This document shows, in pieces, positions 1 through 64,000 of a stretch of DNA of 64,000 nucleotides. The notes under the pieces were generated by a model. It did not search any database, was not told the origin of the DNA, and worked only from the letters and a program-made list of their open reading frames with translations. The DNA is taken from positions 62,001 through 126,000 of the IMG/VR virus record IMGVR_UViG_3300042934_000547; one strand, 5' to 3'. Numbering within the stretch: the first letter of the stretch is position 1; every line of letters starts with the position of its first letter. Made by a program: the position numbers and the translations under genes.

Positions 1-695
1 TCTCCATATATACCAGAGAAACCTTCTTCTGCTGGATTGAATACTGGATATAATCCTATACCACCAATAGCCCAGAAGTATGGTTTAGTAATTTCAGACA
101 CATTCTTGATCAATTCGATATTAAATGTTCCATCTTGATACGCTACTAAAGTTCTTTGAGGATACCATTTTGATACAGGCTCCCAAGGAACAGCATGAGA
201 TGCATACTCACATAATATTTCGTCTTCTACTGCCAATATCCCTGCATGTGCCCATATAGGAGCAGTATTATTGGTATTAGGTATTAGTCTCTTACTTTCA
301 TAACCAAAGAATGTTCCATTCATACCAAATTTATTGATTTGCTCAATTGTATAAGCCTGTTTGATATTTGGTTCAAATCCCATTCCTTTTTCTGGACCTT
401 CCCATATAGCAAAGTTTGCAGGATGCATTTTAATGTATCTAACTCCTTCATTATAAGGACTAACCCCATGGATAGTTTTTATTGTGGATTTGTTTATAAA
501 CTCATAAATATTACCAGTAGGAGTAGTTGTTTTTGTTATCCTATTAGTCGGCTCTGGTGTAATATTTAACATTTTGCATCCAAAAGCATATAAATCACAC
601 CATCTGACATTAGATTCCATCTCCTGTTTATCTAATGTAATTCCATGTTGTTGTAATGCATTAAAATATCTGTCTCCCCAATGTTGGTCTAACAT
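1..695 (-). CDS. Phosphodiester glycosidase (NAGPA/DUF2233)-like domain protein; partial, runs off the left edge
   Basis: Not in the ORF track; translated by hand from ATG at 695 (RBS GAGGTG): MLDQHWGDRYFNALQQHG...GMNGTFFG...YPQRTLVAYQDGT...WAIGGIGLYP..., open to position 1. Motifs resemble NAGPA-type domains. Confidence 0.55.
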   Translation of the reverse strand, partial: MLDQHWGDRYFNALQQHGITLDKQEMESNVRWCDLYAFGCKMLNITPEPTNRITKTTTPTGNIYEFINKSTIKTIHGVSPYNEGVRYIKMHPANFAIWEGPEKGMGFEPNIKQAYTIEQINKFGMNGTFFGYESKRLIPNTNNTAPIWAHAGILAVEDEILCEYASHAVPWEPVSKWYPQRTLVAYQDGTFNIELIKNVSEITKPYFWAIGGIGLYPVFNPAEEGFSGIYG

Positions 696-713
696 ATTAA
701 ATCACCTCTTTCA

Positions 714-3686
714 TTAATTTTCAATAATTTGATTACTAAATATATTTCCATATTGATCTATGGATATATCATCCATTCCTGATAAAAATAAGCTTGAATG
801 TTCTGTACAAGCGATTAATTCTTCTAAGCTTGGTTCTGAACCATCACAAACTTCAAACCTAGGTCTATAAAAATAAGCCATTTCGTCTAATGATGTAGAA
901 TAATACATATATGCTCTTATAGTATTTGTTGTAGCAGTTGATAACCATTTAAAATCATTGGCAATATTGAATCGCTTTCTACCTGTTATATCGTATAGTC
1001 CAGACTTGTCATCATTTACTGTTCCGGTAAAATCATATGGATGAATATGGGCAACCCATAAAAACCATTCATCACCTGTGTCAAGTGAATGATGAAAATA
1101 CGGATTAGATACAGCTACAGTTGAACCTAATAACGATATTGCGTTATTGGCACATCCGAGATATAATCTTCCATTAACGGGATTTTCTCTTCTCATCCAC
1201 ATGGATACCCGATATTTTTTAGTTTTATCTATACCCACATAACTATGGTCGAATCCACCGTCAGCATCACTTCCAATATCATTTCCCGGTGCCATCCACA
1301 TATAATCTGGTTCACCGTATGGATTACCTGCGATTAGGCGTTCATTTTCGTCCGCCGCACCATTCATGATCCATGGACCAATACTTCCCTTTCCTAACTG
1401 GTTCCAAATACTGTAATCAACCAGTGTAGGTTTATAAGGTTTAACTTCGATGAGTTCACTACATGATATTTGTGATTTGATATTTATATCTGGTTCTTTA
1501 TATTCAACAATTTTAGAATCATATGAATAATATACATAATCGCCAGTATGATAATATGTAGAAACTTTCTTAACCGATTTACCAGCTTGTGAAACACCCC
1601 GTAGTCTAATCCATCTCTTATATACACTGGTTATCAAAAAATGATCCTGCGTACTGTCGGAGTATGTTATAACCAATCCTCCCGGGATGTTACCATTATA
1701 ATAACAAGTATTATATACAATTATATCAAATAAATACCGAGTATTTGGTTTAAAATTATTAACCATATTTATCTGATTTGGTGCAACATTACCTATGTCA
1801 ACATCAACCTTATAAAATACAGCAGCACCTATACCAACACATGGAACCCCAAATATAGTTGCTCTATTACAAAATCCGTGTATATTTAATCTTTTTCCAT
1901 ATTCATATATATAATCTAAATCAAATAAATTTTGATTTTCTATCACTTCACCTACAAAAATATTATTTTTATCAGTATCAACTGTTAATTTAGTTTCGTA
2001 AAGTTCTTTGATGTCTTCCACATTTAATGGAGTAGCATATATACTGATATCATCTATCAATCCATAAAAAGGAGAATCTTCTCCACCAGTAGTATATCCA
2101 ATGGTCATTACACCTCCAAAACTACCAACAACTCTTCCTTGTAAATCTAACGTATAATCCAAAACTCCATTTACATAACCTTTTAGTGTTGTTTTATCAT
2201 ATACCATAACTACATTATACCATATATTTGATAATAGTGTAGTTGAACCAGTTCCAAATGTCCACGTTCCATTAGCATAAATACTCCATCGCATTTTAGA
2301 TGAAACTATTCTAACAAAATATGATGGATTTGCAGAAAATATATTTTGTGGTTTTGTTATATCATAGGATTTAAACCACGCTGCGAATGTGATACCATCA
2401 ACTAAATTTGCTACTGGTGGTGTCTTTATATATTCAGTAAGGTAATTAAAAGAGAGAGCTCCAGAACCTAGTTTTGAATCATTACTCCACTTTGGTATAT
2501 GATTAGCTGCTGGAAGACTGTGATTACCATATCCACTTGAATCTGCGATGATATTATCACTTTCATTAAAAATATCTGAACAGAATTGAGATTGTTCTAA
2601 TCTAGCTTTTGACACATATATTTTATAACCCGGTTTTACAAATATTCCTACTAAATCATTAGTGCCATCTTGAGATATTCCTTCACATTTACATAAAAAG
2701 AATCCATCTCTTAAATATTCAATAGATGTCCACATATCTAATGGAACACCACCGTTTCTACCATTCCAAGCTGGAAAACAAATCTTTTCATCTGGATAAG
2801 ATAACAATGTGCTATCATCAACTTTTATAATCGCTTGAAGACTTCTATATCCTCCGGGATATTCAGGTGCTTGGTAAAATAAATATTCACCGGTTCCACT
2901 GGCAGCATTGGCTACCCAATGGGAATACATTTGATCTCCATAAATATACTTTCTATCTATATTCTGTCCATGTGTTCCAATCGAACCAGTTCGACCCCAA
3001 TGACTCCATCCGCCCTCGCCAACTACTGTTTCAAAAGTTGGATAAGTAAATTCATTGGGTAACAATTGTACTTTTTCATCAAAAGTGTAGTGAAGTATCT
3101 TAGTTTTATATACTTCTTTAATTTCAGAAAGAGATAAGGCGTGATCATAAAACTTTGCATCATTTATTAAACCTTTAAATATCTTATTTCCAGCATTATG
3201 TTCCCTTCCTATCTCAATCCCAGTGTATTCAGTATGAATTTTTGTCACAGAACGGCTACATTCTTCAATACCATCTATATATAACTTCACTACAGAACCA
3301 TCGTAAGTCATTGCTATATGGTGGAAAACATTATCGTTACATTTCTTAGTTGAAAGTAAACTCGGATACGATACACCATCATACCACCAACAATATATTG
3401 TACCAGCCGGTGTCATTGTTATAATTGGGGAATATCCAAATCCAATTATTCCTACATTATAAGTAAAGGTTTCACCAGTCTTCATCCAGCAACACATAGA
3501 AAATTTACTATTACTTTTCAATAATTTAATTTCATTATTTATATAACTAGTTGTGCCGTTAAAACTATAACATTTTCCTATCTTACCATTATCACTTATA
3601 ACAGCATTATAATTTACGGCATGGTTAGCGTTTCCACTATAATCTAATGTATCCCCATTAAGGGGAAAATGGCATATAATGCTCAT
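714..3686 (-). CDS. Tail fibre/receptor-binding protein with two LamG (concanavalin A-like) domains plus carbohydrate-binding-like modules, 990 aa
   Basis: LamG signatures FSMCCWMK...FHHIAMTYDGSVVKLYIDG...FKGLINDAKFYDHAL and ITFAAWFK...WYNVVMVYD...GLIDDISIYATPL; located in the tail operon. Confidence 0.8.
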   Translation of the reverse strand: MSIICHFPLNGDTLDYSGNANHAVNYNAVISDNGKIGKCYSFNGTTSYINNEIKLLKSNSKFSMCCWMKTGETFTYNVGIIGFGYSPIITMTPAGTIYCWWYDGVSYPSLLSTKKCNDNVFHHIAMTYDGSVVKLYIDGIEECSRSVTKIHTEYTGIEIGREHNAGNKIFKGLINDAKFYDHALSLSEIKEVYKTKILHYTFDEKVQLLPNEFTYPTFETVVGEGGWSHWGRTGSIGTHGQNIDRKYIYGDQMYSHWVANAASGTGEYLFYQAPEYPGGYRSLQAIIKVDDSTLLSYPDEKICFPAWNGRNGGVPLDMWTSIEYLRDGFFLCKCEGISQDGTNDLVGIFVKPGYKIYVSKARLEQSQFCSDIFNESDNIIADSSGYGNHSLPAANHIPKWSNDSKLGSGALSFNYLTEYIKTPPVANLVDGITFAAWFKSYDITKPQNIFSANPSYFVRIVSSKMRWSIYANGTWTFGTGSTTLLSNIWYNVVMVYDKTTLKGYVNGVLDYTLDLQGRVVGSFGGVMTIGYTTGGEDSPFYGLIDDISIYATPLNVEDIKELYETKLTVDTDKNNIFVGEVIENQNLFDLDYIYEYGKRLNIHGFCNRATIFGVPCVGIGAAVFYKVDVDIGNVAPNQINMVNNFKPNTRYLFDIIVYNTCYYNGNIPGGLVITYSDSTQDHFLITSVYKRWIRLRGVSQAGKSVKKVSTYYHTGDYVYYSYDSKIVEYKEPDINIKSQISCSELIEVKPYKPTLVDYSIWNQLGKGSIGPWIMNGAADENERLIAGNPYGEPDYMWMAPGNDIGSDADGGFDHSYVGIDKTKKYRVSMWMRRENPVNGRLYLGCANNAISLLGSTVAVSNPYFHHSLDTGDEWFLWVAHIHPYDFTGTVNDDKSGLYDITGRKRFNIANDFKWLSTATTNTIRAYMYYSTSLDEMAYFYRPRFEVCDGSEPSLEELIACTEHSSLFLSGMDDISIDQYGNIFSNQIIEN

Positions 3687-3704
3687 AACGTTCCCCCTAT
3701 TTTA

Positions 3705-4892
3705 TTATACAAATTTAAATTTAAGTGCTTTAAGTGTAGGATCATATGCTAAAGTGCAATCTCCTATACGGACATCACCTTGTGAATAAATACCAAGATT
3801 TGGAATTTTGTTTCTTGTTACAATACTGTAGTCATTACTAACTCCGAGCTTAGATACTAGAATTCCTTGTGCACCATTATCTGCGGCATTACCGTAAAAT
3901 CCAACTAGATCTGTATTCATGATACTATTTATCTTTGGTTCAAACAGAGACTTGTTTTTTAAAGTCTGTTCTCCCTCCAATGTAACAGCAATAGCTTTAT
4001 CCAGAACATTCAGATATGTTTGTATAGCGGATAAATCATTACAAAATCTCATAACTCCATTAGCATTAGTTCTGAATGCAATTGCTCCAGAAATTGTACT
4101 TTGATCTTCATAGGTACTTATAAAACATCTAGCTCGTAAATCACCATTACCATCTCTACGAGCTATGGTATTAGTAGTTTCTGTGCTATCGATTTTATAT
4201 GTGCTATCTTTTAATAATCTACCAGAGTTACCATCAAACACAGCAACGGCTCCATCAGTAGAAGAAGCTGGTCCTATAACAGCACCATCAAGATTTGTTT
4301 GTATAGGATTCCAATTAGCAGGAGTATCACTAAGAGTATTATCTTGGACACATATAAGCATATCTCCTGTTTCTACTTTATAACCACCAATAATACCACT
4401 AGAAGTTACTTTATATGTATCACCACAATTTGCAGCAGGTAATGTAGCTCCAGCGGCGATACCACCTTTATATTGCATAGCGTCATTAGCTGCTAATACT
4501 GAATTGATTTCAGCTTTAACGAATGCCGTACTTGCTACTTGATTAGTATTGGTACCAATACTAGCAGTAGGTGCAATTGGCATACCAGTAAATTCGGCAT
4601 CTTTGATAGTAGTTTTAACTGGTGTTATAAATATCATATCTTTACCTAGAATCAAATCACCACCAGTTGGATTAATTCTAAGCTCGTATCCTAAAGTACC
4701 ATTTTTACTATCTATAATACCTTTGTTAACTTCTAATGATGAATCGACGATAATCTTGGTAAATTTTCCGAGAGGTGATATGATTCCCGTATTATCAATG
4801 AGAGTATTATTCACTTTAATACCACCATTAGCAAAAATCATATCACTGATATATAATCGACCATTAATTTCAGTCGTTTGTAATTGAGCCAT
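3705..4892 (-). CDS. Tail fibre protein, 395 aa
   Basis: Tail-fibre motifs FTGMPIAPTASIGTNTNQVASTAFV, NDAMQYKG...GDTYKV...VETGDMLIC and NWNPIQTNLDGAV. Confidence 0.75.
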   Translation of the reverse strand: MAQLQTTEINGRLYISDMIFANGGIKVNNTLIDNTGIISPLGKFTKIIVDSSLEVNKGIIDSKNGTLGYELRINPTGGDLILGKDMIFITPVKTTIKDAEFTGMPIAPTASIGTNTNQVASTAFVKAEINSVLAANDAMQYKGGIAAGATLPAANCGDTYKVTSSGIIGGYKVETGDMLICVQDNTLSDTPANWNPIQTNLDGAVIGPASSTDGAVAVFDGNSGRLLKDSTYKIDSTETTNTIARRDGNGDLRARCFISTYEDQSTISGAIAFRTNANGVMRFCNDLSAIQTYLNVLDKAIAVTLEGEQTLKNKSLFEPKINSIMNTDLVGFYGNAADNGAQGILVSKLGVSNDYSIVTRNKIPNLGIYSQGDVRIGDCTLAYDPTLKALKFKFV

Positions 4893-4912
4893 GTATCATC
4901 ATTCCTTTCTAT

Positions 4913-5695
4913 TTATATTTCATTAAATGCAGTTGATTTTAATTTTCCGTAATCAAATAATTTGACATTAGGAACAGTTTCTTCTTCAATCATACAATTG
5001 GTAACAATTCCTTTATTTACATTAAAGTTACCTTCAATTTCTTCAGTAATGTATGATCCATGACTGATATATAATAATGATTCATCATTATTTATTACCA
5101 TCACCTTATTAATTGGTTTAGATGATGTAAGTTTTATCTCTTCCCAATTATTCGTTTGTGGTATAATATCTTCAGTGCTGGTATCTGTATATGAGATACG
5201 TAGTCCATTTTTGTTTAATGGGGAAACACTCTTTATTTTAATAAAAAAAATATATTGCTTATCTGGTTTAAATGATGCTATTAATGTTTCTTGAGATATC
5301 TGGGATGGTAAAAATGACACACACCAAATATCATCAATCTTATCATTTAAATTAATCGATGCTGTATACGAATAACTTAACAGATTGATAGGCTCAATAA
5401 TCTTAGAACAATACAACTTATTTGTATCATCAATCTTAATCCTATTACTATATAAATCTCGTATATCATCATCAGATAAATTAATTGCATACACACGTAT
5501 ATCATCTATCCCAAAAATGGTAGCTTCACCAACTATTGTGATCTCACCATTAATAATAGAAATTTTATTGTAGGAATGATCATCGGTTAGAATTGTATTT
5601 ACTAAAATACTATCGTCACTACGGATAACTACAAATTCCCAATTATTATCATTATTTTTATCAAGCCAATAGCTTATAGTATACGCCTCTATCAT
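4913..5695 (-). CDS. LamG-type tail fibre C-terminal part, 260 aa; appears to be the continuation of 8598..9914
   Basis: YTISYWL...GIDDIRVYAINLSDDDIRDLYSNRIKID parallels GLIDDISIYATPLNVEDIKELYETKLTVD in the second LamG domain of 714..3686; has its own RBS (GAGGA). Confidence 0.65.
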   Translation of the reverse strand: MIEAYTISYWLDKNNDNNWEFVVIRSDDSILVNTILTDDHSYNKISIINGEITIVGEATIFGIDDIRVYAINLSDDDIRDLYSNRIKIDDTNKLYCSKIIEPINLLSYSYTASINLNDKIDDIWCVSFLPSQISQETLIASFKPDKQYIFFIKIKSVSPLNKNGLRISYTDTSTEDIIPQTNNWEEIKLTSSKPINKVMVINNDESLLYISHGSYITEEIEGNFNVNKGIVTNCMIEEETVPNVKLFDYGKLKSTAFNEI

Positions 5696-5726
5696 AATTA
5701 ATCCTCGCTTTAATCATTATTTCATA

Positions 5727-8114
5727 TCAATTTATTATCCTTACTAATACTTCTTCATCTTTTGCTGCATTAGATTTTACAATACCTATATCATAAATAC
5801 CGATACCAGTTACATCAGGATTTATAAATAAATTCAAGACATATTTGTATACCTTCATAACATAGGAAATATTTGTTCCTGATATTGAATATATTTTAGC
5901 CCAACCTGTAAAATTACCAACTAATATTAAAACATTGTCGTCAATAGAAAGGGCAATGGAGGCAACACTATTATTCAATAGTGTACCTATATTATCTGCA
6001 TATATATCTAATCTATAAGTAAGGGCTGTTCCTGATACTGAATATACCTTAGCCCTACCTGTAAAAGATCCACCTAATATTAGGGTATTACCGTCAGGTG
6101 AGAATGTAGAAGCATAAACGGTAGAATTGAGAGCTGTACCTATATTATCTGCATATATATCTGATATATAAGTAAGGGCTGTTCCTGATACTGAATATAC
6201 CTTAGCCATACCTGTAAACCCTCCACCTAATATTAAGACATTTCCATTAGGAGAGAATGTACAAGATTCGATACCATTATCTAAAATTGTATTATTATTA
6301 TCTGCATATATATCTGATACATAAGTGATAACATTTCCTGATACTGAATATACCTTAGCCCTACCTGTAAAAAACCCGCCTAATACTAATATATTTCCAT
6401 TTGGGGAGAATGTACACCTTCTAACCTCATTATATATAGGAGTGACACCATTATCTGCATATATATCCGATACATAAGTAATAACGTTTCCTGATACTGA
6501 ATATACCTTAGCATAACCTGTAAAAAACCCACTTAATACTAAGACAGCTCCATCGGGGGAAAATACACAACTTCTGACTTCCTTATCTAAAACTGTACTA
6601 TTATTATCTGCATATATATCTGATATATATATAATTTTTGCTCCTGATACTGAATATACCTTAGCTTTACCTCCAAAAAATCCACCTAATATTAGGGTAT
6701 TACCGTCAGGTGAGAATGTAGAAGCATAAACGGTAGAATTGAGAGCTGTACCTATATTATCTGCATATATATCTGATATATAGGTAAGAGTGGTCCCTAA
6801 TACTGAAAATAACTTAGCCCCACCCGTAAAAGCTCCACCCAATATCAAAATAGACTTATCAGGAGAAAGAGTGCAAAAATTAATATTATTATTTAAACCA
6901 GTAGTACCATTATCAGAATATATATCTGATACATAAGTAATGGCTGTTCCTGATACTGAATAGATTTTAGCTTTACTAGCAAAACCCCCACCTATTACTA
7001 GCGTTTTATTATCAGGAGAAAATGCATGAGTTCTAACAACATTATCTAAAATTGTATTATCATTATCTGCATATATATCTGATATATAAGTAAGGGATGT
7101 TCCTGATACTGAATATACCTTAGCCATACCTGTAAAAATCCCACCTAATACTAAGACAGCTCCATTAGGGGAAAATTCACAAGAGTAAACAACATTATCT
7201 AAAATTATATTATTATTATCTGCATATATATCTGATACATAAGTGATAACATTTCCTGATACTGAATATACCTTAGCCCTACCTGTAAAAACCCCACCTA
7301 ATACTAAGATAGCTCCATTAGGGGAAAATGTACAAAAATTAACATTAGAACTTAAACCAGTAGTATCATTATCTGCATATATATCTGATATATAAGTAAG
7401 AGATGTTCCTGATACTGAATATACCTTAGCATAACCCGTAAATCCTCCACCTAATATTAAGGTCTTACTATCAGGAGAAAATGCACAGGATATGCTACTA
7501 CTACTCAAAACGGTATTATCATTATCTGCATATATATCTGATATATAAGTAAGGGATGTTTCCGATACTGAATATACCTTAGCCCTACCTGTAAAAATCC
7601 CACCTAATACTAAGACAGCTCCATTAGGGGAAAATTCAGAGAAGTTAACAGTGTTACTCAAAACTGTACCTATATTATCTGCATATATATCTGATATATA
7701 GGTAAGGGATGTTTCCGATACTGAATATATTTTGGCTTTACCTGTAAAAGTCCCACCTACTATTAAAATTTTACCATCAGGTGAGAATGTGAAGGTCAGA
7801 ATATTACCACCTAATATACTACCTATATTATCTGCATATATATCTGATATATAAGTAAGGGCTGTTCCTGATATTGAATAGATTTTAGCTCTACCTGCAA
7901 AAGATCCACCTAATACTAAACTTTTACCATTAGGGGAGAATACACAAGAATAAGGAACGGTATTAAATGGACTGAGATATGGTTTATCTCTTACTTCGCC
8001 TTTAATAGTATATACTATATCTCCTATTTTTAAGGATTCACCAGCTATATACGTTACATCTCTTCCATCTATCTCTTTCCCACCACTTTGCCCTGTTAAA
8101 ATTGCATTTGCCAT
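5727..8114 (-). CDS. WD40-like beta-propeller repeat protein (14 blades), putative receptor-binding/tail appendage protein, 795 aa
   Basis: 14 copies of a ~51-aa unit (FSP[ND]G..L.LGG.F.G.AK.YS.SG..LTY.SDIYADN); termini AGESLKIGDIV and IGIVKSNAAKDEEVLVRI bracket the repeats as in Clostridial phage tail proteins. Confidence 0.75.
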   Translation of the reverse strand: MANAILTGQSGGKEIDGRDVTYIAGESLKIGDIVYTIKGEVRDKPYLSPFNTVPYSCVFSPNGKSLVLGGSFAGRAKIYSISGTALTYISDIYADNIGSILGGNILTFTFSPDGKILIVGGTFTGKAKIYSVSETSLTYISDIYADNIGTVLSNTVNFSEFSPNGAVLVLGGIFTGRAKVYSVSETSLTYISDIYADNDNTVLSSSSISCAFSPDSKTLILGGGFTGYAKVYSVSGTSLTYISDIYADNDTTGLSSNVNFCTFSPNGAILVLGGVFTGRAKVYSVSGNVITYVSDIYADNNNIILDNVVYSCEFSPNGAVLVLGGIFTGMAKVYSVSGTSLTYISDIYADNDNTILDNVVRTHAFSPDNKTLVIGGGFASKAKIYSVSGTAITYVSDIYSDNGTTGLNNNINFCTLSPDKSILILGGAFTGGAKLFSVLGTTLTYISDIYADNIGTALNSTVYASTFSPDGNTLILGGFFGGKAKVYSVSGAKIIYISDIYADNNSTVLDKEVRSCVFSPDGAVLVLSGFFTGYAKVYSVSGNVITYVSDIYADNGVTPIYNEVRRCTFSPNGNILVLGGFFTGRAKVYSVSGNVITYVSDIYADNNNTILDNGIESCTFSPNGNVLILGGGFTGMAKVYSVSGTALTYISDIYADNIGTALNSTVYASTFSPDGNTLILGGSFTGRAKVYSVSGTALTYRLDIYADNIGTLLNNSVASIALSIDDNVLILVGNFTGWAKIYSISGTNISYVMKVYKYVLNLFINPDVTGIGIYDIGIVKSNAAKDEEVLVRIIN
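5850..7960 (-). repeat. 153-bp-period coding tandem repeat array
   Basis: TTATCTGCATATATATC recurs every 153 bp; 6068-6170 is identical to 6680-6782 (103 bp, offset 4x153); ~57 bp is shared by ~6316-6372 and ~7234-7290 (offset 6x153). Confidence 0.9.
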
Positions 8115-8117
8115 CTA

Positions 8118-8588
8118 TTACGCCCCCTTTATCTGTATATTGATTGCAGTAACTGGTTTTTCTTCAAAACAAGTAACTGTAATTTTGTCTTCAGCAGTTT
8201 CGATTTTAGATATGAGATTCCAAGCCTTTTTCTCTAATAAAGCTGTAGCTAAATCTAAGCTATATATAGGAGATATAACAGGTACATCATCAGCAGTTAT
8301 TCCACCTACAATAATATCCTGTGTATAAGGAGCCACATCATTATTCCAATTGGTTGTTATTGTAGCCGTTTCATGAAATGATAATTTCATAATCTGATCT
8401 CTATGATCGATAAGCGTACTTTCAAGTAAATTGTAATCTTCTGTAGTAAATAGATATTGGGTTAGTTCTTCTTTTAGGGTATCCATTTCCAATATCTGTA
8501 ATTCTGTTTTATTAGGATTTAAATAAAGTTGTTGATACTGTTTATATTTATTTATAGCAATTTCCGTTTGTGGTAAATTATATTTCAT
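8118..8588 (-). CDS. Tail-fibre-associated protein of Clostridial phage type, 156 aa
   Basis: C-terminal TATITTNW...PYTQDIIVGGITADDVPVI...AWNLISKIET...ITVTC..KP..AINIQIKG resembles small tail-associated proteins of Firmicutes phages. Confidence 0.55.
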   Translation of the reverse strand: MKYNLPQTEIAINKYKQYQQLYLNPNKTELQILEMDTLKEELTQYLFTTEDYNLLESTLIDHRDQIMKLSFHETATITTNWNNDVAPYTQDIIVGGITADDVPVISPIYSLDLATALLEKKAWNLISKIETAEDKITVTCFEEKPVTAINIQIKGA

Positions 8589-8597
8589 ATTAACCTC

Positions 8598-9914
8598 CTA
8601 TAGTCCAAAGACAGATAATCCTAATGGACGTTCATAATACACATCATCACCAAAAACTTGCTCGATGAATATTCCTGTCTTAATTACATTTCCTGTCTTT
8701 AATTTACATGCTCCAGTACCTATCTTACCGTTTGTTGTTATTTCAGGCGAAGATATGGTTGATAGAACTAAATAATTATTTTTGAATCCACTAGAATCTA
8801 AAATAACTCCATCTCGTCTTCCATTAACAAATGGAGTTGGGTGGTCTTTAATTTCTATTTGTGGTTGGTATGCTATAAAATCTAGAGAATAGAATGCCAA
8901 TCTCGTCATTATACCAAAAGTTAACGAACGAGAACCGTCTCCAACAGCTATTAGACTGACATCTTTGATTTCTCCGGGTAATACATATACTCTTTGACCA
9001 AAATTGTTATCTATTACTACCTCATATTGTCCTATATTTTTTATTTTTATACTATAACAATATGTAACACCAGCTACTGATAATCCAATATCTGCAACTG
9101 TTTTTAATATTATATTGCCACCAGTAGCAACTTGGATTCTTTCGGCATTATTAGTTTTCCATTCTGGTACTGTAATATTTTTCGTAACTGTAACAACTGC
9201 TCCCATAAATGGTTCCCACCCACTTAAAACTTGTTTCTCAGGTGGGATTAGATTTTCTGTTGGTTCTTCATGAGGACTGTCAAATGTATAATGTAACAAT
9301 TTTGTCCTATAAACGTCTTTAATTTCTTTCAAAGATAAAGCATGATCGTAAATTCGTACATCATTTATTTTACCATTAAAATTCTTTACAGAACCCTCAC
9401 TACCAATTGTTAATGGTGCAGTACTAGTAAAATCTACGTTAGAATTAGATATAGTATCAATAACTGGTATAATCTTCATACCATTAATATATACACTATA
9501 TATATCATTATTTCTTGTTATAATTAGGTGTACCCATTTTTCATCGGCATCCATATCAAAAATTAAGTATCTATCGAAACCTTCCTTATCGGTAGAGAAC
9601 ATCCATCGGCTTGAAATGCCACCATATTCAAATAAACTCCACTGTCCGATTCCAGCATATACACCTTTAGCAATTATTGTTTGATTTGGATTATATATTG
9701 ATGTGGATTTTCTGATCCATAAAGAAATAGAGAAATCACCCTGTCCGAAATTTGCGATATCTCCACAATCAATATAATCATCAATACCGTCAAAACTATA
9801 ACATTTTCCTATCTTACCATTGTAATCTATACTAGCACCATGATTAGTAGGATGTATTTTATTTCCACTATAATCTAATATATTTCCATTAAGAGGGTAG
9901 TGACAAACAAGCAT
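8598..9914 (-). CDS. LamG tail fibre protein, paralog of 714..3686, ending within its second LamG domain, 438 aa
   Basis: N-terminus CHYPLNGNILDYSGN...NGKIGKCYSF and YDHALSLKEIKDVYRTKLLHYTFD match the 990-aa protein; stops shortly after DSSG...GKIGTGACKL. Confidence 0.8.
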   Translation of the reverse strand: MLVCHYPLNGNILDYSGNKIHPTNHGASIDYNGKIGKCYSFDGIDDYIDCGDIANFGQGDFSISLWIRKSTSIYNPNQTIIAKGVYAGIGQWSLFEYGGISSRWMFSTDKEGFDRYLIFDMDADEKWVHLIITRNNDIYSVYINGMKIIPVIDTISNSNVDFTSTAPLTIGSEGSVKNFNGKINDVRIYDHALSLKEIKDVYRTKLLHYTFDSPHEEPTENLIPPEKQVLSGWEPFMGAVVTVTKNITVPEWKTNNAERIQVATGGNIILKTVADIGLSVAGVTYCYSIKIKNIGQYEVVIDNNFGQRVYVLPGEIKDVSLIAVGDGSRSLTFGIMTRLAFYSLDFIAYQPQIEIKDHPTPFVNGRRDGVILDSSGFKNNYLVLSTISSPEITTNGKIGTGACKLKTGNVIKTGIFIEQVFGDDVYYERPLGLSVFGL

Positions 9915-9929
9915 AATATTATACCTCCA

Positions 9930-10619
9930 TTATTGGAAACTAAAATCTATACAACCATCGATTTCATTGTATTTAATTCTAGCAGATTTTAGTTTTACTT
10001 CTCCAGATTGTGACTCTACGCTTCCTAAAGCAGAAACATCACCACTGTTTTTGACATCTAATAATTTTCTATATGTATCTGGAGCTCCAATACTTGTAGC
10101 CTCAAATGCAAACGATGATTCAACATCATCTACTATAGAAAACTTTTGTTTAAGTTCACCGTTATTTTGATGGATAGCACCAAAATCCCCAGTACCTAAT
10201 GTAATTATTTCACCAAGAGCAGTTGGTTTATAATCGATTTTCATAAATCCAGATGCATTTATTCCAGCTAATGTGTCAGCATCCAACCCACTACCTGCTC
10301 CATCATTACCACTATGCCATAATTTAAATTCAGTTCCATCCTTTTTCTGAATAAAGGCATCACCATCTGTTGCTCTTAAGAATGTATCTTTGGTTATATC
10401 CTCAGTATGTTTAAATAATAAACCATGTCCCATTACATCTGATTTAATTACCTCTATGCCATTAGCACCAATAATACTAGTACCATTTAATGACAGCCCT
10501 ACTTTGCTGAATGCAACACCAGCATTCGGAATTGTAATCATTATACCTTTGCCTGCTTTAATATATTCCTCGGCACGTATATCCCCATATATTATCACAT
10601 CATGTAGTGTATTATACAT
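9930..10619 (-). CDS. Tail fibre protein, 229 aa
   Basis: WHSGNDGAGSGLDADTLAG tail-fibre motif; C-terminus VKLKSARIKYNEIDGCIDFSFQ resembles the C-terminus of 3705..4892. Confidence 0.75.
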   Translation of the reverse strand: MYNTLHDVIIYGDIRAEEYIKAGKGIMITIPNAGVAFSKVGLSLNGTSIIGANGIEVIKSDVMGHGLLFKHTEDITKDTFLRATDGDAFIQKKDGTEFKLWHSGNDGAGSGLDADTLAGINASGFMKIDYKPTALGEIITLGTGDFGAIHQNNGELKQKFSIVDDVESSFAFEATSIGAPDTYRKLLDVKNSGDVSALGSVESQSGEVKLKSARIKYNEIDGCIDFSFQ

Positions 10620-10653
10620 TATTATTCTCCTTTCTTTGTGAAAGATTTTTAAT

Positions 10654-10665
10654 TATTAAAATGTT
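10654..10665 (-). promoter_or_regulatory. Late-type phage promoter (AACA-N6-TA) for the tail-fibre operon
   Basis: Minus strand AACATTTTAATA, ~35 nt upstream of the 10619 start; same motif precedes terminase and portal. Confidence 0.6.
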
Positions 10666-10684
10666 CAATAATACCGTCAAATCA

Positions 10685-11273
10685 CAAAAAATAAAGCACT
10701 GACGATTAAGCCAGTGCCCGGCTTCCAAATTATTTATATAATCCCGAGTATATCTTATAATTTGGATTCCTCTCCTAATGGTAACTCTCTACTCATTAGG
10801 ATAGTTTGTTACACACTGATTTCTCCCACTAAACCAGTGTCTATTAACCTGCTAAGTATAACAATTTATCATACACGTAAAAAGTATAATATTTACTATT
10901 TCGTTATATATGATATCTGATACACCAATGTATACCTAATCGATAATGTGACATTGATATACCAACTATTTATAAAGTTATATCATCTTTCTCCTAAAGT
11001 GATAGATAACTCTGTTCCGGTTTTGTTATACTCATGCAGTCTTATCTCATGTAAGTAAACCATGAAACAAAATTTTCCCCGAATCACAATTTCTAAATGC
11101 GTACCCCATACACATTCAGTAAATTCCCTAGCTTAATTTCACGTCGATTAGATATATTTCTTACGCTTCGACATTTAATTAAACCGTACACGTCCTCCCT
11201 TTTATGTATTTACTTTAGTTTCCCACACTAAAGTATCAGAATGACGATCAATATTACATTTATATCATCATTC
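10685..11273 (-). ncRNA. Putative ~590-nt highly structured non-coding RNA with G-rich (GGGA/GGAG) hairpin loops
   Basis: Bounded by an early promoter (11271-11296) and a terminator (10696-10717); no convincing long ORF on the transcribed strand; at least 12 hairpins, the first starting at the predicted +1. Confidence 0.65.
10696..10717 (-). terminator. Intrinsic terminator ending the putative ncRNA
   Basis: GCACTGGC-TTAATC-GTCAGTGC followed by TTTATTTTTT on the minus strand. Confidence 0.8.
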
Positions 11274-11296
11274 AAATCTATAATATATATTTGAAA
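11271..11296 (-). promoter_or_regulatory. Early-type phage promoter (26-bp element)
   Basis: Minus strand TTTCAAATATATATTATA-GATT-TGAA; one of 12 copies. Confidence 0.75.
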
Positions 11297-11313
11297 TATT
11301 TCAATTTTACACT

Positions 11314-11343
11314 AAAAAAGAAGAGTAGAAATTAATCTACTCT
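11314..11343 (-). terminator. Intrinsic terminator after the helicase operon
   Basis: AGAGTAGA-TTAATT-TCTACTCT followed by TCTTTTTT. Confidence 0.8.
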
Positions 11344-11348
11344 CGATA

Positions 11349-11474
11349 TTATTTTTCTTTGTTTATATTAAATATATCCTCATCATTAACGATAAGATTT
11401 ATAACATTCCCGTCAACTCTGGTAACAATTATTTTATCATGACCATCCATATGAATATCCATAGATACACTCAT
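11349..11474 (-). CDS. Small hypothetical protein, 41 aa (MSVSMDIHMDGHDKIIVTRVDGNVINLIVNDEDIFNINKEK)
   Basis: Hand-translated; TAATG overlap with the helicase stop, AGGAG upstream. Confidence 0.55.
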   Translation of the reverse strand: MSVSMDIHMDGHDKIIVTRVDGNVINLIVNDEDIFNINKEK

Positions 11475-13033
11475 TATTTATTTCTCCTTATTGGTATTAT
11501 TCGCCTATCGATTCCCTTTGGCAACATAGGTAATTCACCAATCAATAAATTATTAGATTTTTTAAGAGCTTCTTGACCTTTAAAATACACATCATCATCA
11601 TTAAGTCTGAATTCAGTACAAGATTTAGCCAATCTTGTGTATATAGGCTTTCTATATCTATAATAATCATTGATTGCTTTAAATCCTAAATCAATTAAAT
11701 CGTAATATTCAGTATCCATTCCTCTAGTACGACCAAAGGATTGTTCTGCTAATATTTTTGATTTAAATGGTTCAGCAATATTATTTACAGATTGTAAGTC
11801 CTTAACGTCACTTGCTGTACCTAAAGACTTTGTTGTAGATAATATAATTCTTTTATCAAGTTGCTCCAATTTTATTCCTTTTGGAGTATATGTAGTGTAA
11901 ATGCCTAGCTGGTCTTCTATTAATGGGAATGTGTTAATCAAGTAGTCGTACACTACCAGTATAGCGGCATTTGTGGCTATATAAAATATGTTCTTCTTAC
12001 CATTATGGAGTGCTTTATATAGTAATATATTTAGCATATTATAAAAAGAAGGTTCTTTTACGATATACATAGAGTAAGCGTTTTTATCAAACCCATATAC
12101 ATTCTTACATCTTGATATAACAGTCGGTGTTGGTCTTGAATTATATATCAAAGCTTTATAATGAGTATGTGGATCATTTTCTTCATCGTAAAGTGATATA
12201 GACGGAACATTCTTAAAATATAACTGAAATATCTTATTTGCTCTATCATCAGACTTACCCGGAGTTGCTGTTACATAAAATGTCTTATATGTATTAGTAT
12301 AGAAATCAATCTTACATACGTTATCAAAGTTAAGATGTGCTTCATCATATACTTTAATACCAATTTTCATATATCGGAATAATTCAGTTATTTTATCCCA
12401 TCCTCTGGTATCTCCATATGATTTAATAGTATCATGTGATGCTATAATATACTTTATATCACTGATATCTTTTCTATGAAATAATCTGTCGATACTACCA
12501 GCACCTTGGATAAAATAAACGCCTTGTGGTCTGGTATCAGTATAATCATAAACGCATTTCTTCCACTGTGTCATCCAGTCATTATAAGACATAATGATTA
12601 TACTTCTAAGCTGTAATTTAGCTATAGAAGTGATTGTACAATATGTCTTACCTTTACCTGTTTTTAAATTGATTGATAACTGCGATTTACGTTGATTATT
12701 AGGATATTTGCCCTCACCACACATGAAATCAATCGTTTCTAGTTGAACGTCATTACGTGGTTTATACCTAACCTTAATCTGGTCTACTTTATCCTTTGGA
12801 TCACCATTATAAACAACGTTAGCATTGGTATTGAATAACCTTTCTAGATAGAGAATATCAATACCCCTTGGAATAATAAGTCGTTTTTCTTTTTCAATAT
12901 ATTCCATACACATCTCGATGTGTTTATGAGTTAACGGGTCCCATAATTTAAAGTTATATTCTAGCTGTTTACAATCGCCAAGATTGTAATCATTAATAAC
13001 AATTTTGGTACTATAAACATCAATTTTAGCCAT
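11474..13033 (-). CDS. SF2 (DExH, UvsW-like) helicase, 519 aa
   Basis: Walker A LKTGKGKT, Walker B VYDEAH, motif III TATP, motif VI EQSFGRTRG. Confidence 0.85.
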   Translation of the reverse strand: MAKIDVYSTKIVINDYNLGDCKQLEYNFKLWDPLTHKHIEMCMEYIEKEKRLIIPRGIDILYLERLFNTNANVVYNGDPKDKVDQIKVRYKPRNDVQLETIDFMCGEGKYPNNQRKSQLSINLKTGKGKTYCTITSIAKLQLRSIIIMSYNDWMTQWKKCVYDYTDTRPQGVYFIQGAGSIDRLFHRKDISDIKYIIASHDTIKSYGDTRGWDKITELFRYMKIGIKVYDEAHLNFDNVCKIDFYTNTYKTFYVTATPGKSDDRANKIFQLYFKNVPSISLYDEENDPHTHYKALIYNSRPTPTVISRCKNVYGFDKNAYSMYIVKEPSFYNMLNILLYKALHNGKKNIFYIATNAAILVVYDYLINTFPLIEDQLGIYTTYTPKGIKLEQLDKRIILSTTKSLGTASDVKDLQSVNNIAEPFKSKILAEQSFGRTRGMDTEYYDLIDLGFKAINDYYRYRKPIYTRLAKSCTEFRLNDDDVYFKGQEALKKSNNLLIGELPMLPKGIDRRIIPIRRNK

Positions 13034-13034
13034 A

Positions 13035-13289
13035 CTATACCTCTTTACGTTTCTTTTTTAATAATTTTTTATAGGTCTCTTTAGTTTCATAGATTACACC
13101 ATATACACATAAACCAATTATATATATAATAACAAGGACTACACTGATTTTTGGATATTTGAAGAATAAAATAATAATAAATATAATCGCAACCATTTTA
13201 ACCAATGCTATCATAAAAGCCTGTACCATCAGCCAATTTATTCTTTTAAATTTTGTCATAAATATCCTCCTCCAATACTTTAATTTCAC
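13035..13289 (-). CDS. Small two-TM membrane protein
   Basis: Two hydrophobic segments with a basic C-terminal tail; probable start at MTKFKR. Confidence 0.55.
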   Translation of the reverse strand: MKLKYWRRIFMTKFKRINWLMVQAFMIALVKMVAIIFIIILFFKYPKISVVLVIIYIIGLCVYGVIYETKETYKKLLKKKRKEV

Positions 13290-13307
13290 TTATGTGATAT
13301 AACCTTT

Positions 13308-14084
13308 CTAGAACCCGAATATCTCCTGTCCCCTTTTAATACTTATATTCGTATTCTTAAATTTTTCCTTGAGCTCATCCAATTCAATATCCATGTTATT
13401 TGGATTATAAATCACGATTGTCGTGTAATCATGTTCCTTAAATTTATCAGTGATTACAAGTCTTTTACTTTTCATATCTAGTTCAAATCCAACACCATTT
13501 TTGGTTATTGCTCTTATTTGAGTCATCATACCATATAAAAATTCTATATTTGTAGAACCAAGATGACCGTATATATAAACCTTTTCACCTAAATGAAGTG
13601 TTTCATGTCTTGTTCTATTCCAATAATTCTTCATTTTGTATTCTTTCTTATCAGTTAATTCTTCAACCAAGAAAGGATATTGGCTCATATCAAAAGCATT
13701 AGCTTCTTCCATAGTATCAAACTCAATCTCAGCATAATACCATTTATTATCAACATGAGCACATATTATTTTATCACCAGAAGGTAATATATATGCACGA
13801 CACGTCTTTTTAATGAATGGAGCCTTAATCAATGATTTAATTCCCTTATAAAAGTCCTCTGAAATCTCGTCTTCTATTTCATCCCTAATTATAGTACCAG
13901 AGGATTTAATAGTCAGTTTGTATGTAAGTTCACCATTAACTGTAAGTTTTTGCTGAATTCTTTCTTCAATATCTCCTGTAAAAAGATATCCTTGCTCCCC
14001 GAAAGATTGACTAATCGGTTCAAACCCAAATTCTTCTAAAAATCCGTTAATTAAAAACTTTCTCTCAATTTCTTTATTTTTCAT
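13308..14084 (-). CDS. CYTH-superfamily triphosphate tunnel metalloenzyme with C-terminal extension, 258 aa
   Basis: EIERKFLI N-terminal motif, EQGYL, LTIKSSGTIIRDEIE, YAEIEFDT. Confidence 0.8.
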   Translation of the reverse strand: MKNKEIERKFLINGFLEEFGFEPISQSFGEQGYLFTGDIEERIQQKLTVNGELTYKLTIKSSGTIIRDEIEDEISEDFYKGIKSLIKAPFIKKTCRAYILPSGDKIICAHVDNKWYYAEIEFDTMEEANAFDMSQYPFLVEELTDKKEYKMKNYWNRTRHETLHLGEKVYIYGHLGSTNIEFLYGMMTQIRAITKNGVGFELDMKSKRLVITDKFKEHDYTTIVIYNPNNMDIELDELKEKFKNTNISIKRGQEIFGF

Positions 14085-14306
14085 TTACTCATCCCTCTTC
14101 CTAAATTCAAATTTTATGTCTGCATTATTATTCGCATAATCTATAAATAATCCAATTAATCCACTTATGACATTACCATCAACTGAAACAGTCATACCAT
14201 CAGGTATTCTATCAACTGCTTGTTTAATATATTCAGCCCCAAAGTTTTTTTGCATTGGTATTACAGGTCTTTCCGGAACTTCAAATTGATCATATTTATT
14301 TTTCAT
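14085..14306 (-). CDS. Hypothetical protein, 73 aa
   Basis: ORF with RBS GAGGAGG, operon-packed. Confidence 0.6.
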   Translation of the reverse strand: MKNKYDQFEVPERPVIPMQKNFGAEYIKQAVDRIPDGMTVSVDGNVISGLIGLFIDYANNNADIKFEFRKRDE

Positions 14307-14339
14307 ACTTCCTCCTCGTTATACAAAAAATAAGGTTGT

Positions 14340-14963
14340 TTAAACAACCTTACATACTTCGTCATCTCTATCATCTAAATATTTAAATGTGTTGAGTAAC
14401 TCATTATCACTTAATTTAGGTAACATGTTATACATACCCATAACAATACGATATGCATTAGTTTTTTCATATTCTAATTTGGCTTCTAAGTCAAAAACTC
14501 TATCAAAATCTCTACCAAATAAATTATCTCTTATTTCTTCCTCTAGTTCACCAATTGTATCATTAGTAAATACTGCACTGTATAATGATATCAGAAACTC
14601 ACTGAGTAAGTATTCGTTCTTGTTAAACATCAAAAATATCATTTCTAAGAACTTGTTATTTTTAAGTTCATACGATAATAAAATATCCAATTTTTCCAAT
14701 AGGAATGTGGAATCTATCATCTTGATATTATTCTCCTGTGCAATCTTGCGGATTCTAATCTCATCATCCAATATAACGTTTTCTGACTTAAATACCACAA
14801 CTAACTCTGATTTAAGTACATACAAATCGTCTGATATAATTAGATTACCATACACAGTTCTTGTTGCTGAAGGTTTATATCCTAAACTTTTTAATTTTTC
14901 TATAACCTTCTCATATTCTTTTTCACGACCCTTAATATTTCCGATCAAATTTGCTTCTCTCAT
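14340..14963 (-). CDS. Hypothetical protein (probable start MREANL)
   Basis: ATG at 14963 has RBS GGGAGG; lies downstream of the early promoter at 15098-15123. Confidence 0.65.
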   Translation of the reverse strand: MREANLIGNIKGREKEYEKVIEKLKSLGYKPSATRTVYGNLIISDDLYVLKSELVVVFKSENVILDDEIRIRKIAQENNIKMIDSTFLLEKLDILLSYELKNNKFLEMIFLMFNKNEYLLSEFLISLYSAVFTNDTIGELEEEIRDNLFGRDFDRVFDLEAKLEYEKTNAYRIVMGMYNMLPKLSDNELLNTFKYLDDRDDEVCKVV

Positions 14964-15097
14964 AATATATATTTCCTCCCATATGTAATCAATAAAAAAT
15001 ATAATGACATAACAAACAAATGTTATGTCATTATTCTTTTTTGTCACCATCCCTTCTATATATCATTTCAAGAATTCTAATGGTAAACAATATTGGC

Positions 15098-15123
15098 TTC
15101 ACATATATTATATATATTTGAAA
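15098..15123 (-). promoter_or_regulatory. Early-type phage promoter
   Basis: TTTCAAATATATATAATA-TATG-TGAA, one mismatch to consensus. Confidence 0.65.
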
Positions 15124-15129
15124 TACATA

Positions 15130-15630
15130 TTACTTTAAAATGTTATCATCGAAAATCGAATCCACCTTAGGTACGCCACGAATATCTGCTGATAAATTAT
15201 GAAGTCCACAGATAATCATTTGACGAATTCGTCCTCTTATACATTCAAGAATTTTTCCTAAACGATTATCACCAACTCCATTGCATGTACCCCAATAAAT
15301 ATCATTATGAAAATTTTCTTCAATAATATCATCAAGTCCAGTAGATAACAATACTTTTGCAAACCTTTGATTTTGAGTAAACTTAATCAAACAGATTTCA
15401 TACATTATAGAATCTTTAATAGCATCCCAATTTTTTATCTTTTTAACTTTATATCCTAAGCGTTTAGCTTCAACTGGATCTGTAAGTTCAGTGAATTGAA
15501 GTTTATCTTCTTCGTTAGCACACTTCTGAGCTTGATAGGCTGCTTCTGCGTTATGAAAAGTTAAACCCTTATAAGTGATTTCGCACGGGTGCATATTTGA
15601 AAAACATGAATATTTCCCTCTAAATCTCAT
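15130..15630 (-). CDS. NADAR family protein (YbiA-like ADP-ribosyl/N-glycosidase), 166 aa
   Basis: FSNMHPCEITYKGLTFHNAEAAYQAQK...AKRLG...WDAIK...KFTQN...LLSTG...IIEE...DIYWG...GDNRLGKILE, the classic NADAR pattern. Confidence 0.9.
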   Translation of the reverse strand: MRFRGKYSCFSNMHPCEITYKGLTFHNAEAAYQAQKCANEEDKLQFTELTDPVEAKRLGYKVKKIKNWDAIKDSIMYEICLIKFTQNQRFAKVLLSTGLDDIIEENFHNDIYWGTCNGVGDNRLGKILECIRGRIRQMIICGLHNLSADIRGVPKVDSIFDDNILK

Positions 15631-16237
15631 TACCGTTCACATCCTTTATGTTTCTTATTATTGGTGGTTCTCCATTTTGCATCCAAATATATTGACTACC
15701 TGTTCTGGATACGCATGAAAATGTCCTAGTCAAATTGATAATCAGTTCCTGATAATATTTTTTATCCACTGATTTATCAAAAAACTCGGCTTCAAATGTA
15801 GCAGCATCAATTTCAGCTTCTTCATCATTCATATCACAACAATTTATATGTTGCCATACATGTCTTATTTCATGTGCCAAGCCGGTAATAAAGTTATAAA
15901 AGAATAATGGAGACCACACAGAATATTTTCTATCATATCGCTCCAAAAATCCTGATATATTTACATTTATATCATATATTATATCATAATGCATAAAGTG
16001 ATCAAACTCGTTATACTGAATTATTGAGCTTATACATTTCCAATTCCACATTGGTGTTCCATTATTTAATATCGTATCACTATATAAATGATCTTTGATA
16101 TTAGTGATAGATATCAACCCATAACAATCTAATCCAAGACGTTCCATAATCTTTGGATAGAATATATAAATTAGTCGTTGACACATTTCTTTGTGATAGT
16201 ATTTATCATCTGGTGTATTCCATTTATATCTAAGCAT
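15620..16237 (-). CDS. Putative HExxH zincin metalloprotease, 205 aa
   Basis: GLAHEIRHVWQ followed by EAEIDA. Confidence 0.6.
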   Translation of the reverse strand: MLRYKWNTPDDKYYHKEMCQRLIYIFYPKIMERLGLDCYGLISITNIKDHLYSDTILNNGTPMWNWKCISSIIQYNEFDHFMHYDIIYDINVNISGFLERYDRKYSVWSPLFFYNFITGLAHEIRHVWQHINCCDMNDEEAEIDAATFEAEFFDKSVDKKYYQELIINLTRTFSCVSRTGSQYIWMQNGEPPIIRNIKDVNGNEI

Positions 16238-16784
16238 ACGTCAATCTCTCCTCGGTCCATTTACCTAAATTCTTCATCAACTGATTTAAATCAGTATAAC
16301 AGCCTATATCAAATATAAGTATACCATAGGCTTTAGCTATTCTAAGTGCTTGACCTGTACCACCTTGACCTTTACCGTCTTTTGTATAACAAATAACAAA
16401 ATTTGATGGTCTATCTAAGTTCATACCTAATACCTGATGGACATTTCTAGCATGAAGTTTTCTAGCTCCTTGGGTTAATTTATTCCATGCTGGGTGATAC
16501 TTCTTAGCAATATCAAATGCTTCCTTTTTAGATACAATCAATTTTGATTGGGATTCATTAAATCCTTTCCATGGTAAATATATTTCTTTTTCACCATTAC
16601 CAGCATCACAGCCAAATTCAAAATTTAAATCAGAACCATCAGCACCACCCGACCGTAATACACAACCTTTCATAGCTAAGTCCGTGGCAATATATCTAAC
16701 TATTTCTTTATAAACATCAGGGATTTCCCTTGAACCAATCCCAGTGTAATAAATTTTATCATTCATCAGATTCACTTCCTTCAA
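16230..16784 (-). CDS. SLOG-superfamily (DprA/YspA-like) nucleotide-binding protein, 184 aa
   Basis: YYTGIGSRE, LRSGGADGSD, ARNVHQVLG, GGTGQALRIA. Confidence 0.75.
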   Translation of the reverse strand: MKEVNLMNDKIYYTGIGSREIPDVYKEIVRYIATDLAMKGCVLRSGGADGSDLNFEFGCDAGNGEKEIYLPWKGFNESQSKLIVSKKEAFDIAKKYHPAWNKLTQGARKLHARNVHQVLGMNLDRPSNFVICYTKDGKGQGGTGQALRIAKAYGILIFDIGCYTDLNQLMKNLGKWTEERLTYA

Positions 16785-17037
16785 TTGTAAATCTAGTTAT
16801 GGTTTCAATTGGGAAATGAATTGTTTCTCCACCCGGAAGACGTGATAATTCATGCTTCAAAGATTTAGTCTCTATTCCGGAATTTTCTTTATTGCGATTT
16901 GCATGATATAATAACATTTGGTCAGTGCTACTATAATATGCTTTATTTTCACCACTCTTAATTATAACATTCGCACCACCTGTTAAATTTATTGATGCAA
17001 GTCTAGTATAATATTTGTCGATTAATTTTCCTTTCAT
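16759..17037 (-). CDS. Hypothetical protein (probable start MKGKLI)
   Basis: RBS GAGGT before ATG at 17037. Confidence 0.55.
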   Translation of the reverse strand: MKGKLIDKYYTRLASINLTGGANVIIKSGENKAYYSSTDQMLLYHANRNKENSGIETKSLKHELSRLPGGETIHFPIETITRFTIEGSESDE

Positions 17038-17042
17038 ATTAT

Positions 17043-17444
17043 CTACCTCAATTCTTGGACATCTAGTCCACAATTATTTAATTCATCTCTTACAATGAAT
17101 CTATGACAATATTCCTTTTCAAATTGATATGTTTCTGGTGATTCATGACATAGTAACACTACATCCTTATCTTTTGCTAAATCGCATAGTTTTTTACATA
17201 ACGCTGATTTATTTATATGATTAAGTCTTTGAGATTTATATTGATTTCTATATTCCTCCCAAGCCTTACTATCCTTATTAGACTTTTTCCATTCATTAAT
17301 TATACTCCAATAAGGAAATAATTCTCGAATGAATATATCTGGAGTAAACCAGTCTGGCTTACCAGATGATATTTGGATAAATACATATCTATCCTTGTCT
17401 AAATTCTTCACTTTATTATAATAACTAGTATAAATTTTACCCAT
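17043..17444 (-). CDS. DUF488-like protein (probable start MGKIYTSYY)
   Basis: KIYTSYY...ISSGKP...VVLLCHE...CHRFIV pattern typical of DUF488-like phage proteins; RBS GAGGAG. Confidence 0.6.
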   Translation of the reverse strand: MGKIYTSYYNKVKNLDKDRYVFIQISSGKPDWFTPDIFIRELFPYWSIINEWKKSNKDSKAWEEYRNQYKSQRLNHINKSALCKKLCDLAKDKDVVLLCHESPETYQFEKEYCHRFIVRDELNNCGLDVQELR

Positions 17445-17916
17445 TATCTTTCTCCTCGTATTGAGTAAATTTTGAAAAATCAAATGTTGCTCTTAATGAA
17501 CGTTCTTCTATCAAGAATCCACGGGAATAACATCTCATTTTTTGAGCCTCATCTAACTTATAACGATATACAATTATATCTTGTTTTTCTGAGAGTTTAC
17601 TTAACTTATTCATCAAATGTTCTTTATTAATAAAGTATTCAGGTAACCTTTCCTCTTCAACGGTTATCTCATTCCATAAACGATTTTCGCCACATATTAA
17701 TTCCCAATCTGGAAATAAATCAGATATATTTCTTATCTGACGTACATTAGTAGTTTCATTTATATAATAGAATTTACCTTTTGGTAATCTTTTCTCATAA
17801 TCTCGAAACGTTCTAAACACTTCTGAAATCATATTTACTTTGTCTAGTGGCGATAGTATATCTAATATATACTGTAATTCTCCATTTAATAATATTTGTG
17901 ATTCTCTTTCATTCAT
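17437..17916 (-). CDS. Hypothetical protein, 159 aa
   Basis: ORF with RBS, operon-packed. Confidence 0.6.
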   Translation of the reverse strand: MNERESQILLNGELQYILDILSPLDKVNMISEVFRTFRDYEKRLPKGKFYYINETTNVRQIRNISDLFPDWELICGENRLWNEITVEEERLPEYFINKEHLMNKLSKLSEKQDIIVYRYKLDEAQKMRCYSRGFLIEERSLRATFDFSKFTQYEEKDNG

Positions 17917-17934
17917 TCTATTATCCCCCTATAA

Positions 17935-18123
17935 CTAACTTATCAATCTAATATTGGTTGTGAATGGTAACTGATCTTCTCTTACAGTAATAATACTACC
18001 ATCTTGTCTTCTAATTGAAACTAGTGCTTTAGGTAGATATATCGGTTTTGGTATCCATCCACCTTGACATACTGTTATAATCATCGTTTCGTAATATTTT
18101 ACTTCAGTATATTTACCGTTCAT
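17935..18123 (-). CDS. Hypothetical protein, 62 aa
   Basis: ORF with RBS GGAG. Confidence 0.5.
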   Translation of the reverse strand: MNGKYTEVKYYETMIITVCQGGWIPKPIYLPKALVSIRRQDGSIITVREDQLPFTTNIRLIS

Positions 18124-18125
18124 CT

Positions 18126-18329
18126 CTATTTCATCTCCATTACGTCTTTATAAATCTTATTTAATGAAGCTTCTCTACGAGTTTTTGGTCTTAGAGTATA
18201 TTCTGACATAAATCCAAGCATGTCATCTCCATCTACTGTTACTATTTTTCCATTAGCATGGATGATTACTTTCTCACTCAAATCATCATTATATTGTATT
18301 CTGCAATTTTTTCCTTCGAATGTTTGCAT
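18126..18329 (-). CDS. Hypothetical protein, 67 aa
   Basis: ORF with RBS GGAGG. Confidence 0.55.
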   Translation of the reverse strand: MQTFEGKNCRIQYNDDLSEKVIIHANGKIVTVDGDDMLGFMSEYTLRPKTRREASLNKIYKDVMEMK

Positions 18330-18371
18330 TTCATTACCTCCATATAAAATAAATAAAAAACTGGGAAGAAT

Positions 18372-20369
18372 TTAATCTTCCCAAGCCTGTTTCGTTTTGC
18401 CGTTTATGACTTGTATTTCTTCCTTTAGATACACCTGTGGTTGTTCCATAAAGAATGTATCCATAAAGGAAGATTTACTCTTTCTAAATGTCAGTGGATT
18501 ATATAATTGTGGTTTTAATGTTCCCGCTGACATTGCTACAAATATATTCGGGTTATTATTGAGTGAAGTCGATAAAGTTATTAATTTGTATGGTTCATCT
18601 TTGAATTCCCATTCAGGTTTTAATAATTCATCCTCTATACTTCTAATCTGATTCGCTAATATCATCTCCATGTGGATGTTATCAAGTGATATACCACCTT
18701 TAAATGAAGTTTCCAAGAAGTCAGCTATTATACTTGATAAAGTATGTTTTGTAGTAACCTCATTCAAATCTATGATATGTTTTAAATCATTGAGTGTCTT
18801 AGATAAATCATCATTTTTAATCTTAATCAAAACTAATCCTCTACCAATTAACTCTTCACAATTGATAACAATTGCTCTATTAACTGGATATGCATTAAGT
18901 CTGATTATTGTATTAAGTTCATTAGTAATATACAATCTATCTAACTCTGCTGTCATTATTGCTAACTTTTCTCCATTTGGAAATAGTATAAAGAACCTAT
19001 CTATAGATTCATTATAAGTTGCATTATCGAACTCATTTTCTAATGATATTGATTCAGGTTCTATAACAAATTTACATCCAGTAAAATCAATCTTTGGATT
19101 AAGAAATACTATATTACCATCCATAGCTATTAAATGAGCTGAACTAGCATCCCAAACTATTTCTTGTGCTATTGTGTCAAGTACGTGTTTAGCACCGATA
19201 AGTTTTTGTGTAAGTCCTGATGATAATGCTTTAACCGCAAATGAACCTGCGTTTATGAGTTTATTTGTTATAGCTAACTTACCATAACATCTATGACAAA
19301 CCTTATTATCTTTTGCTGCACTAGAACATGTCATAGGGCTTCTAAGATATATTGTTTGACCAATTAAATGAAGATCTTTTTTGTAATCTATATCAATACA
19401 ATATTCCATTCCCTTTGGATTAAATCGATAATATCGCATCTTGAATGCTGATAATACTTCCTCATTACTTATATGCACTGGAATAAAATTCTCACTATCA
19501 CATACATAATTAGGATCTTCATGTAATATTAAATCTGAATTATTGAGTGCTAATCTTCTAGCAAAGTCCCCAGCATCTCCAACGTTCTTTGATTTGATTA
19601 TATCAGCCAAACGACCACCTGTATAATCAACGAAGTTGTATGCTATTGTCGATAATCCACCATTGATGTATGAATTGTCTACTGTTATCGGTAAAACCCC
19701 ACCTTTACCATCTGGTGATGTTCCTATATTAACTGCATATGGTCTATATTGTTTCGGATTGATTATCTCACCTGTTTTGAATACAGAAGATAATCCATGC
19801 CAAGGATTTTCCTTTATCTTATTGATTAATTTATTTGTAATTTCTTGTCCTCTACGCTTTATTTCTGGTATTGGATATTGAGCAAGTTTTGTATGGAAAT
19901 AATCGTAAACTTCTGGGTCAGATTCCATTAACGCTATATCATCAGTTAATGATATCGTATTAGATAAATAGAACCCAAAGAATCTTATGAATTTAAAGCA
20001 GTCTAATAAGTCAGCACAAATGATATTCATCTGTGTATTATCAATTTGCTCACGGAATCTTATAACCACATGCTTATCTATATAATTCTTCAATTCTTTC
20101 TTTGTTAAATTTTCTGGAAAGAATAGCTCTGTTTTTAGTATCGGGTATCTTAAAGTGATTAACGGATACCACATGATTATATTAATGATATAATCAAACA
20201 ATGTCAAACGTACACTTTCTCCATCAGCAAATTCGACTTCAATGAAAGTATTCTGAGCATAGTCTTTTTCAATATGATCTTTTAAATAATCTAATACGTA
20301 ATTATAATCGTTTTGCCAATTTTCTGGTGTAAAATCTTTCGTTTTAATTACTGTCATCTTATTATTCAT
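18372..20369 (-). CDS. rpoC: Phage multisubunit RNA polymerase beta-prime C-terminal subunit (likely non-virion RNAP), 665 aa
   Basis: Bridge-helix-like GDAGDFARRL, Zn-site LRSPMTC...VCHRCYG, trigger-loop-like GSFAVKALSSGLTQKLIGAKH; no NADFDGD motif, so the catalytic half is encoded elsewhere. Confidence 0.85.
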   Translation of the reverse strand: MNNKMTVIKTKDFTPENWQNDYNYVLDYLKDHIEKDYAQNTFIEVEFADGESVRLTLFDYIINIIMWYPLITLRYPILKTELFFPENLTKKELKNYIDKHVVIRFREQIDNTQMNIICADLLDCFKFIRFFGFYLSNTISLTDDIALMESDPEVYDYFHTKLAQYPIPEIKRRGQEITNKLINKIKENPWHGLSSVFKTGEIINPKQYRPYAVNIGTSPDGKGGVLPITVDNSYINGGLSTIAYNFVDYTGGRLADIIKSKNVGDAGDFARRLALNNSDLILHEDPNYVCDSENFIPVHISNEEVLSAFKMRYYRFNPKGMEYCIDIDYKKDLHLIGQTIYLRSPMTCSSAAKDNKVCHRCYGKLAITNKLINAGSFAVKALSSGLTQKLIGAKHVLDTIAQEIVWDASSAHLIAMDGNIVFLNPKIDFTGCKFVIEPESISLENEFDNATYNESIDRFFILFPNGEKLAIMTAELDRLYITNELNTIIRLNAYPVNRAIVINCEELIGRGLVLIKIKNDDLSKTLNDLKHIIDLNEVTTKHTLSSIIADFLETSFKGGISLDNIHMEMILANQIRSIEDELLKPEWEFKDEPYKLITLSTSLNNNPNIFVAMSAGTLKPQLYNPLTFRKSKSSFMDTFFMEQPQVYLKEEIQVINGKTKQAWED

Positions 20370-20401
20370 TCTTGTCTATCTCCCTTTTTCAGTTTAACTC
20401 C

Positions 20402-20413
20402 TATACTTATGTC
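20402..20413 (-). promoter_or_regulatory. Late-type promoter (GACA-N6-TA) upstream of the RNAP beta-prime gene
   Basis: Minus strand GACATAAGTATA. Confidence 0.45.
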
Positions 20414-20431
20414 GCATATAGGATAAATATT

Positions 20432-20457
20432 TACAATTCTATAATATATACTTAAAA
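20432..20457 (-). promoter_or_regulatory. Early-type phage promoter
   Basis: TTTTAAGTATATATTATA-GAAT-TGTA. Confidence 0.65.
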
Positions 20458-20470
20458 AAGAAAATAGAAT

Positions 20471-20496
20471 TAGGAGTACAAATTAATGTACTCCTA
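20471..20496 (-). terminator. Intrinsic terminator
   Basis: TAGGAGTACA-TTAATT-TGTACTCCTA followed by a T-rich tract. Confidence 0.8.
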
Positions 20497-20511
20497 CCTG
20501 CAAAGTCTTTG

Positions 20512-21009
20512 TTAATCATTAGGTTTTTTATGGTATTTACTTGCAAATCCTCTATTACGATATTTTGTAATAGCATCTGATTTAGCCTGTTGCTTATCAG
20601 TGAATGTAGGAGTTTTTGCAAATTGTTTCTGAGCTTTAATTGCGATTCTCTGTGCTTGGTTAAGTAATGATGTATTTTTTCTAATCTTAGCTTCAAGGGC
20701 TCTTTCCTTTTCTCTAAGAAGGTCAAGTTTCATAACATCTCTATTGCCTAATTTTCTTCCAAGTATCAATGCCGCATTTCCAGTTCTTCTAGTTAAATCA
20801 TCCTGTTTATTGAATTTAACCAAAGTCTTTCTTCTGAATTTAGCAGCCTCTTCTAAAGCTTGTATGTCAGCCTGTTCTAGCATAAAATCCAATTCCTCTT
20901 GGCTCTCAGCTAAAAACATTGCCTCTTCAGCAAACATCTCCGCCATCACGTCTTCATCATCTTCATTCAATATATCTTCAGATAATTGTTCTTTACTGAA
21001 ATTAATCAT
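20512..21009 (-). CDS. Hypothetical late protein with acidic N-terminus and basic C-terminus; candidate internal head protein, 165 aa
   Basis: Late-type promoter at 21045-21056; repeated (L/F)xE-(A/S/D) sites in the N-terminal 50 aa. Confidence 0.55.
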   Translation of the reverse strand: MINFSKEQLSEDILNEDDEDVMAEMFAEEAMFLAESQEELDFMLEQADIQALEEAAKFRRKTLVKFNKQDDLTRRTGNAALILGRKLGNRDVMKLDLLREKERALEAKIRKNTSLLNQAQRIAIKAQKQFAKTPTFTDKQQAKSDAITKYRNRGFASKYHKKPND

Positions 21010-21044
21010 AGTATTAAGTCCTCCTTAATTTTTAATATAAGTAT

Positions 21045-21056
21045 TATTAATATGTA
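21045..21056 (-). promoter_or_regulatory. Late-type promoter
   Basis: Minus strand TACATATTAATA. Confidence 0.45.
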
Positions 21057-21137
21057 CGATTTATAATTAAAATATCGACTCCAAACATCATTTTAGCTAT
21101 ATATTATATCAGTGAGAATAATAAAGGAGATATTAAT

Positions 21138-23282
21138 ATGAATAAAAACCTAGAAAAAAATGTAAAATTATTAGCGGCAAAGTATAAAGAGTTTGTTGCA
21201 CCAATGCTACAATATTCATTTCCAAATATTGATATGAAAGAAATCTATGATGCTGTGGATTATTCAATCGTAAAGAGAGTAAAGAATGCTCCAGCAAAAT
21301 TAGTTAATAATTATAAGAATAAAACCATCAATACTACACTTTTAGATGTAGCTGATTATATACTTAGTAAAGAACCAATTATCACAGGATACGGAGTTAT
21401 GTTTAATAAGCATGATTCAGGTATTCCAAACCCAATCATGGATATGGTTACCGTATTCTTAAATAACAGAGATGTTGATAAAAAGAAGATGTTTCAATAT
21501 CCAAAAGGTAGTGAGTTATATAATAAATACAATCTTCTTCAATTACTTGATAAACTTGATGCTAACGGTATTTATGGTGTACTTGGTGCTCCATCAAGTA
21601 TATATTTCAATGTGTTTATCGCTGGTAGTATTACTATGGAAGGTCGTAATATTATATCAACATCACTCATTTTCTTTGAGTCATTCCTAGCAAATAATAT
21701 TTATTTCAAGAATCTAAATGAATTAATCGGTTATATTAGAAATATCGTATGCGAAAAAGGTGATAGACAATTTAATGACATGATATATATCAATCATACA
21801 CCATCAGTAGCAGACGTATTTGATCATATAATTCAGAAATCTGGATTTGGATATATACCTAATACCGAAGACTTAGATATCATATGGGATATATTATGTG
21901 AATTAGAACAGGAAGATTTAACAAGATTGTTCTATAAAAATAATTTATTCGCTTTTATGAGTAATGATATGCCTATGGGTATGGTATCAGATATGTTACA
22001 TTCTCTTGACATACCATTCTTAACCCCTAATACAGTTCCTTCATGTATAGAAGAAAAACTCCATACATTTAAAAATGTATTAGGTGAGTACGTTGTGTAT
22101 AATCATCCTTATATTGATAAACTTGAACTAAATAGACATGGTCCTAAGATAGCGACGATTGTATCTGATACAGATAGTTGTATAGTAAACTTAGACCCTT
22201 GGTATCAATTCATCTTAGAGAAAACTAAAGATGTTCCTATAATGGTTAGAGGAATGGCTGTATCACCAATACTTAGGATTAAGAAAAATGATTTTGGTGA
22301 ATATGTATATCCAGACCCTATCCATCGTCCAGAGGAAATATTCAAATATGATGATGAGAGAGATGTAATATACACTGAAAAGATGTATAGCAAACTTATA
22401 GCTCCATTATCACAAGACCCACTTAGATATAGTATAATTAATATAATTGCATATTGTTTGGAGCATTATGTAAATGATGTATTAATGGAAATGACAAAAC
22501 ATTCTAATTCATTTAGTGAAGACAGAAAGTGTTTAATTAAAATGAAGAATGAATTTCTATTCAAACGTTTAATAGCAGCGTTAGTAGCTAAATCATATGC
22601 TTCTAAACTAGAACTTCAAGAAGGTAAAAGAGTTCCAGTAGAAGAATCATTAGAAATTAAAGGTTTACGTTTAAAGAAATCTACTTTAGCTGCTGAACCA
22701 AAAAGGGTGATGCAAAAACTATTGGTAGAGGAAATACTTTCATCACCGGAAATCAAACCAATAAATATCATCAACCAATTGATGATACTAGAAAAACAAA
22801 TAATAGCATCTATCAAAGCAGGTGAGAATAAATATCTAACTCCATCAGTTATAAAGAATATTAGTAATTATCCAGACCCGATGTCACTCGGACAGGTTAA
22901 GGCTGCTTATGTATGGAATTGTTTATCAGATTCAAATAAGTTTGATTTTGAAACTAGAAATTCTATGTATTTAGTAAAAACAATTCTAAATGCTAAATCT
23001 ATAGAAAAAATCAAAGATAAATATCCAGAAGAATATATGAGACTAAAAGAAATATTTGCAGGGAATGTAGATTTTGGTAATAGTAAAGGATATAAAGTAA
23101 AAGAAATCAATTCAATTGCCGTACCAAAAGATGTTAGTGTACCAGATTGGATATTTGAATTCGTGGACTTCGAGGAAATCGTAAGTAGTAATATTAAAGC
23201 ATTCACACCATTACTTGATGCTATTGGTATACAATCATTTGAACGTAAGGATGTGTATTACTCAAATATTATAAGTATATAA
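21138..23282 (+). CDS. polB: Split family-B DNA polymerase, C-terminal subunit (motifs B and C), 714 aa
   Basis: Motif B KLDANGIYG, motif C SDTDSC, later K.Y...EIKGL; motif A and the exonuclease are in 35559..37523. Confidence 0.85.
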   Translation: MNKNLEKNVKLLAAKYKEFVAPMLQYSFPNIDMKEIYDAVDYSIVKRVKNAPAKLVNNYKNKTINTTLLDVADYILSKEPIITGYGVMFNKHDSGIPNPIMDMVTVFLNNRDVDKKKMFQYPKGSELYNKYNLLQLLDKLDANGIYGVLGAPSSIYFNVFIAGSITMEGRNIISTSLIFFESFLANNIYFKNLNELIGYIRNIVCEKGDRQFNDMIYINHTPSVADVFDHIIQKSGFGYIPNTEDLDIIWDILCELEQEDLTRLFYKNNLFAFMSNDMPMGMVSDMLHSLDIPFLTPNTVPSCIEEKLHTFKNVLGEYVVYNHPYIDKLELNRHGPKIATIVSDTDSCIVNLDPWYQFILEKTKDVPIMVRGMAVSPILRIKKNDFGEYVYPDPIHRPEEIFKYDDERDVIYTEKMYSKLIAPLSQDPLRYSIINIIAYCLEHYVNDVLMEMTKHSNSFSEDRKCLIKMKNEFLFKRLIAALVAKSYASKLELQEGKRVPVEESLEIKGLRLKKSTLAAEPKRVMQKLLVEEILSSPEIKPINIINQLMILEKQIIASIKAGENKYLTPSVIKNISNYPDPMSLGQVKAAYVWNCLSDSNKFDFETRNSMYLVKTILNAKSIEKIKDKYPEEYMRLKEIFAGNVDFGNSKGYKVKEINSIAVPKDVSVPDWIFEFVDFEEIVSSNIKAFTPLLDAIGIQSFERKDVYYSNIISI

Positions 23283-23300
23283 ATGAAAGGATGATTTATA

Positions 23301-24395
23301 ATGAAATTAAAATTAGTGGAATATATTAAAAATAATCAAAATTGGGAAAGGGATCTTCAATTAGATCCTTTTTATTTAACTATTACTAAAATGAAAAAAT
23401 TTACTTTATTTTATTATAATCAAATTAAATCAGAGTTTAATAATGATATAGTAAGAGAATGTAGAGGTTTAATATTAGATAACGAATTTAATCCTGTATG
23501 TGTACCTTTCTTTAAATTTGGTAATTATGGAGAGTCTTATAATGAACCTTTAGATTGGACTTCTACAAAAATTCAAGAAAAGATTGATGGTAGTATAATT
23601 AAAGTATGGAATTATAATAATACATGGAATATCTCGACTTCAAAAACAATATGTGCGGCAAATGCTATATTATTAAAAAATAATGATAACAAATTTCCGT
23701 ATAAATCATTTGAAGATTTATTTATGAAAGCCATAGAAATATATAATTTAAACTTTGATACACTAAATACAAATTATACATATATATTTGAATTATGCTC
23801 ACCATATAATAGAGTTGTTGTTCCTCATAATGAAATAAAATTGTTTCATATAGGAACAAGAGACAATAAATCTTTACAAGAACTGAATATTGATATAGGA
23901 ATTCCTAAACCAAAAGAATTTGAATTTAAAAATATTGATGAGATTATTAATAGTACCAATTCTTTAGATTTTAATCATGAAGGTTATGTTGTAGTAGATA
24001 AATATTTTCATAGAGCTAAAATTAAATCAAAACTTTATGTATCTATACATCATTTGATAACTAATAAAGATGATCCAAATTTAGAAAGACTAATAAATGT
24101 AGTTAGACAGGGAGAATTGAGTGAGGTTAGTATCTATTTTCCAGAACTAAATAAACAGTTAGTTTCACTTCAAGAACGAATTAATTATATTAAAGTATCA
24201 ATGAATACATCAATACATGATGCTAAACAGACTGTATTTTTAAATCGAAAAGATTTTGCAGAATATGCAAATAAGACAGTGTATCCGCCATTGATGTTTG
24301 CATGGTATGATAACAAAATACAAACTGCTAATGAATTTATTGATAATTTATCAGCATATAAATTAGCAAAACTATTAGAAGTATGCAATCATTAA
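23301..24395 (+). CDS. rnlA: RNA ligase, T4 Rnl1-like, 364 aa
   Basis: ECRGLIL, PFFKFGN, adenylation motif EKIDGS, FELCSPYNRVV, EGYVV. Confidence 0.85.
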   Translation: MKLKLVEYIKNNQNWERDLQLDPFYLTITKMKKFTLFYYNQIKSEFNNDIVRECRGLILDNEFNPVCVPFFKFGNYGESYNEPLDWTSTKIQEKIDGSIIKVWNYNNTWNISTSKTICAANAILLKNNDNKFPYKSFEDLFMKAIEIYNLNFDTLNTNYTYIFELCSPYNRVVVPHNEIKLFHIGTRDNKSLQELNIDIGIPKPKEFEFKNIDEIINSTNSLDFNHEGYVVVDKYFHRAKIKSKLYVSIHHLITNKDDPNLERLINVVRQGELSEVSIYFPELNKQLVSLQERINYIKVSMNTSIHDAKQTVFLNRKDFAEYANKTVYPPLMFAWYDNKIQTANEFIDNLSAYKLAKLLEVCNH

Positions 24396-24439
24396 GCTAG
24401 ATTTCTATAAACCACAAATTAAATGACATACTAGGAGGA

Positions 24440-24625
24440 ATGCAAATGAGTATAATTATTAACGGAATAGATACACAAAAAGCGTATTATGAACAGATAA
24501 CATGTCAGCGAGATGATATCTGCTTAAATTATCCAACGGAGTGCATTTCATGTAAATTTTCAAATAAAAATGCAACATCGACTCTCGATTTATTTAACCC
24601 AAAGAAAATCCCAAAAATTAAATAA
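24440..24625 (+). CDS. Small Cys-rich protein, 61 aa
   Basis: RBS AGGAGG; four Cys including a CxxC. Confidence 0.55.
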   Translation: MQMSIIINGIDTQKAYYEQITCQRDDICLNYPTECISCKFSNKNATSTLDLFNPKKIPKIK

Positions 24626-24653
24626 TAACTAGATTGATGAATAATATGAACGG

Positions 24654-24686
24654 AAAGAGTAGCTTAATTGCTACTCTTTTATTTTT
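24654..24686 (+). terminator. Intrinsic terminator
   Basis: AAAGAGTAGC-TTAATT-GCTACTCTTT then TATTTTTT. Confidence 0.8.
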
Positions 24687-24707
24687 TGTCTCATTCCTCT
24701 TATTTTC

Positions 24708-24719
24708 AACATACTGGTA
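24708..24719 (+). promoter_or_regulatory. Late-type promoter for the terminase/structural operon
   Basis: AACATACTGGTA (AACA-N6-TA), 29 nt before the terminase ATG. Confidence 0.65.
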
Positions 24720-24747
24720 ATAATACCTAAAAAGGAGGTATAATAAT

Positions 24748-26946
24748 ATGCTCATTCCTGCTAATGGATTTGGGGATCAAATACCAATTTCCACCCAAGG
24801 TCCAGTGCCTATTAAAAACAGTGGTCCCACTATCTATTATCAATTAAATACAAAGAATCAATCGTTTCTTGATATGCATTATTATCTGAGAGATATCGGT
24901 GTACAGAATAACCTGTTTATGCTCGCATTGTTAGACCCAGATTTGAAGGATGTAGATCCTCATGATAAAAATCTAAGTCCAATAATGAAAACAAAAGTAT
25001 TTAATGAAGTTCAACGAAATTTCTGGTATTTTGCTAGAGAAGTAGTTAGAATCCCTATGGAGGGTGCTACTACTGCTGATATGCCTAGATATGAACTTCA
25101 TAGAGGTAACTTAGCACTCAACTATTGTTTTTTACTAAATTTGAATATATTCCTAGAATTACCTCGTCAGAACTTTAAGACCATGTCTGCCGAAGTTTGG
25201 TATTTATGGGTATTTAACTTTGCCACTTCTAAATCTAAAATGGGATTCTTCCATAAAGACCATAGCGGTTCAAAGCAGAACTTAAAAGAGTTAAAAGAAT
25301 TAAGAGAAGCATTACCAGATTATCTTAAAATGGATAAGATTTTTTCAACAGACCAGAAAGGACCATTAAAGAAGAAATCTACAGTAGAAACATTAGAGCA
25401 CTTAGTTAATGGAAACGGTATCGTAACATTTGCATCTGCTAGAACTAAAGCAGCAGCTATGACAGCAGCCAGAGGTATGCACGTTCCTATGTTATGGTAT
25501 GATGAGTTTGCGTTTATTTCACATATAAAAATTATTTATGATACAGCCGTTCCTGCTATATCAAAAGCTTCTGAGAATGCTAGACGATTTGGTAAACCAT
25601 ACGGTACACTGGTTACTACAACACCGGGTTTGTTAACAACTGACGAAGGAATCTTCGCATATGCTGCTAAAGAAAATGCTACTAAATTTAATGAACGTAT
25701 GTATGATATGCCTCTTAATGAATTATATACATTCTTAAGAAAGAATAACCGTTCATCATTCATGTATATTAAATTTAACTATAAAGAACTCGGTAGAGGC
25801 GAAGCTTATATTTCACATATGGCTAGAGAATATGGTGGTAGCTGGACAGCATTCAGACGAGAAATTCTCCTTGAGTGGACTGAAGTATCTGATAAATCTC
25901 CATTTGAACCTGCTGAACTTGACTTAGTTAAGAGATTGGTAAAACAGCCTATATATAAGATACCTTTAATGAAAGGACAATTTGAATTAGAAGTATTCGA
26001 AAAATTAGATAATAGTGCAAAATATCCTCCAATAATGGGTGTCGACGTTTCCGGAGGTATCAAACGTGACTCATCTACTATAACTATCATAAATTCTGAA
26101 ACCACTAGGGTTGCTGCGGTATTTAATAGTAACTTTATTTCTCAGGGTGATTTAGCTAGAGTTATATACGAAATAGTCAAGGTCTGGTTACCTAATGCAT
26201 TAATCGTAGTAGAAGAGAATGGTGGATTCGGTCGAGCTGTAATAGCCGAATTAATGAAGACTGAGCTACGTAAAAATCTTTACAAGGAGCTTAGGGAAAG
26301 AGTTACTGAAGAAAGATTTAGTGGTATGGGTAAGTCTACCAAAACAAAATCATTCCAATATGTGTATGGTATTACAAGTAATAAACAGTTAAGAGAAGAA
26401 ATGATGGAACTTCTTAGAGAAAGAATGGAATTACATAAAGACAAATTCGTTTCTCAGATTATATATGATGAATTAGCTGGACTTGAAGTATCTGCTAGAG
26501 GGAAAGTTGACCATAGTAGTAACACACATGATGACCAGATAATTAGTATGCTTCTTGCATTATATGTGTGGTATTATGGACAAGATTTACGTAGTCGATA
26601 TGGTATCAATAAGAAAACATTGCAGACAGACCAAAATGTAGAAATAATTAATGAAGATATCGGTTCACCTCAAGCTAATATAACTGAAGAACTTAATACA
26701 GAACCAGATGAAAAGATAAGCAATCTTCAACAAGTTTTGAATACAATGTATGATAAACGTTTGACTGAAGAACAATTCTTCCAAAAAATGCGTAATGATG
26801 ACCATAAAGCATGGGTTGATTATATTAATTCTCCTTATGGTAAATTTGATGCAACTTATGGAACGAATGGTGTTATATTAGTCAATTCAGAAGATTTGCA
26901 AAACGGTCGTATTCCTCAATCGGTATTTACCGATTTTTATAACTAA
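24748..26946 (+). CDS. terL: Terminase large subunit, 732 aa
   Basis: FWYFAREV, Walker A LPRQNFKT, Walker B LWYDEFAF, coupling motif TTTPG, nuclease GVDVSGG..RDSS and HDDQIIS. Confidence 0.9.
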   Translation: MLIPANGFGDQIPISTQGPVPIKNSGPTIYYQLNTKNQSFLDMHYYLRDIGVQNNLFMLALLDPDLKDVDPHDKNLSPIMKTKVFNEVQRNFWYFAREVVRIPMEGATTADMPRYELHRGNLALNYCFLLNLNIFLELPRQNFKTMSAEVWYLWVFNFATSKSKMGFFHKDHSGSKQNLKELKELREALPDYLKMDKIFSTDQKGPLKKKSTVETLEHLVNGNGIVTFASARTKAAAMTAARGMHVPMLWYDEFAFISHIKIIYDTAVPAISKASENARRFGKPYGTLVTTTPGLLTTDEGIFAYAAKENATKFNERMYDMPLNELYTFLRKNNRSSFMYIKFNYKELGRGEAYISHMAREYGGSWTAFRREILLEWTEVSDKSPFEPAELDLVKRLVKQPIYKIPLMKGQFELEVFEKLDNSAKYPPIMGVDVSGGIKRDSSTITIINSETTRVAAVFNSNFISQGDLARVIYEIVKVWLPNALIVVEENGGFGRAVIAELMKTELRKNLYKELRERVTEERFSGMGKSTKTKSFQYVYGITSNKQLREEMMELLRERMELHKDKFVSQIIYDELAGLEVSARGKVDHSSNTHDDQIISMLLALYVWYYGQDLRSRYGINKKTLQTDQNVEIINEDIGSPQANITEELNTEPDEKISNLQQVLNTMYDKRLTEEQFFQKMRNDDHKAWVDYINSPYGKFDATYGTNGVILVNSEDLQNGRIPQSVFTDFYN

Positions 26947-26999
26947 TTACAATGGTATTTACTATATATTAAAAATTGCGTTAGTTAAAGGAGAATAAT

Positions 27000-27791
27000 A
27001 TGATCCCAAGTAATCATTTAAATAACAATGATTTCGAAGCTGCTAATAAATATCTAGCAACAAATGTGATGCAACATTTTTCGCCTGAGTTTATAACTTC
27101 TATCATTGACGAAAAGTTTGCAACTAGAGATAAACTTGATTATGGTTTTAGTAATAATGCCATTGAACTTTTGGAGGCGAATTATATTTCTGTATTACAG
27201 CAAACAAATAGTGCTGAATTAGCAGAAAACAGGATTCAAACTTATAAGAATATCATCAATAAGATCGCTGATTATAATAAGATTAATATCAATCAGATTT
27301 TATTAAATGATCCGGATACAGATTTGTATGCTATAGCCAAGTTACTATACGAACTATTAGTGCTTGGCTATAGAGATTATCTATTAATATTCATGACTAA
27401 TTTCATCATGAATGAAATAAATAATCTATATAACATAGCTGAATTGTCAGAGTGTAAAAAGAATAAGGATGTAACAACTGTTAGTCTTAAAAAACAATAT
27501 AGCGGTAAGAAACTTCCATATATTGTCGCTAATCTTGATAAGATTATCCAGTGTATACCATATAATTACACACTGACATTATCATCAATAATCAGCTATA
27601 TCATGCCAGAACGTGGTGACGTTTTAAATACACTCAATGAGTTAATCGATAATGATAATAATTTCTTTGTTAATAATTACGTTAACTCAATGCTTTATGG
27701 GAACTTTAAGGTTGATATTCTGGTAGGTTTGAAACTAGAGTTAAATAACAAAATCAATTTAATTGAGAATAATACAATAAAGGAGAACTAA
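27000..27791 (+). CDS. Putative virion structural protein, 263 aa
   Basis: First of three genes between terL and sheath, the arrangement seen in phiKZ-like phages. Confidence 0.55.
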   Translation: MIPSNHLNNNDFEAANKYLATNVMQHFSPEFITSIIDEKFATRDKLDYGFSNNAIELLEANYISVLQQTNSAELAENRIQTYKNIINKIADYNKININQILLNDPDTDLYAIAKLLYELLVLGYRDYLLIFMTNFIMNEINNLYNIAELSECKKNKDVTTVSLKKQYSGKKLPYIVANLDKIIQCIPYNYTLTLSSIISYIMPERGDVLNTLNELIDNDNNFFVNNYVNSMLYGNFKVDILVGLKLELNNKINLIENNTIKEN

Positions 27792-27796
27792 TAACA

Positions 27797-28969
27797 ATGG
27801 AAGAAAAAGAAAAGGTATCTAAAAAGTCAGTGACAACTATGAAAGACATAGAGGATGCTGTAACTGATACAGTTAAAAGTTATGATGGGGATATGAAAAT
27901 AATTCACTTTGATGGTGATGACAAAGTAGCAGTATTAATCCCAAGCGATAACACAAGTGACACTGTTTCATTACCATACATTCCAAATCCAGCTGACAAA
28001 AAAGCAACAATATTACCATTTATACCACAGCCAGAAAGTGAATTGGAGGAATTGTCCATTCAAGCAAGTGACGAACCTGAATTAACTGAAGAGAATAGTC
28101 ACTTTACGAAACTTCAGGAGAAATTCGGTCTTAATGATAATGAATTATTACAATTGATGGAATTTACCATCGACTTAAAAGATCATGATATAACTGATAA
28201 ATATTACCAGAGATTACCTCAGGGATTAAAATCAAAGATTGATATCATTTGTATGAAGGCTAGTCACGATGTTGGTGCTAAAGTTTCCAATAAGAACATG
28301 ATGGAAATCAAAAATAAGATAGCTAAAGAGTTAATCGATGATTTAAAGGAAATGATGTTCCATGATAAAGCTTTTGATGAATATGAAGCTGAATACAAAG
28401 AACTTATGCAGGAAATAGAAAATGAACCAGACGTATTTGAAAAATACATGCAGGCATCTTCTAATAAATTCAAGGATACTATTCTTAAAACTGCTGAAAA
28501 ATATAAGGAATCTGACCCAGCTAAATATGAAAGAATCATGAAATTATCAGATATATATCAAGAGGGATTCAATCTTAAATATCTGGTTGAAGCTTATGAA
28601 TCTTCTAATAAAATAAGAAGACAATCGCAGCGTAATATAAACAATATGAAGAAAATGACGGATACATTTAACTTCCTATTTAAACGTGAAGGTGCTATTG
28701 GTCCGGGTAAAAACATTGTTAGGATATACAAAGCGATGTCAAGTAATAATACATTACCATTTACTCAATATCAGAAGGATAGATTCTTCTCAGTTTTATA
28801 TGAAACAGTTAAAGGATATGATATGACAAACTTCACTGAATATTCTAAATTATTCTTCACGCTTGAGAATATCGAGGCTGTTTCTATATCTAATATGAGT
28901 AAAACTAGCAACGTAAATCTAGCGAGATTCATGGATAACATGAGGATAGTTATAGATTATATTATGTAG
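27797..28969 (+). CDS. Putative virion structural protein, 390 aa
   Basis: In the terL-sheath block; acidic low-complexity N-terminus. Confidence 0.55.
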   Translation: MEEKEKVSKKSVTTMKDIEDAVTDTVKSYDGDMKIIHFDGDDKVAVLIPSDNTSDTVSLPYIPNPADKKATILPFIPQPESELEELSIQASDEPELTEENSHFTKLQEKFGLNDNELLQLMEFTIDLKDHDITDKYYQRLPQGLKSKIDIICMKASHDVGAKVSNKNMMEIKNKIAKELIDDLKEMMFHDKAFDEYEAEYKELMQEIENEPDVFEKYMQASSNKFKDTILKTAEKYKESDPAKYERIMKLSDIYQEGFNLKYLVEAYESSNKIRRQSQRNINNMKKMTDTFNFLFKREGAIGPGKNIVRIYKAMSSNNTLPFTQYQKDRFFSVLYETVKGYDMTNFTEYSKLFFTLENIEAVSISNMSKTSNVNLARFMDNMRIVIDYIM

Positions 28970-28977
28970 AATTATTT

Positions 28978-28999
28978 CGGGTAGATTTATTTCTACCCG
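28978..28999 (+). terminator. Intrinsic terminator
   Basis: CGGGTAGA-TTTATT-TCTACCCG followed by GGTTATTTTTT. Confidence 0.7.
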
Positions 29000-29018
29000 G
29001 GTTATTTTTTGTTCAATT

Positions 29019-29030
29019 TACATAGTAATA
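29019..29030 (+). promoter_or_regulatory. Late-type promoter for the tail genes
   Basis: TACATAGTAATA right after a terminator and before RBS GGAGGAGG (implies the true start is near 29043). Confidence 0.5.
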
Positions 29031-29855
29031 ATGGAGGAGGTAATGGAAATGAATATGTATGATAAAATTGCAAAATATATAAAATTCGAAAATAATAGGC
29101 TCATATTCACTGGAGATGAAATGGTTGCATACATTCCAAGTTTCTTCTTTGACGGTTCTACAGAATATGCGTTATTTGAGGGTGAATATATAAAACTACT
29201 TGGAATATTTAATTATTCAATATTTGATAAGGGTAAATCTGTTACCGGTTTAGGAACATTTAAAGTTCCGACTGTAATGCTTACCAAACCTTCAAAAATC
29301 GAAAAGGAGGAATTAACGTTATTATCTACATCTAAAAAACAAATGTATCATCTACTTAAATACTATAAAGGTGATATGATTATTGTAGATACAAGAATTC
29401 CACAAGACATTGGTAACGTAGAAATGTTCTTTAAATTATTTACATCAGGTAATTTACCTAATACAATACCATATGATGATATACAGAATCTATTCTTAGA
29501 TAATGCTAAAGCTAATGGGTTTAGCTATCCAATATCAAATCATATACTTGGTATTATTATCAGGGAATTATCCAAATCTCAATCAGATTTACAGAAACCA
29601 TATGCTCTTACTAAATTCAATGACACAAAGACTAATTATCAACCTATCAATATTAAAGATAATCCAAGGTATATTTCACCATTTACAGCATTCACAAGTG
29701 AAGATTTTAATGCTAGTATTCCACTAGCAATCATGAATGATAAACCGATTGATGCTCCACTCGAGAAGCTATTAATCGAATCTCTATATGCTGGAGACTA
29801 TCAAACGATGGTAAACACATTAATAGAGTCTCTTCTCATAGAAACATATATATAA
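29031..29855 (+). CDS. Putative virion structural protein preceding the sheath, 274 aa
   Basis: Position immediately before the sheath gene; late-type promoter. Confidence 0.6.
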   Translation: MEEVMEMNMYDKIAKYIKFENNRLIFTGDEMVAYIPSFFFDGSTEYALFEGEYIKLLGIFNYSIFDKGKSVTGLGTFKVPTVMLTKPSKIEKEELTLLSTSKKQMYHLLKYYKGDMIIVDTRIPQDIGNVEMFFKLFTSGNLPNTIPYDDIQNLFLDNAKANGFSYPISNHILGIIIRELSKSQSDLQKPYALTKFNDTKTNYQPINIKDNPRYISPFTAFTSEDFNASIPLAIMNDKPIDAPLEKLLIESLYAGDYQTMVNTLIESLLIETYI

Positions 29856-29879
29856 ATTAATTTAAGGAGGTAATCTCAA

Positions 29880-31649
29880 ATGGCTACTATTAACGTTAAA
29901 GGATATCCAGCTCTAACTCAATATGTAACTGATGAAAGTGCTATCCAAGAAAGCATAAATATGCTCGAAGGTGGTCCGATTATATTAGCTGCATGTGCAA
30001 CTGATAGAGGTCGTGAAGATATGTACTTGTGTAACGATGTTAATCAATTTATAGCTGAGCATGGACCAATAAACTTTAAAAAATACGGTCAAGTTCAAAA
30101 ACAAATAGAAAAAAATTTAGCTGCCGGAGGAAGGGTTTTATTTAAGAGAATCGTAGCACCAGCTGCTACTTTAGCTAATATAGTCGTAGTTGCTACAGTT
30201 ACTAACGACGAAATTGGAGATAAAGTCACAATTAAATATACTATTGAAACTATTCCAAATGCTAAAACAATCGCTGATGTGGAAACTGGCATAACAGCAT
30301 TATCAGTAACTGTAGATGGTGCACCTAAATCTTATCCGATTTTTGCTATTGCAGAAGTTGGCAGAGGTGCGTCTGTTAAGAGAATCAAAATCAAACCGGA
30401 TTATGATGGAAGTGAAGCGTTAGCATACATGCAATACGCAATGGAAATCGAAACTGAATTGGCAACAAAGATTGTTAAATTTGGTTTAGATCCTGACAGA
30501 TTCGATGTAATAAATAGAGGTATAAGATCTAGAGGTAATGCATCTGGTATTATAAAAGTTGCTAATACTGATAGATATCTTAAAGGATTTTTACAAGATA
30601 CTGCTGCTGAAATGAAAGTTACTGACATCAATATTTATGATTTACTTTGCGGTAAAGATAAAGAAGGTGAAGTAGATGAGCACATAGCATTAGATGCTAC
30701 ATCAATTTCATTATCACCTGAGTTTGGTCTAGCAATGGCTAGTGGTAATGCAGGTGAGTTTGAAGGTGATGTATATGTACCAGAAGTTGCAGCTTTTGAA
30801 ACAGGCTTAACAGCTTTCTATACAGGTACTACTACTCCAGAAATCTGGAATACTACTAAGTATAAAATTGCTCTTGTATTCGGTGCTAATTTCTCTAAAC
30901 CAGTTAACCAAGCAATTGTTGATTTGGTTAAATGGAGAGAAGATGCAACTTTCATCAAAGACTTTGGATTAAATTTAAGGACATTAGAAGAAATCGATGC
31001 AGCTGTTAAAGCTGATGGTGTTGATACTCCATATGTTGTAAATTATCCTATATCATATGATATAATTGATCCAAATTCAGGAGTTCAGGAAACAGTTACA
31101 GCTAACTATGATTTAGCTAGTGGACTTGTAAGAAGATTAATCAATGGACCTCATGTACCATTTGCTGGTGCTAGAAATGGGGCTGTATTGGAGTCAGCAA
31201 TCGAAGGAACATTAAACTTCGAACCAATTGATACTCCACACATTCAACAAAAGAAAGCTATGAAGAAATTAAGAGCAAACTATGCTTCTTTCATAGATGG
31301 CATTCTTACTGTAGAAACATTGTGGACTAGTCAAAAGGCTTATACTCAGTTATCATTCTCAAATAACGTATTTGAGTTACAAGATATCATGAGAGATACT
31401 GTTAAAGTTGCTCTAACTAACAGATATTCATTTACTAATCCATCTGATCTTGATAATTACAAGAAAGATATTAATGATAATATCATCAGTAAGCATACGG
31501 GCAGATTGAAGAAGCTTGAGTTTAAATACGCTTCTGATACTATTCTTGAAAATCAGAAAGTATACTATGGTGTGTACACAATCATACCATGGAATTTCAA
31601 TCAGGAAGAAGCATTTGAATATCTCATCAAAAATGATGAGGCAAATTAG
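29880..31649 (+). CDS. Tail sheath protein, 589 aa
   Basis: GPINFKKYGQ...AGGRVLFKRIV N-terminus; sheath-like C-terminal region (LRANYA...ETLWTSQ...LSFSNNV..LQDI); followed by a tube-sized gene. Confidence 0.8.
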   Translation: MATINVKGYPALTQYVTDESAIQESINMLEGGPIILAACATDRGREDMYLCNDVNQFIAEHGPINFKKYGQVQKQIEKNLAAGGRVLFKRIVAPAATLANIVVVATVTNDEIGDKVTIKYTIETIPNAKTIADVETGITALSVTVDGAPKSYPIFAIAEVGRGASVKRIKIKPDYDGSEALAYMQYAMEIETELATKIVKFGLDPDRFDVINRGIRSRGNASGIIKVANTDRYLKGFLQDTAAEMKVTDINIYDLLCGKDKEGEVDEHIALDATSISLSPEFGLAMASGNAGEFEGDVYVPEVAAFETGLTAFYTGTTTPEIWNTTKYKIALVFGANFSKPVNQAIVDLVKWREDATFIKDFGLNLRTLEEIDAAVKADGVDTPYVVNYPISYDIIDPNSGVQETVTANYDLASGLVRRLINGPHVPFAGARNGAVLESAIEGTLNFEPIDTPHIQQKKAMKKLRANYASFIDGILTVETLWTSQKAYTQLSFSNNVFELQDIMRDTVKVALTNRYSFTNPSDLDNYKKDINDNIISKHTGRLKKLEFKYASDTILENQKVYYGVYTIIPWNFNQEEAFEYLIKNDEAN

Positions 31650-31660
31650 GAAGGAGATGA

Positions 31661-32506
31661 GTGATTATGGCGAGAATAGAAGGCGAAGGCTTATTTAGAG
31701 GTCAGGTCGGTACATTAGACTTAACCCAACATTCAGGTTTTGCATATAACCAATTGGACTTCGGTCAACCGGCTCAATTCAACGTTGATCTTAGTGGTTA
31801 TCCATTCCTTCACGTATTGAAGATTCCTACATTTTTACAAAAGTTGAAAAAGGATGATTCATACGCAAACCTTATAAATAATGCTATATGGGTTTTAGAA
31901 AACAAGTTTAAAGGTCTTGATGGTATCGACGATATCACAACTGACACATATACTATAGATAACGGTTTTGAACAAGTTAACTTAATTGGTAAGACAATTA
32001 GACCTACTGCTTCAACAATCACTATGGAATATGATGAAATGACCGGCGGACTTTTAACTAAATTCACTGAACTTTATTTAGAAGGCTTACAGGGAACAAG
32101 AAACCATTACGTTCACTATTATAATAAAGATTCAGACAATGTTGCTCCTACAATAGATGTATCAGATGAAATATTTGAATTCTTATATTATTTAACAGAT
32201 GCAACTGGTATTAATATTAAGAAAGCATTTATTATAGGATTAGGTCAATTCACTAAAGTTCCTTATTCTACAATGTATAACGACAAACGTGGCGATAGAG
32301 ACAAGAAAACAATATCACTTGATTTAAATGGTGTTCCATTTACAGATGTTGATATCACAGCTCTGGCTCAAAGACACGTTCAAGTTATCAATAAGTTGAG
32401 GAATGATGGTGGAAAATCTGCATACAGTGTTCCATCTAATATTAATCTTAATAAAGGTTATATAATTGATGGTGGTGGAATAAAGAACACGTATCCGGGA
32501 CAGTAA
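31661..32506 (+). CDS. Tail tube protein, 281 aa
   Basis: Directly after the sheath; beta-rich; GLDGIDDIT...TITMEYDEMTGGLLTK and FEFLYYLTD resemble jumbo-phage tube proteins. Confidence 0.7.
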   Translation: MIMARIEGEGLFRGQVGTLDLTQHSGFAYNQLDFGQPAQFNVDLSGYPFLHVLKIPTFLQKLKKDDSYANLINNAIWVLENKFKGLDGIDDITTDTYTIDNGFEQVNLIGKTIRPTASTITMEYDEMTGGLLTKFTELYLEGLQGTRNHYVHYYNKDSDNVAPTIDVSDEIFEFLYYLTDATGINIKKAFIIGLGQFTKVPYSTMYNDKRGDRDKKTISLDLNGVPFTDVDITALAQRHVQVINKLRNDGGKSAYSVPSNINLNKGYIIDGGGIKNTYPGQ

Positions 32507-32527
32507 TGAAAAATTGATAAAATAATC

Positions 32528-32553
32528 CCCTCTAGGACTCAAATCCTAGAGGG
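32528..32553. terminator. Bidirectional terminator between convergent tube and portal genes
   Basis: CCCTCTAGGA-CTCAAA-TCCTAGAGGG with A/T tracts on both sides. Confidence 0.8.
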
Positions 32554-32558
32554 AATTT

Positions 32559-34670
32559 TTATTGTTCTTCTCCTACTTTTTTAGATGTTTTATATTCCAT
32601 TGCAGCAAGTTCTTTTGCTTTAGTAGAATAATCCCATCCTATTGTGTTTGGCATTAAGTGCTTAAACATGAATCGCTTATAAGCGGCAATTTCTTTAGGA
32701 TCATCTGCCTCATTATATTCAACGACAGCCATCGTATCAATCATCTGCTGTGTACTCTGGAAAGCGTCAAGCATAATCTGTAATGTCAAATATGCAGGTG
32801 ACGATATCTTAACAGATAATCTAACATAATCTTCTGGATGATACGTTTTGTATATTTTATTAATCCATTTTTCATACTGCTTAGCAAACTTACTTTGTAA
32901 TGAAGTAACCCATCTAAAGAATTTAATGTTTGTCATACCTAATCTTCTAGAAAACTCTACTTGCTGTCTAATGGAAACCATCTCTGGTGGTACACCAGTA
33001 GGCATAAGGGCTAAGTTTTCTAATATATCAAGTAAATCTGACTTAATGTCTATATTCTGACCAGAAACGATTTCCATTTCAATAGGTCTTTGTCCACCCG
33101 GATTAACAGGTATAACCATATCATTGAATCTACCCGGAATGTTAATAACGTTATCAATGTTATTAAATTCTCTCATTCCAAAATTACCACGTTTGATTTG
33201 ATTGATAACATTAATCATTGTTTCTGATACGTTATTTTCGACTTCATTCATCACGTAATAAGCACGTTTATCAAAGCCCCTAGTGAGAACCCCTATAACA
33301 CTTGCTATATATAATGATGTATATAACTTACCCGGAACTATGGATTTTTCTAATAGTGATATACCTCTATTAGTCACAGTATCTTTCTTAAAGAAAAAAT
33401 GTTGGACGTTTTGTGGCTTTATGTATGTGATTTTTAAACTATTTATCCCTGTTGTAGCAGATAATGATGTATTATTATCAGCATTAAATTTGAGTAACAG
33501 GTATAACTCCTTAGCTAAATTTTTATTGTTATTGATAAATTTAACATCTATCTCCTTTGTTAATTTATCAGCCATTTTTCTAAAGATTAAATTCTTATTC
33601 TGTTCATTGGTTCTTTGAATGTTATCGTTTAACTGTTTATTTGTGTTAGTTCTATTTAGAATGGATGTAAATCCATTGAAGGTATCTTCAATAAATGGGT
33701 CATTCTTTGGTTCAATATAAATAACTCCATTAAATATATCATTTTCTAAATATAATGGAATTGTACGATAACGTTCAAGACGTTTTACATAACAACCAGT
33801 TACATTCAATTTACTTTCTGTATCACCTAAAGCTAAACCTGTGCTAGTATCAATTAATGCATCCTCATCCAATAGTTGTTGTTTTAGATTTCCATAATCA
33901 GCAGCTTCATTTATAACTAAATCACCGAACTCATCAAATGTTGATGATTCCATTAGTTTTACTATAGGACTAGATATAACATCGCCGTATCCCTCACAAA
34001 ATTCTACATCTAAAGTATACTCTTCTTTCAAATTCTTTACACTAGGAGCATCTGGTAATTCAGATTTTTTAATTTCGATTTTACGAGTAGTGGATGTATT
34101 ACGTAAGAACTGTCCCATATCCTTATAATCAAATTTAGCCAGAAAATCTTCACCATATGTTATCATATTATGTAAAGTTGTTTCTGCCATTTCCTCTGTA
34201 TTATGGATGTCTTCGATTATATTTATCTTTTTATTATCATCATCGTCATCCATATTTTCAGGAGTAATTGTTATCGCTGTCTGAGTTTCATTGTCAACTG
34301 ATAATATATTATTTTTAATCGTATCAACTGCATCAGCTAATGCTGGCATATAGTGTAGTATAGTATCTACTTCTCTATCTGCCTCTTTTATAAACTTATT
34401 AGCATTATATATAGAAATCAATTGAGCCATATCATCAGAATCGAAGATTTTCTCAAAACTATCCTTATTCATTGGTCCGACATCTTTGTTTATCTGGTCG
34501 AACAAGGATGATATATCAACGTCACCATCATTTCTTCTGGAATTAGATATAGTTCTATTTATTTCTTGGGACATTTTTAAATGTAGAACCTCTAATTCTT
34601 TCTTATGTGAATCGTTTTGTTTATAGGTATTTCTATATATACTGCCTAAAATATCATTATTTTTAGCCAT
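32559..34670 (-). CDS. Portal protein (T4 gp20/phiKZ-like), 703 aa
   Basis: MPALADAVDTIKNNILS, TRGFDKRAYYV, NDMVIP...IEMEIVSGQN...LALMPTGVP resemble T4-type portal motifs. Confidence 0.75.
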   Translation of the reverse strand: MAKNNDILGSIYRNTYKQNDSHKKELEVLHLKMSQEINRTISNSRRNDGDVDISSLFDQINKDVGPMNKDSFEKIFDSDDMAQLISIYNANKFIKEADREVDTILHYMPALADAVDTIKNNILSVDNETQTAITITPENMDDDDDNKKINIIEDIHNTEEMAETTLHNMITYGEDFLAKFDYKDMGQFLRNTSTTRKIEIKKSELPDAPSVKNLKEEYTLDVEFCEGYGDVISSPIVKLMESSTFDEFGDLVINEAADYGNLKQQLLDEDALIDTSTGLALGDTESKLNVTGCYVKRLERYRTIPLYLENDIFNGVIYIEPKNDPFIEDTFNGFTSILNRTNTNKQLNDNIQRTNEQNKNLIFRKMADKLTKEIDVKFINNNKNLAKELYLLLKFNADNNTSLSATTGINSLKITYIKPQNVQHFFFKKDTVTNRGISLLEKSIVPGKLYTSLYIASVIGVLTRGFDKRAYYVMNEVENNVSETMINVINQIKRGNFGMREFNNIDNVINIPGRFNDMVIPVNPGGQRPIEMEIVSGQNIDIKSDLLDILENLALMPTGVPPEMVSIRQQVEFSRRLGMTNIKFFRWVTSLQSKFAKQYEKWINKIYKTYHPEDYVRLSVKISSPAYLTLQIMLDAFQSTQQMIDTMAVVEYNEADDPKEIAAYKRFMFKHLMPNTIGWDYSTKAKELAAMEYKTSKKVGEEQ

Positions 34671-34693
34671 TATAATAACCTCCGTTATTTATT

Positions 34694-34705
34694 TACAATA
34701 ATGTT
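34694..34705 (-). promoter_or_regulatory. Late-type promoter for portal
   Basis: Minus strand AACATTATTGTA. Confidence 0.65.
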
Positions 34706-34708
34706 GAG

Positions 34709-34730
34709 GCAGAGGAAATTAATCCTCTAC
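34709..34730 (-). terminator. Terminator-like hairpin
   Basis: GTAGAGGA-TTAATT-TCCTCTGC; weak U-tract. Confidence 0.55.
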
Positions 34731-34798
34731 CGTTTTAGCTGTTATTCATATGAATCGTGTTATCATTCATTTCACATACGACCCGGTACCCATAACCC

Positions 34799-35035
34799 CT
34801 ATACTATAGTAATCAATGGACATTTTTCTGATTTTTCACCATAACATACATAAACATGCAGAAGGTCACATGAGCCTAAATTATTATCTCCAGTTGGTGA
34901 AGCAAATAAACAGCTACCACATTTTTCAGGTATTTTTGTAACAACAACTTTCATTCCTTCTGATTTACTTTCGATATTGGATTTAATCACTTTCTCTTCT
35001 TTTCTTTTTAAAAATTTCATCATTTCTTTAAACAC
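34799..35035 (-). CDS. Small Cys-rich (putative Zn-binding) protein, 78 aa
   Basis: KIPEKCGSCLF...SCDLL...C...KCPL. Confidence 0.55.
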   Translation of the reverse strand: MFKEMMKFLKRKEEKVIKSNIESKSEGMKVVVTKIPEKCGSCLFASPTGDNNLGSCDLLHVYVCYGEKSEKCPLITIV

Positions 35036-35562
35036 CTCATCATCCTATGAATTTGAATTTTTTCTTTAACCTTATTTATCACAATTTCAATTATCATAGA
35101 AGCCTCAGTATCTATATAAATATTGATACAGGCGTCATCACCCTTGTTGAGTTTCTTAAATAAAAACTTACTAAGGAATATTCTATATGGACCAATTTTG
35201 GATAAGGTCTCTGTATATACATTGGGGTCCATTATCCTCTGAATATACTCTTGGTCATTAAACGTATACACTGAATTTAGTGTATTCTTAGTTTCGTTTA
35301 TTCTGAAACTTCTAACTAATAAATGTCGGTATTCCTCTGGAGGTTGAGTCATATTATCAACGTTTATATTATCACCAAATTCTCCAATTATATTTGGTAA
35401 TATATATCCCTCAACTCCAAAATCTTTATTAAGATTTATTACGTCTAGATATCCTCCACTTCCATAAGGAGAAATAATCATATCATTCTTGATGTATATA
35501 AAAGTATTATCTTTTACCAAATTAATTACTTTACTTAAATATTTATCTTGAAATGTTGTCAT
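35020..35562 (-). CDS. Hypothetical protein downstream of the polymerase N-terminal subunit, 180 aa
   Basis: ATGA overlap with the polymerase gene; RBS AGGAG. Confidence 0.65.
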   Translation of the reverse strand: MTTFQDKYLSKVINLVKDNTFIYIKNDMIISPYGSGGYLDVINLNKDFGVEGYILPNIIGEFGDNINVDNMTQPPEEYRHLLVRSFRINETKNTLNSVYTFNDQEYIQRIMDPNVYTETLSKIGPYRIFLSKFLFKKLNKGDDACINIYIDTEASMIIEIVINKVKEKIQIHRMMRCLKK

Positions 35563-37523
35563 TGGTCATTTCTCCTTAAAAATCTTTGTATAGGTTTATT
35601 TATAACTCTTAAAATAGGAGTTTTGTATCTTGATATAGGTAAATTCTTACTATTTCTACGAATAAAATTTAAGTCAATATTATACTTTAATAAGAAATAT
35701 TCTTTAATATCACCAAGTAGTTCTTTATAAGATGGGAAATGTAACCATCTATGAGCAAATTCTAACCAATTACCACTTCTCATATCATCTATAAAATAAC
35801 CACCATTATTATAATCGTGACTACCAAATCTATTTTGTCCTACAAAGATATGGTCGTCATCTATTATTAATCTTGATATCATTGTCATTGGTGACATATT
35901 ATTTTCCCTCAATGCATTTGGGTACTCTGACTTGATATCGAAGTCGTCACTATTATTATACACTGTCGTTGGTTGACCTAATATCTTCATTCCACATGGT
36001 TTTAATAATTTTGGATTGGCTACTAATGCACCCGGATAACCATCGTCATCTTTCTTCATAAGGTGGTTTATATTATTACCAAGGACTTGGTTATTATTCT
36101 TTGAGAACTCCATTTCTCCCCTGTTCTGAGAATAAACAGTTTGTCTATACGATTTCTCTAGTCTAGTAGCATTCATATATGACTTAGCGAAGAGTGTTTC
36201 TATATCACCAGTTTTATTTTCTACACATATCTGTGCAACTGTATCCATGATATTGTATAGGATATATACCTCAAAATCCTTATATGGTAATTCCAATAAA
36301 TCATGTGTGATGTGACTATAATCTAATTTATGAATATCACATGTGATATTAGCTATAACGTCAAGTTTATAACTATCCAACTGTGCTTGTCCTGCACGTT
36401 TGGAAGCGAACTGAATCATTTGGTCAATCCAAACCATTTTAGTTGATATCGTAGCATAATCTCCACGTTTATGAAAATCAGAATGGAGAGTATCCTCAAA
36501 ATACCAACAAACTTTTTTTGAGAATTCCGGGTCACAGATAATAACTGCTGGGTCTAATCCCTTCTTTTTAAGACGCTCAATTATAAATTGTATATCGAAT
36601 GCTATATTCCACGCCATCAATACATCTGGACTAATTGTATTAGCTATATAAAAGAAATCTTTAAGTAAATCTATTTCGTTATCATAAAACAACAAGTTGT
36701 ATTTAAAATCCGTTAATCCAAATTTCTTATAGAATTTCTGTCCCTTTACACCTTGTTTTATGATAAAATCTTTTATGTAGTCGCTAATACCGTCATTACC
36801 CAATGATGCCATTTTATTCTCAAATTCTCGACAATTTTTAGAATATATTTCATTAAGCATCTGTCCGGGTAATTTTCTTAATGGAACGTTACTATAATCC
36901 TTGTCTGGATACACGGTATCAACAGGGTGATTCGGGTTCCTTAAGATTAACGTGAATACGTTCTTAGTGCTATCTGACACCAACGTGATTACAGATACTG
37001 GAGAATTACCTTCTCTATCAATATCCCCAACATACTTTATAGCATCAGTTTCTATGTCGAAATATGCTCTATCTGCTGTAGTATTTGAAGATGGATAAGT
37101 TTCTTGAAATCTAATCCTATAGTGGTCATGTATATCTCTATCAGTACCAAACAGTCTTTTATCAGCATTAATATTTTTAAGAGCTTTATAATTAGCAGTT
37201 CTCATACATTCATTATAGAATTTCATTTCATCACAAATCTTACACAATTCATATGTGAGATTTTTATATGGTACAATATATTCATCTACCTTATCTCTCT
37301 CAATAGATAACATATTATATTCTGGATATATACCCTCTTTACACATATAAAATCTATAATCTGGATTTTTGATTTCTTCTATGTGTTTCTTTCCTGTCTT
37401 ATTATCTCTATATATTATATCTAATTGGTCATAATCAATACCATTCTTTTTATCCATTCTATGATAAATTGTATTTATTAGCATTAAATCTGAACCCGGT
37501 TCGTAATTTCCCACACGTACCAT
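35559..37523 (-). CDS. polB: Split family-B DNA polymerase, N-terminal subunit (3'-5' exonuclease plus motif A)
   Basis: ExoI YFDIETD, ExoII AWNIAFDIQF, ExoIII YNIMDT, YPGALV and motif A DFDIKSEYPN...NMSPMT; RBS GGAGG before ATG at 37523. Confidence 0.85.
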   Translation of the reverse strand: MVRVGNYEPGSDLMLINTIYHRMDKKNGIDYDQLDIIYRDNKTGKKHIEEIKNPDYRFYMCKEGIYPEYNMLSIERDKVDEYIVPYKNLTYELCKICDEMKFYNECMRTANYKALKNINADKRLFGTDRDIHDHYRIRFQETYPSSNTTADRAYFDIETDAIKYVGDIDREGNSPVSVITLVSDSTKNVFTLILRNPNHPVDTVYPDKDYSNVPLRKLPGQMLNEIYSKNCREFENKMASLGNDGISDYIKDFIIKQGVKGQKFYKKFGLTDFKYNLLFYDNEIDLLKDFFYIANTISPDVLMAWNIAFDIQFIIERLKKKGLDPAVIICDPEFSKKVCWYFEDTLHSDFHKRGDYATISTKMVWIDQMIQFASKRAGQAQLDSYKLDVIANITCDIHKLDYSHITHDLLELPYKDFEVYILYNIMDTVAQICVENKTGDIETLFAKSYMNATRLEKSYRQTVYSQNRGEMEFSKNNNQVLGNNINHLMKKDDDGYPGALVANPKLLKPCGMKILGQPTTVYNNSDDFDIKSEYPNALRENNMSPMTMISRLIIDDDHIFVGQNRFGSHDYNNGGYFIDDMRSGNWLEFAHRWLHFPSYKELLGDIKEYFLLKYNIDLNFIRRNSKNLPISRYKTPILRVINKPIQRFLRRNDQ

Positions 37524-37629
37524 TTTATGTACCTCCAAGCAATGAGTCGATTATATAGATGTTGAAATCAGGTTAAATAATTATGTAGTGCAACTATATG
37601 GTAAATAATACTATTTAAAGGAGCTAATT

Positions 37630-38556
37630 ATGAATTTTCCTATAGCAAGAAGTAACGATACAAAGAAAGAAAGTATAGACGTTCCAACAAAAAATCCATT
37701 AAATTTTAGTATGAAAAATATTAACTTTAATAAGATTGAAACTGTACCAGAAGGCGTTGTCGTACCAGCCACTAAAGCCGACGCTGAAAAACAGGCAGAA
37801 AGAAAAAAACTTAAAGCTGAGAAACAAGAAAAAAAGGCTGTGAATGAGTTTAAAGAAAGTTATAGAGATAACGAAAACTTGTTAAAAGAAGTTATCTTAG
37901 AAACTGACTTATTCACAAGAGACTTAAAAGACCAGATGGACTTAGTAAAAAATAGTAAGACTCTTAAAAATAAGCATATGATTTATGGCGAATTGCAGGC
38001 TAATATTACTAGTCTTATTGGGACTAAATTAAGTGCTGTTAAGGAACTTAATAGTATCATTCATAATAGTCAAAATATGGGACTTAAGAAGGCTAAAGAC
38101 AATGCTGAATTAACAAACAGCAATAATGAAGATAAATTGATTATGGACTTATATAGAGCTATGATGGAAGGTAAAGGTGGTATGACTAACAATGCATCTA
38201 TCGTAATGCCAACCTATGACCAGATAAATGCAATTCCGGCAGCTTTTGTTGGTTTACCAACAAATAACTCTATGGATGATGGTTACAATAATTATATAAA
38301 TAACAGATCAGCAGCTCAATTGGGAATGATAATGGACTCAAATCCTAATATACAAACTGTAGTTAGATATAATCCAAATAACGGATTAAAGAAATTCGAT
38401 GTTGTTGATATATCTACCGGACAATCATTACCTAAGTTCGAGCGTCCAGATGCTATGTTCTTAGATGATACAATCATAGATAGCAACACATGGACAGCAA
38501 AAAATAATAATATGAATATGATTTACGATGTAATGGTTGACTATAACTTATTCTAA
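37630..38556 (+). CDS. Hypothetical coiled-coil protein, 308 aa
   Basis: Long ORF with RBS AAGGAG; late-like AACTATATGGTA at 37592-37603. Confidence 0.7.
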   Translation: MNFPIARSNDTKKESIDVPTKNPLNFSMKNINFNKIETVPEGVVVPATKADAEKQAERKKLKAEKQEKKAVNEFKESYRDNENLLKEVILETDLFTRDLKDQMDLVKNSKTLKNKHMIYGELQANITSLIGTKLSAVKELNSIIHNSQNMGLKKAKDNAELTNSNNEDKLIMDLYRAMMEGKGGMTNNASIVMPTYDQINAIPAAFVGLPTNNSMDDGYNNYINNRSAAQLGMIMDSNPNIQTVVRYNPNNGLKKFDVVDISTGQSLPKFERPDAMFLDDTIIDSNTWTAKNNNMNMIYDVMVDYNLF

Positions 38557-38577
38557 GAAAAAAAAATGAGTGTAGCG

Positions 38578-39051
38578 TCAAGCTACACTTATATTTTTTA
38601 TTCTTTCTTTTAATTGGTATCGACTTCTAAATGAACCAGATTTATTATACATTAATTCAAGAGCTTTCTTGGCTATTGCCCTTGATGTTGCTGCCATAGC
38701 AAATTGATCAGCTTGAAATTCAAATGATATATCATAATTCTCCATCTTCGATAAATGATCAAAAACTAAATGCCCTTGTTCATGAGCAAGCACAAACTTT
38801 CTAATATCATCATCAAATTTATCAAACCTATCATCAATCACTATCACAGGACAATCACCAAAGATGGTCTGGTTATTCTTTAGCATCGAATATTTAAATT
38901 TATATTGGATTATTGCTAATGGGTCTTTATAAATAGGAATATTATTAAATTCCCCAATTCTAATACTACCACCTTGTTTACCTTGAGTTTTGAAGCCAAC
39001 TTTATATCCATACATGAATTCAGATATACTATTTAATAATATTTTTAACAT
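38578..39051 (-). CDS. HExxH metallopeptidase-like (M48/ImmA-like) protein, 157 aa
   Basis: FVLAHEQGH followed by EFQADQFA. Confidence 0.7.
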   Translation of the reverse strand: MLKILLNSISEFMYGYKVGFKTQGKQGGSIRIGEFNNIPIYKDPLAIIQYKFKYSMLKNNQTIFGDCPVIVIDDRFDKFDDDIRKFVLAHEQGHLVFDHLSKMENYDISFEFQADQFAMAATSRAIAKKALELMYNKSGSFRSRYQLKERIKNISVA

Positions 39052-39144
39052 AGGTTTCTCCCCACTTTATTACGTCTCACTAATATAACCTAATACATTA
39101 GATTGACAAATAGAATTTGTAATAAGATTTCATTTTTTTTTCTA

Positions 39145-39170
39145 TTCATATTTATAATATATATTTGAAA
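39145..39170 (-). promoter_or_regulatory. Early-type phage promoter
   Basis: TTTCAAATATATATTATA-AATA-TGAA. Confidence 0.75.
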
Positions 39171-39193
39171 AAAATAAATTTTGCATAAAAAGA

Positions 39194-39214
39194 AGGTTAG
39201 GATTAACCTAACCT
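39194..39214 (-). terminator. Intrinsic terminator
   Basis: AGGTTAGG-TTAAT-CCTAACCT then TCTTTTT. Confidence 0.75.
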
Positions 39215-39348
39215 CTTTTTTTGTCCGCCATAACTTTTTTTATATCTGTAAATCCAACTCTAGATATATCTTTTTGTTGTTCGATAATCTTTTTTGGATC
39301 GTTTATTTGAATATTGATTATCTGTGTTTCTTTATTAACTTTAGTCAT
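39208..39348 (-). CDS. Small hypothetical protein, 46 aa (MTKVNKETQIINIQINDPKKIIEQQKDISRVGFTDIKKVMADKKRG)
   Basis: Hand-translated; RBS GAGGTG; not in the ORF track. Confidence 0.55.
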   Translation of the reverse strand: MTKVNKETQIINIQINDPKKIIEQQKDISRVGFTDIKKVMADKKRG

Positions 39349-39358
39349 AATTGTCACC

Positions 39359-40477
39359 TCATTTTCCTATGTCTAAGTTTTGCCATTTGGTTATTTGTTC
39401 CCTCGGAACATTAAACAATTTCGATAGTTCAGTTTGGGAAATATTACATTCCGTTGATACTTTAATACTTTTAGCTAATTCATCTAATTTTATGTCTATA
39501 TACTTTTCAATTTCTAATTTATGCCTCAACATGAAGTCACCTAGCTCCAAAGGTGTGTCATTAATAAATTTAACACCAAATTGTTCTAATGCTACGAAAA
39601 TTTGAAATTCTGAAATCTTAATATATTTAGATAGAATCGATAGTTTATAACCCTCATTAATATATTTATCTAATATAAAATTAAGTTCAGGTTTTGCTAT
39701 TTCAATTCTATTAAATAATTTAAGAATTGAACTTATTCCTTCATAACACTTTTCAAAATCATCACTAGATGCTGTCACACGTTTATATATCTCTCTATTA
39801 TCAAGATTCTTATATAATCCATATCTAAACATTTTTTGTTGTTTAATTAGATTTATATCAGCTAGACGAACTATTCTTTCCATCGTTGTATTAGATATCG
39901 TACATTCTTTACATATGCAATTAGGTGGATAACATACAAGTCGTAATTTAATTACATTAAACAATTTACTTGGTTCCATTTCAAATCGTTCACGACAACT
40001 TCCATTATGAACCTTCGTTAATAGTAACTTATATTTATCTATTAAAGTTAATTCAGGATTACCAAGACATTTATCAACAGCTTGATTATAGGTGATACCT
40101 GCGTCTTCCATAATCTTTATTACTAATTTGTATAGATTTTCCTCAATATTATACCTATTTGGAAGTATATCATTCTTTTGAAATAAATATCTAAATGCTG
40201 ATAATTTTATTTTGTACTTTTTTGCAATTTCTTCAATGCTTTTATTTGGGCAATGATAGTATTCTTTTATTGCTTCTAGAAGATTACTGATGTCTTTATT
40301 ATCCATCTTCTCGATTGTAGTTTTTGCACGGGATGGTTTAATATTATTATCCCGTAATACTCTATAAATATAAGATTCGGATACCTTATATTTATTTCTG
40401 ATATAACTTAGTGGTTTATTCTCCCGATAATCTCTCACAATGAATTCATCATTATAATTACTCATACATGCAGCCAT
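39359..40477 (-). CDS. Multi helix-turn-helix DNA-binding protein, 372 aa
   Basis: Several HTH-like units (LSYIRNKYKVSESYIYRVL, IEEIAKKYKIKLSAFRYLF, LSILSKYIKISEFQIF, QTELSKLFNVPREQITKW). Confidence 0.6.
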   Translation of the reverse strand: MAACMSNYNDEFIVRDYRENKPLSYIRNKYKVSESYIYRVLRDNNIKPSRAKTTIEKMDNKDISNLLEAIKEYYHCPNKSIEEIAKKYKIKLSAFRYLFQKNDILPNRYNIEENLYKLVIKIMEDAGITYNQAVDKCLGNPELTLIDKYKLLLTKVHNGSCRERFEMEPSKLFNVIKLRLVCYPPNCICKECTISNTTMERIVRLADINLIKQQKMFRYGLYKNLDNREIYKRVTASSDDFEKCYEGISSILKLFNRIEIAKPELNFILDKYINEGYKLSILSKYIKISEFQIFVALEQFGVKFINDTPLELGDFMLRHKLEIEKYIDIKLDELAKSIKVSTECNISQTELSKLFNVPREQITKWQNLDIGK

Positions 40478-40489
40478 AATAATTTCTCC

Positions 40490-43105
40490 TTATAGATCAA
40501 AATAACTCCAAATGACATTCCCCTGTAGTCTATCCCCTTTATGTGATAGTTCAATAATAGCTCCGTCATCAGTGTTATACTCAGTATTATGAGATATTAC
40601 AAAAAGCTGTTCTACTCCAAGAATATCCATTTCTCTGTTTATTACTTCAATAAGGTTACGTCTATTATAACTATCTAACTCTGCATCTACTTCATCCATT
40701 CCAATGATATTATATTTAGATGATGAATGGTGCATTAACGCAAATGACATCGTTGAGCCAATAATAGCTCTTTGACCCGATGACATATGTGAGACATCAT
40801 CTATTAATAACCCAGAGCCTATACATGGTATTTTGAATTCATTTTCATTAACAATGCATTTTTGTAATGAATATTCCCCATCTAGTACATACTGAAGTAA
40901 TTCGTTACACATGGATATAACCTTATGCATATATAATTCTATGAATGCAACCTGAATACCATCCTTAGAGGGATTACTGTATTTCTTAAATGTCTCTAAT
41001 TTTGAATACTTAGCCATGAATTCTGAGTACTGTAATTCATACTCAGCCTTTGACTGTAAAGCATGATTTATTTTGTATATATTATTATCTAAAGTAGTCA
41101 GCATATTACGCAAATTATTGTTTGTATTCAGAATATGATTGATTTGAGCATCATAATCTGATATCTGTAGGAATTCAGTTTCCATCAATTTGCGTTTATT
41201 TGATAACTCCTCGATGTCTCTATTGTTGTTGTTAATTATAGTCAAACTGTCTAGAGCCTGCGTATTAAATGAGATATCAAAATTTAATTTTTGTTCCTTA
41301 TTTTTATTAAATTTCAATTCATCTGTTCTTTGATTGAATAATATAGTTTGATTTCTAATATCAGTTTCTAAATCAGTAATCATCTGTTCATTATAGCTCA
41401 TAGATTGCATTTTGGATACATAATCATCATAAGCTATCTTCTTTGAATTGAATTCATCTATCAATGATGAAATATCAATTACACGCTGGATTGCATCTGT
41501 ATAAGTGATATGATTACGCATATATCCTATAGCATCATAGATTGTTTCAATACATTTTAATCCAAATGCTGGTAAATCACGACTATTCATATACATAGCT
41601 CTAAATATGTCGTGTAACATCTGTTGAGCTTTCATATAGGTATATGATTGCTCCCTTTGTTGTTCTATATTAAAATACTGGGACTCCAATTGTTTATAAA
41701 TACCAATATATCTCTGTATTTCATTAGTTGGTAAATTAACCTTAGAGAGTTTCAATATAAATGGACACGATAGCTTACAATCTTTTGGCTTCTCATTTAA
41801 TAATTCTAATTTAGCTTCCAATTCCTCTAATGAATATGGAATATTAGCTTTATCATTTTCATATTGGGATATCAATTTATCTATGCTAAAATCCTTCTCA
41901 GGATTGTTAAATAATTCTTCCATGAGGTTTACTGAAAATGATGAATTGAATACATCTATCCTATTATCAATATCTAAGAATATATTATATAACCCGATTA
42001 ATTTATCTGTATCCATACGACTATTATAATCATAGCCGACAGATTCGAATATTGATATTGTATCATTTATCCATTCAGTCAATTTGTCCATGTTATTTCT
42101 CATATCAACTAAACTCTCATCAGAGTTTAACATCTTTTGACTGTTCAAACTGTTTAACATTTCTTGTTTACTATCTATAATACTTTTAATTCGGATTGTT
42201 TCCTGTGTAAGTTCATTTAATAATGATTGAGTTTGTGTTAACTCTATAGTCATTATGCCAATATTTTCAGCGATAGAACCTACATTTACATTCTTTAATC
42301 CACTTATTGATTTAAGTTTTTCATCATTAATATTATTCAAGAATAATATCTTATTAGCGATTTCTTGATATTTTTGTTTCGTTTCATAAGCATTAAGACT
42401 ATCTATCTTTGATTTTATCTCTCCGAGTGTGATAGCATTGGTTTCAATCTTTTTATTGATATCATCCTTCTCTAACATATAACGTTTTAAATCAGCTTCT
42501 AATAACTCTGGATTCCCAAGATGTTGTAATTTTAATGATATTTGATTTAGCATTGAATTATAATTTGAGCTACGCTTTACGAATGTTTTCTGCATAGTGT
42601 TATAATCAGCAACTTCATCTATTATAAAGGATACGTATCGTTTTCTTTCACTAGGGGTTTTAACTACCATACCTTTGTCTTCACATGATAATCTACATAA
42701 GGCTTCAAAATTACTATCGAGGTTAAACTCTAATGCCACTAATTCTTTATACGATGTCACATTACCATTTGCATTCAGTTCTACACCATTTTTTACAAAA
42801 TATGCTTTAGTGTTATCTCTGTCACCATTCCCTCTTACGAGGTATAGAATACGAATGTTGTATACATCATTTCCATCAATTATTCGCAACTGTTTTTCAC
42901 CATCGCATTTTTCAATGAAATTATTCTTATCATCTAATAACGGCGATAAAGCATTCAATAACGTTGATTTACCAGAACCATTATCTCCACGTATAAATAT
43001 CATTCGTTTCCCATGTCTATCTATATTATCAATCTTTACTTCTCTAAGTCCCATACCATTATAAAATGGAATAAAATTCTTCATATAAAAATCAGTAATT
43101 CTCAT
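40490..43105 (-). CDS. sbcC: SbcC/Rad50-like SMC ATPase, 871 aa
   Basis: Walker A GDNGSGKST, long coiled coil with central C-x3-CP hook, signature SSGQR, Walker B/D-loop GMDEVDAELD, VISH. Confidence 0.9.
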   Translation of the reverse strand: MRITDFYMKNFIPFYNGMGLREVKIDNIDRHGKRMIFIRGDNGSGKSTLLNALSPLLDDKNNFIEKCDGEKQLRIIDGNDVYNIRILYLVRGNGDRDNTKAYFVKNGVELNANGNVTSYKELVALEFNLDSNFEALCRLSCEDKGMVVKTPSERKRYVSFIIDEVADYNTMQKTFVKRSSNYNSMLNQISLKLQHLGNPELLEADLKRYMLEKDDINKKIETNAITLGEIKSKIDSLNAYETKQKYQEIANKILFLNNINDEKLKSISGLKNVNVGSIAENIGIMTIELTQTQSLLNELTQETIRIKSIIDSKQEMLNSLNSQKMLNSDESLVDMRNNMDKLTEWINDTISIFESVGYDYNSRMDTDKLIGLYNIFLDIDNRIDVFNSSFSVNLMEELFNNPEKDFSIDKLISQYENDKANIPYSLEELEAKLELLNEKPKDCKLSCPFILKLSKVNLPTNEIQRYIGIYKQLESQYFNIEQQREQSYTYMKAQQMLHDIFRAMYMNSRDLPAFGLKCIETIYDAIGYMRNHITYTDAIQRVIDISSLIDEFNSKKIAYDDYVSKMQSMSYNEQMITDLETDIRNQTILFNQRTDELKFNKNKEQKLNFDISFNTQALDSLTIINNNNRDIEELSNKRKLMETEFLQISDYDAQINHILNTNNNLRNMLTTLDNNIYKINHALQSKAEYELQYSEFMAKYSKLETFKKYSNPSKDGIQVAFIELYMHKVISMCNELLQYVLDGEYSLQKCIVNENEFKIPCIGSGLLIDDVSHMSSGQRAIIGSTMSFALMHHSSSKYNIIGMDEVDAELDSYNRRNLIEVINREMDILGVEQLFVISHNTEYNTDDGAIIELSHKGDRLQGNVIWSYFDL

Positions 43106-43121
43106 AATAATCCTCCACCTC

Positions 43122-43133
43122 TACTGTAATGTC
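43122..43133 (-). promoter_or_regulatory. Late-type promoter for sbcC
   Basis: Minus strand GACATTACAGTA upstream of RBS GAGGTGGAGG. Confidence 0.5.
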
Positions 43134-43160
43134 GCCATAAGATTGAAAAAATAAAAAGAT

Positions 43161-43184
43161 AGAGATGGGGTTAATCCCATCTCT
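43161..43184 (-). terminator. Intrinsic terminator
   Basis: AGAGATGGG-ATTAAC-CCCATCTCT then ATCTTTTTATTTTTT. Confidence 0.75.
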
Positions 43185-43436
43185 TTATTCTATAATCTCA
43201 ACATCCTGATATTTCATCTTACTTGGATAACCAGATGCTACCACAATAGAATCTTGATTAATGAAATCTAAATCGTAACGTTTTTCAGTAAAATTTCTAG
43301 TCTTACCTTTATGCACAACCCAACCAGCTTTATAAATACGACCCATGCTCTTTTCTAGTGTACTACGGCTATTGAATTGGGTTGCTGAATATATGAAATA
43401 CGTTAACTTTTCTTCCTGATTATTCATCATTAACAC
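43185..43436 (-). CDS. Hypothetical protein, 83 aa
   Basis: ORF with RBS GGGAG, flanked by terminators. Confidence 0.6.
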   Translation of the reverse strand: MLMMNNQEEKLTYFIYSATQFNSRSTLEKSMGRIYKAGWVVHKGKTRNFTEKRYDLDFINQDSIVVASGYPSKMKYQDVEIIE

Positions 43437-43462
43437 TCCCGTTTATAATTGTATAGTAGAAA

Positions 43463-43490
43463 AAATAAAGGAGAATTATCTCCTTTATTT
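43463..43490 (-). terminator. Intrinsic terminator after the RNAP beta operon
   Basis: AAATAAAGGAGA-TAAT-TCTCCTTTATTT followed by TT. Confidence 0.7.
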
Positions 43491-43658
43491 CTGTTCAATA
43501 TTAGATTCCTTTGATAGTTCTTCATTAGTTCTATTTAATGCTGATTCCTTAACAAACTGAGTGATTTTTGATATATGATAATTACTACCTACGCCACCAC
43601 ATCCAACTATCAATATTTTTCTGTTGTGCGATTTATCTATATCATTATTCTGACTCAT
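43485..43658 (-). CDS. Short ORF with a ThiF/E1-like GxGxxG motif (57 aa), possibly a gene remnant
   Basis: MSQNNDIDKSHNRKILIVGCGGVGSNY...; overlaps the end of the RNAP gene. Confidence 0.4.
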   Translation of the reverse strand: MSQNNDIDKSHNRKILIVGCGGVGSNYHISKITQFVKESALNRTNEELSKESNIEQK

Positions 43659-45417
43659 GTGTCTCTTCCATATATTCAGGTCTCTTAATCGGTTTACCAT
43701 ATGATGGAATCTCAACATTTTTGTACATACGAGTTACTGGTATCAGAGTTCGTTCAACTCCATAGTGCTCATCGAGTAGATGGTTCCATTCATCATAGAA
43801 TAATGAATCCAACCTGACTCCCACTTTAGTGTCATCCCTAAACGGATTTGGTTCGGTTTTTATTGAATCGAAATATTTGGATAATAAATCTTCCATATTT
43901 TCAAACCAAAAGTTTGGTTCTTTATATGAAGCAAACCTACTCAAATCTATCATTGGAGTTAATGTACCTTGAATACCCGGAGTTTGATTATTAGTATTAG
44001 CCAAACCCAGTACACCCAAATGTGATGCCTTAAGTTGTTTGTATTTATCTGGTATCTTAGAACCCTTAGTAGAGCTATCAAGTCCTCCCGGTCCTTTAAA
44101 TGAATACTTAGCACCTAAGAATGTATCATGGTCATTTGAAATATTTTTATAGTTAATAATCGAACAGGTCTTTATTTCTCCTAATAGGAAGTCTGGTCGT
44201 ATATTAATATATTTCTTAATGTCATACATCGTTATAGCATTCTTCATGTCAGCAATCTTTCTTACATTTGTTGATAGCTTAACACCATACATCTGTGCTA
44301 TATACTCTTCGCATCTAAGTTTCTTAGTCGCTAAATCTAAGTTATCCTTAATCATCAGCTCACTGAATTCATATACAAGCCATCTAAGAATACAGTATAT
44401 ATTCTTTTTATACTCATATGGTAAATTACAAGCATCATAGATAGTTTTATCATACATACCCTCTAAAGACTCCAATACTTTCAAACCTTTTTCGAAAGTA
44501 TATTTTTGTGAGAAGTCTTTACCTAAGTTATCAACCCAGTTTTCTATTTTGAATAAATCATTATATTTAATTCCAGATTTAATTATACTGGCAATAAACG
44601 ATTGTAATTGTGGGTTATTGATAAATAGGTATATTGGTACTATGACATAATATCCCTTTGCCTTAAATGAATAAAAGTTTACTTTATCCGCATGAGGTTC
44701 ATCCGATAACACGAATGTTCCCTCTAGTCCTAAAAACTTAAGGGTATTTTGATACCCTATCTTAGCAAGAATGTAATTAAATGGATAAGCATCTTTACTA
44801 AATATATTCGATGTGAATAATGTAGTTTCAATTTGTTCTCCATTTGAATTAAGTTTACATTTTGTTCTGGTCATTATGAGTTTCATGAACGTACACTTGA
44901 GAATAACCACATCGTCTTTATCTTTCTTTGACATATTGTATGTGGTGTTCTCTATTATTTGAAATGAAGGAGCATAATATTTTCCCTTAATTCTGAAATA
45001 ATATTTACTCACAAATGTAGGTATGATAACATACGATGTATGTCGATCTCTCTCATCATTCCATTTATCATTACCAACACCGTATGTGTAATTAAGTGCT
45101 AATAATATCATATCTGTTGATTGTATATCATTATAATTGTAGATGTTGGTAAACATCTTTCGTTTAGCTTCATTTTTGATAAGCTTATCTTCATAATTAA
45201 ACAATATACGATTTATGGTATCCAAATTATCAATGATAGAAAAACTATCCAAATGTAAATAAAATGAACATTGTCTCTCGCATGATTTCACTAGGTTAAT
45301 AATATATCTTATGATATTATACTCACTCTTATTGAATATCGTATCATTGAATACATCACAATTTTGTAATGTATACTCTTTCATCATCTCAAATTGATTA
45401 ATTGTCATTTCTAACAA
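43645..45417 (-). CDS. rpoB: Phage RNA polymerase beta N-terminal subunit (non-virion RNAP), 590 aa
   Basis: YFRIKGKYYAPSFQI (cf. FIINGxERVIVSQL) and YSFKGPGGL...HLGVLGLANTNNQTPGIQGTLTP (cf. HYGRxCPIETPEGPNIGL). Confidence 0.8.
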   Translation of the reverse strand: MLEMTINQFEMMKEYTLQNCDVFNDTIFNKSEYNIIRYIINLVKSCERQCSFYLHLDSFSIIDNLDTINRILFNYEDKLIKNEAKRKMFTNIYNYNDIQSTDMILLALNYTYGVGNDKWNDERDRHTSYVIIPTFVSKYYFRIKGKYYAPSFQIIENTTYNMSKKDKDDVVILKCTFMKLIMTRTKCKLNSNGEQIETTLFTSNIFSKDAYPFNYILAKIGYQNTLKFLGLEGTFVLSDEPHADKVNFYSFKAKGYYVIVPIYLFINNPQLQSFIASIIKSGIKYNDLFKIENWVDNLGKDFSQKYTFEKGLKVLESLEGMYDKTIYDACNLPYEYKKNIYCILRWLVYEFSELMIKDNLDLATKKLRCEEYIAQMYGVKLSTNVRKIADMKNAITMYDIKKYINIRPDFLLGEIKTCSIINYKNISNDHDTFLGAKYSFKGPGGLDSSTKGSKIPDKYKQLKASHLGVLGLANTNNQTPGIQGTLTPMIDLSRFASYKEPNFWFENMEDLLSKYFDSIKTEPNPFRDDTKVGVRLDSLFYDEWNHLLDEHYGVERTLIPVTRMYKNVEIPSYGKPIKRPEYMEETHESE

Positions 45418-45421
45418 CTCC

Positions 45422-46036
45422 TTATACTATGCGTCTACTAATTGATACACCATTACCCATCGGATTGGCAATATCGCCTTCTTTATCTGATAGTGTTATC
45501 TCTACTTGCAAATCAAACACATCACACCATGTTATTAAACGTTTAAGCGTAACATCGTCATCTTGTACGATAGAACGTTTATGATTGTTATATTTACCTT
45601 CCTCAAATCTATCCTGATAGCTGTCAAGAACAATTTGCTTTCTGTTTAGTGCTTCCCTGAATAGAGCCATAGTTGCGGTCGTATTCTGATTTATTTCACC
45701 AGCAAATACGTCACCAGAATCATTAGCTATTCTTATTTTTTGTTCTTCTGCAATTACATTTGTATTTTGTATAAAGTCTCTAATTGCGTAATCACTAAAG
45801 TTTACCACATTTTTCTTATGATATATCTCTTCGTCTTTTTTACTCGGTAAAATAGGTCTAAATACTGGTCCAGAACGATATATACCCGGTTGTTTACTAT
45901 CAGGTGAAACAATGGGTAGAATTAAGTCTCCATATTCTATACATATAGGTCTAGATGTATATTTATCAACTTCAGTAATATCAACAACATCAAATACTTG
46001 ACCGACATCGTTGATATTTAATATTGCCTTCTTCAT
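45422..46036 (-). CDS. Hypothetical protein with a C-terminal Cro/C1-like HTH, 204 aa
   Basis: YNNHKRSI...VTLKRLITWCDVFDLQVEITL; co-transcribed with the RNAP beta N gene. Confidence 0.55.
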   Translation of the reverse strand: MKKAILNINDVGQVFDVVDITEVDKYTSRPICIEYGDLILPIVSPDSKQPGIYRSGPVFRPILPSKKDEEIYHKKNVVNFSDYAIRDFIQNTNVIAEEQKIRIANDSGDVFAGEINQNTTATMALFREALNRKQIVLDSYQDRFEEGKYNNHKRSIVQDDDVTLKRLITWCDVFDLQVEITLSDKEGDIANPMGNGVSISRRIV

Positions 46037-46100
46037 CTTGTTTCCTCCTAAAAAATAATATAATAGGATATAGCCATAACAGCTATATCCTAGTAATTAT

Positions 46101-46703
46101 TTATTTTTCATTCGCTTTGTCATCTTTAAGCAGTCTTTTGATATCTGCATCAACTTCAAATGCGAATACCTTTTCATCATTTTCTATTGCTACTCTAGCA
46201 GTAAAGAATCCTGCTAACTCTAATGCTGCTGTGTCTTTCTTATCAGCATTCTTGTCCAACCATTTGTAAATTGTTTTGATTAATGTAATTGTAAGTGATC
46301 TAACAGCTGCAACTCCGTCGAATGAGAAATTACCAACTGTGTTTGCATTCATGCACATAACTTCTGTGAATAGGTCATCTCTATGGCTGATTACTAAATC
46401 GCCATCGTCGATATCCTTTTCATCTGTCAAGAACTCAACATTGATGTTATCGCTTACTTCATTTTCATCAAAGAATATTCTAGCTCCAAGTAAGAACTGT
46501 TCTTTGATGTTATCAAATCTTAATACTACCGGCTGCTTCTTATTTTTCTTATTTTGTAGGAATGATACTATTGATACGAATAATGTCTTTGCCATGTCCT
46601 CGCATAAATTGATATCATTCTCAATTCCTTGATATCCAGAAGCCATTAAAGCTGCTAGGTAATCTTGTGACATTGAACTTTCATTAAATTTTGTTACAAC
46701 CAT
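46101..46703 (-). CDS. Hypothetical protein, 200 aa
   Basis: RBS AGGAGG; first gene after an early promoter. Confidence 0.7.
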   Translation of the reverse strand: MVVTKFNESSMSQDYLAALMASGYQGIENDINLCEDMAKTLFVSIVSFLQNKKNKKQPVVLRFDNIKEQFLLGARIFFDENEVSDNINVEFLTDEKDIDDGDLVISHRDDLFTEVMCMNANTVGNFSFDGVAAVRSLTITLIKTIYKWLDKNADKKDTAALELAGFFTARVAIENDEKVFAFEVDADIKRLLKDDKANEK

Positions 46704-46756
46704 TTTGTTGTTTCCTCCTAAAATTTTAATATTTTGTAAGTATATTTATTTCATGA

Positions 46757-46782
46757 TTCATAAGTATAATATATACTTATAA
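46757..46782 (-). promoter_or_regulatory. Early-type phage promoter
   Basis: TTATAAGTATATATTATA-CTTA-TGAA. Confidence 0.7.
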
Positions 46783-46832
46783 TCATTTTTAATTCTATAT
46801 GGATGTCCTATTGATATTAATAAAAAATAAAT

Positions 46833-46857
46833 ATAGGGATGATTAACTCATCCCTAT
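46833..46857 (-). terminator. Intrinsic terminator
   Basis: ATAGGGATGA-GTTAA-TCATCCCTAT then ATTTATTTTTT. Confidence 0.75.
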
Positions 46858-46861
46858 GTAT

Positions 46862-48421
46862 TTATGCACTTACATACTGCACTAATTTAACTATAGCATT
46901 GTGATTATATTGCCAATCACGGTCACCTTTTCGTTCTCTGAAGTTGAGTTCTACTATATCATTAATCAACTTATTAGAATCGGAACACGCTTTGTATATC
47001 TTTCGCAACACAACAAACAATTTGTTATTCTTGTTATCGATAATATTATCAAGTGCATTTCCGGTATAGAATTTAACATCACGTAACCTTAGTATACACT
47101 CACTTTCTTCTGGTGTTAATGTAACATAACCAAATATTTCTTTAACTTGTGAACGTAACAATTGGTGTTGTGATTTACCATTTGTAACAACCACTGGTTC
47201 AGGTTCTTTTGTTTCTTTCTCTTGAGTTGGCTGTTCTGTTTTTGGATCACTGGTTAATGTTTTTATATACAACTTCATTTCTCTTTCGAGATTGCCAACT
47301 ATAATGCTGTAAAGCTGTTTGAACTCATCATTGCTGATTGAAGTTTTCAACTCCTTTACCTCAACAAAGAATGCCTGAATAGTTTCTATTGTCTCATCAT
47401 CAGACATGTCAGAGTCGTATACATTACTCAAGAATGCTTTTACTATTGGAATAAGTGTAGTCACCAATTCAAAAACATTTTCAAATTCCGAATGATTATA
47501 GATTACACCCTCTTTAATCTTACCGTTAGCATATCCTTGTATTTGATTAAGGATAGTTTTATAAGTTCCGGAGAATTTATTCTTTGACATGCTGTTTGAA
47601 AGTTTAGTGAATGTTGATCTGATATAATCAATCAATTCATTTTGAACCATCTGTGTATCATCTAAGTCAATCTGTGAAATCTGTTCTATTGCAGATTTTA
47701 TAGGATTTAGAATTTCTTCGGTTTCCACTTCCGTTAAAGCAAGCGACTCGATATACTTAATTATCATCGGTAACCCTTTGTTTATAAAATCACTGTATTG
47801 AGCTCTAAATGAATTTTGATCACCTTCTGGAATCAGTAATGCTCGTTTACCATTCTCAATGACTTCTACATCATCTTCTGATAATACTTCCACATCGTCA
47901 GATGACTCAGACTCTTCTGTTTTGTAATCCGACATGCTATTGAAGACTCTTGTGACATCTTCTTTAATTAACACCTCTGGTAATTTACTACTATATTTGT
48001 CTTTCATAACGCCAATCAGTTCATTAAGAGATGACGTGAATTCGTTTTCATCTCTCAAAATTTCTAATGCGTCATCATTGTTTGCATATGACGATACAGC
48101 CTTCTCGATATCTTTACCCATTAACCATCGAGCTGAATCAATCTTTGCATCTGTTGTTAAATAATGTCCCTTAACACAGAATTCAAATAAGAACATGTCA
48201 ACACTACGTCCAGTGCGTTTTATAATATCAATACACTGTAACAATACTACGTATTGTTTTTGTCCATATTGGTCAATCCAATTTACATCATCACCAGTAA
48301 ATCCTCTTCTAGTCAAGAATTCTTTAATCTGAACAACACTTTCCTTTGTAAATTTCAGATTCTTTTCCAGCATTATACCTAATCCTCTAATACTTCTATA
48401 ACCTTTTTTATTTTCGCTCAT
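46862..48421 (-). CDS. Hypothetical acidic, mostly helical protein, 519 aa
   Basis: Monocistronic: early promoter, structured leader, RBS AGGAGG, terminator; no motif recognised. Confidence 0.75.
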   Translation of the reverse strand: MSENKKGYRSIRGLGIMLEKNLKFTKESVVQIKEFLTRRGFTGDDVNWIDQYGQKQYVVLLQCIDIIKRTGRSVDMFLFEFCVKGHYLTTDAKIDSARWLMGKDIEKAVSSYANNDDALEILRDENEFTSSLNELIGVMKDKYSSKLPEVLIKEDVTRVFNSMSDYKTEESESSDDVEVLSEDDVEVIENGKRALLIPEGDQNSFRAQYSDFINKGLPMIIKYIESLALTEVETEEILNPIKSAIEQISQIDLDDTQMVQNELIDYIRSTFTKLSNSMSKNKFSGTYKTILNQIQGYANGKIKEGVIYNHSEFENVFELVTTLIPIVKAFLSNVYDSDMSDDETIETIQAFFVEVKELKTSISNDEFKQLYSIIVGNLEREMKLYIKTLTSDPKTEQPTQEKETKEPEPVVVTNGKSQHQLLRSQVKEIFGYVTLTPEESECILRLRDVKFYTGNALDNIIDNKNNKLFVVLRKIYKACSDSNKLINDIVELNFRERKGDRDWQYNHNAIVKLVQYVSA

Positions 48422-48440
48422 TTTTTCCTCCTATGAGAAT

Positions 48441-48499
48441 CCTGCTTCTTATACGAAGAATAGCTATGCAGGTTGATGCATCCAACTAAGGATGCATCA
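48441..48499 (-). promoter_or_regulatory. Structured 5' leader (two hairpins)
   Basis: TGATGCATCC-TTAGTT-GGATGCATCA (48474-48499) and CCTGC...GCAGG enclosing TTCTT/AAGAA (48441-48472), just before the RBS. Confidence 0.5.
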
Positions 48500-48522
48500 T
48501 AGATTTTTTATATTTTTTGCTA

Positions 48523-48548
48523 TTCATAATTATAATATATACTTGAAA
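48523..48548 (-). promoter_or_regulatory. Early-type phage promoter
   Basis: TTTCAAGTATATATTATA-ATTA-TGAA. Confidence 0.75.
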
Positions 48549-48558
48549 TCATCAATTT

Positions 48559-51039
48559 TTACAGTATCTCAAATAACCTCTTTGTTTTGATGCCATACTT
48601 CTTGGCATCCTGTTCCTTACTGGATGGCTTACCATCGTTAGTACCAACAACTAACAAACTAGTTGATTTAGTTACATTGCTGTCTTCTTCATATGTATCG
48701 CCAAGTTTGTTCATAACAATTTTCTTCATACTTGATGATACGTTTGTGAATACAACTTTCTTCTTACTACTATCTGCTGCACCTTTAGTGAATACTACTT
48801 TTAATATCATTAAAGTATCTCTTATCATTTCGGAGTTCTCTTTAAAGAAATTAATAATATTCATTGCGGTTTTAGGACCTATACCTGATATGCTATTCAT
48901 TTCCTCAAGTAATTCAGCAACAGGTCTATCTAATATTTCCCTAGGTGTAAGTTTCATGAATACTGGTCTCAAAGTCTTATTACTAGCTCCATCAATTCCT
49001 AGACTTCCGAACAACATGTAATCGTTATGAGTTTCATTTTTGAATATTTTGATTTGTTCAAGAATCATGTTAGATGTCTTCTCTTGATATCCGGCATCTA
49101 TCAGTTTCTGTTTAGTTAACAATATTAATTCTTTTATTGATTTAATCTTTAATTTTTCTGCTGTAGCATCTGCCATATTCTCAAATCCCAATTTTGCCAT
49201 CATATTAGAGATTCGTTTTACTATACGTCCTTCGCAAGCTACGTTAGTGCAATATAACATCTTACCACTATCACCAATTACTAACGGTAAATGGCAGGAT
49301 GGGCATTCTATAGGTAAACTCATTACCGGTGTTTCATTATTGAATGCTGATAGTTGCTCATTGCGTCCTAGTACTGCTGGCATAACATAGTTTGTGTATT
49401 CTATGTCAATAATGTCTCCTTCTCGTAATCCTAATTCTTGTATCTTAGCTAAACTGGCACCACTTGCTTGGTCATATTTATGACCATAGAAGTATGTTTC
49501 ACTAAATTTAATCATAGGAGTAATTTGACCGTTTTTACCAACTGTCAAGTCATACCCTAAGAATTTAGCTTGTTTAACTATATTAGGAAATTTTAATGCT
49601 ACTGAAAACTCATTGGTATTATTTATTCTACCAAGTTGAGCTTCAAGTTTTTTATCATTAAATGAGATAACTAGACCATCATATAAAAATTCTGTTTGAT
49701 CCATTCCATCGAATGTTTCTTGATATATGATTTCTAGTTTCTGGAGTACATCTTCTAAATTACCTCTTAAAGATACTGGTAACTTAGAGCCAATAACACC
49801 AAAGTTTTCATCAATCCATTCAATTTCTTTAAGTCTTGTCTCAAAGATGTCTAGGTCAGTACGAATTGGTGCTAGAGTTATAAATTCTCTTAATTGAGGT
49901 CCAGTGATACTAGTCACTATAGAAGTAATCGCTGTCCTACAATTTGCATACTCTTTACCAGTTCTAATTCTATACCTTAATAAATTTTCTCTATTCATTA
50001 AGATTTCGAATTGCATTCCATATTTCATGGTATCCGGTAATAGTGATGTTCCAGTTTTTCTAAATGGTAAGAACTTGATTAGATTTGATATATCATTAGT
50101 TACCCCTAACTCTTTATCTCCTCTAGTACGTGCCTCAATTGGTGATGTGCCAACCATTCTAGCTTCTGTAGCTACACCATCATATTTGTATTCAACAATC
50201 AAATCTATATCATCTGGATTGACTAGTCCGGTTGATATATGTTTTCTTAACCATGTATCAACTCCTTGTTCATCGCCAACTCCTCTGATAACCTTAACCT
50301 TTGTTAAAGTTCCACTCAAATCATCATTAAGTGCTGTAGCTTTTTCTAATGAATTTACTGGAAGAAATTCATCTTTTCTAGATGCTAGATTCTGTTGTTT
50401 AGAACGACTTATAGGTTCTGGCATCTCTTTTCTGAATACCGGACCATAATTCTTTGGTAATTTTGGTATATCCATTTGTTGAGGTATAAACAAATCATTT
50501 ATATTTGCTTTATTTGTTATCTGATTATATTTATCTCTCAGTGTTTGATATGTCCAATCGTCTATCAAACTACCAGCAGCATCATAGGTAAATGCATCAT
50601 TTAATACCTTAATTGTATCACCTAACAATGTTACAATTTCATCTGGCACTTTCATAATAGATGTGAATTTAGCTAATATTTCAATGCCTAGTTTTTTCAT
50701 AAATTGATGCTTATATACATCGATACGTTCTCTTTGATTTTTAATACCTGATTTAACTTCCAATAACAGACTGTAGATATGGTATAAGTCATCTAAGTCT
50801 TGCGGAACCTTAACTGGTGGTGAATTAAAATATTCGTTAGTGAAATTATTATCAATAAGGAAATCACTCACTAACACAAATGCACTGTATGCATCTCTAT
50901 AAAAATCTTCAACCAAAATATTTCCAGCTAATCTTGGATTTAAAAATGTTTCTCTATCTTGTGGCATTAATGGCTGATCGTTAATCAGTTTTCGTATAAT
51001 AACAATACGTTCAAAATTCATAATATATTCTCCTTTCAT
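48559..51039 (-). CDS. ligA: NAD-dependent DNA ligase with a long N-terminal extension, ~820 aa
   Basis: EYKYDG adenylation motif, DGLVI, VALKFP, TVGKNGQITP, Zn finger CPSC...YCTNVAC, HhH GIGPKTA, C-terminal BRCT (VVFT...VTKSTSLLVVG...SSK...AKKYGI). Confidence 0.9.
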   Translation of the reverse strand: MKGEYIMNFERIVIIRKLINDQPLMPQDRETFLNPRLAGNILVEDFYRDAYSAFVLVSDFLIDNNFTNEYFNSPPVKVPQDLDDLYHIYSLLLEVKSGIKNQRERIDVYKHQFMKKLGIEILAKFTSIMKVPDEIVTLLGDTIKVLNDAFTYDAAGSLIDDWTYQTLRDKYNQITNKANINDLFIPQQMDIPKLPKNYGPVFRKEMPEPISRSKQQNLASRKDEFLPVNSLEKATALNDDLSGTLTKVKVIRGVGDEQGVDTWLRKHISTGLVNPDDIDLIVEYKYDGVATEARMVGTSPIEARTRGDKELGVTNDISNLIKFLPFRKTGTSLLPDTMKYGMQFEILMNRENLLRYRIRTGKEYANCRTAITSIVTSITGPQLREFITLAPIRTDLDIFETRLKEIEWIDENFGVIGSKLPVSLRGNLEDVLQKLEIIYQETFDGMDQTEFLYDGLVISFNDKKLEAQLGRINNTNEFSVALKFPNIVKQAKFLGYDLTVGKNGQITPMIKFSETYFYGHKYDQASGASLAKIQELGLREGDIIDIEYTNYVMPAVLGRNEQLSAFNNETPVMSLPIECPSCHLPLVIGDSGKMLYCTNVACEGRIVKRISNMMAKLGFENMADATAEKLKIKSIKELILLTKQKLIDAGYQEKTSNMILEQIKIFKNETHNDYMLFGSLGIDGASNKTLRPVFMKLTPREILDRPVAELLEEMNSISGIGPKTAMNIINFFKENSEMIRDTLMILKVVFTKGAADSSKKKVVFTNVSSSMKKIVMNKLGDTYEEDSNVTKSTSLLVVGTNDGKPSSKEQDAKKYGIKTKRLFEIL

Positions 51040-51118
51040 GTCATAGTATTATAAAACTATTATGAATTCTATAATACAAATAGAATTGTATATGACTTTT
51101 TAAATTATTTTTATTCTA

Positions 51119-51144
51119 TTCAAATCTATAATATATACTTATAA
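51119..51144 (-). promoter_or_regulatory. Early-type phage promoter
   Basis: TTATAAGTATATATTATA-GATT-TGAA. Confidence 0.7.
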
Positions 51145-51182
51145 TTTCTTATTATTACAAAAAAAAGAAAGTTAGATTTACT

Positions 51183-51572
51183 CTAACTTACTTTGAATAT
51201 TCTGTTGAATTTTAACCCCATAGCAGGCACAGAATAGACTATGCAGGCATTTTCATTATTACTGCACATATTAATTATAGTATCGATGGATTTGCGACGG
51301 GCTTCAGTCATATACTGTAATTCGCTCTTATACAGGCATATTACTACCTTTTCACCATTATCAATATCTTTAATGATATTTTCTACATCTTCTTTAAGAT
51401 TTTTACTTTGATATGATATAATATGAGCAATTGCGTAATATTTGTTTCTGTTGATATTTTCTTCTTCACCATTCTTTTCGCTAAACACTTGTATTTGGTC
51501 ATGTAATGATTTATGTATATTTACACCCCAGTACATAAATTGTGTATTCTTATCTCTTAATAATAATTGCAT
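51183..51572 (-). CDS. Hypothetical protein, 129 aa
   Basis: RBS GGAGGGG. Confidence 0.65.
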   Translation of the reverse strand: MQLLLRDKNTQFMYWGVNIHKSLHDQIQVFSEKNGEEENINRNKYYAIAHIISYQSKNLKEDVENIIKDIDNGEKVVICLYKSELQYMTEARRKSIDTIINMCSNNENACIVYSVPAMGLKFNRIFKVS

Positions 51573-51600
51573 GATTTGTCCCCTCCAAAATAAAATGATG

Positions 51601-51622
51601 GGGTATGAAATTATTCATACCC
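51601..51622 (-). terminator. Intrinsic terminator
   Basis: GGGTATGAA-TAAT-TTCATACCC then CATCATTTTATTTT. Confidence 0.6.
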
Positions 51623-51633
51623 CGAATAAATAG

Positions 51634-53829
51634 TTATTTGTCTTTTACTAATCTAATTTCATAATTATTATGTCTAGCAATTGGGTTTTGTGGTGTCCTA
51701 TTTATAGGAGAAAAATTGAATTCTCTATAAACAGGTGTTCCTATTCCATAATATCCATTAGGTCGAGTTATACTTCGTCTATGTATCGGACAAGGTAATG
51801 TACGTTTTAGTTTCTTTTCAAATATTAGTTTTAATCCCATACTCTTAAAGAATACATTAAGAATTTCAATAACACGACTTCTAGCATCATCTGGAACATC
51901 AATGGATATATTATATGGGTCACCATTTAATAATGCCGAACATGCTCGTCTTGCTATTGGAGCTGTAGAATACGTCATCAAATTCAGAGCTGTTAATACT
52001 GAACCTAGGTGTTCGTATTCAGCACTCTCCATCTCACCGAATTGTATTGGTGTGCTGGCATATGGTAGTTTGTGACCTTTCTTATTAATTTTAGCGGCAG
52101 CTGGTAATCCTTTAATGTTGGTTGTGGATAATGTTGTAGAACTAAATTTATGCTCAGCGATTTGCTTTAACCTGTATATATACATATATCCCGGATAAAA
52201 CTTTCTCAATGATTGCACATATCTAATTTTCCCATCTGAACCCTCAATAGGCACCATTAAATAATCACCCAAATCTCTCGGACTCATCCCAAGTTCTCTA
52301 ATAAGAGCCGCAAAAAGATCTAATGTCATAATATTTGTTGGATTAGATACTTTATATAAGCCAACATCGATAAGTGAATCTAAGAATGATTTCTTAATTT
52401 GATTCGATGATTTATACAATTTCTTCTTAATAAACATCGCATAATCTTCATCCACATATCTCATATAAATATAAATCTTTTTCAATGTTTCCTCAATATT
52501 ACCATTAATCTTGTAATCTTTGATAATTATATCAGATACATTATTAAGTTCGGTTTCAAATAATTGACCCGGATTCTTTCTACCAACAACGCCGCCTAGG
52601 TCTAATACCATATCAACTGGGCGTCCTTTATACATTGGCATCTTTTCTTTTGGATATATCTCAGATACAATTCCTTTACCACCGAATCTATTGGTTAGCT
52701 TATCTCCAACGCTTAATATAGATTTATCTATTACAGTAAATTTAAGAACAGTATTAGAAAATGGTTTTCCATTGTTTAGCCATTCTTTTCCATCCATAAC
52801 GTCCTTATGAATCTTATAAAACCTCTTTAAATCTGTACTACAATCATTATGTGGATCTTCAATAAGGGGTTTTAAATAACCAACAACCTTTCTTGAATAT
52901 TCCATACTATCTAGATAGTACTGATATAATTGAGAATAATATTGATTCTCAGCAAGTAATGTTGGGTTATTACAGTATATAGATACATCTATAACTATAC
53001 CTTTGGTATAATAAGTTGTATCCGATGGCAGCATTTGTGATAATCTGGAATAAGCATGAGTATATAAAATCTCATCCTTGTTTTCTCTTCTAGTTACCAT
53101 AATAATGCCTTCTACTTCCTCACCAATATTCGGGAATGCTTTATACTCAGTATCATTTCCAAATAAATTAAGTGGAATGTCATTATCGTTAAGGGTAACA
53201 TCGAACATATCAAACACTGGTGAAGCTAATTTAGTTTCAGCTATATCTTGATTTATAAGTATAGCATCTTCTGATGTTTCTAATGGTGACATAAATGCAA
53301 CCAATAAGTTAGTTCCATCTAGTCTGTTATTGAAGTTATCGTAATTTGTGCTTTTCTTGATTACGGTTTCTTTTGGAATAGTTTGACCTATCTTTAATGA
53401 ATCGAGATAGTCATTATTCCATAAAAATCCATACGTCTCAGTATTATATTGACAACTATCTCTAGTTATAATATCATACATTTTATTTTCTTCATTATAT
53501 ACAACGAGTACATAATCAACATACTTACTCGCTGAAACATGATCATATTTCATGATTTTATGAAGAATTCTGAGACTGGTCGGAGTCTTTATAAATGAGG
53601 ATGTATATTCACCTCCCATAATATCAAACCCCGTAGATAACATTGCTATTTCAGGTTCCATTAGACTGATTTTTTGATCAAATTGTGCATCAAACATCAT
53701 CTTTCTATTAGCTGAATTAACAAAGGTAAATGGCTGATTTAACTCACTTGAGAGTATCTCAGCCATATTTTTTATTGATTTCGAAGTCTGGTTAATTTCG
53801 TTAATAATCCCTAAATTGTCTGTTGACAT
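51634..53829 (-). CDS. rpoB: Phage RNA polymerase beta C-terminal subunit (non-virion RNAP), 731 aa
   Basis: NSANRKMM, GTNLLVAFM...SEDAILI, VGDKLTNRFGGKGIVS, PVDMVLD.GGVVGRKNPGQLFE, GYMYIYRLKQ, IQFGEME. Confidence 0.92.
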   Translation of the reverse strand: MSTDNLGIINEINQTSKSIKNMAEILSSELNQPFTFVNSANRKMMFDAQFDQKISLMEPEIAMLSTGFDIMGGEYTSSFIKTPTSLRILHKIMKYDHVSASKYVDYVLVVYNEENKMYDIITRDSCQYNTETYGFLWNNDYLDSLKIGQTIPKETVIKKSTNYDNFNNRLDGTNLLVAFMSPLETSEDAILINQDIAETKLASPVFDMFDVTLNDNDIPLNLFGNDTEYKAFPNIGEEVEGIIMVTRRENKDEILYTHAYSRLSQMLPSDTTYYTKGIVIDVSIYCNNPTLLAENQYYSQLYQYYLDSMEYSRKVVGYLKPLIEDPHNDCSTDLKRFYKIHKDVMDGKEWLNNGKPFSNTVLKFTVIDKSILSVGDKLTNRFGGKGIVSEIYPKEKMPMYKGRPVDMVLDLGGVVGRKNPGQLFETELNNVSDIIIKDYKINGNIEETLKKIYIYMRYVDEDYAMFIKKKLYKSSNQIKKSFLDSLIDVGLYKVSNPTNIMTLDLFAALIRELGMSPRDLGDYLMVPIEGSDGKIRYVQSLRKFYPGYMYIYRLKQIAEHKFSSTTLSTTNIKGLPAAAKINKKGHKLPYASTPIQFGEMESAEYEHLGSVLTALNLMTYSTAPIARRACSALLNGDPYNISIDVPDDARSRVIEILNVFFKSMGLKLIFEKKLKRTLPCPIHRRSITRPNGYYGIGTPVYREFNFSPINRTPQNPIARHNNYEIRLVKDK

Positions 53830-53853
53830 CTTGTTATCTCCTTTGTTTTATCT

Positions 53854-53879
53854 TTCACTAATATAATATATATTTATTT
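53854..53879 (-). promoter_or_regulatory. Early-type phage promoter (overlaps the recA stop)
   Basis: AAATAAATATATATTATA-TTAG-TGAA. Confidence 0.6.
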
Positions 53880-55110
53880 ATCCTATTAAGCTTAGTAAAG
53901 ACATTGTGTCGCTAACTGGTGGTGAAGCTATTTCTAAACTTTCATTCTCTTTTATGTATGGTCTCAATATAGTTAAAGCTTCCTCAATAGCAATCCTTTG
54001 TAATACAGGATCAGTTCGGAATTTATTCTTAAAGTCTTTTTGGGAAAATGTGACTTCTTTACGGTCTCCTATATAGAAACTCCTACCACCACCATTAAGA
54101 ACCTTATTCTTTTTAAATAAGGTAAGTAATGACATCTCATAATCAAATCCAATTTCTTGATTAAATAGCAATGGAACCGATTTACCTGATTTATTAGTCC
54201 TCGTTTTGACAATCTCAAAGTCGGCTACGTTACCATCTATATCATAGTTGCCTTCACCTTTCGATTCTCCTTCAACCAATTTACCACCGTCATTAATCCT
54301 GAACATATTTGATGCTGAATAATTAGCAGTTCTACCACCCGGTAATGTCTCACCCGGTTTTAAATAAGGTAATGAGGCTTTTTTAGGAGTTGCTGATATA
54401 TCCTCAAGTATATGATTAATTAGTATTAGTATTATATTAGCTTTCTTACATACCGGAATCACTCTCTTAAATATACCTGTATTAGTTTTAGCCGCTGATG
54501 TAGCTGCATAACCACCTGTTAAATCATCTTCGCTTGCGAAATTCTCAGGTAACAAATAGGCTAGACTATCAAGTATATAAACTGTAGGTACATACTTAAT
54601 TATAGGATTACCCATTCTATCAAAATGACCAGTATCATATTGAAATTTATCTGGATTGGATATTTTTAAATTTGCTATAGTTTTTAAACGAGTAAAAAAG
54701 TTTTCTGCTGTTATACCTTCATTTCGTCCTCGATAACAACTGTCAAATGTATCCATATCAAATTTAAGTAATTCAATCTTTCTCTCAGTAAGCATACCGA
54801 CTTCAACTAAATCCTCTAATATTAATCCACCTTTATCTATAAATGGTCTAATAATATTGCCAGCAATCTGTGTTGCTAGAGTTGATTTACCGCATCCACT
54901 TCGACCTATAATAATATTAGTAGAGCCATCTGCTATACCTAAAATATTATAATTGTACAATTCTCCATTTGGTTTAAGACCAGTAGCTTGTCTTCCATTT
55001 CTGAAGTCAATTGCTAAAAATCCTGTGGGATATCCAATATCACTACTAAGATATAATGGATCTCCTATCTTCTTCAATTCCTTCTTATATGATTCACTTA
55101 AATCATGCAT
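53878..55110 (-). CDS. recA: RecA/UvsX-like recombinase, 410 aa
   Basis: PTGFLAIDF, Walker A GRSGCGKST, Walker B YILDSLA, ILINHI, PGGRTANYSAS, IVKTR. Confidence 0.85.
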   Translation of the reverse strand: MHDLSESYKKELKKIGDPLYLSSDIGYPTGFLAIDFRNGRQATGLKPNGELYNYNILGIADGSTNIIIGRSGCGKSTLATQIAGNIIRPFIDKGGLILEDLVEVGMLTERKIELLKFDMDTFDSCYRGRNEGITAENFFTRLKTIANLKISNPDKFQYDTGHFDRMGNPIIKYVPTVYILDSLAYLLPENFASEDDLTGGYAATSAAKTNTGIFKRVIPVCKKANIILILINHILEDISATPKKASLPYLKPGETLPGGRTANYSASNMFRINDGGKLVEGESKGEGNYDIDGNVADFEIVKTRTNKSGKSVPLLFNQEIGFDYEMSLLTLFKKNKVLNGGGRSFYIGDRKEVTFSQKDFKNKFRTDPVLQRIAIEEALTILRPYIKENESLEIASPPVSDTMSLLSLIG

Positions 55111-55137
55111 AATAACACCCTCCTGATAATCTTATCT

Positions 55138-55149
55138 CACTATAATGTT
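55138..55149 (-). promoter_or_regulatory. Late-type promoter for recA
   Basis: Minus strand AACATTATAGTG (AACA-N6-TG). Confidence 0.55.
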
Positions 55150-55164
55150 CCGCTATACATAAAA

Positions 55165-55300
55165 AAGAAAAAAAAAGAAGTCGAAGGGGGACTTACGGCT
55201 TCTTTTTTATAAATATAATTTATGGGGTAAATTAGAAGTAAGGGGTGGAATTAGTCAATCATCCTGTATGATGATTGATTTATATTACCACTTCTAATTC
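55165..55300 (-). ncRNA. Putative ~135-nt small RNA with a CAGGAUG apical hairpin and C-rich segments
   Basis: Early promoter at 55298-55323; 5' end pairs as AATTAGAAGT/ACTTCTAATT; inner stem TCAATCATC/GATGATTGA; terminator hairpin with a UCCCC loop and long U tract; no ORF. Confidence 0.7.
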
Positions 55301-55323
55301 ATATTTATAATATATATTTGAAA
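55298..55323 (-). promoter_or_regulatory. Early-type phage promoter
   Basis: TTTCAAATATATATTATA-AATA-TGAA. Confidence 0.75.
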
Positions 55324-55344
55324 ATCTTTTTAAAGGGACAAAAA

Positions 55345-55368
55345 AGAAAGAGAAATTAATCTCTTTCT
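55345..55368 (-). terminator. Intrinsic terminator after the tubulin operon
   Basis: AGAAAGAGA-TTAATT-TCTCTTTCT followed by TTTT. Confidence 0.8.
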
Positions 55369-55369
55369 A

Positions 55370-56308
55370 TTAAAATAACTGTACTCCATAGTCATAAAAT
55401 ACTTTCACCTTTATATTTATAAGTCTATCGAATCCACTTGGTGCAACTGACAGTGTTTGTTGCATTCTATTATCAATTAGATACTTATAATAACTCACAA
55501 AGATTTTTTCAATTTGCTGTGTGGTTAAATTAAATGTCATCATCTCAAGTATCATCATATAAATCTCTTTATCTAAAACAGCACCCATAGTCATCATACC
55601 AATAAATACTGGTTTAAAGGTATTGAATATAATTGATACTATATCTTTGCAATACTGTTTGAGATTATTGACTTTTATATAATTTAATATAGCTTGTGCT
55701 AAAGCAATGTCAGAATAGCTCCTTTGTAATTTTATCAGTCCTATAGCATCATCTTCTGATATCCCTAGCCAAGTGAAATTAGCTATATCCGATTTAGTGA
55801 TAGTTTCTGACATAATATCCGAAGCTATGTTATTGAACTTGAATTGAGCCGAATTGATTAATTCACTTATCTTTGTCTGGATGCTAAATTCGAAGTTAGG
55901 AAAGTTAAATCTGATATATTCAGCGATATCTTTATCATTGATGATATTATAAGCCATATCAGAATTCAATGCTTTCTCATAACAGTTATTGAACATTTGA
56001 ATCTTTTCATCTCCTGTCATTACATCCATATTATTGATTAAATAATTTAACGCTTCATTCGGTCTCAATGCATATGATAAATCTAAATTATTAATAGGCT
56101 GAGGTATAATTTTATTACATACCTCAGATATATATGCTTCGCTTTTATCATCCAACATCTTAAACTTTGAATATTGATGTGGAGTTTGTCCATTTCCATA
56201 TCTTTTTACTTTTGGTGAAAAAGCTCCATGTGGATCGAATGGAGCTAAAATCTTTCTTACTTGGTCTTTTGATGCTCTTCTTGGTTTTGTCCCTTTTTGT
56301 TGTCCCAT
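55370..56308 (-). CDS. Hypothetical protein co-transcribed with the tubulin, 312 aa
   Basis: RBS AAGGAG 12 nt after the tubulin stop; basic N-terminus, helical C-terminal region. Confidence 0.7.
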   Translation of the reverse strand: MGQQKGTKPRRASKDQVRKILAPFDPHGAFSPKVKRYGNGQTPHQYSKFKMLDDKSEAYISEVCNKIIPQPINNLDLSYALRPNEALNYLINNMDVMTGDEKIQMFNNCYEKALNSDMAYNIINDKDIAEYIRFNFPNFEFSIQTKISELINSAQFKFNNIASDIMSETITKSDIANFTWLGISEDDAIGLIKLQRSYSDIALAQAILNYIKVNNLKQYCKDIVSIIFNTFKPVFIGMMTMGAVLDKEIYMMILEMMTFNLTTQQIEKIFVSYYKYLIDNRMQQTLSVAPSGFDRLINIKVKVFYDYGVQLF

Positions 56309-56320
56309 TGGTACTTCTCC

Positions 56321-57430
56321 TTATTTTAAATTAGCGAAAAAGTCACCGTCTGTGTCTTTGCCTTTCTCACTATTGTGCATACCTCCCATATCAAATGAAT
56401 CATCATCTGTTTCAAGCATATTTATTTCGCTAAAGAATGTATCCTTTGCTTTATTTATTTTTTCCATCTTGGCAAGATACTCTTCATGGGTATCCTTAAT
56501 ACTCTTAAATGGTAACTTCATTCCGGAAAACATCATACAAACATAGTCGCAGTCTCCAACATTCTGAACATGACTAAATACTTCATATGGTTCTCCTATT
56601 TTTTGTCTAACAACGGTATTCTTGTAGTCTATACAATCTTTAATCTTTTCAGATGTAAGATTATATATGATACTTAATCTTGGTATATCAAAGTTGTCAG
56701 ACGGTATTGATTTGCTGCTGTCAATCATATCAGCAATAGCATCGTCAAAATCATTTCTATTGTTGATACTTTTTAATATCTTCTTTTCTATATTTTGATA
56801 GCCCGGTGTATTAACTGATTTATACAAGTCAAATTCATCAATATTTGTATCACCGCTGATGATACCAATACCTAAAATGATTGCAACTCTATTCACAATA
56901 TTTAAGTTACAGTCTTCCTCGGCTTTAAGTATATTATTACTTCTATCCAAGAATTTCTCGTTACATATTATCTGAATAGTATAGTTATCCTGCAAATGTT
57001 TGAAGAATTCTACATAGTTCTTTTGACCTCTTGGATCTAATCCAAATCCTTTAACAGCAATGATTGTTACATTAACATTCATCTGGTCTCTAAAGAATTT
57101 AGCTATTACCGGTGTTGCTCCTGAACCTGTACCACCTTCAGTTGATGTCAATAAAATGACTCCATCATACGTACCTGTGTTGTATACCTCACGTAAATCT
57201 AATGTTTTTTGTTTCATTGCATCTATAACTATATTTCTTGCTCTCGATGGTTCTTTACCTGCACCACCTATACCTGAACCTATTTTGATAGATAAATCTT
57301 CAAATCCAGCCGGAATATCTTCCATAGTTGTATTAATTAACGCAAAATCAGTTCTATCTAAATCCAAATCATTTAGAACCCTTATTGCCATTTTGTTTCC
57401 TGCTGCACCTATCCCAATTATTTTCTTCAT
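56321..57430 (-). CDS. phuZ: Tubulin/FtsZ-family GTPase (PhuZ/TubZ-like), 369 aa
   Basis: IIGIGAAGNK, LINTT, GGAGKEP, signature STEGGTGSG, T7-like loop NIDEFD, acidic C-terminal tail. Confidence 0.85.
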   Translation of the reverse strand: MKKIIGIGAAGNKMAIRVLNDLDLDRTDFALINTTMEDIPAGFEDLSIKIGSGIGGAGKEPSRARNIVIDAMKQKTLDLREVYNTGTYDGVILLTSTEGGTGSGATPVIAKFFRDQMNVNVTIIAVKGFGLDPRGQKNYVEFFKHLQDNYTIQIICNEKFLDRSNNILKAEEDCNLNIVNRVAIILGIGIISGDTNIDEFDLYKSVNTPGYQNIEKKILKSINNRNDFDDAIADMIDSSKSIPSDNFDIPRLSIIYNLTSEKIKDCIDYKNTVVRQKIGEPYEVFSHVQNVGDCDYVCMMFSGMKLPFKSIKDTHEEYLAKMEKINKAKDTFFSEINMLETDDDSFDMGGMHNSEKGKDTDGDFFANLK

Positions 57431-57456
57431 CTTGTTTATCTCCTTTATTTTATTAT

Positions 57457-57482
57457 TTCATATCTATAATATATATTTATAT
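57457..57482 (-). promoter_or_regulatory. Early-type phage promoter for the tubulin operon
   Basis: ATATAAATATATATTATA-GATA-TGAA. Confidence 0.65.
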
Positions 57483-57973
57483 TATTTTATGTTTCGCAAA
57501 AATACCTTTCTAAAGAATCTTTTTATACTATAACCAATACTATCTCTGGTCAATCTATATTGTTTTGATTCAATAGATTTTATTAGTTTTTCAGGGTATT
57601 TATTACCATTTTTAAATGCATGAGCAAACAATTCCATTTGTTCTTGCCTACTTAAAAACGCCCAACCTCCATTCTCATTAACGGTTGTTACTACAAGATT
57701 ATAAATCCCATGATCATGTAATGCCTCTTTATTTGTAAAGATTTTTTCAAAAAATTCATTTATCTTATTTATAAACTTATTTTTGGTTAATGTATGTAAT
57801 TTCAATTCAACCAATTCTATTAACTCTAAGCGGGATTTATTTCCATTCTTAAATGCATATGCAAATAAAATTAATTCTCCTTTACAACTTAAATCCATCC
57901 AACCATTATGGCTGTTAACGGTTTTTACCACAAGATTATAAACGTCATTTGGATTTAACCTTTTAGGACTCAT
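57482..57973 (-). CDS. Protein made of two ~76-aa tandem repeats, 163 aa
   Basis: YNLVV.TVN...GW..LS...LFA.AFKNGNK occurs twice. Confidence 0.7.
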   Translation of the reverse strand: MSPKRLNPNDVYNLVVKTVNSHNGWMDLSCKGELILFAYAFKNGNKSRLELIELVELKLHTLTKNKFINKINEFFEKIFTNKEALHDHGIYNLVVTTVNENGGWAFLSRQEQMELFAHAFKNGNKYPEKLIKSIESKQYRLTRDSIGYSIKRFFRKVFLRNIK

Positions 57974-58932
57974 GATCTATTAGACCTATATTCTCTAGTT
58001 AGTTTATCGATATTGGTATTTCCATATTGAATTAGAGTATTATTTACTCTTTCATGGTATGTACGTCCAATATCATTTCCTGAATATAAAGTTAAAGCCA
58101 TATCTACATCACCATTATTACTTTTCAGTAAATAATCTATATATGCAATAATCATTTCAATATTCAATTCACCATCGAATGCCATATTGTGGTTATATCC
58201 AGAACGACCAAGCATTTTAGTGTACAACATATTACCTGTTGAACCTAAGATTTGACCATATCCACGAGCTGTTGAACGAGAGTTTGTCGCATCTCTATCA
58301 AACCCTGACTCTAACTTCATCATTGCTAATGGTAAATGTGGATTTATACCTTTTTCACTTGACCATTCAACTAACTTTTTTAATTCTTTATATGTAAGAT
58401 CAGTACGCTTAGTTGATGTCTTCATCAATGCGTATTCATATTCGTCAAACAAATATTCACGTTGTTGGAACTCTGCTAATAAAGTAGCAGATTGTTCATT
58501 AACAACGGATAGCTCCTCATTGAGAGCTATCACCGTATTTAATTCATTGCTTGTTTCTTGAATAGTTTCATCCTGCTGCTGCATAATACTAGCTGATTTG
58601 TCAACAACTTTATTCAGCGTTTCAATCTCATTATTCATAAAATAAATGATTGTGCTTAGTAAAATTATTAGCATTACACCTAATGTAGTTACAGCTCCAA
58701 GAACAAACTGTTTCACTAGAAGTTTCTTAACTCCCTCTGTGGTGTAAGTCTTGTTATATCTAGCATCAATGTATACAGATTTTTCCTGCACCTTTGGAAG
58801 AGCAGCCTCTGATTTATTATTTACCTTAGATACATCCATTGTAGCTTCCATTTCATTTGTCTCCTTTTTACTATGTATTTGCTTTCCTATTTCCCTGTTG
58901 AATTTTAAATCATCATTTGTCATACTACTCAT
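57970..58932 (-). CDS. Membrane-anchored lytic transglycosylase (SLT domain), 320 aa
   Basis: TM segment FVLGAVTTLGVMLIILLSTIIYFM, coiled coil, SLT motifs MMKLESGF...ARGYGQI...ALTLYSG. Confidence 0.8.
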   Translation of the reverse strand: MSSMTNDDLKFNREIGKQIHSKKETNEMEATMDVSKVNNKSEAALPKVQEKSVYIDARYNKTYTTEGVKKLLVKQFVLGAVTTLGVMLIILLSTIIYFMNNEIETLNKVVDKSASIMQQQDETIQETSNELNTVIALNEELSVVNEQSATLLAEFQQREYLFDEYEYALMKTSTKRTDLTYKELKKLVEWSSEKGINPHLPLAMMKLESGFDRDATNSRSTARGYGQILGSTGNMLYTKMLGRSGYNHNMAFDGELNIEMIIAYIDYLLKSNNGDVDMALTLYSGNDIGRTYHERVNNTLIQYGNTNIDKLTREYRSNRS

Positions 58933-58962
58933 ATTGATGACCTCCTCTAAAGTTTTATAGTA

Positions 58963-58988
58963 TTCAAATATATAATATATACTTGAAA
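58963..58988 (-). promoter_or_regulatory. Early-type phage promoter
   Basis: TTTCAAGTATATATTATA-TATT-TGAA. Confidence 0.75.
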
Positions 58989-58996
58989 ATAAAAAT

Positions 58997-59020
58997 AAGG
59001 GAGGTATTCAAACCTCCCTT
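58997..59020 (-). terminator. Intrinsic terminator
   Basis: AAGGGAGGT-TTGAAT-ACCTCCCTT then ATTTTTATTTT. Confidence 0.75.
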
Positions 59021-59038
59021 AAACGTTCTACAAGAAAC

Positions 59039-59872
59039 TTATTTATCCTTGGCTTGTGTTGCGTTCTTTATTGTTTCTTTCTCTTCATCATCCTTTGCAG
59101 GATTAAAACCAAGCCCTAAGTCCCCATCTTCATTTAGTGTACCGTACGCAATCTCTTTTTCGTCCATCAATATCATCTCCCTATTTTCTTTTTTATCATA
59201 ATCCAAATAAAAATAATTTATATTCTTTACATAAAACACGTTTGAAATATTACTTGGAGTTACCCAATATGAGGCTTTTATATTTGGATTTTTTAGTTTC
59301 AATAATGTTTGTAGATTATCTTCTGGTATGACAATTCTCATAAAATTGTCCTCTATAGATAAAATTCTACCAAATAAATCATTAAGCGGTATTCCTTTAT
59401 AATGTATGTCATTTACACATTTATTTAAGATATATGCTACTTTTTCTGGTATCATTTTTTCTTTCCAGAAATTTAATGCTTTATTTTTTGATTCTGGTAT
59501 GACATACTTACAATTATTGATATAATTTGTAGAATTATATGGTAAATGTACTAAGATGTCATTGTCAAAGGACTGTATCAACTGATAATACAATAATGAT
59601 ACTACATGATGGTCAGTGTATGCGAATATTGGTTTAAGCCTGTCACCATATTGTACTCTATCACTACTATTATTCAATATACATGAAACATGTCCTAATT
59701 CGGGATGGAAATCTACTACCGTTCCAACGTATTCCATTTCTCCATCTAATATACGAATTATATCTTTGTTTATTTTTAGATTATTAAATTTACATCTATC
59801 ATGTAATAATATCTCTTCTTCAGTTATTTTATTTTCAAAATCAAATAATATTGGAATTATAACCTCTGGCAT
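59039..59872 (-). CDS. Hypothetical protein, 277 aa
   Basis: RBS GAGG; no motif recognised. Confidence 0.65.
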   Translation of the reverse strand: MPEVIIPILFDFENKITEEEILLHDRCKFNNLKINKDIIRILDGEMEYVGTVVDFHPELGHVSCILNNSSDRVQYGDRLKPIFAYTDHHVVSLLYYQLIQSFDNDILVHLPYNSTNYINNCKYVIPESKNKALNFWKEKMIPEKVAYILNKCVNDIHYKGIPLNDLFGRILSIEDNFMRIVIPEDNLQTLLKLKNPNIKASYWVTPSNISNVFYVKNINYFYLDYDKKENREMILMDEKEIAYGTLNEDGDLGLGFNPAKDDEEKETIKNATQAKDK

Positions 59873-59935
59873 TTTATTATTTCCTCTTATCTTTATTATA
59901 TTCTCTTATATAATAGTAATAACAATTATGAAAAA

Positions 59936-60652
59936 TTATTTATTCTCTTGCTCTAGTGTGTATGGTAGTATATAATCATCAGCTTTAAGGTTTGATTTAA
60001 GCCCAGCCCCTACCAAATAAGCATCTATGATACCAGTAGCTAACGACTCAGATTTTCTCATATTAAGTTCAGCTTGTGTTACTCTACCTGTAGTCCCGAT
60101 GATATTATACATATCATTTTTACTATCCATATTATCTGCCCTTGGATAACCGAATTCTCTATATGTATACTCAAGTCCGTTAACTATTAATGATTCATTT
60201 TCTCTATCGGTCATTTTACCATTTTTATCTTCACCTAATAATAATCCAGTATTCATATCTCTACTAGCGATATCTGTAGACATAGCATTTTTCTTTGATG
60301 TCATTTGAGATTCACGTTTCATATGTAGATATATAACAGCACAATTCTTAGAGGTTAAAACTTTACCTTCTTCCTGATATACTGCTGGATCATAGATTTT
60401 TTCTATATATGGAACCTTGATGAATTTGAGTGCATCAAGAATATCCTCCATCATTATATTTGTTTTATATAATGACAAATATAATACTATTGGATATGGC
60501 TTTTGTGCCCATTTATAGAATTCATCATCACTGAGTGATGCAAAGAATTTTTTATATTTTTCAGTATTCATTCCTGATTTATCGTAAATATCTAATGCAG
60601 AATAAATATGTTTTTCAACCTTAGCCCTAGTAGCTTTGGATACTTTAGCCAT
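59936..60652 (-). CDS. Second RNA polymerase beta C-terminal fragment (likely virion RNAP subunit), 238 aa
   Basis: AVIYLHMKRESQMTSKKN (cf. GYMYMLKL.H...K) and KNGKMTDRENESL (cf. GGQRFGEMEVWAL); late-type promoter; redundant with 51634..53829. Confidence 0.7.
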   Translation of the reverse strand: MAKVSKATRAKVEKHIYSALDIYDKSGMNTEKYKKFFASLSDDEFYKWAQKPYPIVLYLSLYKTNIMMEDILDALKFIKVPYIEKIYDPAVYQEEGKVLTSKNCAVIYLHMKRESQMTSKKNAMSTDIASRDMNTGLLLGEDKNGKMTDRENESLIVNGLEYTYREFGYPRADNMDSKNDMYNIIGTTGRVTQAELNMRKSESLATGIIDAYLVGAGLKSNLKADDYILPYTLEQENK

Positions 60653-60676
60653 CTTGTTGTACCTCCTAACATTTAT

Positions 60677-60688
60677 TATTATTATGTC
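60677..60688 (-). promoter_or_regulatory. Late-type promoter
   Basis: Minus strand GACATAATAATA. Confidence 0.5.
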
Positions 60689-60704
60689 AAAATAAGAAAA
60701 AATA

Positions 60705-60726
60705 AAGGAAGGTATTAACCCTCCTT
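60705..60726 (-). terminator. Intrinsic terminator
   Basis: AAGGAGGGT-TAAT-ACCTTCCTT then TATTTTTTC. Confidence 0.7.
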
Positions 60727-61165
60727 AAAATCCAAAATTTATAACTAATCCCTCTTCTATTTCAAATTTTCCAGTAACGTAACCTATAATATTTCGATTT
60801 GCTGATATCTTAACCCTAAGTTCTTTTTCGGCTTTAGATATATACCCATATTTAGGATTCTTGCCAGATACTGCGATAAACAATGAATCAGAAATTAAAT
60901 TAATCAAATCATTAACTGGTTCCGATAAACGAAATATAAGAACATATCCATCTACATCACTTGGTGATTCAATTCCTCTAGGTGATATATCTTCCCGAAT
61001 CAATTTAACATATTTAGTTAATATGACAAATAATTCTTCATCAGATTTTTTTGATAATTTAGATTTGAGTTTTTTATTTATGCTATCTATTTTTTCTGCT
61101 TTAATATCAGATTCTGCCTTTAGATTAATATCAAATTCTATCTTTAATTCTTCTAAGCATTTCAT
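60725..61165 (-). CDS. Hypothetical protein, paralog of 61185..61610 (probable start MKCLEEL)
   Basis: RBS GGGAG before ATG at 61165; shares MKC.EEL, KY.KLIRED, LFI..G, KAE and G..TG..EI. Confidence 0.7.
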   Translation of the reverse strand: MKCLEELKIEFDINLKAESDIKAEKIDSINKKLKSKLSKKSDEELFVILTKYVKLIREDISPRGIESPSDVDGYVLIFRLSEPVNDLINLISDSLFIAVSGKNPKYGYISKAEKELRVKISANRNIIGYVTGKFEIEEGLVINFGF

Positions 61166-61184
61166 ATCATTCTCCCACAATGTA

Positions 61185-61610
61185 TTATCCGAATACCACA
61201 CGTAATCTCATGGCTATTTCATAAACTCCAGTGAGCCACCCAAATGAATCTTTCTCTCCGGGATATATACGCACATTGTAATCTTCTTCAGCCTTAAATT
61301 TATTGGCATAATTAACTCCACCACCTGATGTTATGAATAAACGGTCACACAAACTGGTTATGAATGTATCGAGTAAATCAGGTATGTTCCATATCCACTT
61401 ACTCTTATTATCTTCATCATAATAATGTTTCTTAAAGGCATTACCAGCTTCAAAATCCTCACGAATCAATTTGGTATATTTTTCTAACAATTCAAATTGT
61501 TGTGATTCCTCGTTAACTTCTTCCAATTTCCCATATAACCATTCTTTTTGGGAATCTTCGTCTCCCTCTGGGATTTCAAACTCTTTTATTAGTTCCTCTA
61601 TACATTTCAT
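61185..61610 (-). CDS. Hypothetical protein, paralog of 60725..61165, 141 aa
   Basis: RBS AGGAGGGG; motifs shared with the neighbouring gene. Confidence 0.7.
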   Translation of the reverse strand: MKCIEELIKEFEIPEGDEDSQKEWLYGKLEEVNEESQQFELLEKYTKLIREDFEAGNAFKKHYYDEDNKSKWIWNIPDLLDTFITSLCDRLFITSGGGVNYANKFKAEEDYNVRIYPGEKDSFGWLTGVYEIAMRLRVVFG

Positions 61611-61623
61611 GCTTATGCCCCTC

Positions 61624-61893
61624 CTATCTTATATTAGTAATAGAATTCGTTTGGATTCCATTTAACATCATCAATTTTGTTGATATCATTTTAAATTTCT
61701 CATTACTGTCTTGACAAGAATCTAAGAATTCTCCATCAGCTTCTCTACAATATGAGTTATATCTGTTACGTGTTTGTTGAATCATTTGATTTTGTTCATC
61801 ACATATTCTAGCTTTCTGTGATTCATATTCTTGTTGTACTAAATGCCTTTCTATCTCGACTTTCGGTACTGGTGCTGAATATATTTTTTGCAT
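61624..61893 (-). CDS. Hypothetical protein, 89 aa
   Basis: RBS AGGAGG; first gene after an early promoter. Confidence 0.65.
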   Translation of the reverse strand: MQKIYSAPVPKVEIERHLVQQEYESQKARICDEQNQMIQQTRNRYNSYCREADGEFLDSCQDSNEKFKMISTKLMMLNGIQTNSITNIR

Positions 61894-61991
61894 AAGGATT
61901 CCTCCTACCTATCACGTTTCACCATGTAATCTAATACATAAGTTCCGCAAATAAGAATATGTAATAGGATTTTTTATTATTTTTATTCTCA

Positions 61992-62017
61992 TTCATAGTT
62001 ATAATATATACTTGAAA
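61992..62017 (-). promoter_or_regulatory. Early-type phage promoter
   Basis: TTTCAAGTATATATTATA-ACTA-TGAA. Confidence 0.75.
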
Positions 62018-62051
62018 TGAGTAAGTTTTACACTTTTTAGAAAGAGAAAGG

Positions 62052-62073
62052 GAGTACGATTTAGATCGTACTC
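62052..62073 (-). terminator. Intrinsic terminator
   Basis: GAGTACGAT-CTAA-ATCGTACTC then CCTTTCTCTTT. Confidence 0.65.
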
Positions 62074-63255
62074 TTAATAAACATTCTTAGCATTATTCTG
62101 TATAAATAAAGTAAAATACTTTAATGTAGCCTTTATATATTCATTTCTTGTACCTTCTCTACTGGTTTGCCTAAACTTAGCCGAGTTCGTTTCTATTAAA
62201 GATATGAGTATCTCTTTAATTCTTATAACAGCATCGTTCTTTGTATTAGACTTAGTAGCTAAAGTATATGATAAGAAATTCAATGATGTACAATCCGGTG
62301 TTTTACTATTAGCATAGTAATCCACTACTATGAGAGTCACAAGTTCCTTAATCAATCCATTATTGGATCTATTACTGATAATCCCACTCATTATATTTTT
62401 AAATTCATTAGTCTTAATTTTTTCTCCAGAACAGGTCAATATCAAGTTGTAATCCATCCCTATTGAATTTAAACTATTGATTGTTTTTTCAATTAATCTT
62501 CCGGCAGCTTTAGTATTACTATCAGATATGTGATAAGAATCAACTTCAAAACTATCACCATCATACGTCATATAAAGCTCATTATCATAAGCATCATAGA
62601 ATAATTTAGCTATATTAACAACAAATCCTCCGATACGGGTACGCATCTGTTGTAGGATATATACAATATCATCATCTTGAAAATCCTTGAGCATCTTCTC
62701 ATAGGTAGTAAAACACACTAATCCTCTAGATTTAAGTACACCTATAACCGTACCTTCAGTTTTTAAATCATATTTTTCAGTGAGCATTTTATTAACTACA
62801 TAATCCATAACGTGTCTATTCTTATTAGGTTCGATTTTGAATGAATTGTAATGGATAGATGGATACATTCTACAAGCTAAGAATATGATGGATAACTCAT
62901 AAAGTTTATCATCTTTCTTTTTAAATTTAAAGAATCTAATGATACACATCATTATTAATGACGTTGAATCTGTTATACTCGCTGTTTCCCAATCTTTGTT
63001 CGCATAATAGGTTTCTTTTATTAAACCTGCAATGAATTCATCAGTCAATTCAACTATTGACAATAATTCATCTATTTCTCTACGGGTAAATGGTATTCTA
63101 TCACACGGAGCACTGTCGTATAATGATTCCCTTCGTTCTTGAATATATCTCGATATAAGTTTCTTATATTTATCTATCGTTGAACTAGAAGAAAACTTTT
63201 TCTCTATTAATGGATATAATTTGGTTATAAATACTTTGGATGTATCAACACTCAT
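62074..63255 (-). CDS. Hypothetical late protein, 393 aa
   Basis: RBS AGGAGG; late-type promoter at 63284-63295; own terminator. Confidence 0.75.
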   Translation of the reverse strand: MSVDTSKVFITKLYPLIEKKFSSSSTIDKYKKLISRYIQERRESLYDSAPCDRIPFTRREIDELLSIVELTDEFIAGLIKETYYANKDWETASITDSTSLIMMCIIRFFKFKKKDDKLYELSIIFLACRMYPSIHYNSFKIEPNKNRHVMDYVVNKMLTEKYDLKTEGTVIGVLKSRGLVCFTTYEKMLKDFQDDDIVYILQQMRTRIGGFVVNIAKLFYDAYDNELYMTYDGDSFEVDSYHISDSNTKAAGRLIEKTINSLNSIGMDYNLILTCSGEKIKTNEFKNIMSGIISNRSNNGLIKELVTLIVVDYYANSKTPDCTSLNFLSYTLATKSNTKNDAVIRIKEILISLIETNSAKFRQTSREGTRNEYIKATLKYFTLFIQNNAKNVY

Positions 63256-63283
63256 TTTATAAATATACCTCCTTCAGTGTAAT

Positions 63284-63295
63284 TATAATTATGTC
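63284..63295 (-). promoter_or_regulatory. Late-type promoter
   Basis: Minus strand GACATAATTATA. Confidence 0.5.
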
Positions 63296-63299
63296 AAAG

Positions 63300-63383
63300 T
63301 TATTCATCATATTTAGACTGGATATAGTGAATCAGCACTCCAAAAACTGAATAAACGATAGTTATCAAAATCATGTCCATCAC
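63300..63383 (-). CDS. Possible 27-aa single-TM peptide (MMDMILITIVYSVFGVLIHYIQSKYDE)
   Basis: Hand-translated from a GTG start with AAGGAAG upstream; start codon uncertain. Confidence 0.35.
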   Translation of the reverse strand: MMDMILITIVYSVFGVLIHYIQSKYDE

Positions 63384-63449
63384 ATTCAACACTTCCTTAT
63401 TTTGTTATTTATCCAATGGTTGTATAAATTAAGAAAAAATAAAATAGAG

Positions 63450-63650
63450 CTATACAGCTCTATTCATTTTCCTTTCTTTTTCCACTTCCTCTATGTATAT
63501 CAATTCTTCTTCTTGGTTCATTCTATCACGTTCTGTTTCTATTTCAACGAATTCTTTATATTCATCAATACCATCTCTAACTAATTCAATCATTCCTTTT
63601 ACAAAGAAATATGCTGCTATAATGATTGAAATAACAAAAAGTATTTTCAT
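63450..63650 (-). CDS. Small membrane protein with acidic coiled-coil tail, 66 aa
   Basis: N-terminal hydrophobic helix; RBS GAGGAGGG. Confidence 0.6.
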   Translation of the reverse strand: MKILFVISIIIAAYFFVKGMIELVRDGIDEYKEFVEIETERDRMNQEEELIYIEEVEKERKMNRAV

Positions 63651-63965
63651 TTATATTCCCTCCTCTTCACAATTAAAAACAAAGTTCACTGAATGAGATT
63701 TAATCAATCCACGGTGTTTACACACTAAATGCACTACGGGTGCATTTATATCTTCTGATGTAATCTCTATCTCATAAAACACCATTGCATATAATCTAAA
63801 CATTGCATCCCCATTTGAACGTTCATGGTCTACAACTAACTTAAGTGCTTCATACAATTCATCGTGTTCATTTTTCATAGCTTTTGTTTGTCTGTACCTT
63901 GAATGAACTCTTAAAAACTTATCCATCTTTTTGCATATTTTGTCTTTTTCTGTAAATATTGTCAT
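63651..63965 (-). CDS. Hypothetical protein, 104 aa
   Basis: RBS GGAGG. Confidence 0.6.
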   Translation of the reverse strand: MTIFTEKDKICKKMDKFLRVHSRYRQTKAMKNEHDELYEALKLVVDHERSNGDAMFRLYAMVFYEIEITSEDINAPVVHLVCKHRGLIKSHSVNFVFNCEEEGI

Positions 63966-64000
63966 TTGTAAATCCTCCGTGCCATCTAATGAATGAGATT

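What the first reader, a model, noticed from the sequence alone, without database searches (positions are those of the whole stretch)
10685..11273. ~590-nt phage non-coding RNA of back-to-back hairpins displaying GGGA/GGAG loops (candidate protein-sponge RNA)
Seen: a self-contained unit of early promoter (11271-11296), ~590 nt without a convincing ORF, and terminator (10696-10717). The first 10-bp helix (11239-11273) starts at the predicted +1. Hairpins follow almost without gaps: 11211-11235 (loop GUGGGAA), 11186-11208 (AAAAGGGAGGAC), 11141-11174, 11121-11139 (AAGCUAGGG), 11093-11119 (UGGGG), 11070-11092 (UUCGGGGAA), 10981-11004 (AGGAG), 10926-10956, 10867-10915, 10813-10840 (AGUGGGAG), 10773-10801, 10724-10766 (CUCGGGAU). 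About 12 GGA trinucleotides occur, most in loops or linkers. Known: CsrB/RsmZ-type RNAs titrate CsrA/RsmA through repeated GGA loops; large ornate RNAs (ROOL, GOLLD) occur in Firmicutes and their phages. Inference: an early phage RNA that decoys an SD/GGA-binding protein (CsrA, a translational repressor, or a GGA-cleaving anti-phage RNase), or a new ornate RNA class. I do not recognise it as a described phage RNA.
Basis: partly seen in the sequence, partly recalled or inferred. Interest (0 to 1): 0.85.

Follow-up and report, generated by a model that had tools for sequence, protein, structure and literature searches.

The report
Orphan structured early RNA, jumbo phage
An uncultured giant phage related to Bacillus phage AR9 carries a self-contained early gene that makes a roughly 585-base, very tightly folded RNA with no protein-coding potential and with G-rich loops left exposed; no relative of it was found in about 2.7 Mb of related jumbo-phage DNA or the public collections searched, so its role, most plausibly a decoy for a host or phage RNA-binding factor, is still a hypothesis.

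Summary
Window 11273 to about 10688 (- strand) is a discrete unit. It starts at an exact match to the experimentally defined AR9 virion-RNA-polymerase early promoter (AAATATATATTAT-N6-G, +1 = G11273). It ends at a strong hairpin plus U-tract terminator (10719-10694). A separate AR9-type late promoter then drives the next gene.

No frame is open, no piece resembles any protein, and the source's gene caller called nothing there. The RNA folds far better than controls: MFE -170 kcal/mol, z = -8.7 against shuffles, and rank 1 of 1,060 genomic windows. It is more than serial hairpins, because a 16-bp long-range helix closes a three-arm domain.

GGA is not over-represented (12 against 11.2 expected), so this is not a CsrB-like dense sponge, and no Rfam family matches. 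But G-runs are kept unpaired far more often than chance (GGGA 5 against 0.45; loops with GGR 6 against 1.0), and no complementary pyrimidine tract exists in the RNA.

No homolog was found in about 2.7 Mb of related jumbo-phage DNA or in public phage records, so covariation cannot be tested.

Other phages of the clade have non-homologous ORF-less units behind the same promoter, some of them arrays of GGA-bearing hairpins.

Best reading: a stable early non-coding RNA that acts in trans as a decoy or scaffold. Its existence as an RNA gene is fairly secure; its function is inferred.

The parts
11321..11344 (-). Intrinsic terminator that ends the upstream early operon (helicase plus the 41-aa ORF)
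   Evidence: Hairpin of 9 pairs followed by CTTTTTT. It isolates the RNA unit from upstream transcription.
11273..11292 (-). Early (virion RNA polymerase type) promoter. AAATATATATTAT lies at 11292-11280, followed by a 6-nt spacer, with +1 = G11273.
   Evidence: Exact match to the AR9 early consensus. The same motif recurs upstream of early-type genes in the window.
10688..11273 (-). Predicted primary transcript of about 585 nt, non-coding
   Evidence: No ORF longer than 38 aa, and stops in all frames. No protein or RNA family match. No gene called by the source's gene caller. MFE -170 kcal/mol, z -8.7; rank 1 of 1,060 windows.
11239..11273 (-). 5'-terminal 10-bp stem-loop that includes the +1 nucleotide
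   Evidence: Pair probability 0.98. Similar 5'-terminal stems open three other long-leader early transcripts.
11211..11235 (-). 9-bp hairpin with loop GUGGGAA
   Evidence: Pair probability 0.98.
11192..11203 (-). Single-stranded AAAAGGGAGGAC, the strongest SD-like site
   Evidence: Duplex with the anti-SD is -12 kcal/mol, and G-core unpaired probability is 0.69. The next start codon, GUG, is only 2 nt away.
11130..11185 (-). Composite hairpin: 9-bp outer helix plus 7-bp inner helix
   Evidence: Pair probabilities 0.97 and 0.98.
11086..11127 (-). Hairpin of 5 + 12 bp with a GGG(G) loop, preceded by the unpaired linker AGGGAA
   Evidence: Pair probabilities 0.88 and 0.98.
11073..11085 (-). Single-stranded GAUUCGGGGAAAA
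   Evidence: Unpaired in both the MFE and centroid structures.
11040..11072 (-).
   Evidence: Pair probability 0.96.
10849..11039 (-). Three-arm multibranch domain closed by a 16-bp long-range helix (11039-11023 with 10864-10849). Its arms are 11013-10974 (loop AGGAG), 10965-10917 (15-bp stem) and 10915-10867.
   Evidence: Closing-helix pair probability 0.97-0.99. A perfect 10-nt inverted repeat lies 158 nt apart (I13).
10810..10843 (-). 10-bp hairpin with loop AGUGGGAG
   Evidence: Pair probability 0.99.
10773..10801 (-). 8 + 4-bp hairpin with loop AGAG, followed by the linker GAGAGGAA
   Evidence: Pair probabilities 0.98 and 0.88.
10720..10770 (-). Hairpin of 2 + 10 + 5 bp with loop CUCGGGAU
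   Evidence: Pair probability 0.87-0.97.
10688..10719 (-). Intrinsic terminator of the RNA: GGCACUGGC / GUCAGUGCU stem followed by UUAUUUUUU
   Evidence: In AR9, predicted terminators stop transcription strongly.
10654..10665 (-). AR9-type late promoter AACATTTTAATA (+1 = A10654) for the 229-aa fibre-like gene (10619-9930). It is not part of the RNA and marks the unit's downstream limit.
   Evidence: The consensus is AACA-N6-TA/G. The same AACAT-N5-T[A/G] motif lies 14-43 nt upstream of 7 operon-leading genes in the window.

Best explanation
The region is a stand-alone gene for a stable non-coding RNA of about 585 nt. The phage's virion-packaged RNA polymerase transcribes it immediately after infection, from an AR9-type early promoter, and an intrinsic terminator ends it.

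The RNA folds co-transcriptionally into about a dozen very stable helices. These include a 5'-terminal stem, inferred to protect the 5' end from Firmicute 5' exonuclease. They also include a three-arm domain closed by a long-range helix.

This scaffold holds about nine G-rich elements (GGGA, GGGG, GGAG) in loops and linkers. These elements have no complementary partner inside the RNA.

The most likely mode of action is in trans. The exposed GGGR/GGAG elements bind, and so titrate or organise, a host or phage factor that recognises ribosome-binding-site-like or GGA-type RNA motifs. Candidates are a CsrA-type translational regulator, another RBS-binding repressor, or an RNA-cleaving enzyme.

What is shown: the promoter, the terminator, the absence of coding capacity, the exceptional fold, and the non-random exposure of G-runs. 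What is inferred: that the RNA accumulates, that it acts in trans, and what it binds.
For: (1) Promoter and terminator:
- The promoter is identical to the experimentally mapped AR9 vRNAP consensus, with +1 at G11273.
- The motif is 60-fold over-represented and sits upstream of early-type genes such as the RNAP beta subunit and DNA polymerase.
- Terminators flank the unit on both sides, and such terminators work in AR9.
- The downstream gene has its own late promoter.

(2) Non-coding:
- ORFs and stops.
- No protein similarity.
- No gene called there.

(3) Structure:
- z = -8.74.
- Coding controls gave z from +2.9 to -4.6, and the other intergenic gaps mostly about 0 to -2.5, with 46704-46861 (-3.2 to -3.9) and 55111-55369 (-5.2 to -7.0) as exceptions.
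- Rank 1 of 1,060 windows.
- Helix pair probabilities are above 0.95.
- The RNA strand folds 59 kcal/mol better than its complement.
- In strand-neutral helices, G-U outnumbers A-C 17 to 4.

(4) Display of G-runs against 300 shuffles:
- Unpaired GGA: 8 against 2.4 (p 0.003).
- Unpaired GGG: 7 against 1.4 (0 of 300).
- Unpaired GGGA: 5 against 0.45 (0 of 300).
- Hairpin loops with GGR: 6 against 1.0 (0 of 300).
- The RNA has no UCCC, UUCC or CUCC, and its only two UCC are buried in stems.

(5) Clade context:
- Behind the same early promoter, other jumbo phages carry non-homologous ORF-less structured units.
- One conserved type has 4-5 copies of a GAGGAU-bearing hairpin, with GGA at 19 against 12.5 expected (p 0.004). 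Another has 11 RGGAUUAUUG hairpins.
- The closest relative has a 280-nt structured ORF-less leader at the same position, with GGG(G) loops.
Against: - No homolog was found, so there is no conservation or covariation evidence. The whole segment, including both flanking small genes, is unique to this one contig.
- GGA is not enriched in number, and strong SD-like sites are not enriched.
- The hairpins are not repeats of one unit, unlike proven decoy arrays.
- The G-U against A-C excess is only suggestive once the G-rich composition is allowed for.
- There are no expression data.
- The host is unknown; there are only weak Lachnospiraceae and Peptostreptococcaceae hints.
Confidence: 0.4

Rival explanations
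1. It is a large self-folding 'ornate' RNA whose function lies in its own three-dimensional or multimeric architecture, as proposed for ROOL and GOLLD. On this reading the GGGA/GGAA-type loops act as GNRA-like tertiary contacts rather than as protein-binding sites.
For: - Its size, 589 nt, is in the ROOL range.
- It is phage-borne.
- It has a multibranch domain closed by a 16-bp long-range helix.
- Its folding stability is exceptional.
- GGGA fits the GNRA pattern.
- A 13-nt complementarity links the tips of two distant hairpins, 11144-11156 with 10931-10943 (I4).
Against: - No match to ROOL, GOLLD or any other Rfam model, even at E<=10.
- Most helices are simple local hairpins with few internal loops or junctions.
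- No receptor-like motifs were identified.
- No homologs exist to show a conserved architecture.
Confidence: 0.15
2. It is a transcribed but functionless spacer. This lineage-specific stretch would be built from decaying palindromes or remnants of lost genes that sit between an early and a late operon. The promoter and terminator would be left over from a lost early gene.
For: - The segment and both neighbouring small genes are orphans found in a single contig.
- The closest relative has a different, shorter sequence at the same place, followed by a gene.
- There is no evidence of conservation.
Against: - A z-score of -8.7 and rank 1 of 1,060 windows are not expected for decayed coding sequence, given the coding and intergenic controls.
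- There is no residual protein similarity in any frame.
- The hairpins are not copies of a dispersed repeat.
- G-U pairs exceed A-C mismatches 17 to 4 on the transcribed strand.
- G-runs are non-randomly kept out of helices.
Confidence: 0.17
3. It is a cis-acting element rather than a trans-acting RNA. One version is an insulator or timing device between early and late transcription. Another is a transcription-activated replication origin of the R-loop type, as in T4 ori(uvsY) and ori(34), placed beside the replication genes.
For: - It lies directly downstream of the superfamily-II helicase operon and about 10 kb from the DNA polymerase.
- It has a promoter with no gene to express.
- AR9 also has an early promoter followed by an ORF-poor unit just before a late structural operon.
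Against: - Its base composition matches the rest of the genome (31.9% against 30.7% GC), so there is no AT-rich unwinding element.
- The strand asymmetry of the fold and the G-U pairs point to selection on the RNA and not on the DNA.
- A strong terminator argues for release of a discrete RNA.
- No iterons or direct repeats are present.
Confidence: 0.1
4. It is an mRNA for one or more very small proteins, or it is a ribosome/30S decoy acting through its Shine-Dalgarno-like sequences.
For: - Four G-rich elements are followed within 2-8 nt by AUG or GUG, giving ORFs of 32, 22, 6 and 2 codons (sequence).
- GGGAGGA and AGGAGAGGAA pair well with the anti-SD, at -12 and -10.4 kcal/mol.
- SD-like 5' stabilisers are known in Firmicutes (own knowledge: STAB-SD, and the SP82 polypurine stabiliser).
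Against: - The spacing of the best SD to its GUG is only 2 nt.
- The start codons are buried in stable stems.
- No ORF piece has any homolog or was called as a gene.
- Strong SD-like sites are no more frequent than chance (2 against 3.2 in shuffles and 2.0 in genomic windows).
Confidence: 0.08

Closest known systems
Early transcription units of Bacillus phage AR9/PBS1 (virion RNA polymerase promoters; Lavysh et al. 2017, PMC5312081)
   Same: - The promoter sequence and +1 position are identical.
- The late-promoter consensus is the same, next door.
- Intrinsic terminators are present.
- Long structured leaders exist: AR9 5' UTRs reach 491 nt.
- AR9 itself has an early promoter (181,705) followed by an ORF-poor, terminated unit of about 230 nt upstream of late gene g214.
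   Different: AR9 early promoters are described as serving protein genes, and the paper text searched never uses the words noncoding, non-coding or hairpin. The unit here is 585 nt, has no ORF, and has no sequence similarity to anything in the 250 kb of AR9 fetched, all but the last 1,042 bp of the genome.
CsrB/CsrC/RsmX/Y/Z protein-sponge sRNAs
   Same: Both are stand-alone, terminated non-coding RNAs made of stem-loops, with GGA-containing motifs exposed in loops and linkers. Here 8 of 12 GGA are unpaired.
   Different: - No covariance-model match.
- GGA density is 1 per 49 nt, equal to chance, against about 1 per 15-20 nt in Csr/Rsm RNAs (own knowledge).
- The stems are much longer, at 9-16 bp.
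- The source is a phage of a probable Firmicute host, where no Csr sponge RNA is known (own knowledge).
ROOL and GOLLD large ornate RNAs of Firmicutes and their phages
   Same: Similar size class, association with phages, unknown biochemical function, and a multi-domain fold.
   Different: No model match even at E<=10. No tRNA genes nearby. No family of homologs. The architecture is dominated by plain hairpins.
Repeat-array decoy RNAs: ToxI-type antitoxin RNAs, phage pseudo-ToxI, RNA anti-CRISPRs (own knowledge), and the hairpin arrays found here in related jumbo phages (L183, L284, L285, L286; L138, L163)
   Same: All are phage-borne ORF-less transcripts made of several stem-loops. In the related jumbo phages they sit behind the same early promoter and are bounded by terminators.
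   Different: Those RNAs repeat one unit 4-11 times. The window's hairpins all differ: the only direct repeat is a 14-nt two-copy match between two loops (D4).

Membership tests
Csr/Rsm sponge sRNAs | Matches a curated covariance model (CsrB, CsrC, RsmX/Y/Z and relatives) | tested here: not met
   No Rfam match at gathering score in the window. At E<=10 in 10500-11500 there were only snoRNA, miRNA and tmRNA noise hits.
Csr/Rsm sponge sRNAs | GGA motifs far denser than base composition predicts | tested here: not met
   12 GGA in 589 nt against 11.2 +/- 2.3 in dinucleotide shuffles (p about 0.45).
Csr/Rsm sponge sRNAs | GGA placed in hairpin loops or single-stranded linkers | tested here: met
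   8 of 12 GGA are unpaired against 2.4 expected (p 0.003). 6 hairpin loops carry GGR against 1.0 expected (0 of 300 shuffles).
Csr/Rsm sponge sRNAs | Binds and titrates CsrA/RsmA, and the host encodes CsrA | not testable with these tools
   The host is unknown. Related helicases occur in MAGs labelled Lachnospiraceae and Peptostreptococcaceae, which is only a weak hint.
ROOL / GOLLD ornate large RNAs | Matches the family covariance model | tested here: not met
ROOL / GOLLD ornate large RNAs | Conserved across many genomes, with covariation supporting a complex fold | tested here: inconclusive
   No homolog was found, so covariation cannot be assessed. Searches run:
- blastn against 50,697 phage records.
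- nhmmer and blastn on about 2.7 Mb of related loci, including 250 kb of AR9.
- A covariance model of the 191-nt domain over 925 kb.
- A pattern of promoter plus 5' end in IMG/VR.
AR9-type early (virion RNA polymerase) transcription unit | Promoter AAATATATATTAT-(6N)-G+1 | tested here: met
   Exact match at 11292-11273. The consensus comes from PMC5312081.
AR9-type early (virion RNA polymerase) transcription unit | The same motif recurs upstream of early-type genes, and the phage encodes a multisubunit RNA polymerase | tested here: met
   14 matches against 0.23 expected. The motif lies upstream of the RNAP beta homolog, the DNA polymerase and others.
AR9-type early (virion RNA polymerase) transcription unit | Transcript detected early and independent of protein synthesis | not testable with these tools
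   The phage is uncultured and no expression data are available here.
Protein-coding gene (standard or recoded) | Open frame with a usable ribosome-binding site, or stops of a single reassignable type | tested here: not met
   The longest ORF on the RNA strand is 38 aa and runs through the terminator. Every frame has 7-9 TAA plus TGA and TAG.
Protein-coding gene (standard or recoded) | Similarity of any frame piece to known proteins | tested here: not met
   - Pfam and PHROGs: none at E<=1.
- tblastn of 32 pieces against 1.23 Mb of relatives: nothing below E 0.01.
- tblastn of three pieces against all phage records: no match.
- No piece is in the 15-billion-protein collection.
Repeat-array decoy RNAs (ToxI-like, RNA anti-CRISPR, clade hairpin arrays) | Several near-identical repeat units | tested here: not met
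   Only two-copy matches of 10-22 nt were found. There is no similarity to the L183-type or L138-type units.
Shine-Dalgarno decoy / STAB-SD-type element | More strong anti-SD-complementary sites than chance | tested here: not met
   2 sites at -8 kcal/mol or better, against 3.2 +/- 1.4 in shuffles and 2.0 +/- 1.5 in genomic windows.

The most novel reading that the evidence does not exclude
The RNA is one instance of a clade-wide strategy of AR9-like gut jumbo phages. Each phage would express, from virion-polymerase early promoters, its own fast-evolving 'hairpin display' RNA. Examples are this 585-nt RNA, the GAGGAU hairpin arrays of L183, L284 and L285, and the RGGAUUAUUG arrays of L138 and L163. 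These RNAs would soak up a host GGA- or RBS-recognising factor within minutes of infection. That factor could be CsrA of the flagellar CsrA-FliW circuit, which would be apt for relatives of flagellotropic PBS1/AR9. It could instead be an RNA-targeting defence enzyme. This would be the first RNA-based host-takeover or anti-defence decoy class in jumbo phages, and the first CsrA-type sponge RNA acting in Firmicutes.
Probability: 0.15. Interest if true: 0.85.

Novelty: new variant of a known kind. Interest (0 to 1): 0.6.

Why it matters
Large stand-alone non-coding RNAs are rare in phages, and none has been described for the AR9/PBS1-like jumbo phages. This unit is made by the injected virion polymerase, so it belongs to the first wave of host takeover.

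If it is a decoy, it would show that jumbo phages use RNA, and not only proteins, to neutralise host RNA-binding regulators or RNA-directed defences. It would also give a handle on a host factor in gut Clostridia.

The promoter grammar is shared with AR9, which grows on Bacillus subtilis. The general idea is therefore testable in a tractable system: the early ORF-poor unit at AR9 181.7 kb.

If it is instead a lineage-specific leftover, it is a caution. Extreme folding z-scores can arise in orphan intergenic DNA without conservation.

Tried and rejected
Homolog searches, all negative:
- blastn 'distant' against phage GenBank records.
- nhmmer and blastn against 80 helicase-anchored IMG/VR loci, against 117 loci comprising AR9 and promoter-pattern matches, and against 80 metagenome loci.
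- A covariance model of the three-arm domain over 925 kb, which returned only itself.
- An IMG/VR scan for promoter plus the first 9 nt of the RNA, which returned only self and unrelated promoters.
- Close-relative scans with the helicase in IMG/VR, JGI metagenomes and GTDB genomes, which returned self or nothing.
- Homologs of the flanking 229-aa and 41-aa proteins, sought as anchors: none.
- The closest relative (68% helicase identity, L003) aligns only over the promoter.

Rejected readings:
- Recoded or broken gene.
- tRNA or tmRNA cluster.
- Group I or II intron, riboswitch, 6S, ROOL, GOLLD or HEARO.
- Dispersed palindromic repeat element, or antisense regulator of another gene in the window: the longest match elsewhere is 15 nt.
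- Dense GGA sponge.
- SD or ribosome decoy.
- Mimic of the uracil-containing template strand of late promoters: only about three UGUU by eye, which is not above rough composition. This was not computed formally.

A crude screen for long ORF-less stretches behind early promoters first gave false positives, namely small genes and motifs overlapping start codons. It was then redone on 91 promoter instances.
Full report
**Source and context.**
The window is part of IMG/VR contig IMGVR_UViG_3300042934_000547 (232 kb). Its proteins place it among AR9/PBS1-like jumbo phages.
- It encodes a superfamily-II helicase (11474-13033, - strand) that is 34% identical to AR9 g156.
- It also encodes an RNA polymerase beta-subunit homolog and a DNA polymerase.

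Hundreds of metagenomic relatives exist. The nearest has only 68% helicase identity, and all those in IMG/VR, JGI metagenomes and GTDB are at or below 51%.

**The unit.**
On the - strand the layout is as follows.
- The helicase gene is followed by an orphan 41-aa ORF.
- A terminator (11344-11321) comes next.
- Then comes the sequence AAATATATATTAT-AGATTT-G.
- About 585 nt follow with no ORF longer than 38 aa.
- A strong terminator (10719-10694) with a U-run closes the unit.

The promoter is letter-for-letter the early consensus mapped by dRNA-seq and primer extension in AR9, AAATATATATTAT-(6N)-G+1. That consensus is used by the injected virion RNA polymerase (PMC5312081).

The motif is a real promoter class in this phage. 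There are 14 matches to the 21-mer against 0.23 expected. At least 11 copies of ATATATTATA-N4-TGAAT-like sequence lie upstream of genes.

Thirty-five nucleotides upstream of the next gene (229 aa, fibre-like) lies AACATTTTAATA. This matches the AR9 late consensus AACA-(6N)-TA/G. The same AACAT-N5-T[A/G] motif sits 14-43 nt upstream of seven operon-leading genes in the window.

The RNA unit is therefore sandwiched between an early operon and a late operon and belongs to neither. In AR9, predicted terminators stop transcription strongly, so a discrete RNA is expected.

**Not coding.**
- Every frame on both strands carries stops of all three kinds. The three RNA-strand frames carry 7-9 TAA each, which rules out TAG or TGA recoding.
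- As the operators advised, frame pieces were searched separately. Pfam and PHROGs gave nothing at E<=1.
- tblastn of 32 pieces against 1.23 Mb of related phage DNA, including AR9, gave nothing below E 0.01.
- tblastn of the three longest relevant pieces against 50,697 phage records gave no match.
- None of the pieces is in the 15-billion-protein collection, whereas the neighbouring 41-aa ORF is. The source's gene caller therefore also left the region empty.

**Structure.**
- The RNA strand folds to -170 kcal/mol against -117.9 +/- 6.0 for dinucleotide shuffles, z = -8.74.
- The complement reaches only -110.6 kcal/mol, z = -5.65.
- Fifteen coding segments of the same length gave z between +2.9 and -4.6.
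- Most other intergenic gaps gave about 0 to -2.5. The exceptions were 46704-46861 (-3.2 to -3.9) and 55111-55369.
- In a GC-adjusted scan of 1,060 windows of 589 nt on both strands, the region ranks first (z = -4.16). The four top windows all overlap it.
- The fold has 198 pairs, 26 of them G-U, and its helices have pair probabilities of 0.86-0.99.

The RNA is therefore not only a string of hairpins.

A helix finder that treats G-U and A-C alike found 17 G-U against 4 A-C on the transcribed strand. This fits selection on the RNA rather than on DNA palindromes. Given the G-rich composition, the test is suggestive only.

**The G-rich loops.**
GGA is not over-represented: 12 observed against 11.2 +/- 2.3 expected. 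What is non-random is where the G-runs sit. Results against 300 shuffles:

| Feature | Observed | Expected | Result |
|---|---|---|---|
| Unpaired GGA | 8 | 2.4 | p 0.003 |
| Unpaired GGG | 7 | 1.4 | 0 of 300 |
| Unpaired GGGA | 5 | 0.45 | 0 of 300 |
| Hairpin loops containing GGR | 6 | 1.0 | 0 of 300 |

The RNA contains no UCCC, UUCC or CUCC at all, and its only two UCC are buried in stems. The exposed G-runs therefore have no internal partner.

Only two sites pair strongly with the anti-Shine-Dalgarno sequence, which is no more than chance. A ribosome decoy is therefore not favoured. Start codons near the SD-like elements are badly spaced or locked in stems.

**No relatives.**
- The RNA has no match in phage GenBank records.
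- It has none in about 2.7 Mb of DNA from related jumbo phages. This DNA was fetched through the helicase, through the promoter motif, and as 250 kb of the AR9 genome.
- A covariance model of the three-arm domain found only itself in 925 kb.
- A scan of IMG/VR for the promoter plus the first nine transcribed bases found only unrelated promoters.
- Both flanking small genes are orphans too.

Covariation, the decisive computational test, therefore cannot be done with what is available.

**Context from relatives.**
- The closest relative (L003) has, right after its helicase, the same early promoter. A 280-nt ORF-less, strongly folded leader follows (z = -6.1), with GGG(G) loops, but no alignable sequence.
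- Among 91 early-promoter instances collected from IMG/VR, the median distance to the next ORF of at least 40 aa is 67 nt. Only 8 exceed 500 nt.
- Three of those 8 lie in jumbo-phage contigs and are strongly structured.
- One type (L183, L284, L285, L286) holds 2-5 exact copies per locus of the hairpin CUAGAGGAUAGGUAAUGUCUCUAG. It has a compensatory U-A to C-G variant and GGA enrichment (19 against 12.5, p 0.004).
- Another type (L138, L163) is built from tandem units of about 176 nt with 11 RGGAUUAUUG hairpins.
- None of these units matches Rfam.
- AR9 itself has an early promoter at 181,705 followed by an ORF-poor, terminated unit of about 230 nt upstream of late gene g214.

ORF-less structured units behind virion-polymerase promoters therefore recur in this clade, and several display repeated GGA-bearing hairpins. 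This gives indirect support to a display or decoy function for the window's RNA. The window's hairpins, however, are all different.

**Interpretation.**
The existence of a discrete, non-coding, highly structured early RNA gene is well supported; I put it at about 0.75. Its function is inferred.
- The reading I favour is a stable trans-acting decoy or scaffold that presents GGGR/GGAG elements to a host or phage RNA-binding factor. As a full statement I give it 0.4.
- The strict CsrB/RsmZ analogy fails two of its defining tests.
- Rivals are an ornate self-folding RNA, a transcribed lineage-specific leftover, a cis-acting element, and a small-ORF mRNA or SD decoy.

**Verdict.**
This is a real and unusual feature, not an artefact, and it belongs to no described RNA family. 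It is a single-genome orphan without conservation evidence, so interest is moderate to high (0.6) rather than the 0.85 first proposed.

Noticed in passing
L183:776-1321 (-), L284:5600-6130 (-), L285:330-710 (-), L286:28-87 (+): Related metagenomic jumbo phages carry a conserved ORF-less unit with 2-5 exact copies per locus of the hairpin CUAGAGGAUAGGUAAUGUCUCUAG. In L183 and L284 it sits behind the same early promoter. A UCAGAGG...CUCUGG variant is a compensatory U-A to C-G change. GGA occurs 19 times against 12.5 expected. There is no Rfam match. Each hairpin resembles a ribosome-binding site plus AUG. It looks like an undescribed hairpin-array RNA family.
   Followed up: partly
L138:8855-9553 (+), L163:6695-7197 (+): In two other jumbo-phage contigs, the early promoter is followed by 500-700 nt of ORF-less RNA. 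This RNA is built from tandem units of about 176 nt that carry 11 copies of an RGGAUUAUUG(C/A)GCC hairpin (z = -5.2 and -3.0). There is no Rfam match.
   Followed up: partly
L089:31705-31990 (AR9 KU878088 181,705-181,990): AR9 has an annotated early promoter followed by an ORF-poor unit of about 230 nt. The unit has a possible 15-codon ORF and a clear terminator, and lies just upstream of the late virion gene g214 (fold z = -4.2). A second annotated AR9 early promoter (227,688, + strand) points antisense into the late amidase gene g272.
   Followed up: partly
window 55111-55369: The 259-nt leader of the gene at 53878-55110 contains a long, near-perfect nested hairpin that starts at the early +1 (about 55299). 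It is the only other intergenic region with an extreme fold (z = -7.0 on the + strand, -5.2 on the - strand). It carries both an early and a late (AACATTATAGTG) promoter.
   Followed up: partly
window TSSs near 11273, 61993, 55299 and 39146 (- strand): Four of eleven early transcripts, those with leaders of 95 nt or more, begin with a stable stem that includes the first nucleotides (pairing probability 0.8-1.0). This probably protects the 5' end. Early transcripts with short leaders lack it.
   Followed up: partly
window 10654-10665, 21083-21094 and other sites upstream of genes starting at 24748, 29880, 34670, 37538 and 55110: The AR9 late-promoter consensus AACA-N6-TA/G is conserved in this distant relative as AACAT-N5-T[A/G], 14-43 nt upstream of seven operon-leading genes. 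This suggests the same template-strand promoter recognition by the non-virion polymerase.
   Followed up: partly
window 11144-11156 and 10931-10943: A 13-nt complementarity with one G-U links the apical parts of two hairpins 200 nt apart within the RNA. It could be a kissing contact or an alternative fold. Its significance was not assessed.
   Followed up: no
window 11349-11474 (-) and 9930-10619 (-): The 41-aa ORF upstream of the RNA has no homolog at all. The 229-aa fibre-like protein downstream has no full-length homolog among 5.8 billion proteins and shares only a short fibre motif with other proteins. The whole segment from the helicase stop to the fibre gene is therefore unique to this contig.
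   Followed up: yes
window 30241-31300 (+) and 27121-27600 (+): Two stretches inside + strand coding genes (29880-31649 and 27000-27791) are the next most stable folds in the window scan (z about -2.5 to -3.4). The cause is unknown.
   Followed up: no
L073:1921-2264 (+): A relative with 51% helicase identity has a short early unit: terminator, early promoter, a 5'-terminal hairpin, a long perfect hairpin with a U-tract, a GGGGG-loop hairpin, and then a second early promoter before the next gene.
   Followed up: no

What the first reader, a model, noticed from the sequence alone, without database searches (positions are those of the whole stretch)
55165..55323. ~135-nt early sRNA with a CsrB-type CAGGAUG hairpin and anti-Shine-Dalgarno C-rich segments
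Seen: a promoter-terminator unit between the tubulin operon terminator and the recA promoter, with no ORF. The 5' end forms a long hairpin (AAUUAGAAGU/ACUUCUAAUU outer stem, UCAAUCAUC/GAUGAUUGA inner stem) capped by AUACAG, giving AUACAGGAUG. The 3' arm has UUCCACCCCUU and the terminator loop is UCCCC. Known: CAGGAUG is the CsrB repeat consensus and close to the CsrA SELEX motif; UCCC loops in S. aureus RNAIII and RsaE seed pairing to RBSs. Inference: a trans-acting phage sRNA that silences host mRNAs or binds CsrA. Its UUCCAC could also pair with the GUGGGA loops of the 590-nt RNA, suggesting an sRNA/sponge pair (speculative).
Basis: partly seen in the sequence, partly recalled or inferred. 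Interest (0 to 1): 0.65.

Follow-up and report, generated by a model that had tools for sequence, protein, structure and literature searches.

The report
ORF-less early RNA unit, jumbo phage
An uncultivated AR9-like giant phage carries a short gene-less unit (early phage promoter, very stable 5' hairpin, terminator) that should make a ~132-nt non-coding RNA early in infection; the unit looks real, but its proposed CsrA-sponge role is not supported and its target is unknown.

Summary
On the minus strand, window 55320-55169 carries a perfect AR9-type virion-RNA-polymerase early promoter (AAATATATATTAT-N6-G, start at G 55300). A 72-nt hairpin follows, flush with the 5' end, then a 20-nt single-stranded linker and a terminator with a U9-C-U6 tract. 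There is no ORF. The downstream UvsX-like gene has its own AR9-type late promoter (AACA-N6-TG, start at 55138), so the unit stands alone.

The hairpin is not special to this RNA. About 20 of this phage's 32 early transcripts begin with a hairpin flush with +1, which suggests a 5' stabiliser. Relatives at 66% and 30% UvsX identity have only ORF-terminator-late promoter-uvsX. The upstream terminator, early promoter and hairpin are therefore a young, lineage-specific insertion in front of the ancestral terminator.

Published AR9 data show the same layout before g214, and there the early transcript stops before the gene.

The CsrB reading fails: one GGA, two of its three bases in a 9-bp stem, and no Rfam match. 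Three C4-5 runs are present, two of them in unpaired stretches, but their clustering is only weakly unusual. Predicted pairing to phage ribosome-binding sites is at chance level. No homologue and no RNA reads were found. This is a candidate early sRNA of unknown target.

The parts
55370..56308 (-). 312-aa ORF, last gene of the tubulin operon (function unknown)
   Evidence: ORF list. No Pfam or PHROG hit. Only itself in the word search. 39% identical to the ORF upstream of uvsX in relative L036.
55345..55368 (-). T1, intrinsic terminator of the tubulin operon
   Evidence: Called by the scan: 9-bp stem, loop of the GAUUAAUUUC type common in this genome, -11.1 kcal/mol.
55301..55320 (-). Early (virion-RNAP type) promoter AAATATATATTAT + 6 nt; +1 = G at 55300
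   Evidence: Exact match to the AR9 early consensus (PMC5312081). One of 32 copies in the genome. 92-97% identical over 32-37 nt to the promoters at genome 126050 and 101163.
55169..55300 (-). Predicted ~132-nt non-coding early RNA
   Evidence: TSS inferred from the consensus; 3' end inferred from the U tract. No ORF. Fold z = -5.9. No Rfam family.
55229..55300 (-). 5' hairpin flush with +1 (outer stem, internal loops, inner stem), -22.9 kcal/mol
   Evidence: The most stable of the 5'-flush hairpins that follow about 20 of 32 early start sites.
55255..55278 (-). Inner 9-bp hairpin UCAAUCAUC-AUACAG-GAUGAUUGA (holds the only GGA)
   Evidence: G37 is in the loop; G38 and A39 are in the stem.
55242..55248 (-). 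C-rich motif 1, CCACCCC (ACC paired, flanks in internal loops)
55209..55228 (-). Single-stranded A/U-rich linker holding C-rich motif 2 (ACCCCA, 55228-55223)
   Evidence: Unpaired in the MFE and centroid structures. UACCCCAUA (55229-55221, its first U being the last base of the 5' hairpin) is a 9-nt complement of UAUGGGGUA in the 590-nt early RNA.
55171..55208 (-). T2, terminator with loop UCCCCC (C-rich motif 3, 55190-55186) and a U9-C-U6 tract to 55161
   Evidence: -10.3 kcal/mol with the A/U extension; no alternative antiterminator fold. Positional and partial sequence counterpart of the single operon terminator in relatives L036 and G006. Not called by the strict scan.
55138..55149 (-). 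Late (non-virion RNAP type) promoter AACATTATAGTG of the UvsX-like gene; +1 = G at 55138
   Evidence: AR9 late consensus AACA-N6-T(A/G). The motif is about 8-fold enriched 20-29 nt (about 4-fold at 30-39 nt) before start codons. Kept at the same distance in G005, G006 and L036. AR9 g086 has a mapped late TSS of the same form.
53878..55110 (-). UvsX/RecA-like recombinase gene
   Evidence: PHROG 97, E = 9.5e-30. 33% identical to AR9/PBS1 UvsX-like proteins.

Best explanation
The unit is a genuine, self-contained early transcription unit of an AR9/PBS1-like jumbo phage.

How it works:
- The injected virion RNA polymerase starts at G 55300 from a perfect early promoter.
- The RNA folds at once into a 72-nt hairpin that leaves no single-stranded 5' end. 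This phage gives most of its early transcripts such a hairpin, which most likely shields them from 5'-end-dependent decay (RNase J1/RppH type).
- Transcription stops at T2. T2 is the old operon terminator, which also insulates the late-promoter-driven uvsX-like gene.
- The product is a ~132-nt non-coding RNA made only early in infection.

Its free parts are a 20-nt A/U-rich linker with ACCCCA and the UCCCCC terminator loop. If it acts in trans, pairing of these C runs with G-rich (Shine-Dalgarno-like or G-rich-loop) sequences is the most likely mode.

Shown: promoter class, fold, absence of an ORF, the separate late promoter, recent insertion. Inferred: transcript ends, stabiliser role, any trans action.
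For: - Promoter: exact AR9 early consensus with mapped +1 rule, and 32 copies co-oriented with genes.
- Genome layout: terminator followed by early promoter is the standard junction between operons in this genome.
- Fold: z = -5.9.
- 5'-flush hairpins: -6.6 kcal/mol on average against -3.1 for shuffled leaders, Wilcoxon p = 7e-5. The stems differ in sequence between copies but all pair the conserved GAAU start. The same tendency is seen in relative G001 (p = 0.04).
- Decay rationale: RNase J1 needs 4-5 unpaired 5' nucleotides (PMC5419742).
- Independence from uvsX: the gene has its own late promoter.
- No antiterminator alternative to T2. The uvsX SD is not sequestered in a read-through RNA.
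- Origin: relatives L036 (66% UvsX identity) and G006 have ORF-T-Plate-uvsX without the unit.
- AR9 precedent: early TSS 181724, a 94-nt flush hairpin, a terminator, then late TSS 182012. g214 reads are 0.69/20.7/1427 at 5/20/40 min, so the early RNA ends before the gene.
- A second ORF-less early unit with the same layout lies at window 11273-10691.
- Close relatives in two other studies' runs keep the unit: 4 substitutions and 3 inserted letters over window 55112-55272.
Against: - No RNA evidence. The two runs labelled RNA-Seq hold no contig on the unit, and contigs could not show transcript ends anyway.
- T2 is an imperfect hairpin that the strict scan missed, so read-through may be substantial.
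- No homologue in five related genomes by covariance model, in IMG/VR, phage or plasmid collections, or in metagenome scans. There is therefore no covariation support for this RNA itself.
- The conservation in runs X2/X3 lies in a block that is 96-98% identical anyway.
- The C-run cluster is only weakly unusual: it is the only one on that strand, but about 0.12 are expected.
- Target predictions on phage RBSs are at chance.
- 5'-flush hairpins are not enriched in AR9.
Confidence: 0.5

Rival explanations
1. Leader/attenuator of the uvsX-like gene. The early promoter plus the late promoter form the tandem that AR9 uses for 'continuously expressed' replication and recombination genes. T2 only damps early expression, and the short RNA is a by-product of premature termination.
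For: - AR9 uses early+late tandems for continuous expression of DNA-metabolism genes.
- T2 is a weak, bulged hairpin missed by the strict scan.
- No other terminator follows for about 3.5 kb.
- 5'UTR-derived sRNAs from premature termination are described in phage 201phi2-1 (PMC11512511).
Against: - The promoter sits upstream, not downstream, of the ancestral terminator.
- There is no antiterminator alternative.
- In the AR9 analogue the gene behind the terminator is silent early.
- AR9 uvsX itself is low at 5 min (10.8, against 497 and 920 later).
- Relatives express uvsX from the late promoter alone.
Confidence: 0.2
2. Neutral remnant. A terminator plus early-promoter plus leader cassette was copied in, or an early gene behind it was lost. 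It leaves an orphan promoter whose short transcript has no function.
For: - The unit is lineage-specific and absent at the syntenic site in L036, G006, G001, L037 and G005.
- The promoter is 92-97% identical to other copies in the genome.
- No homologue was found.
- Target predictions are at chance.
Against: - The hairpin is the most stable of all 32 leaders, and it has no paralogue.
- There is no trace of an RBS or a decayed ORF in the 20-nt linker.
- A second ORF-less early unit and the AR9 case show the layout recurs.
- Close relatives keep it intact.
Confidence: 0.25
3. CsrA/Rsm sponge. The CAGGAUG hairpin titrates the host CsrA.
For: There is a 7-mer match to the CsrB repeat and a partial match to the SELEX motif (sequence).
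Against: - Single GGA, two-thirds of it in a 9-bp stem.
- One base missing relative to the consensus.
- The motif occurs 18 times in the genome.
- No Rfam match.
- CsrA dimers prefer two sites, and sponges carry many.
Confidence: 0.03

Closest known systems
Bacillus phage AR9 early unit upstream of g214 (early TSS 181724, listed as a 340-nt 5'UTR in PMC5312081, Table S2)
   Same: Same promoter consensus, and a hairpin flush with +1 (94 nt). A terminator and T-rich tract come before an AACA-N6-TA late promoter of the next gene. The gene is silent at 5 min, so the early RNA ends before it.
   Different: There is no sequence similarity. The AR9 unit is about 260 nt, holds a possible 15-codon ORF with an RBS, and precedes a virion protein gene rather than uvsX. 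It has not been described as a separate RNA.
RsaE/RoxS (Rfam RF01820), C-rich sRNAs of Firmicutes
   Same: A short terminator-ended RNA with several C4 runs, some in single-stranded regions and loops. Those runs in RoxS pair with G-rich mRNA sites (PMC5419742).
   Different: No Rfam match even at E up to 10, and a different fold. It is phage-encoded and made from a virion-RNAP promoter. No target is supported.
CsrB/RsmY-type protein sponges
   Same: One CAGGAUG heptamer at a hairpin tip.
   Different: One site instead of many, GGA partly paired, a long stable stem, and no model match.
sRNAs of giant phages 201phi2-1 and phiKZ found by ONT-cappable-seq (PMC11512511)
   Same: Short units in which a terminator follows a start site closely, either intergenic or 5'UTR-derived.
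   Different: Those are Pseudomonas phages with other promoter motifs. There is no sequence relation, and those RNAs were seen experimentally whereas this one is only predicted.
5'-terminal stem-loop stabilisers of Bacillus mRNAs (aprE leader and similar; recalled from my own knowledge, not checked here)
   Same: A hairpin within a few nucleotides of the 5' end blocks 5'-end-dependent decay. The RNase J1 channel takes 4-5 unpaired nucleotides.
   Different: The role here is inferred only from position and from recurrence in about 20 of 32 early transcripts. The host and its RNases are unknown.

Membership tests
AR9-type early (virion RNAP) transcription unit | Promoter AAATATATATTAT-(6N)-G+1 | tested here: met
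   Exact match at 55320-55300, and 32 copies in the genome.
AR9-type early (virion RNAP) transcription unit | Phage of the AR9/PBS1 kind with split multisubunit RNAPs and AACA-N6-T(A/G) late promoters | tested here: met
   RNAP beta-like gene. The best isolates matching UvsX are AR9/PBS1, Staphylococcus and Listeria jumbo phages. The late motif is enriched before genes.
AR9-type early (virion RNAP) transcription unit | Transcript present early and independent of protein synthesis | not testable with these tools
   No RNA run covers the unit.
Stand-alone bacterial/phage sRNA (promoter, no ORF, intrinsic terminator) | No translatable ORF between start and terminator | tested here: met
Stand-alone bacterial/phage sRNA (promoter, no ORF, intrinsic terminator) | Efficient terminator giving a discrete 3' end | tested here: inconclusive
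   The hairpin is -10.3 kcal/mol with U9-C-U6, but it is imperfect and was missed by the strict scan.
Stand-alone bacterial/phage sRNA (promoter, no ORF, intrinsic terminator) | Conservation or covariation of structure in relatives | tested here: not met
   Absent at the syntenic site in five relatives. The covariance model found none. Only near-identical copies were seen.
CsrB/RsmY sponge | Multiple GGA motifs in loops of short hairpins | tested here: not met
   One GGA, partly in a 9-bp stem.
CsrB/RsmY sponge | Match to an Rfam Csr/Rsm model | tested here: not met
RsaE/RoxS | Match to RF01820 | tested here: not met
   No hit at E up to 10.
RsaE/RoxS | Unpaired C-rich regions | tested here: met
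   ACCCCA lies in the linker and UCCCCC in the terminator loop. The cluster is unique on that strand, though about 0.12 are expected by chance.
RsaE/RoxS | Pairing of C-rich regions with SD regions of targets | tested here: inconclusive
   Phage RBS set: no excess over shuffles. The host is unknown, so host targets were not tested.
Transcription attenuator / riboswitch leader | Antiterminator structure competing with the terminator | tested here: not met
   With the T2 3' arm blocked, its 5' arm stays unpaired. No Rfam cis-regulatory match.

The most novel reading that the evidence does not exclude
AR9-like jumbo phages run a small program of ORF-less RNAs made by the injected virion polymerase. 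In this phage the C-rich 132-nt RNA and the G-rich-loop 590-nt RNA (window 11273-10691) would be partners, or an sRNA/sponge pair. The pairing would use the linker UACCCCAUA against UAUGGGGUA, and the loop GUCCCC against GGGGAC-type loops. Alternatively they would act on G-rich Shine-Dalgarno sites of host mRNAs, or of late phage mRNAs such as the tail-tube-like gene at genome 192207, to time expression early in infection.
Probability: 0.12. Interest if true: 0.7.

Novelty: new member of a known kind. Interest (0 to 1): 0.4.

Why it matters
Regulatory RNAs of giant phages have only begun to be catalogued, and so far only in Pseudomonas phages. This case, the second ORF-less early unit in the same genome, and the overlooked AR9 example together suggest something broader. 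Phages of the AR9/PBS1 kind may make non-coding RNAs with their injected polymerase, before any phage protein exists. The near-universal hairpin flush with the 5' end of this phage's longer early leaders is a testable idea for how early phage RNAs survive host 5'-end-dependent decay. For the single RNA in question the value is moderate: it is a well-defined candidate with exact predicted ends, ready for a Northern blot or deletion, but it has no conserved relatives and no supported target.

Tried and rejected
- **Rfam.** The whole window at gathering score gave nothing. The 400-nt region at E up to 10 gave only noise, with no CsrB, RsmY or RsaE.
- **Nucleotide searches.** Phage and plasmid collections gave no match.
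- **Protein-seeded searches.** IMG/VR with the UvsX-like protein gave no close relative. The word search with the 312-aa ORF found only itself.
- **Metagenome scans.** The inner hairpin 24-mer gave none. The T2 20-mer gave five hits in 56-58% GC contigs, unrelated chance matches.
- **CRISPR-repeat mimic (RNA anti-CRISPR) idea.** A genome-collection scan for a 19-mer of the hairpin gave two single, non-repeated hits. Rejected.
- **Covariance model.** A model of the RNA searched against G000, G001, G003, G005 and G006 found only a terminator-like match in G001.
- **Cis anti-SD idea.** In a read-through RNA the C runs do not pair with the uvsX SD.
- **Antiterminator.** None found.
- **Replication-origin / R-loop idea.** There is no skew turn near the site.
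- **Expression.** The two wastewater 'RNA-Seq' runs hold the phage only as scattered contigs, none on the unit, and one is probably DNA. The substitution table was cut before this region.
- **General 5'-hairpin rule in AR9.** Not supported.
- **Operator rules.** The stretch laid was 4,001 letters.

Full report
**What the window is**

The window is bases 62001-126000 of a 231,975-bp IMG/VR virus record with terminal repeats and 30.8% G+C. Around the finding all genes lie on the minus strand:
- a tubulin-family gene (56321-57430);
- a 312-aa ORF of unknown function (55370-56308);
- a UvsX/RecA-like gene (53878-55110);
- an RNA polymerase beta-like gene (51634-53829).

The UvsX-like protein is about 33% identical to those of Bacillus phages AR9/PBS1 and of Staphylococcus and Listeria jumbo phages. 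The order uvsX, early promoter, RNAP beta is shared with AR9. The phage is therefore an uncultivated member of the AR9/PBS1-like group, which carries two multisubunit RNA polymerases.

**The observation**

- the outer stem AAUUAGAAGU/ACUUCUAAUU;
- the inner stem UCAAUCAUC/GAUGAUUGA with loop AUACAG;
- UUCCACCCCUU in the 3' arm;
- a terminator with loop UCCCC(C).

The 156-nt stretch folds to -36.8 kcal/mol, against -17.8 +/- 3.2 for shuffles (z = -5.9). No ORF of 25 codons or more exists on that strand between 55110 and 55370.

**The promoter and the transcript ends**

The sequence CAAATATATATTATAAATATG matches the experimentally derived AR9 early consensus AAATATATATTAT-(6N)-G+1 exactly. That consensus is recognised by the injected virion polymerase (PMC5312081). 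The genome holds 32 such motifs, nearly all co-oriented with genes and typically placed just after a terminator.

This puts +1 at G 55300. The U9-C-U6 tract after T2 puts the 3' end near 55169, giving about 132 nt.

**The neighbouring gene has its own promoter**

AACATTATAGTG (55149-55138) fits the AR9 late consensus AACA-(6N)-T(A/G). In this genome that motif is found 29 and 15 times in the bins 20-29 and 30-39 nt upstream of start codons, against 3.5 expected per bin.

The same motif sits at the same distance before the uvsX-like genes of relatives G005, G006 and L036. AR9 g086 (UvsX-like) has a mapped late start of the form AACAAGTAATTG.

**The hairpin is a class feature**

Downstream of the 32 early start sites, about 20 transcripts begin with a hairpin whose first pair involves +1 to +3.
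- The best flush hairpin averages -6.6 kcal/mol, against -3.1 for leaders whose downstream part was shuffled (Wilcoxon p = 7e-5).
- The stems differ in sequence from copy to copy, yet each complements the conserved GAAU... start.
- The finding's hairpin is the most stable (-22.9 kcal/mol).
- Three other leaders have the same nested outer-stem/inner-hairpin design.
- Relative G001 shows the same tendency (p = 0.04). AR9 does not.

RNase J1 needs 4-5 unpaired 5' nucleotides (PMC5419742). A flush hairpin is therefore a plausible 5' stabiliser if the host is a Firmicute. This is inference.

**Origin**

The closest relative with flanking DNA is L036 (UvsX 66% identical; its upstream ORF is 39% identical to the 312-aa ORF up to the last residue). 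It has the ORF stop, one terminator (AAAGAAG...CTTCTTT, T8-A-T6), the late promoter, then uvsX, with no early promoter and no hairpin. G006 has the same order, with T8-C-T5. G001 and L037 have a terminator followed by a small lipoprotein-like ORF and uvsX.

T2 is therefore the counterpart of the ancestral operon terminator (alignment). T1 plus the early promoter plus the hairpin and linker form a lineage-specific insertion in front of it.

Two public runs from other studies hold a close relative with the unit in place. They show 4 substitutions and 3 inserted letters over 55112-55272 (two extra bases in the U tract and one extra base in the 5' arm of T2). uvsX itself is only about 85% identical, and the flanks are 96-98%. 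That conservation is not informative about selection.

**Precedent and recurrence**

In AR9, Table S2 lists an early start at 181724 as a 340-nt 5'UTR of g214, and Table S3 lists a late start at 182012. The sequence between them begins with a 94-nt hairpin flush with +1 and ends in a hairpin plus T-rich tract just before AACAAATAATTA. g214 reads are 0.69, 20.7 and 1427 at 5, 20 and 40 min, so early transcription does not reach the gene.

In the present genome a second early promoter (start at window 11273) is followed by about 590 nt without an ORF, a strong terminator, a late promoter and then a gene. The layout 'early promoter, structured RNA, terminator, late promoter, gene' therefore recurs.

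**Tests of the proposed functions**

*CsrA sponge.*
- The RNA has one GGA (1.7 expected per 132 nt).
- Its second G and its A are paired in a 9-bp stem.
- The sequence lacks one base of RUACARGGAUGU.
- CsrA sites favour GGA in 6-nt loops of hairpins of 4 bp or fewer (PMC7652899).
- CAGGATG occurs 18 times in the genome.
- Rfam finds nothing.

This reading is rejected.

*Anti-SD action.* Three C4-5 runs lie within 70 nt, two of them unpaired. It is the only such cluster on that strand, but about 0.12 would be expected by chance, and the other strand has four.
- Duplex energies to 238 phage RBS windows do not differ from shuffles (mean -13.7 against -14.0).
- One outlier is the RBS of a tail-tube-like late gene at genome 192207: -31.4, against shuffle minima of -25.0 +/- 1.9.
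- The best contiguous Watson-Crick match is at chance (p = 0.65).

*Pairing with the 590-nt RNA.* The whole-RNA duplex gives p = 0.075. The suggested UUCCAC:GUGGGA pairing needs a wobble and a paired CCA. The linker UACCCCAUA is a perfect complement of UAUGGGGUA at a hairpin tip of the 590-nt RNA, which puts that RNA in the top 1-10% of genome windows depending on word length. This is a lead, not a finding.

*Attenuator.* No alternative fold competes with T2, and the uvsX SD stays free in a read-through RNA.

*Other ideas.* A CRISPR-repeat mimic and a replication origin found no support.

**Verdict**

The unit is real as anatomy and very probably transcribed early as a short RNA. It belongs to a known kind (promoter-terminator sRNA candidates of giant phages; PMC11512511) but to no known family.

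My estimates:
- about 0.5 that it is a discrete early non-coding RNA as described;
- about 0.2 that it mainly serves as a damped early leader of uvsX;
- about 0.25 that it is a neutral orphan;
- about 0.03 for a CsrA sponge.

Noticed in passing
window 10691-11289 (-): A second ORF-less early unit. An early promoter (start at 11273) is followed by a flush 5' hairpin and about 590 nt of highly structured RNA with G-rich loops (GUGGGAA, UGGGG, AGUGGGAGA). Then come a strong terminator, the late promoter AACATTTTAATA and a 230-aa gene.
   Followed up: partly
window 11289, 39163, 48541, 51137, 62010 (-) and others in the genome: Half (16 of 32) of the early promoters carry an extra TGTAAAA box 22 nt upstream of TATATATTATA. 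These are the ones with long leaders and 5'-flush hairpins. The finding's promoter lacks the box.
   Followed up: partly
window 48421-48525 (-); genome 160957 (-) and 180758 (+): Three paralogous early leaders share an outer stem GAAUAGY/RCUAUUC and an inner hairpin with a UUAGUU/UUGGUU loop. In two of them (genome 160957, 180758) a CUCAC...GUGAG pairing crosses the outer stem next to the SD. This could be a switch.
   Followed up: no
window, many intergenic sites (e.g. 55345-55368, 11319, 39191, 58995): About 15 of roughly 50 intergenic terminators share a loop containing UUAAU (several the fuller GAUUAAUUUC form), also seen in relatives G001 and L037. T2 of the finding does not have it.
   Followed up: no
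L071:240-570 (genome 175040-175370, + strand): A very C-rich low-complexity stretch (CCCCCC, CCCCCC, CCC, CCCC) is followed by a T/C-rich tract and then a G+C-rich, apparently structured 130-nt stretch in a 310-nt gap. There was no Rfam or tRNA hit.
   Followed up: partly
L072:425-766 (AR9 181724-182065): The AR9 early start listed as a 340-nt 5'UTR of late gene g214 looks like a separate early RNA. It has a 94-nt flush hairpin, a possible 15-codon ORF with an RBS, and a terminator before the late start.
   Followed up: partly
G001 178976 and 179806 (+): In relative G001 two early start sites are followed at once by a terminator-like hairpin flush with +1 and a U tract, 60 nt before the next gene.
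   Followed up: no
window 53821-55110: In the close relatives of runs X2/X3 the uvsX-like gene is only about 85% identical while both flanks are 96-98%. A 160-nt segment (53907-54068) is replaced by 166 other letters. This looks like mosaic exchange of the recombinase gene.
   Followed up: no
genome 171273 (-) and 196958 (+): Two paralogous small early genes have near-identical leaders. Each has the hairpin GRAUAAGA/UCUUAUYC and a GACCUC...GAGGC pairing.
   Followed up: no
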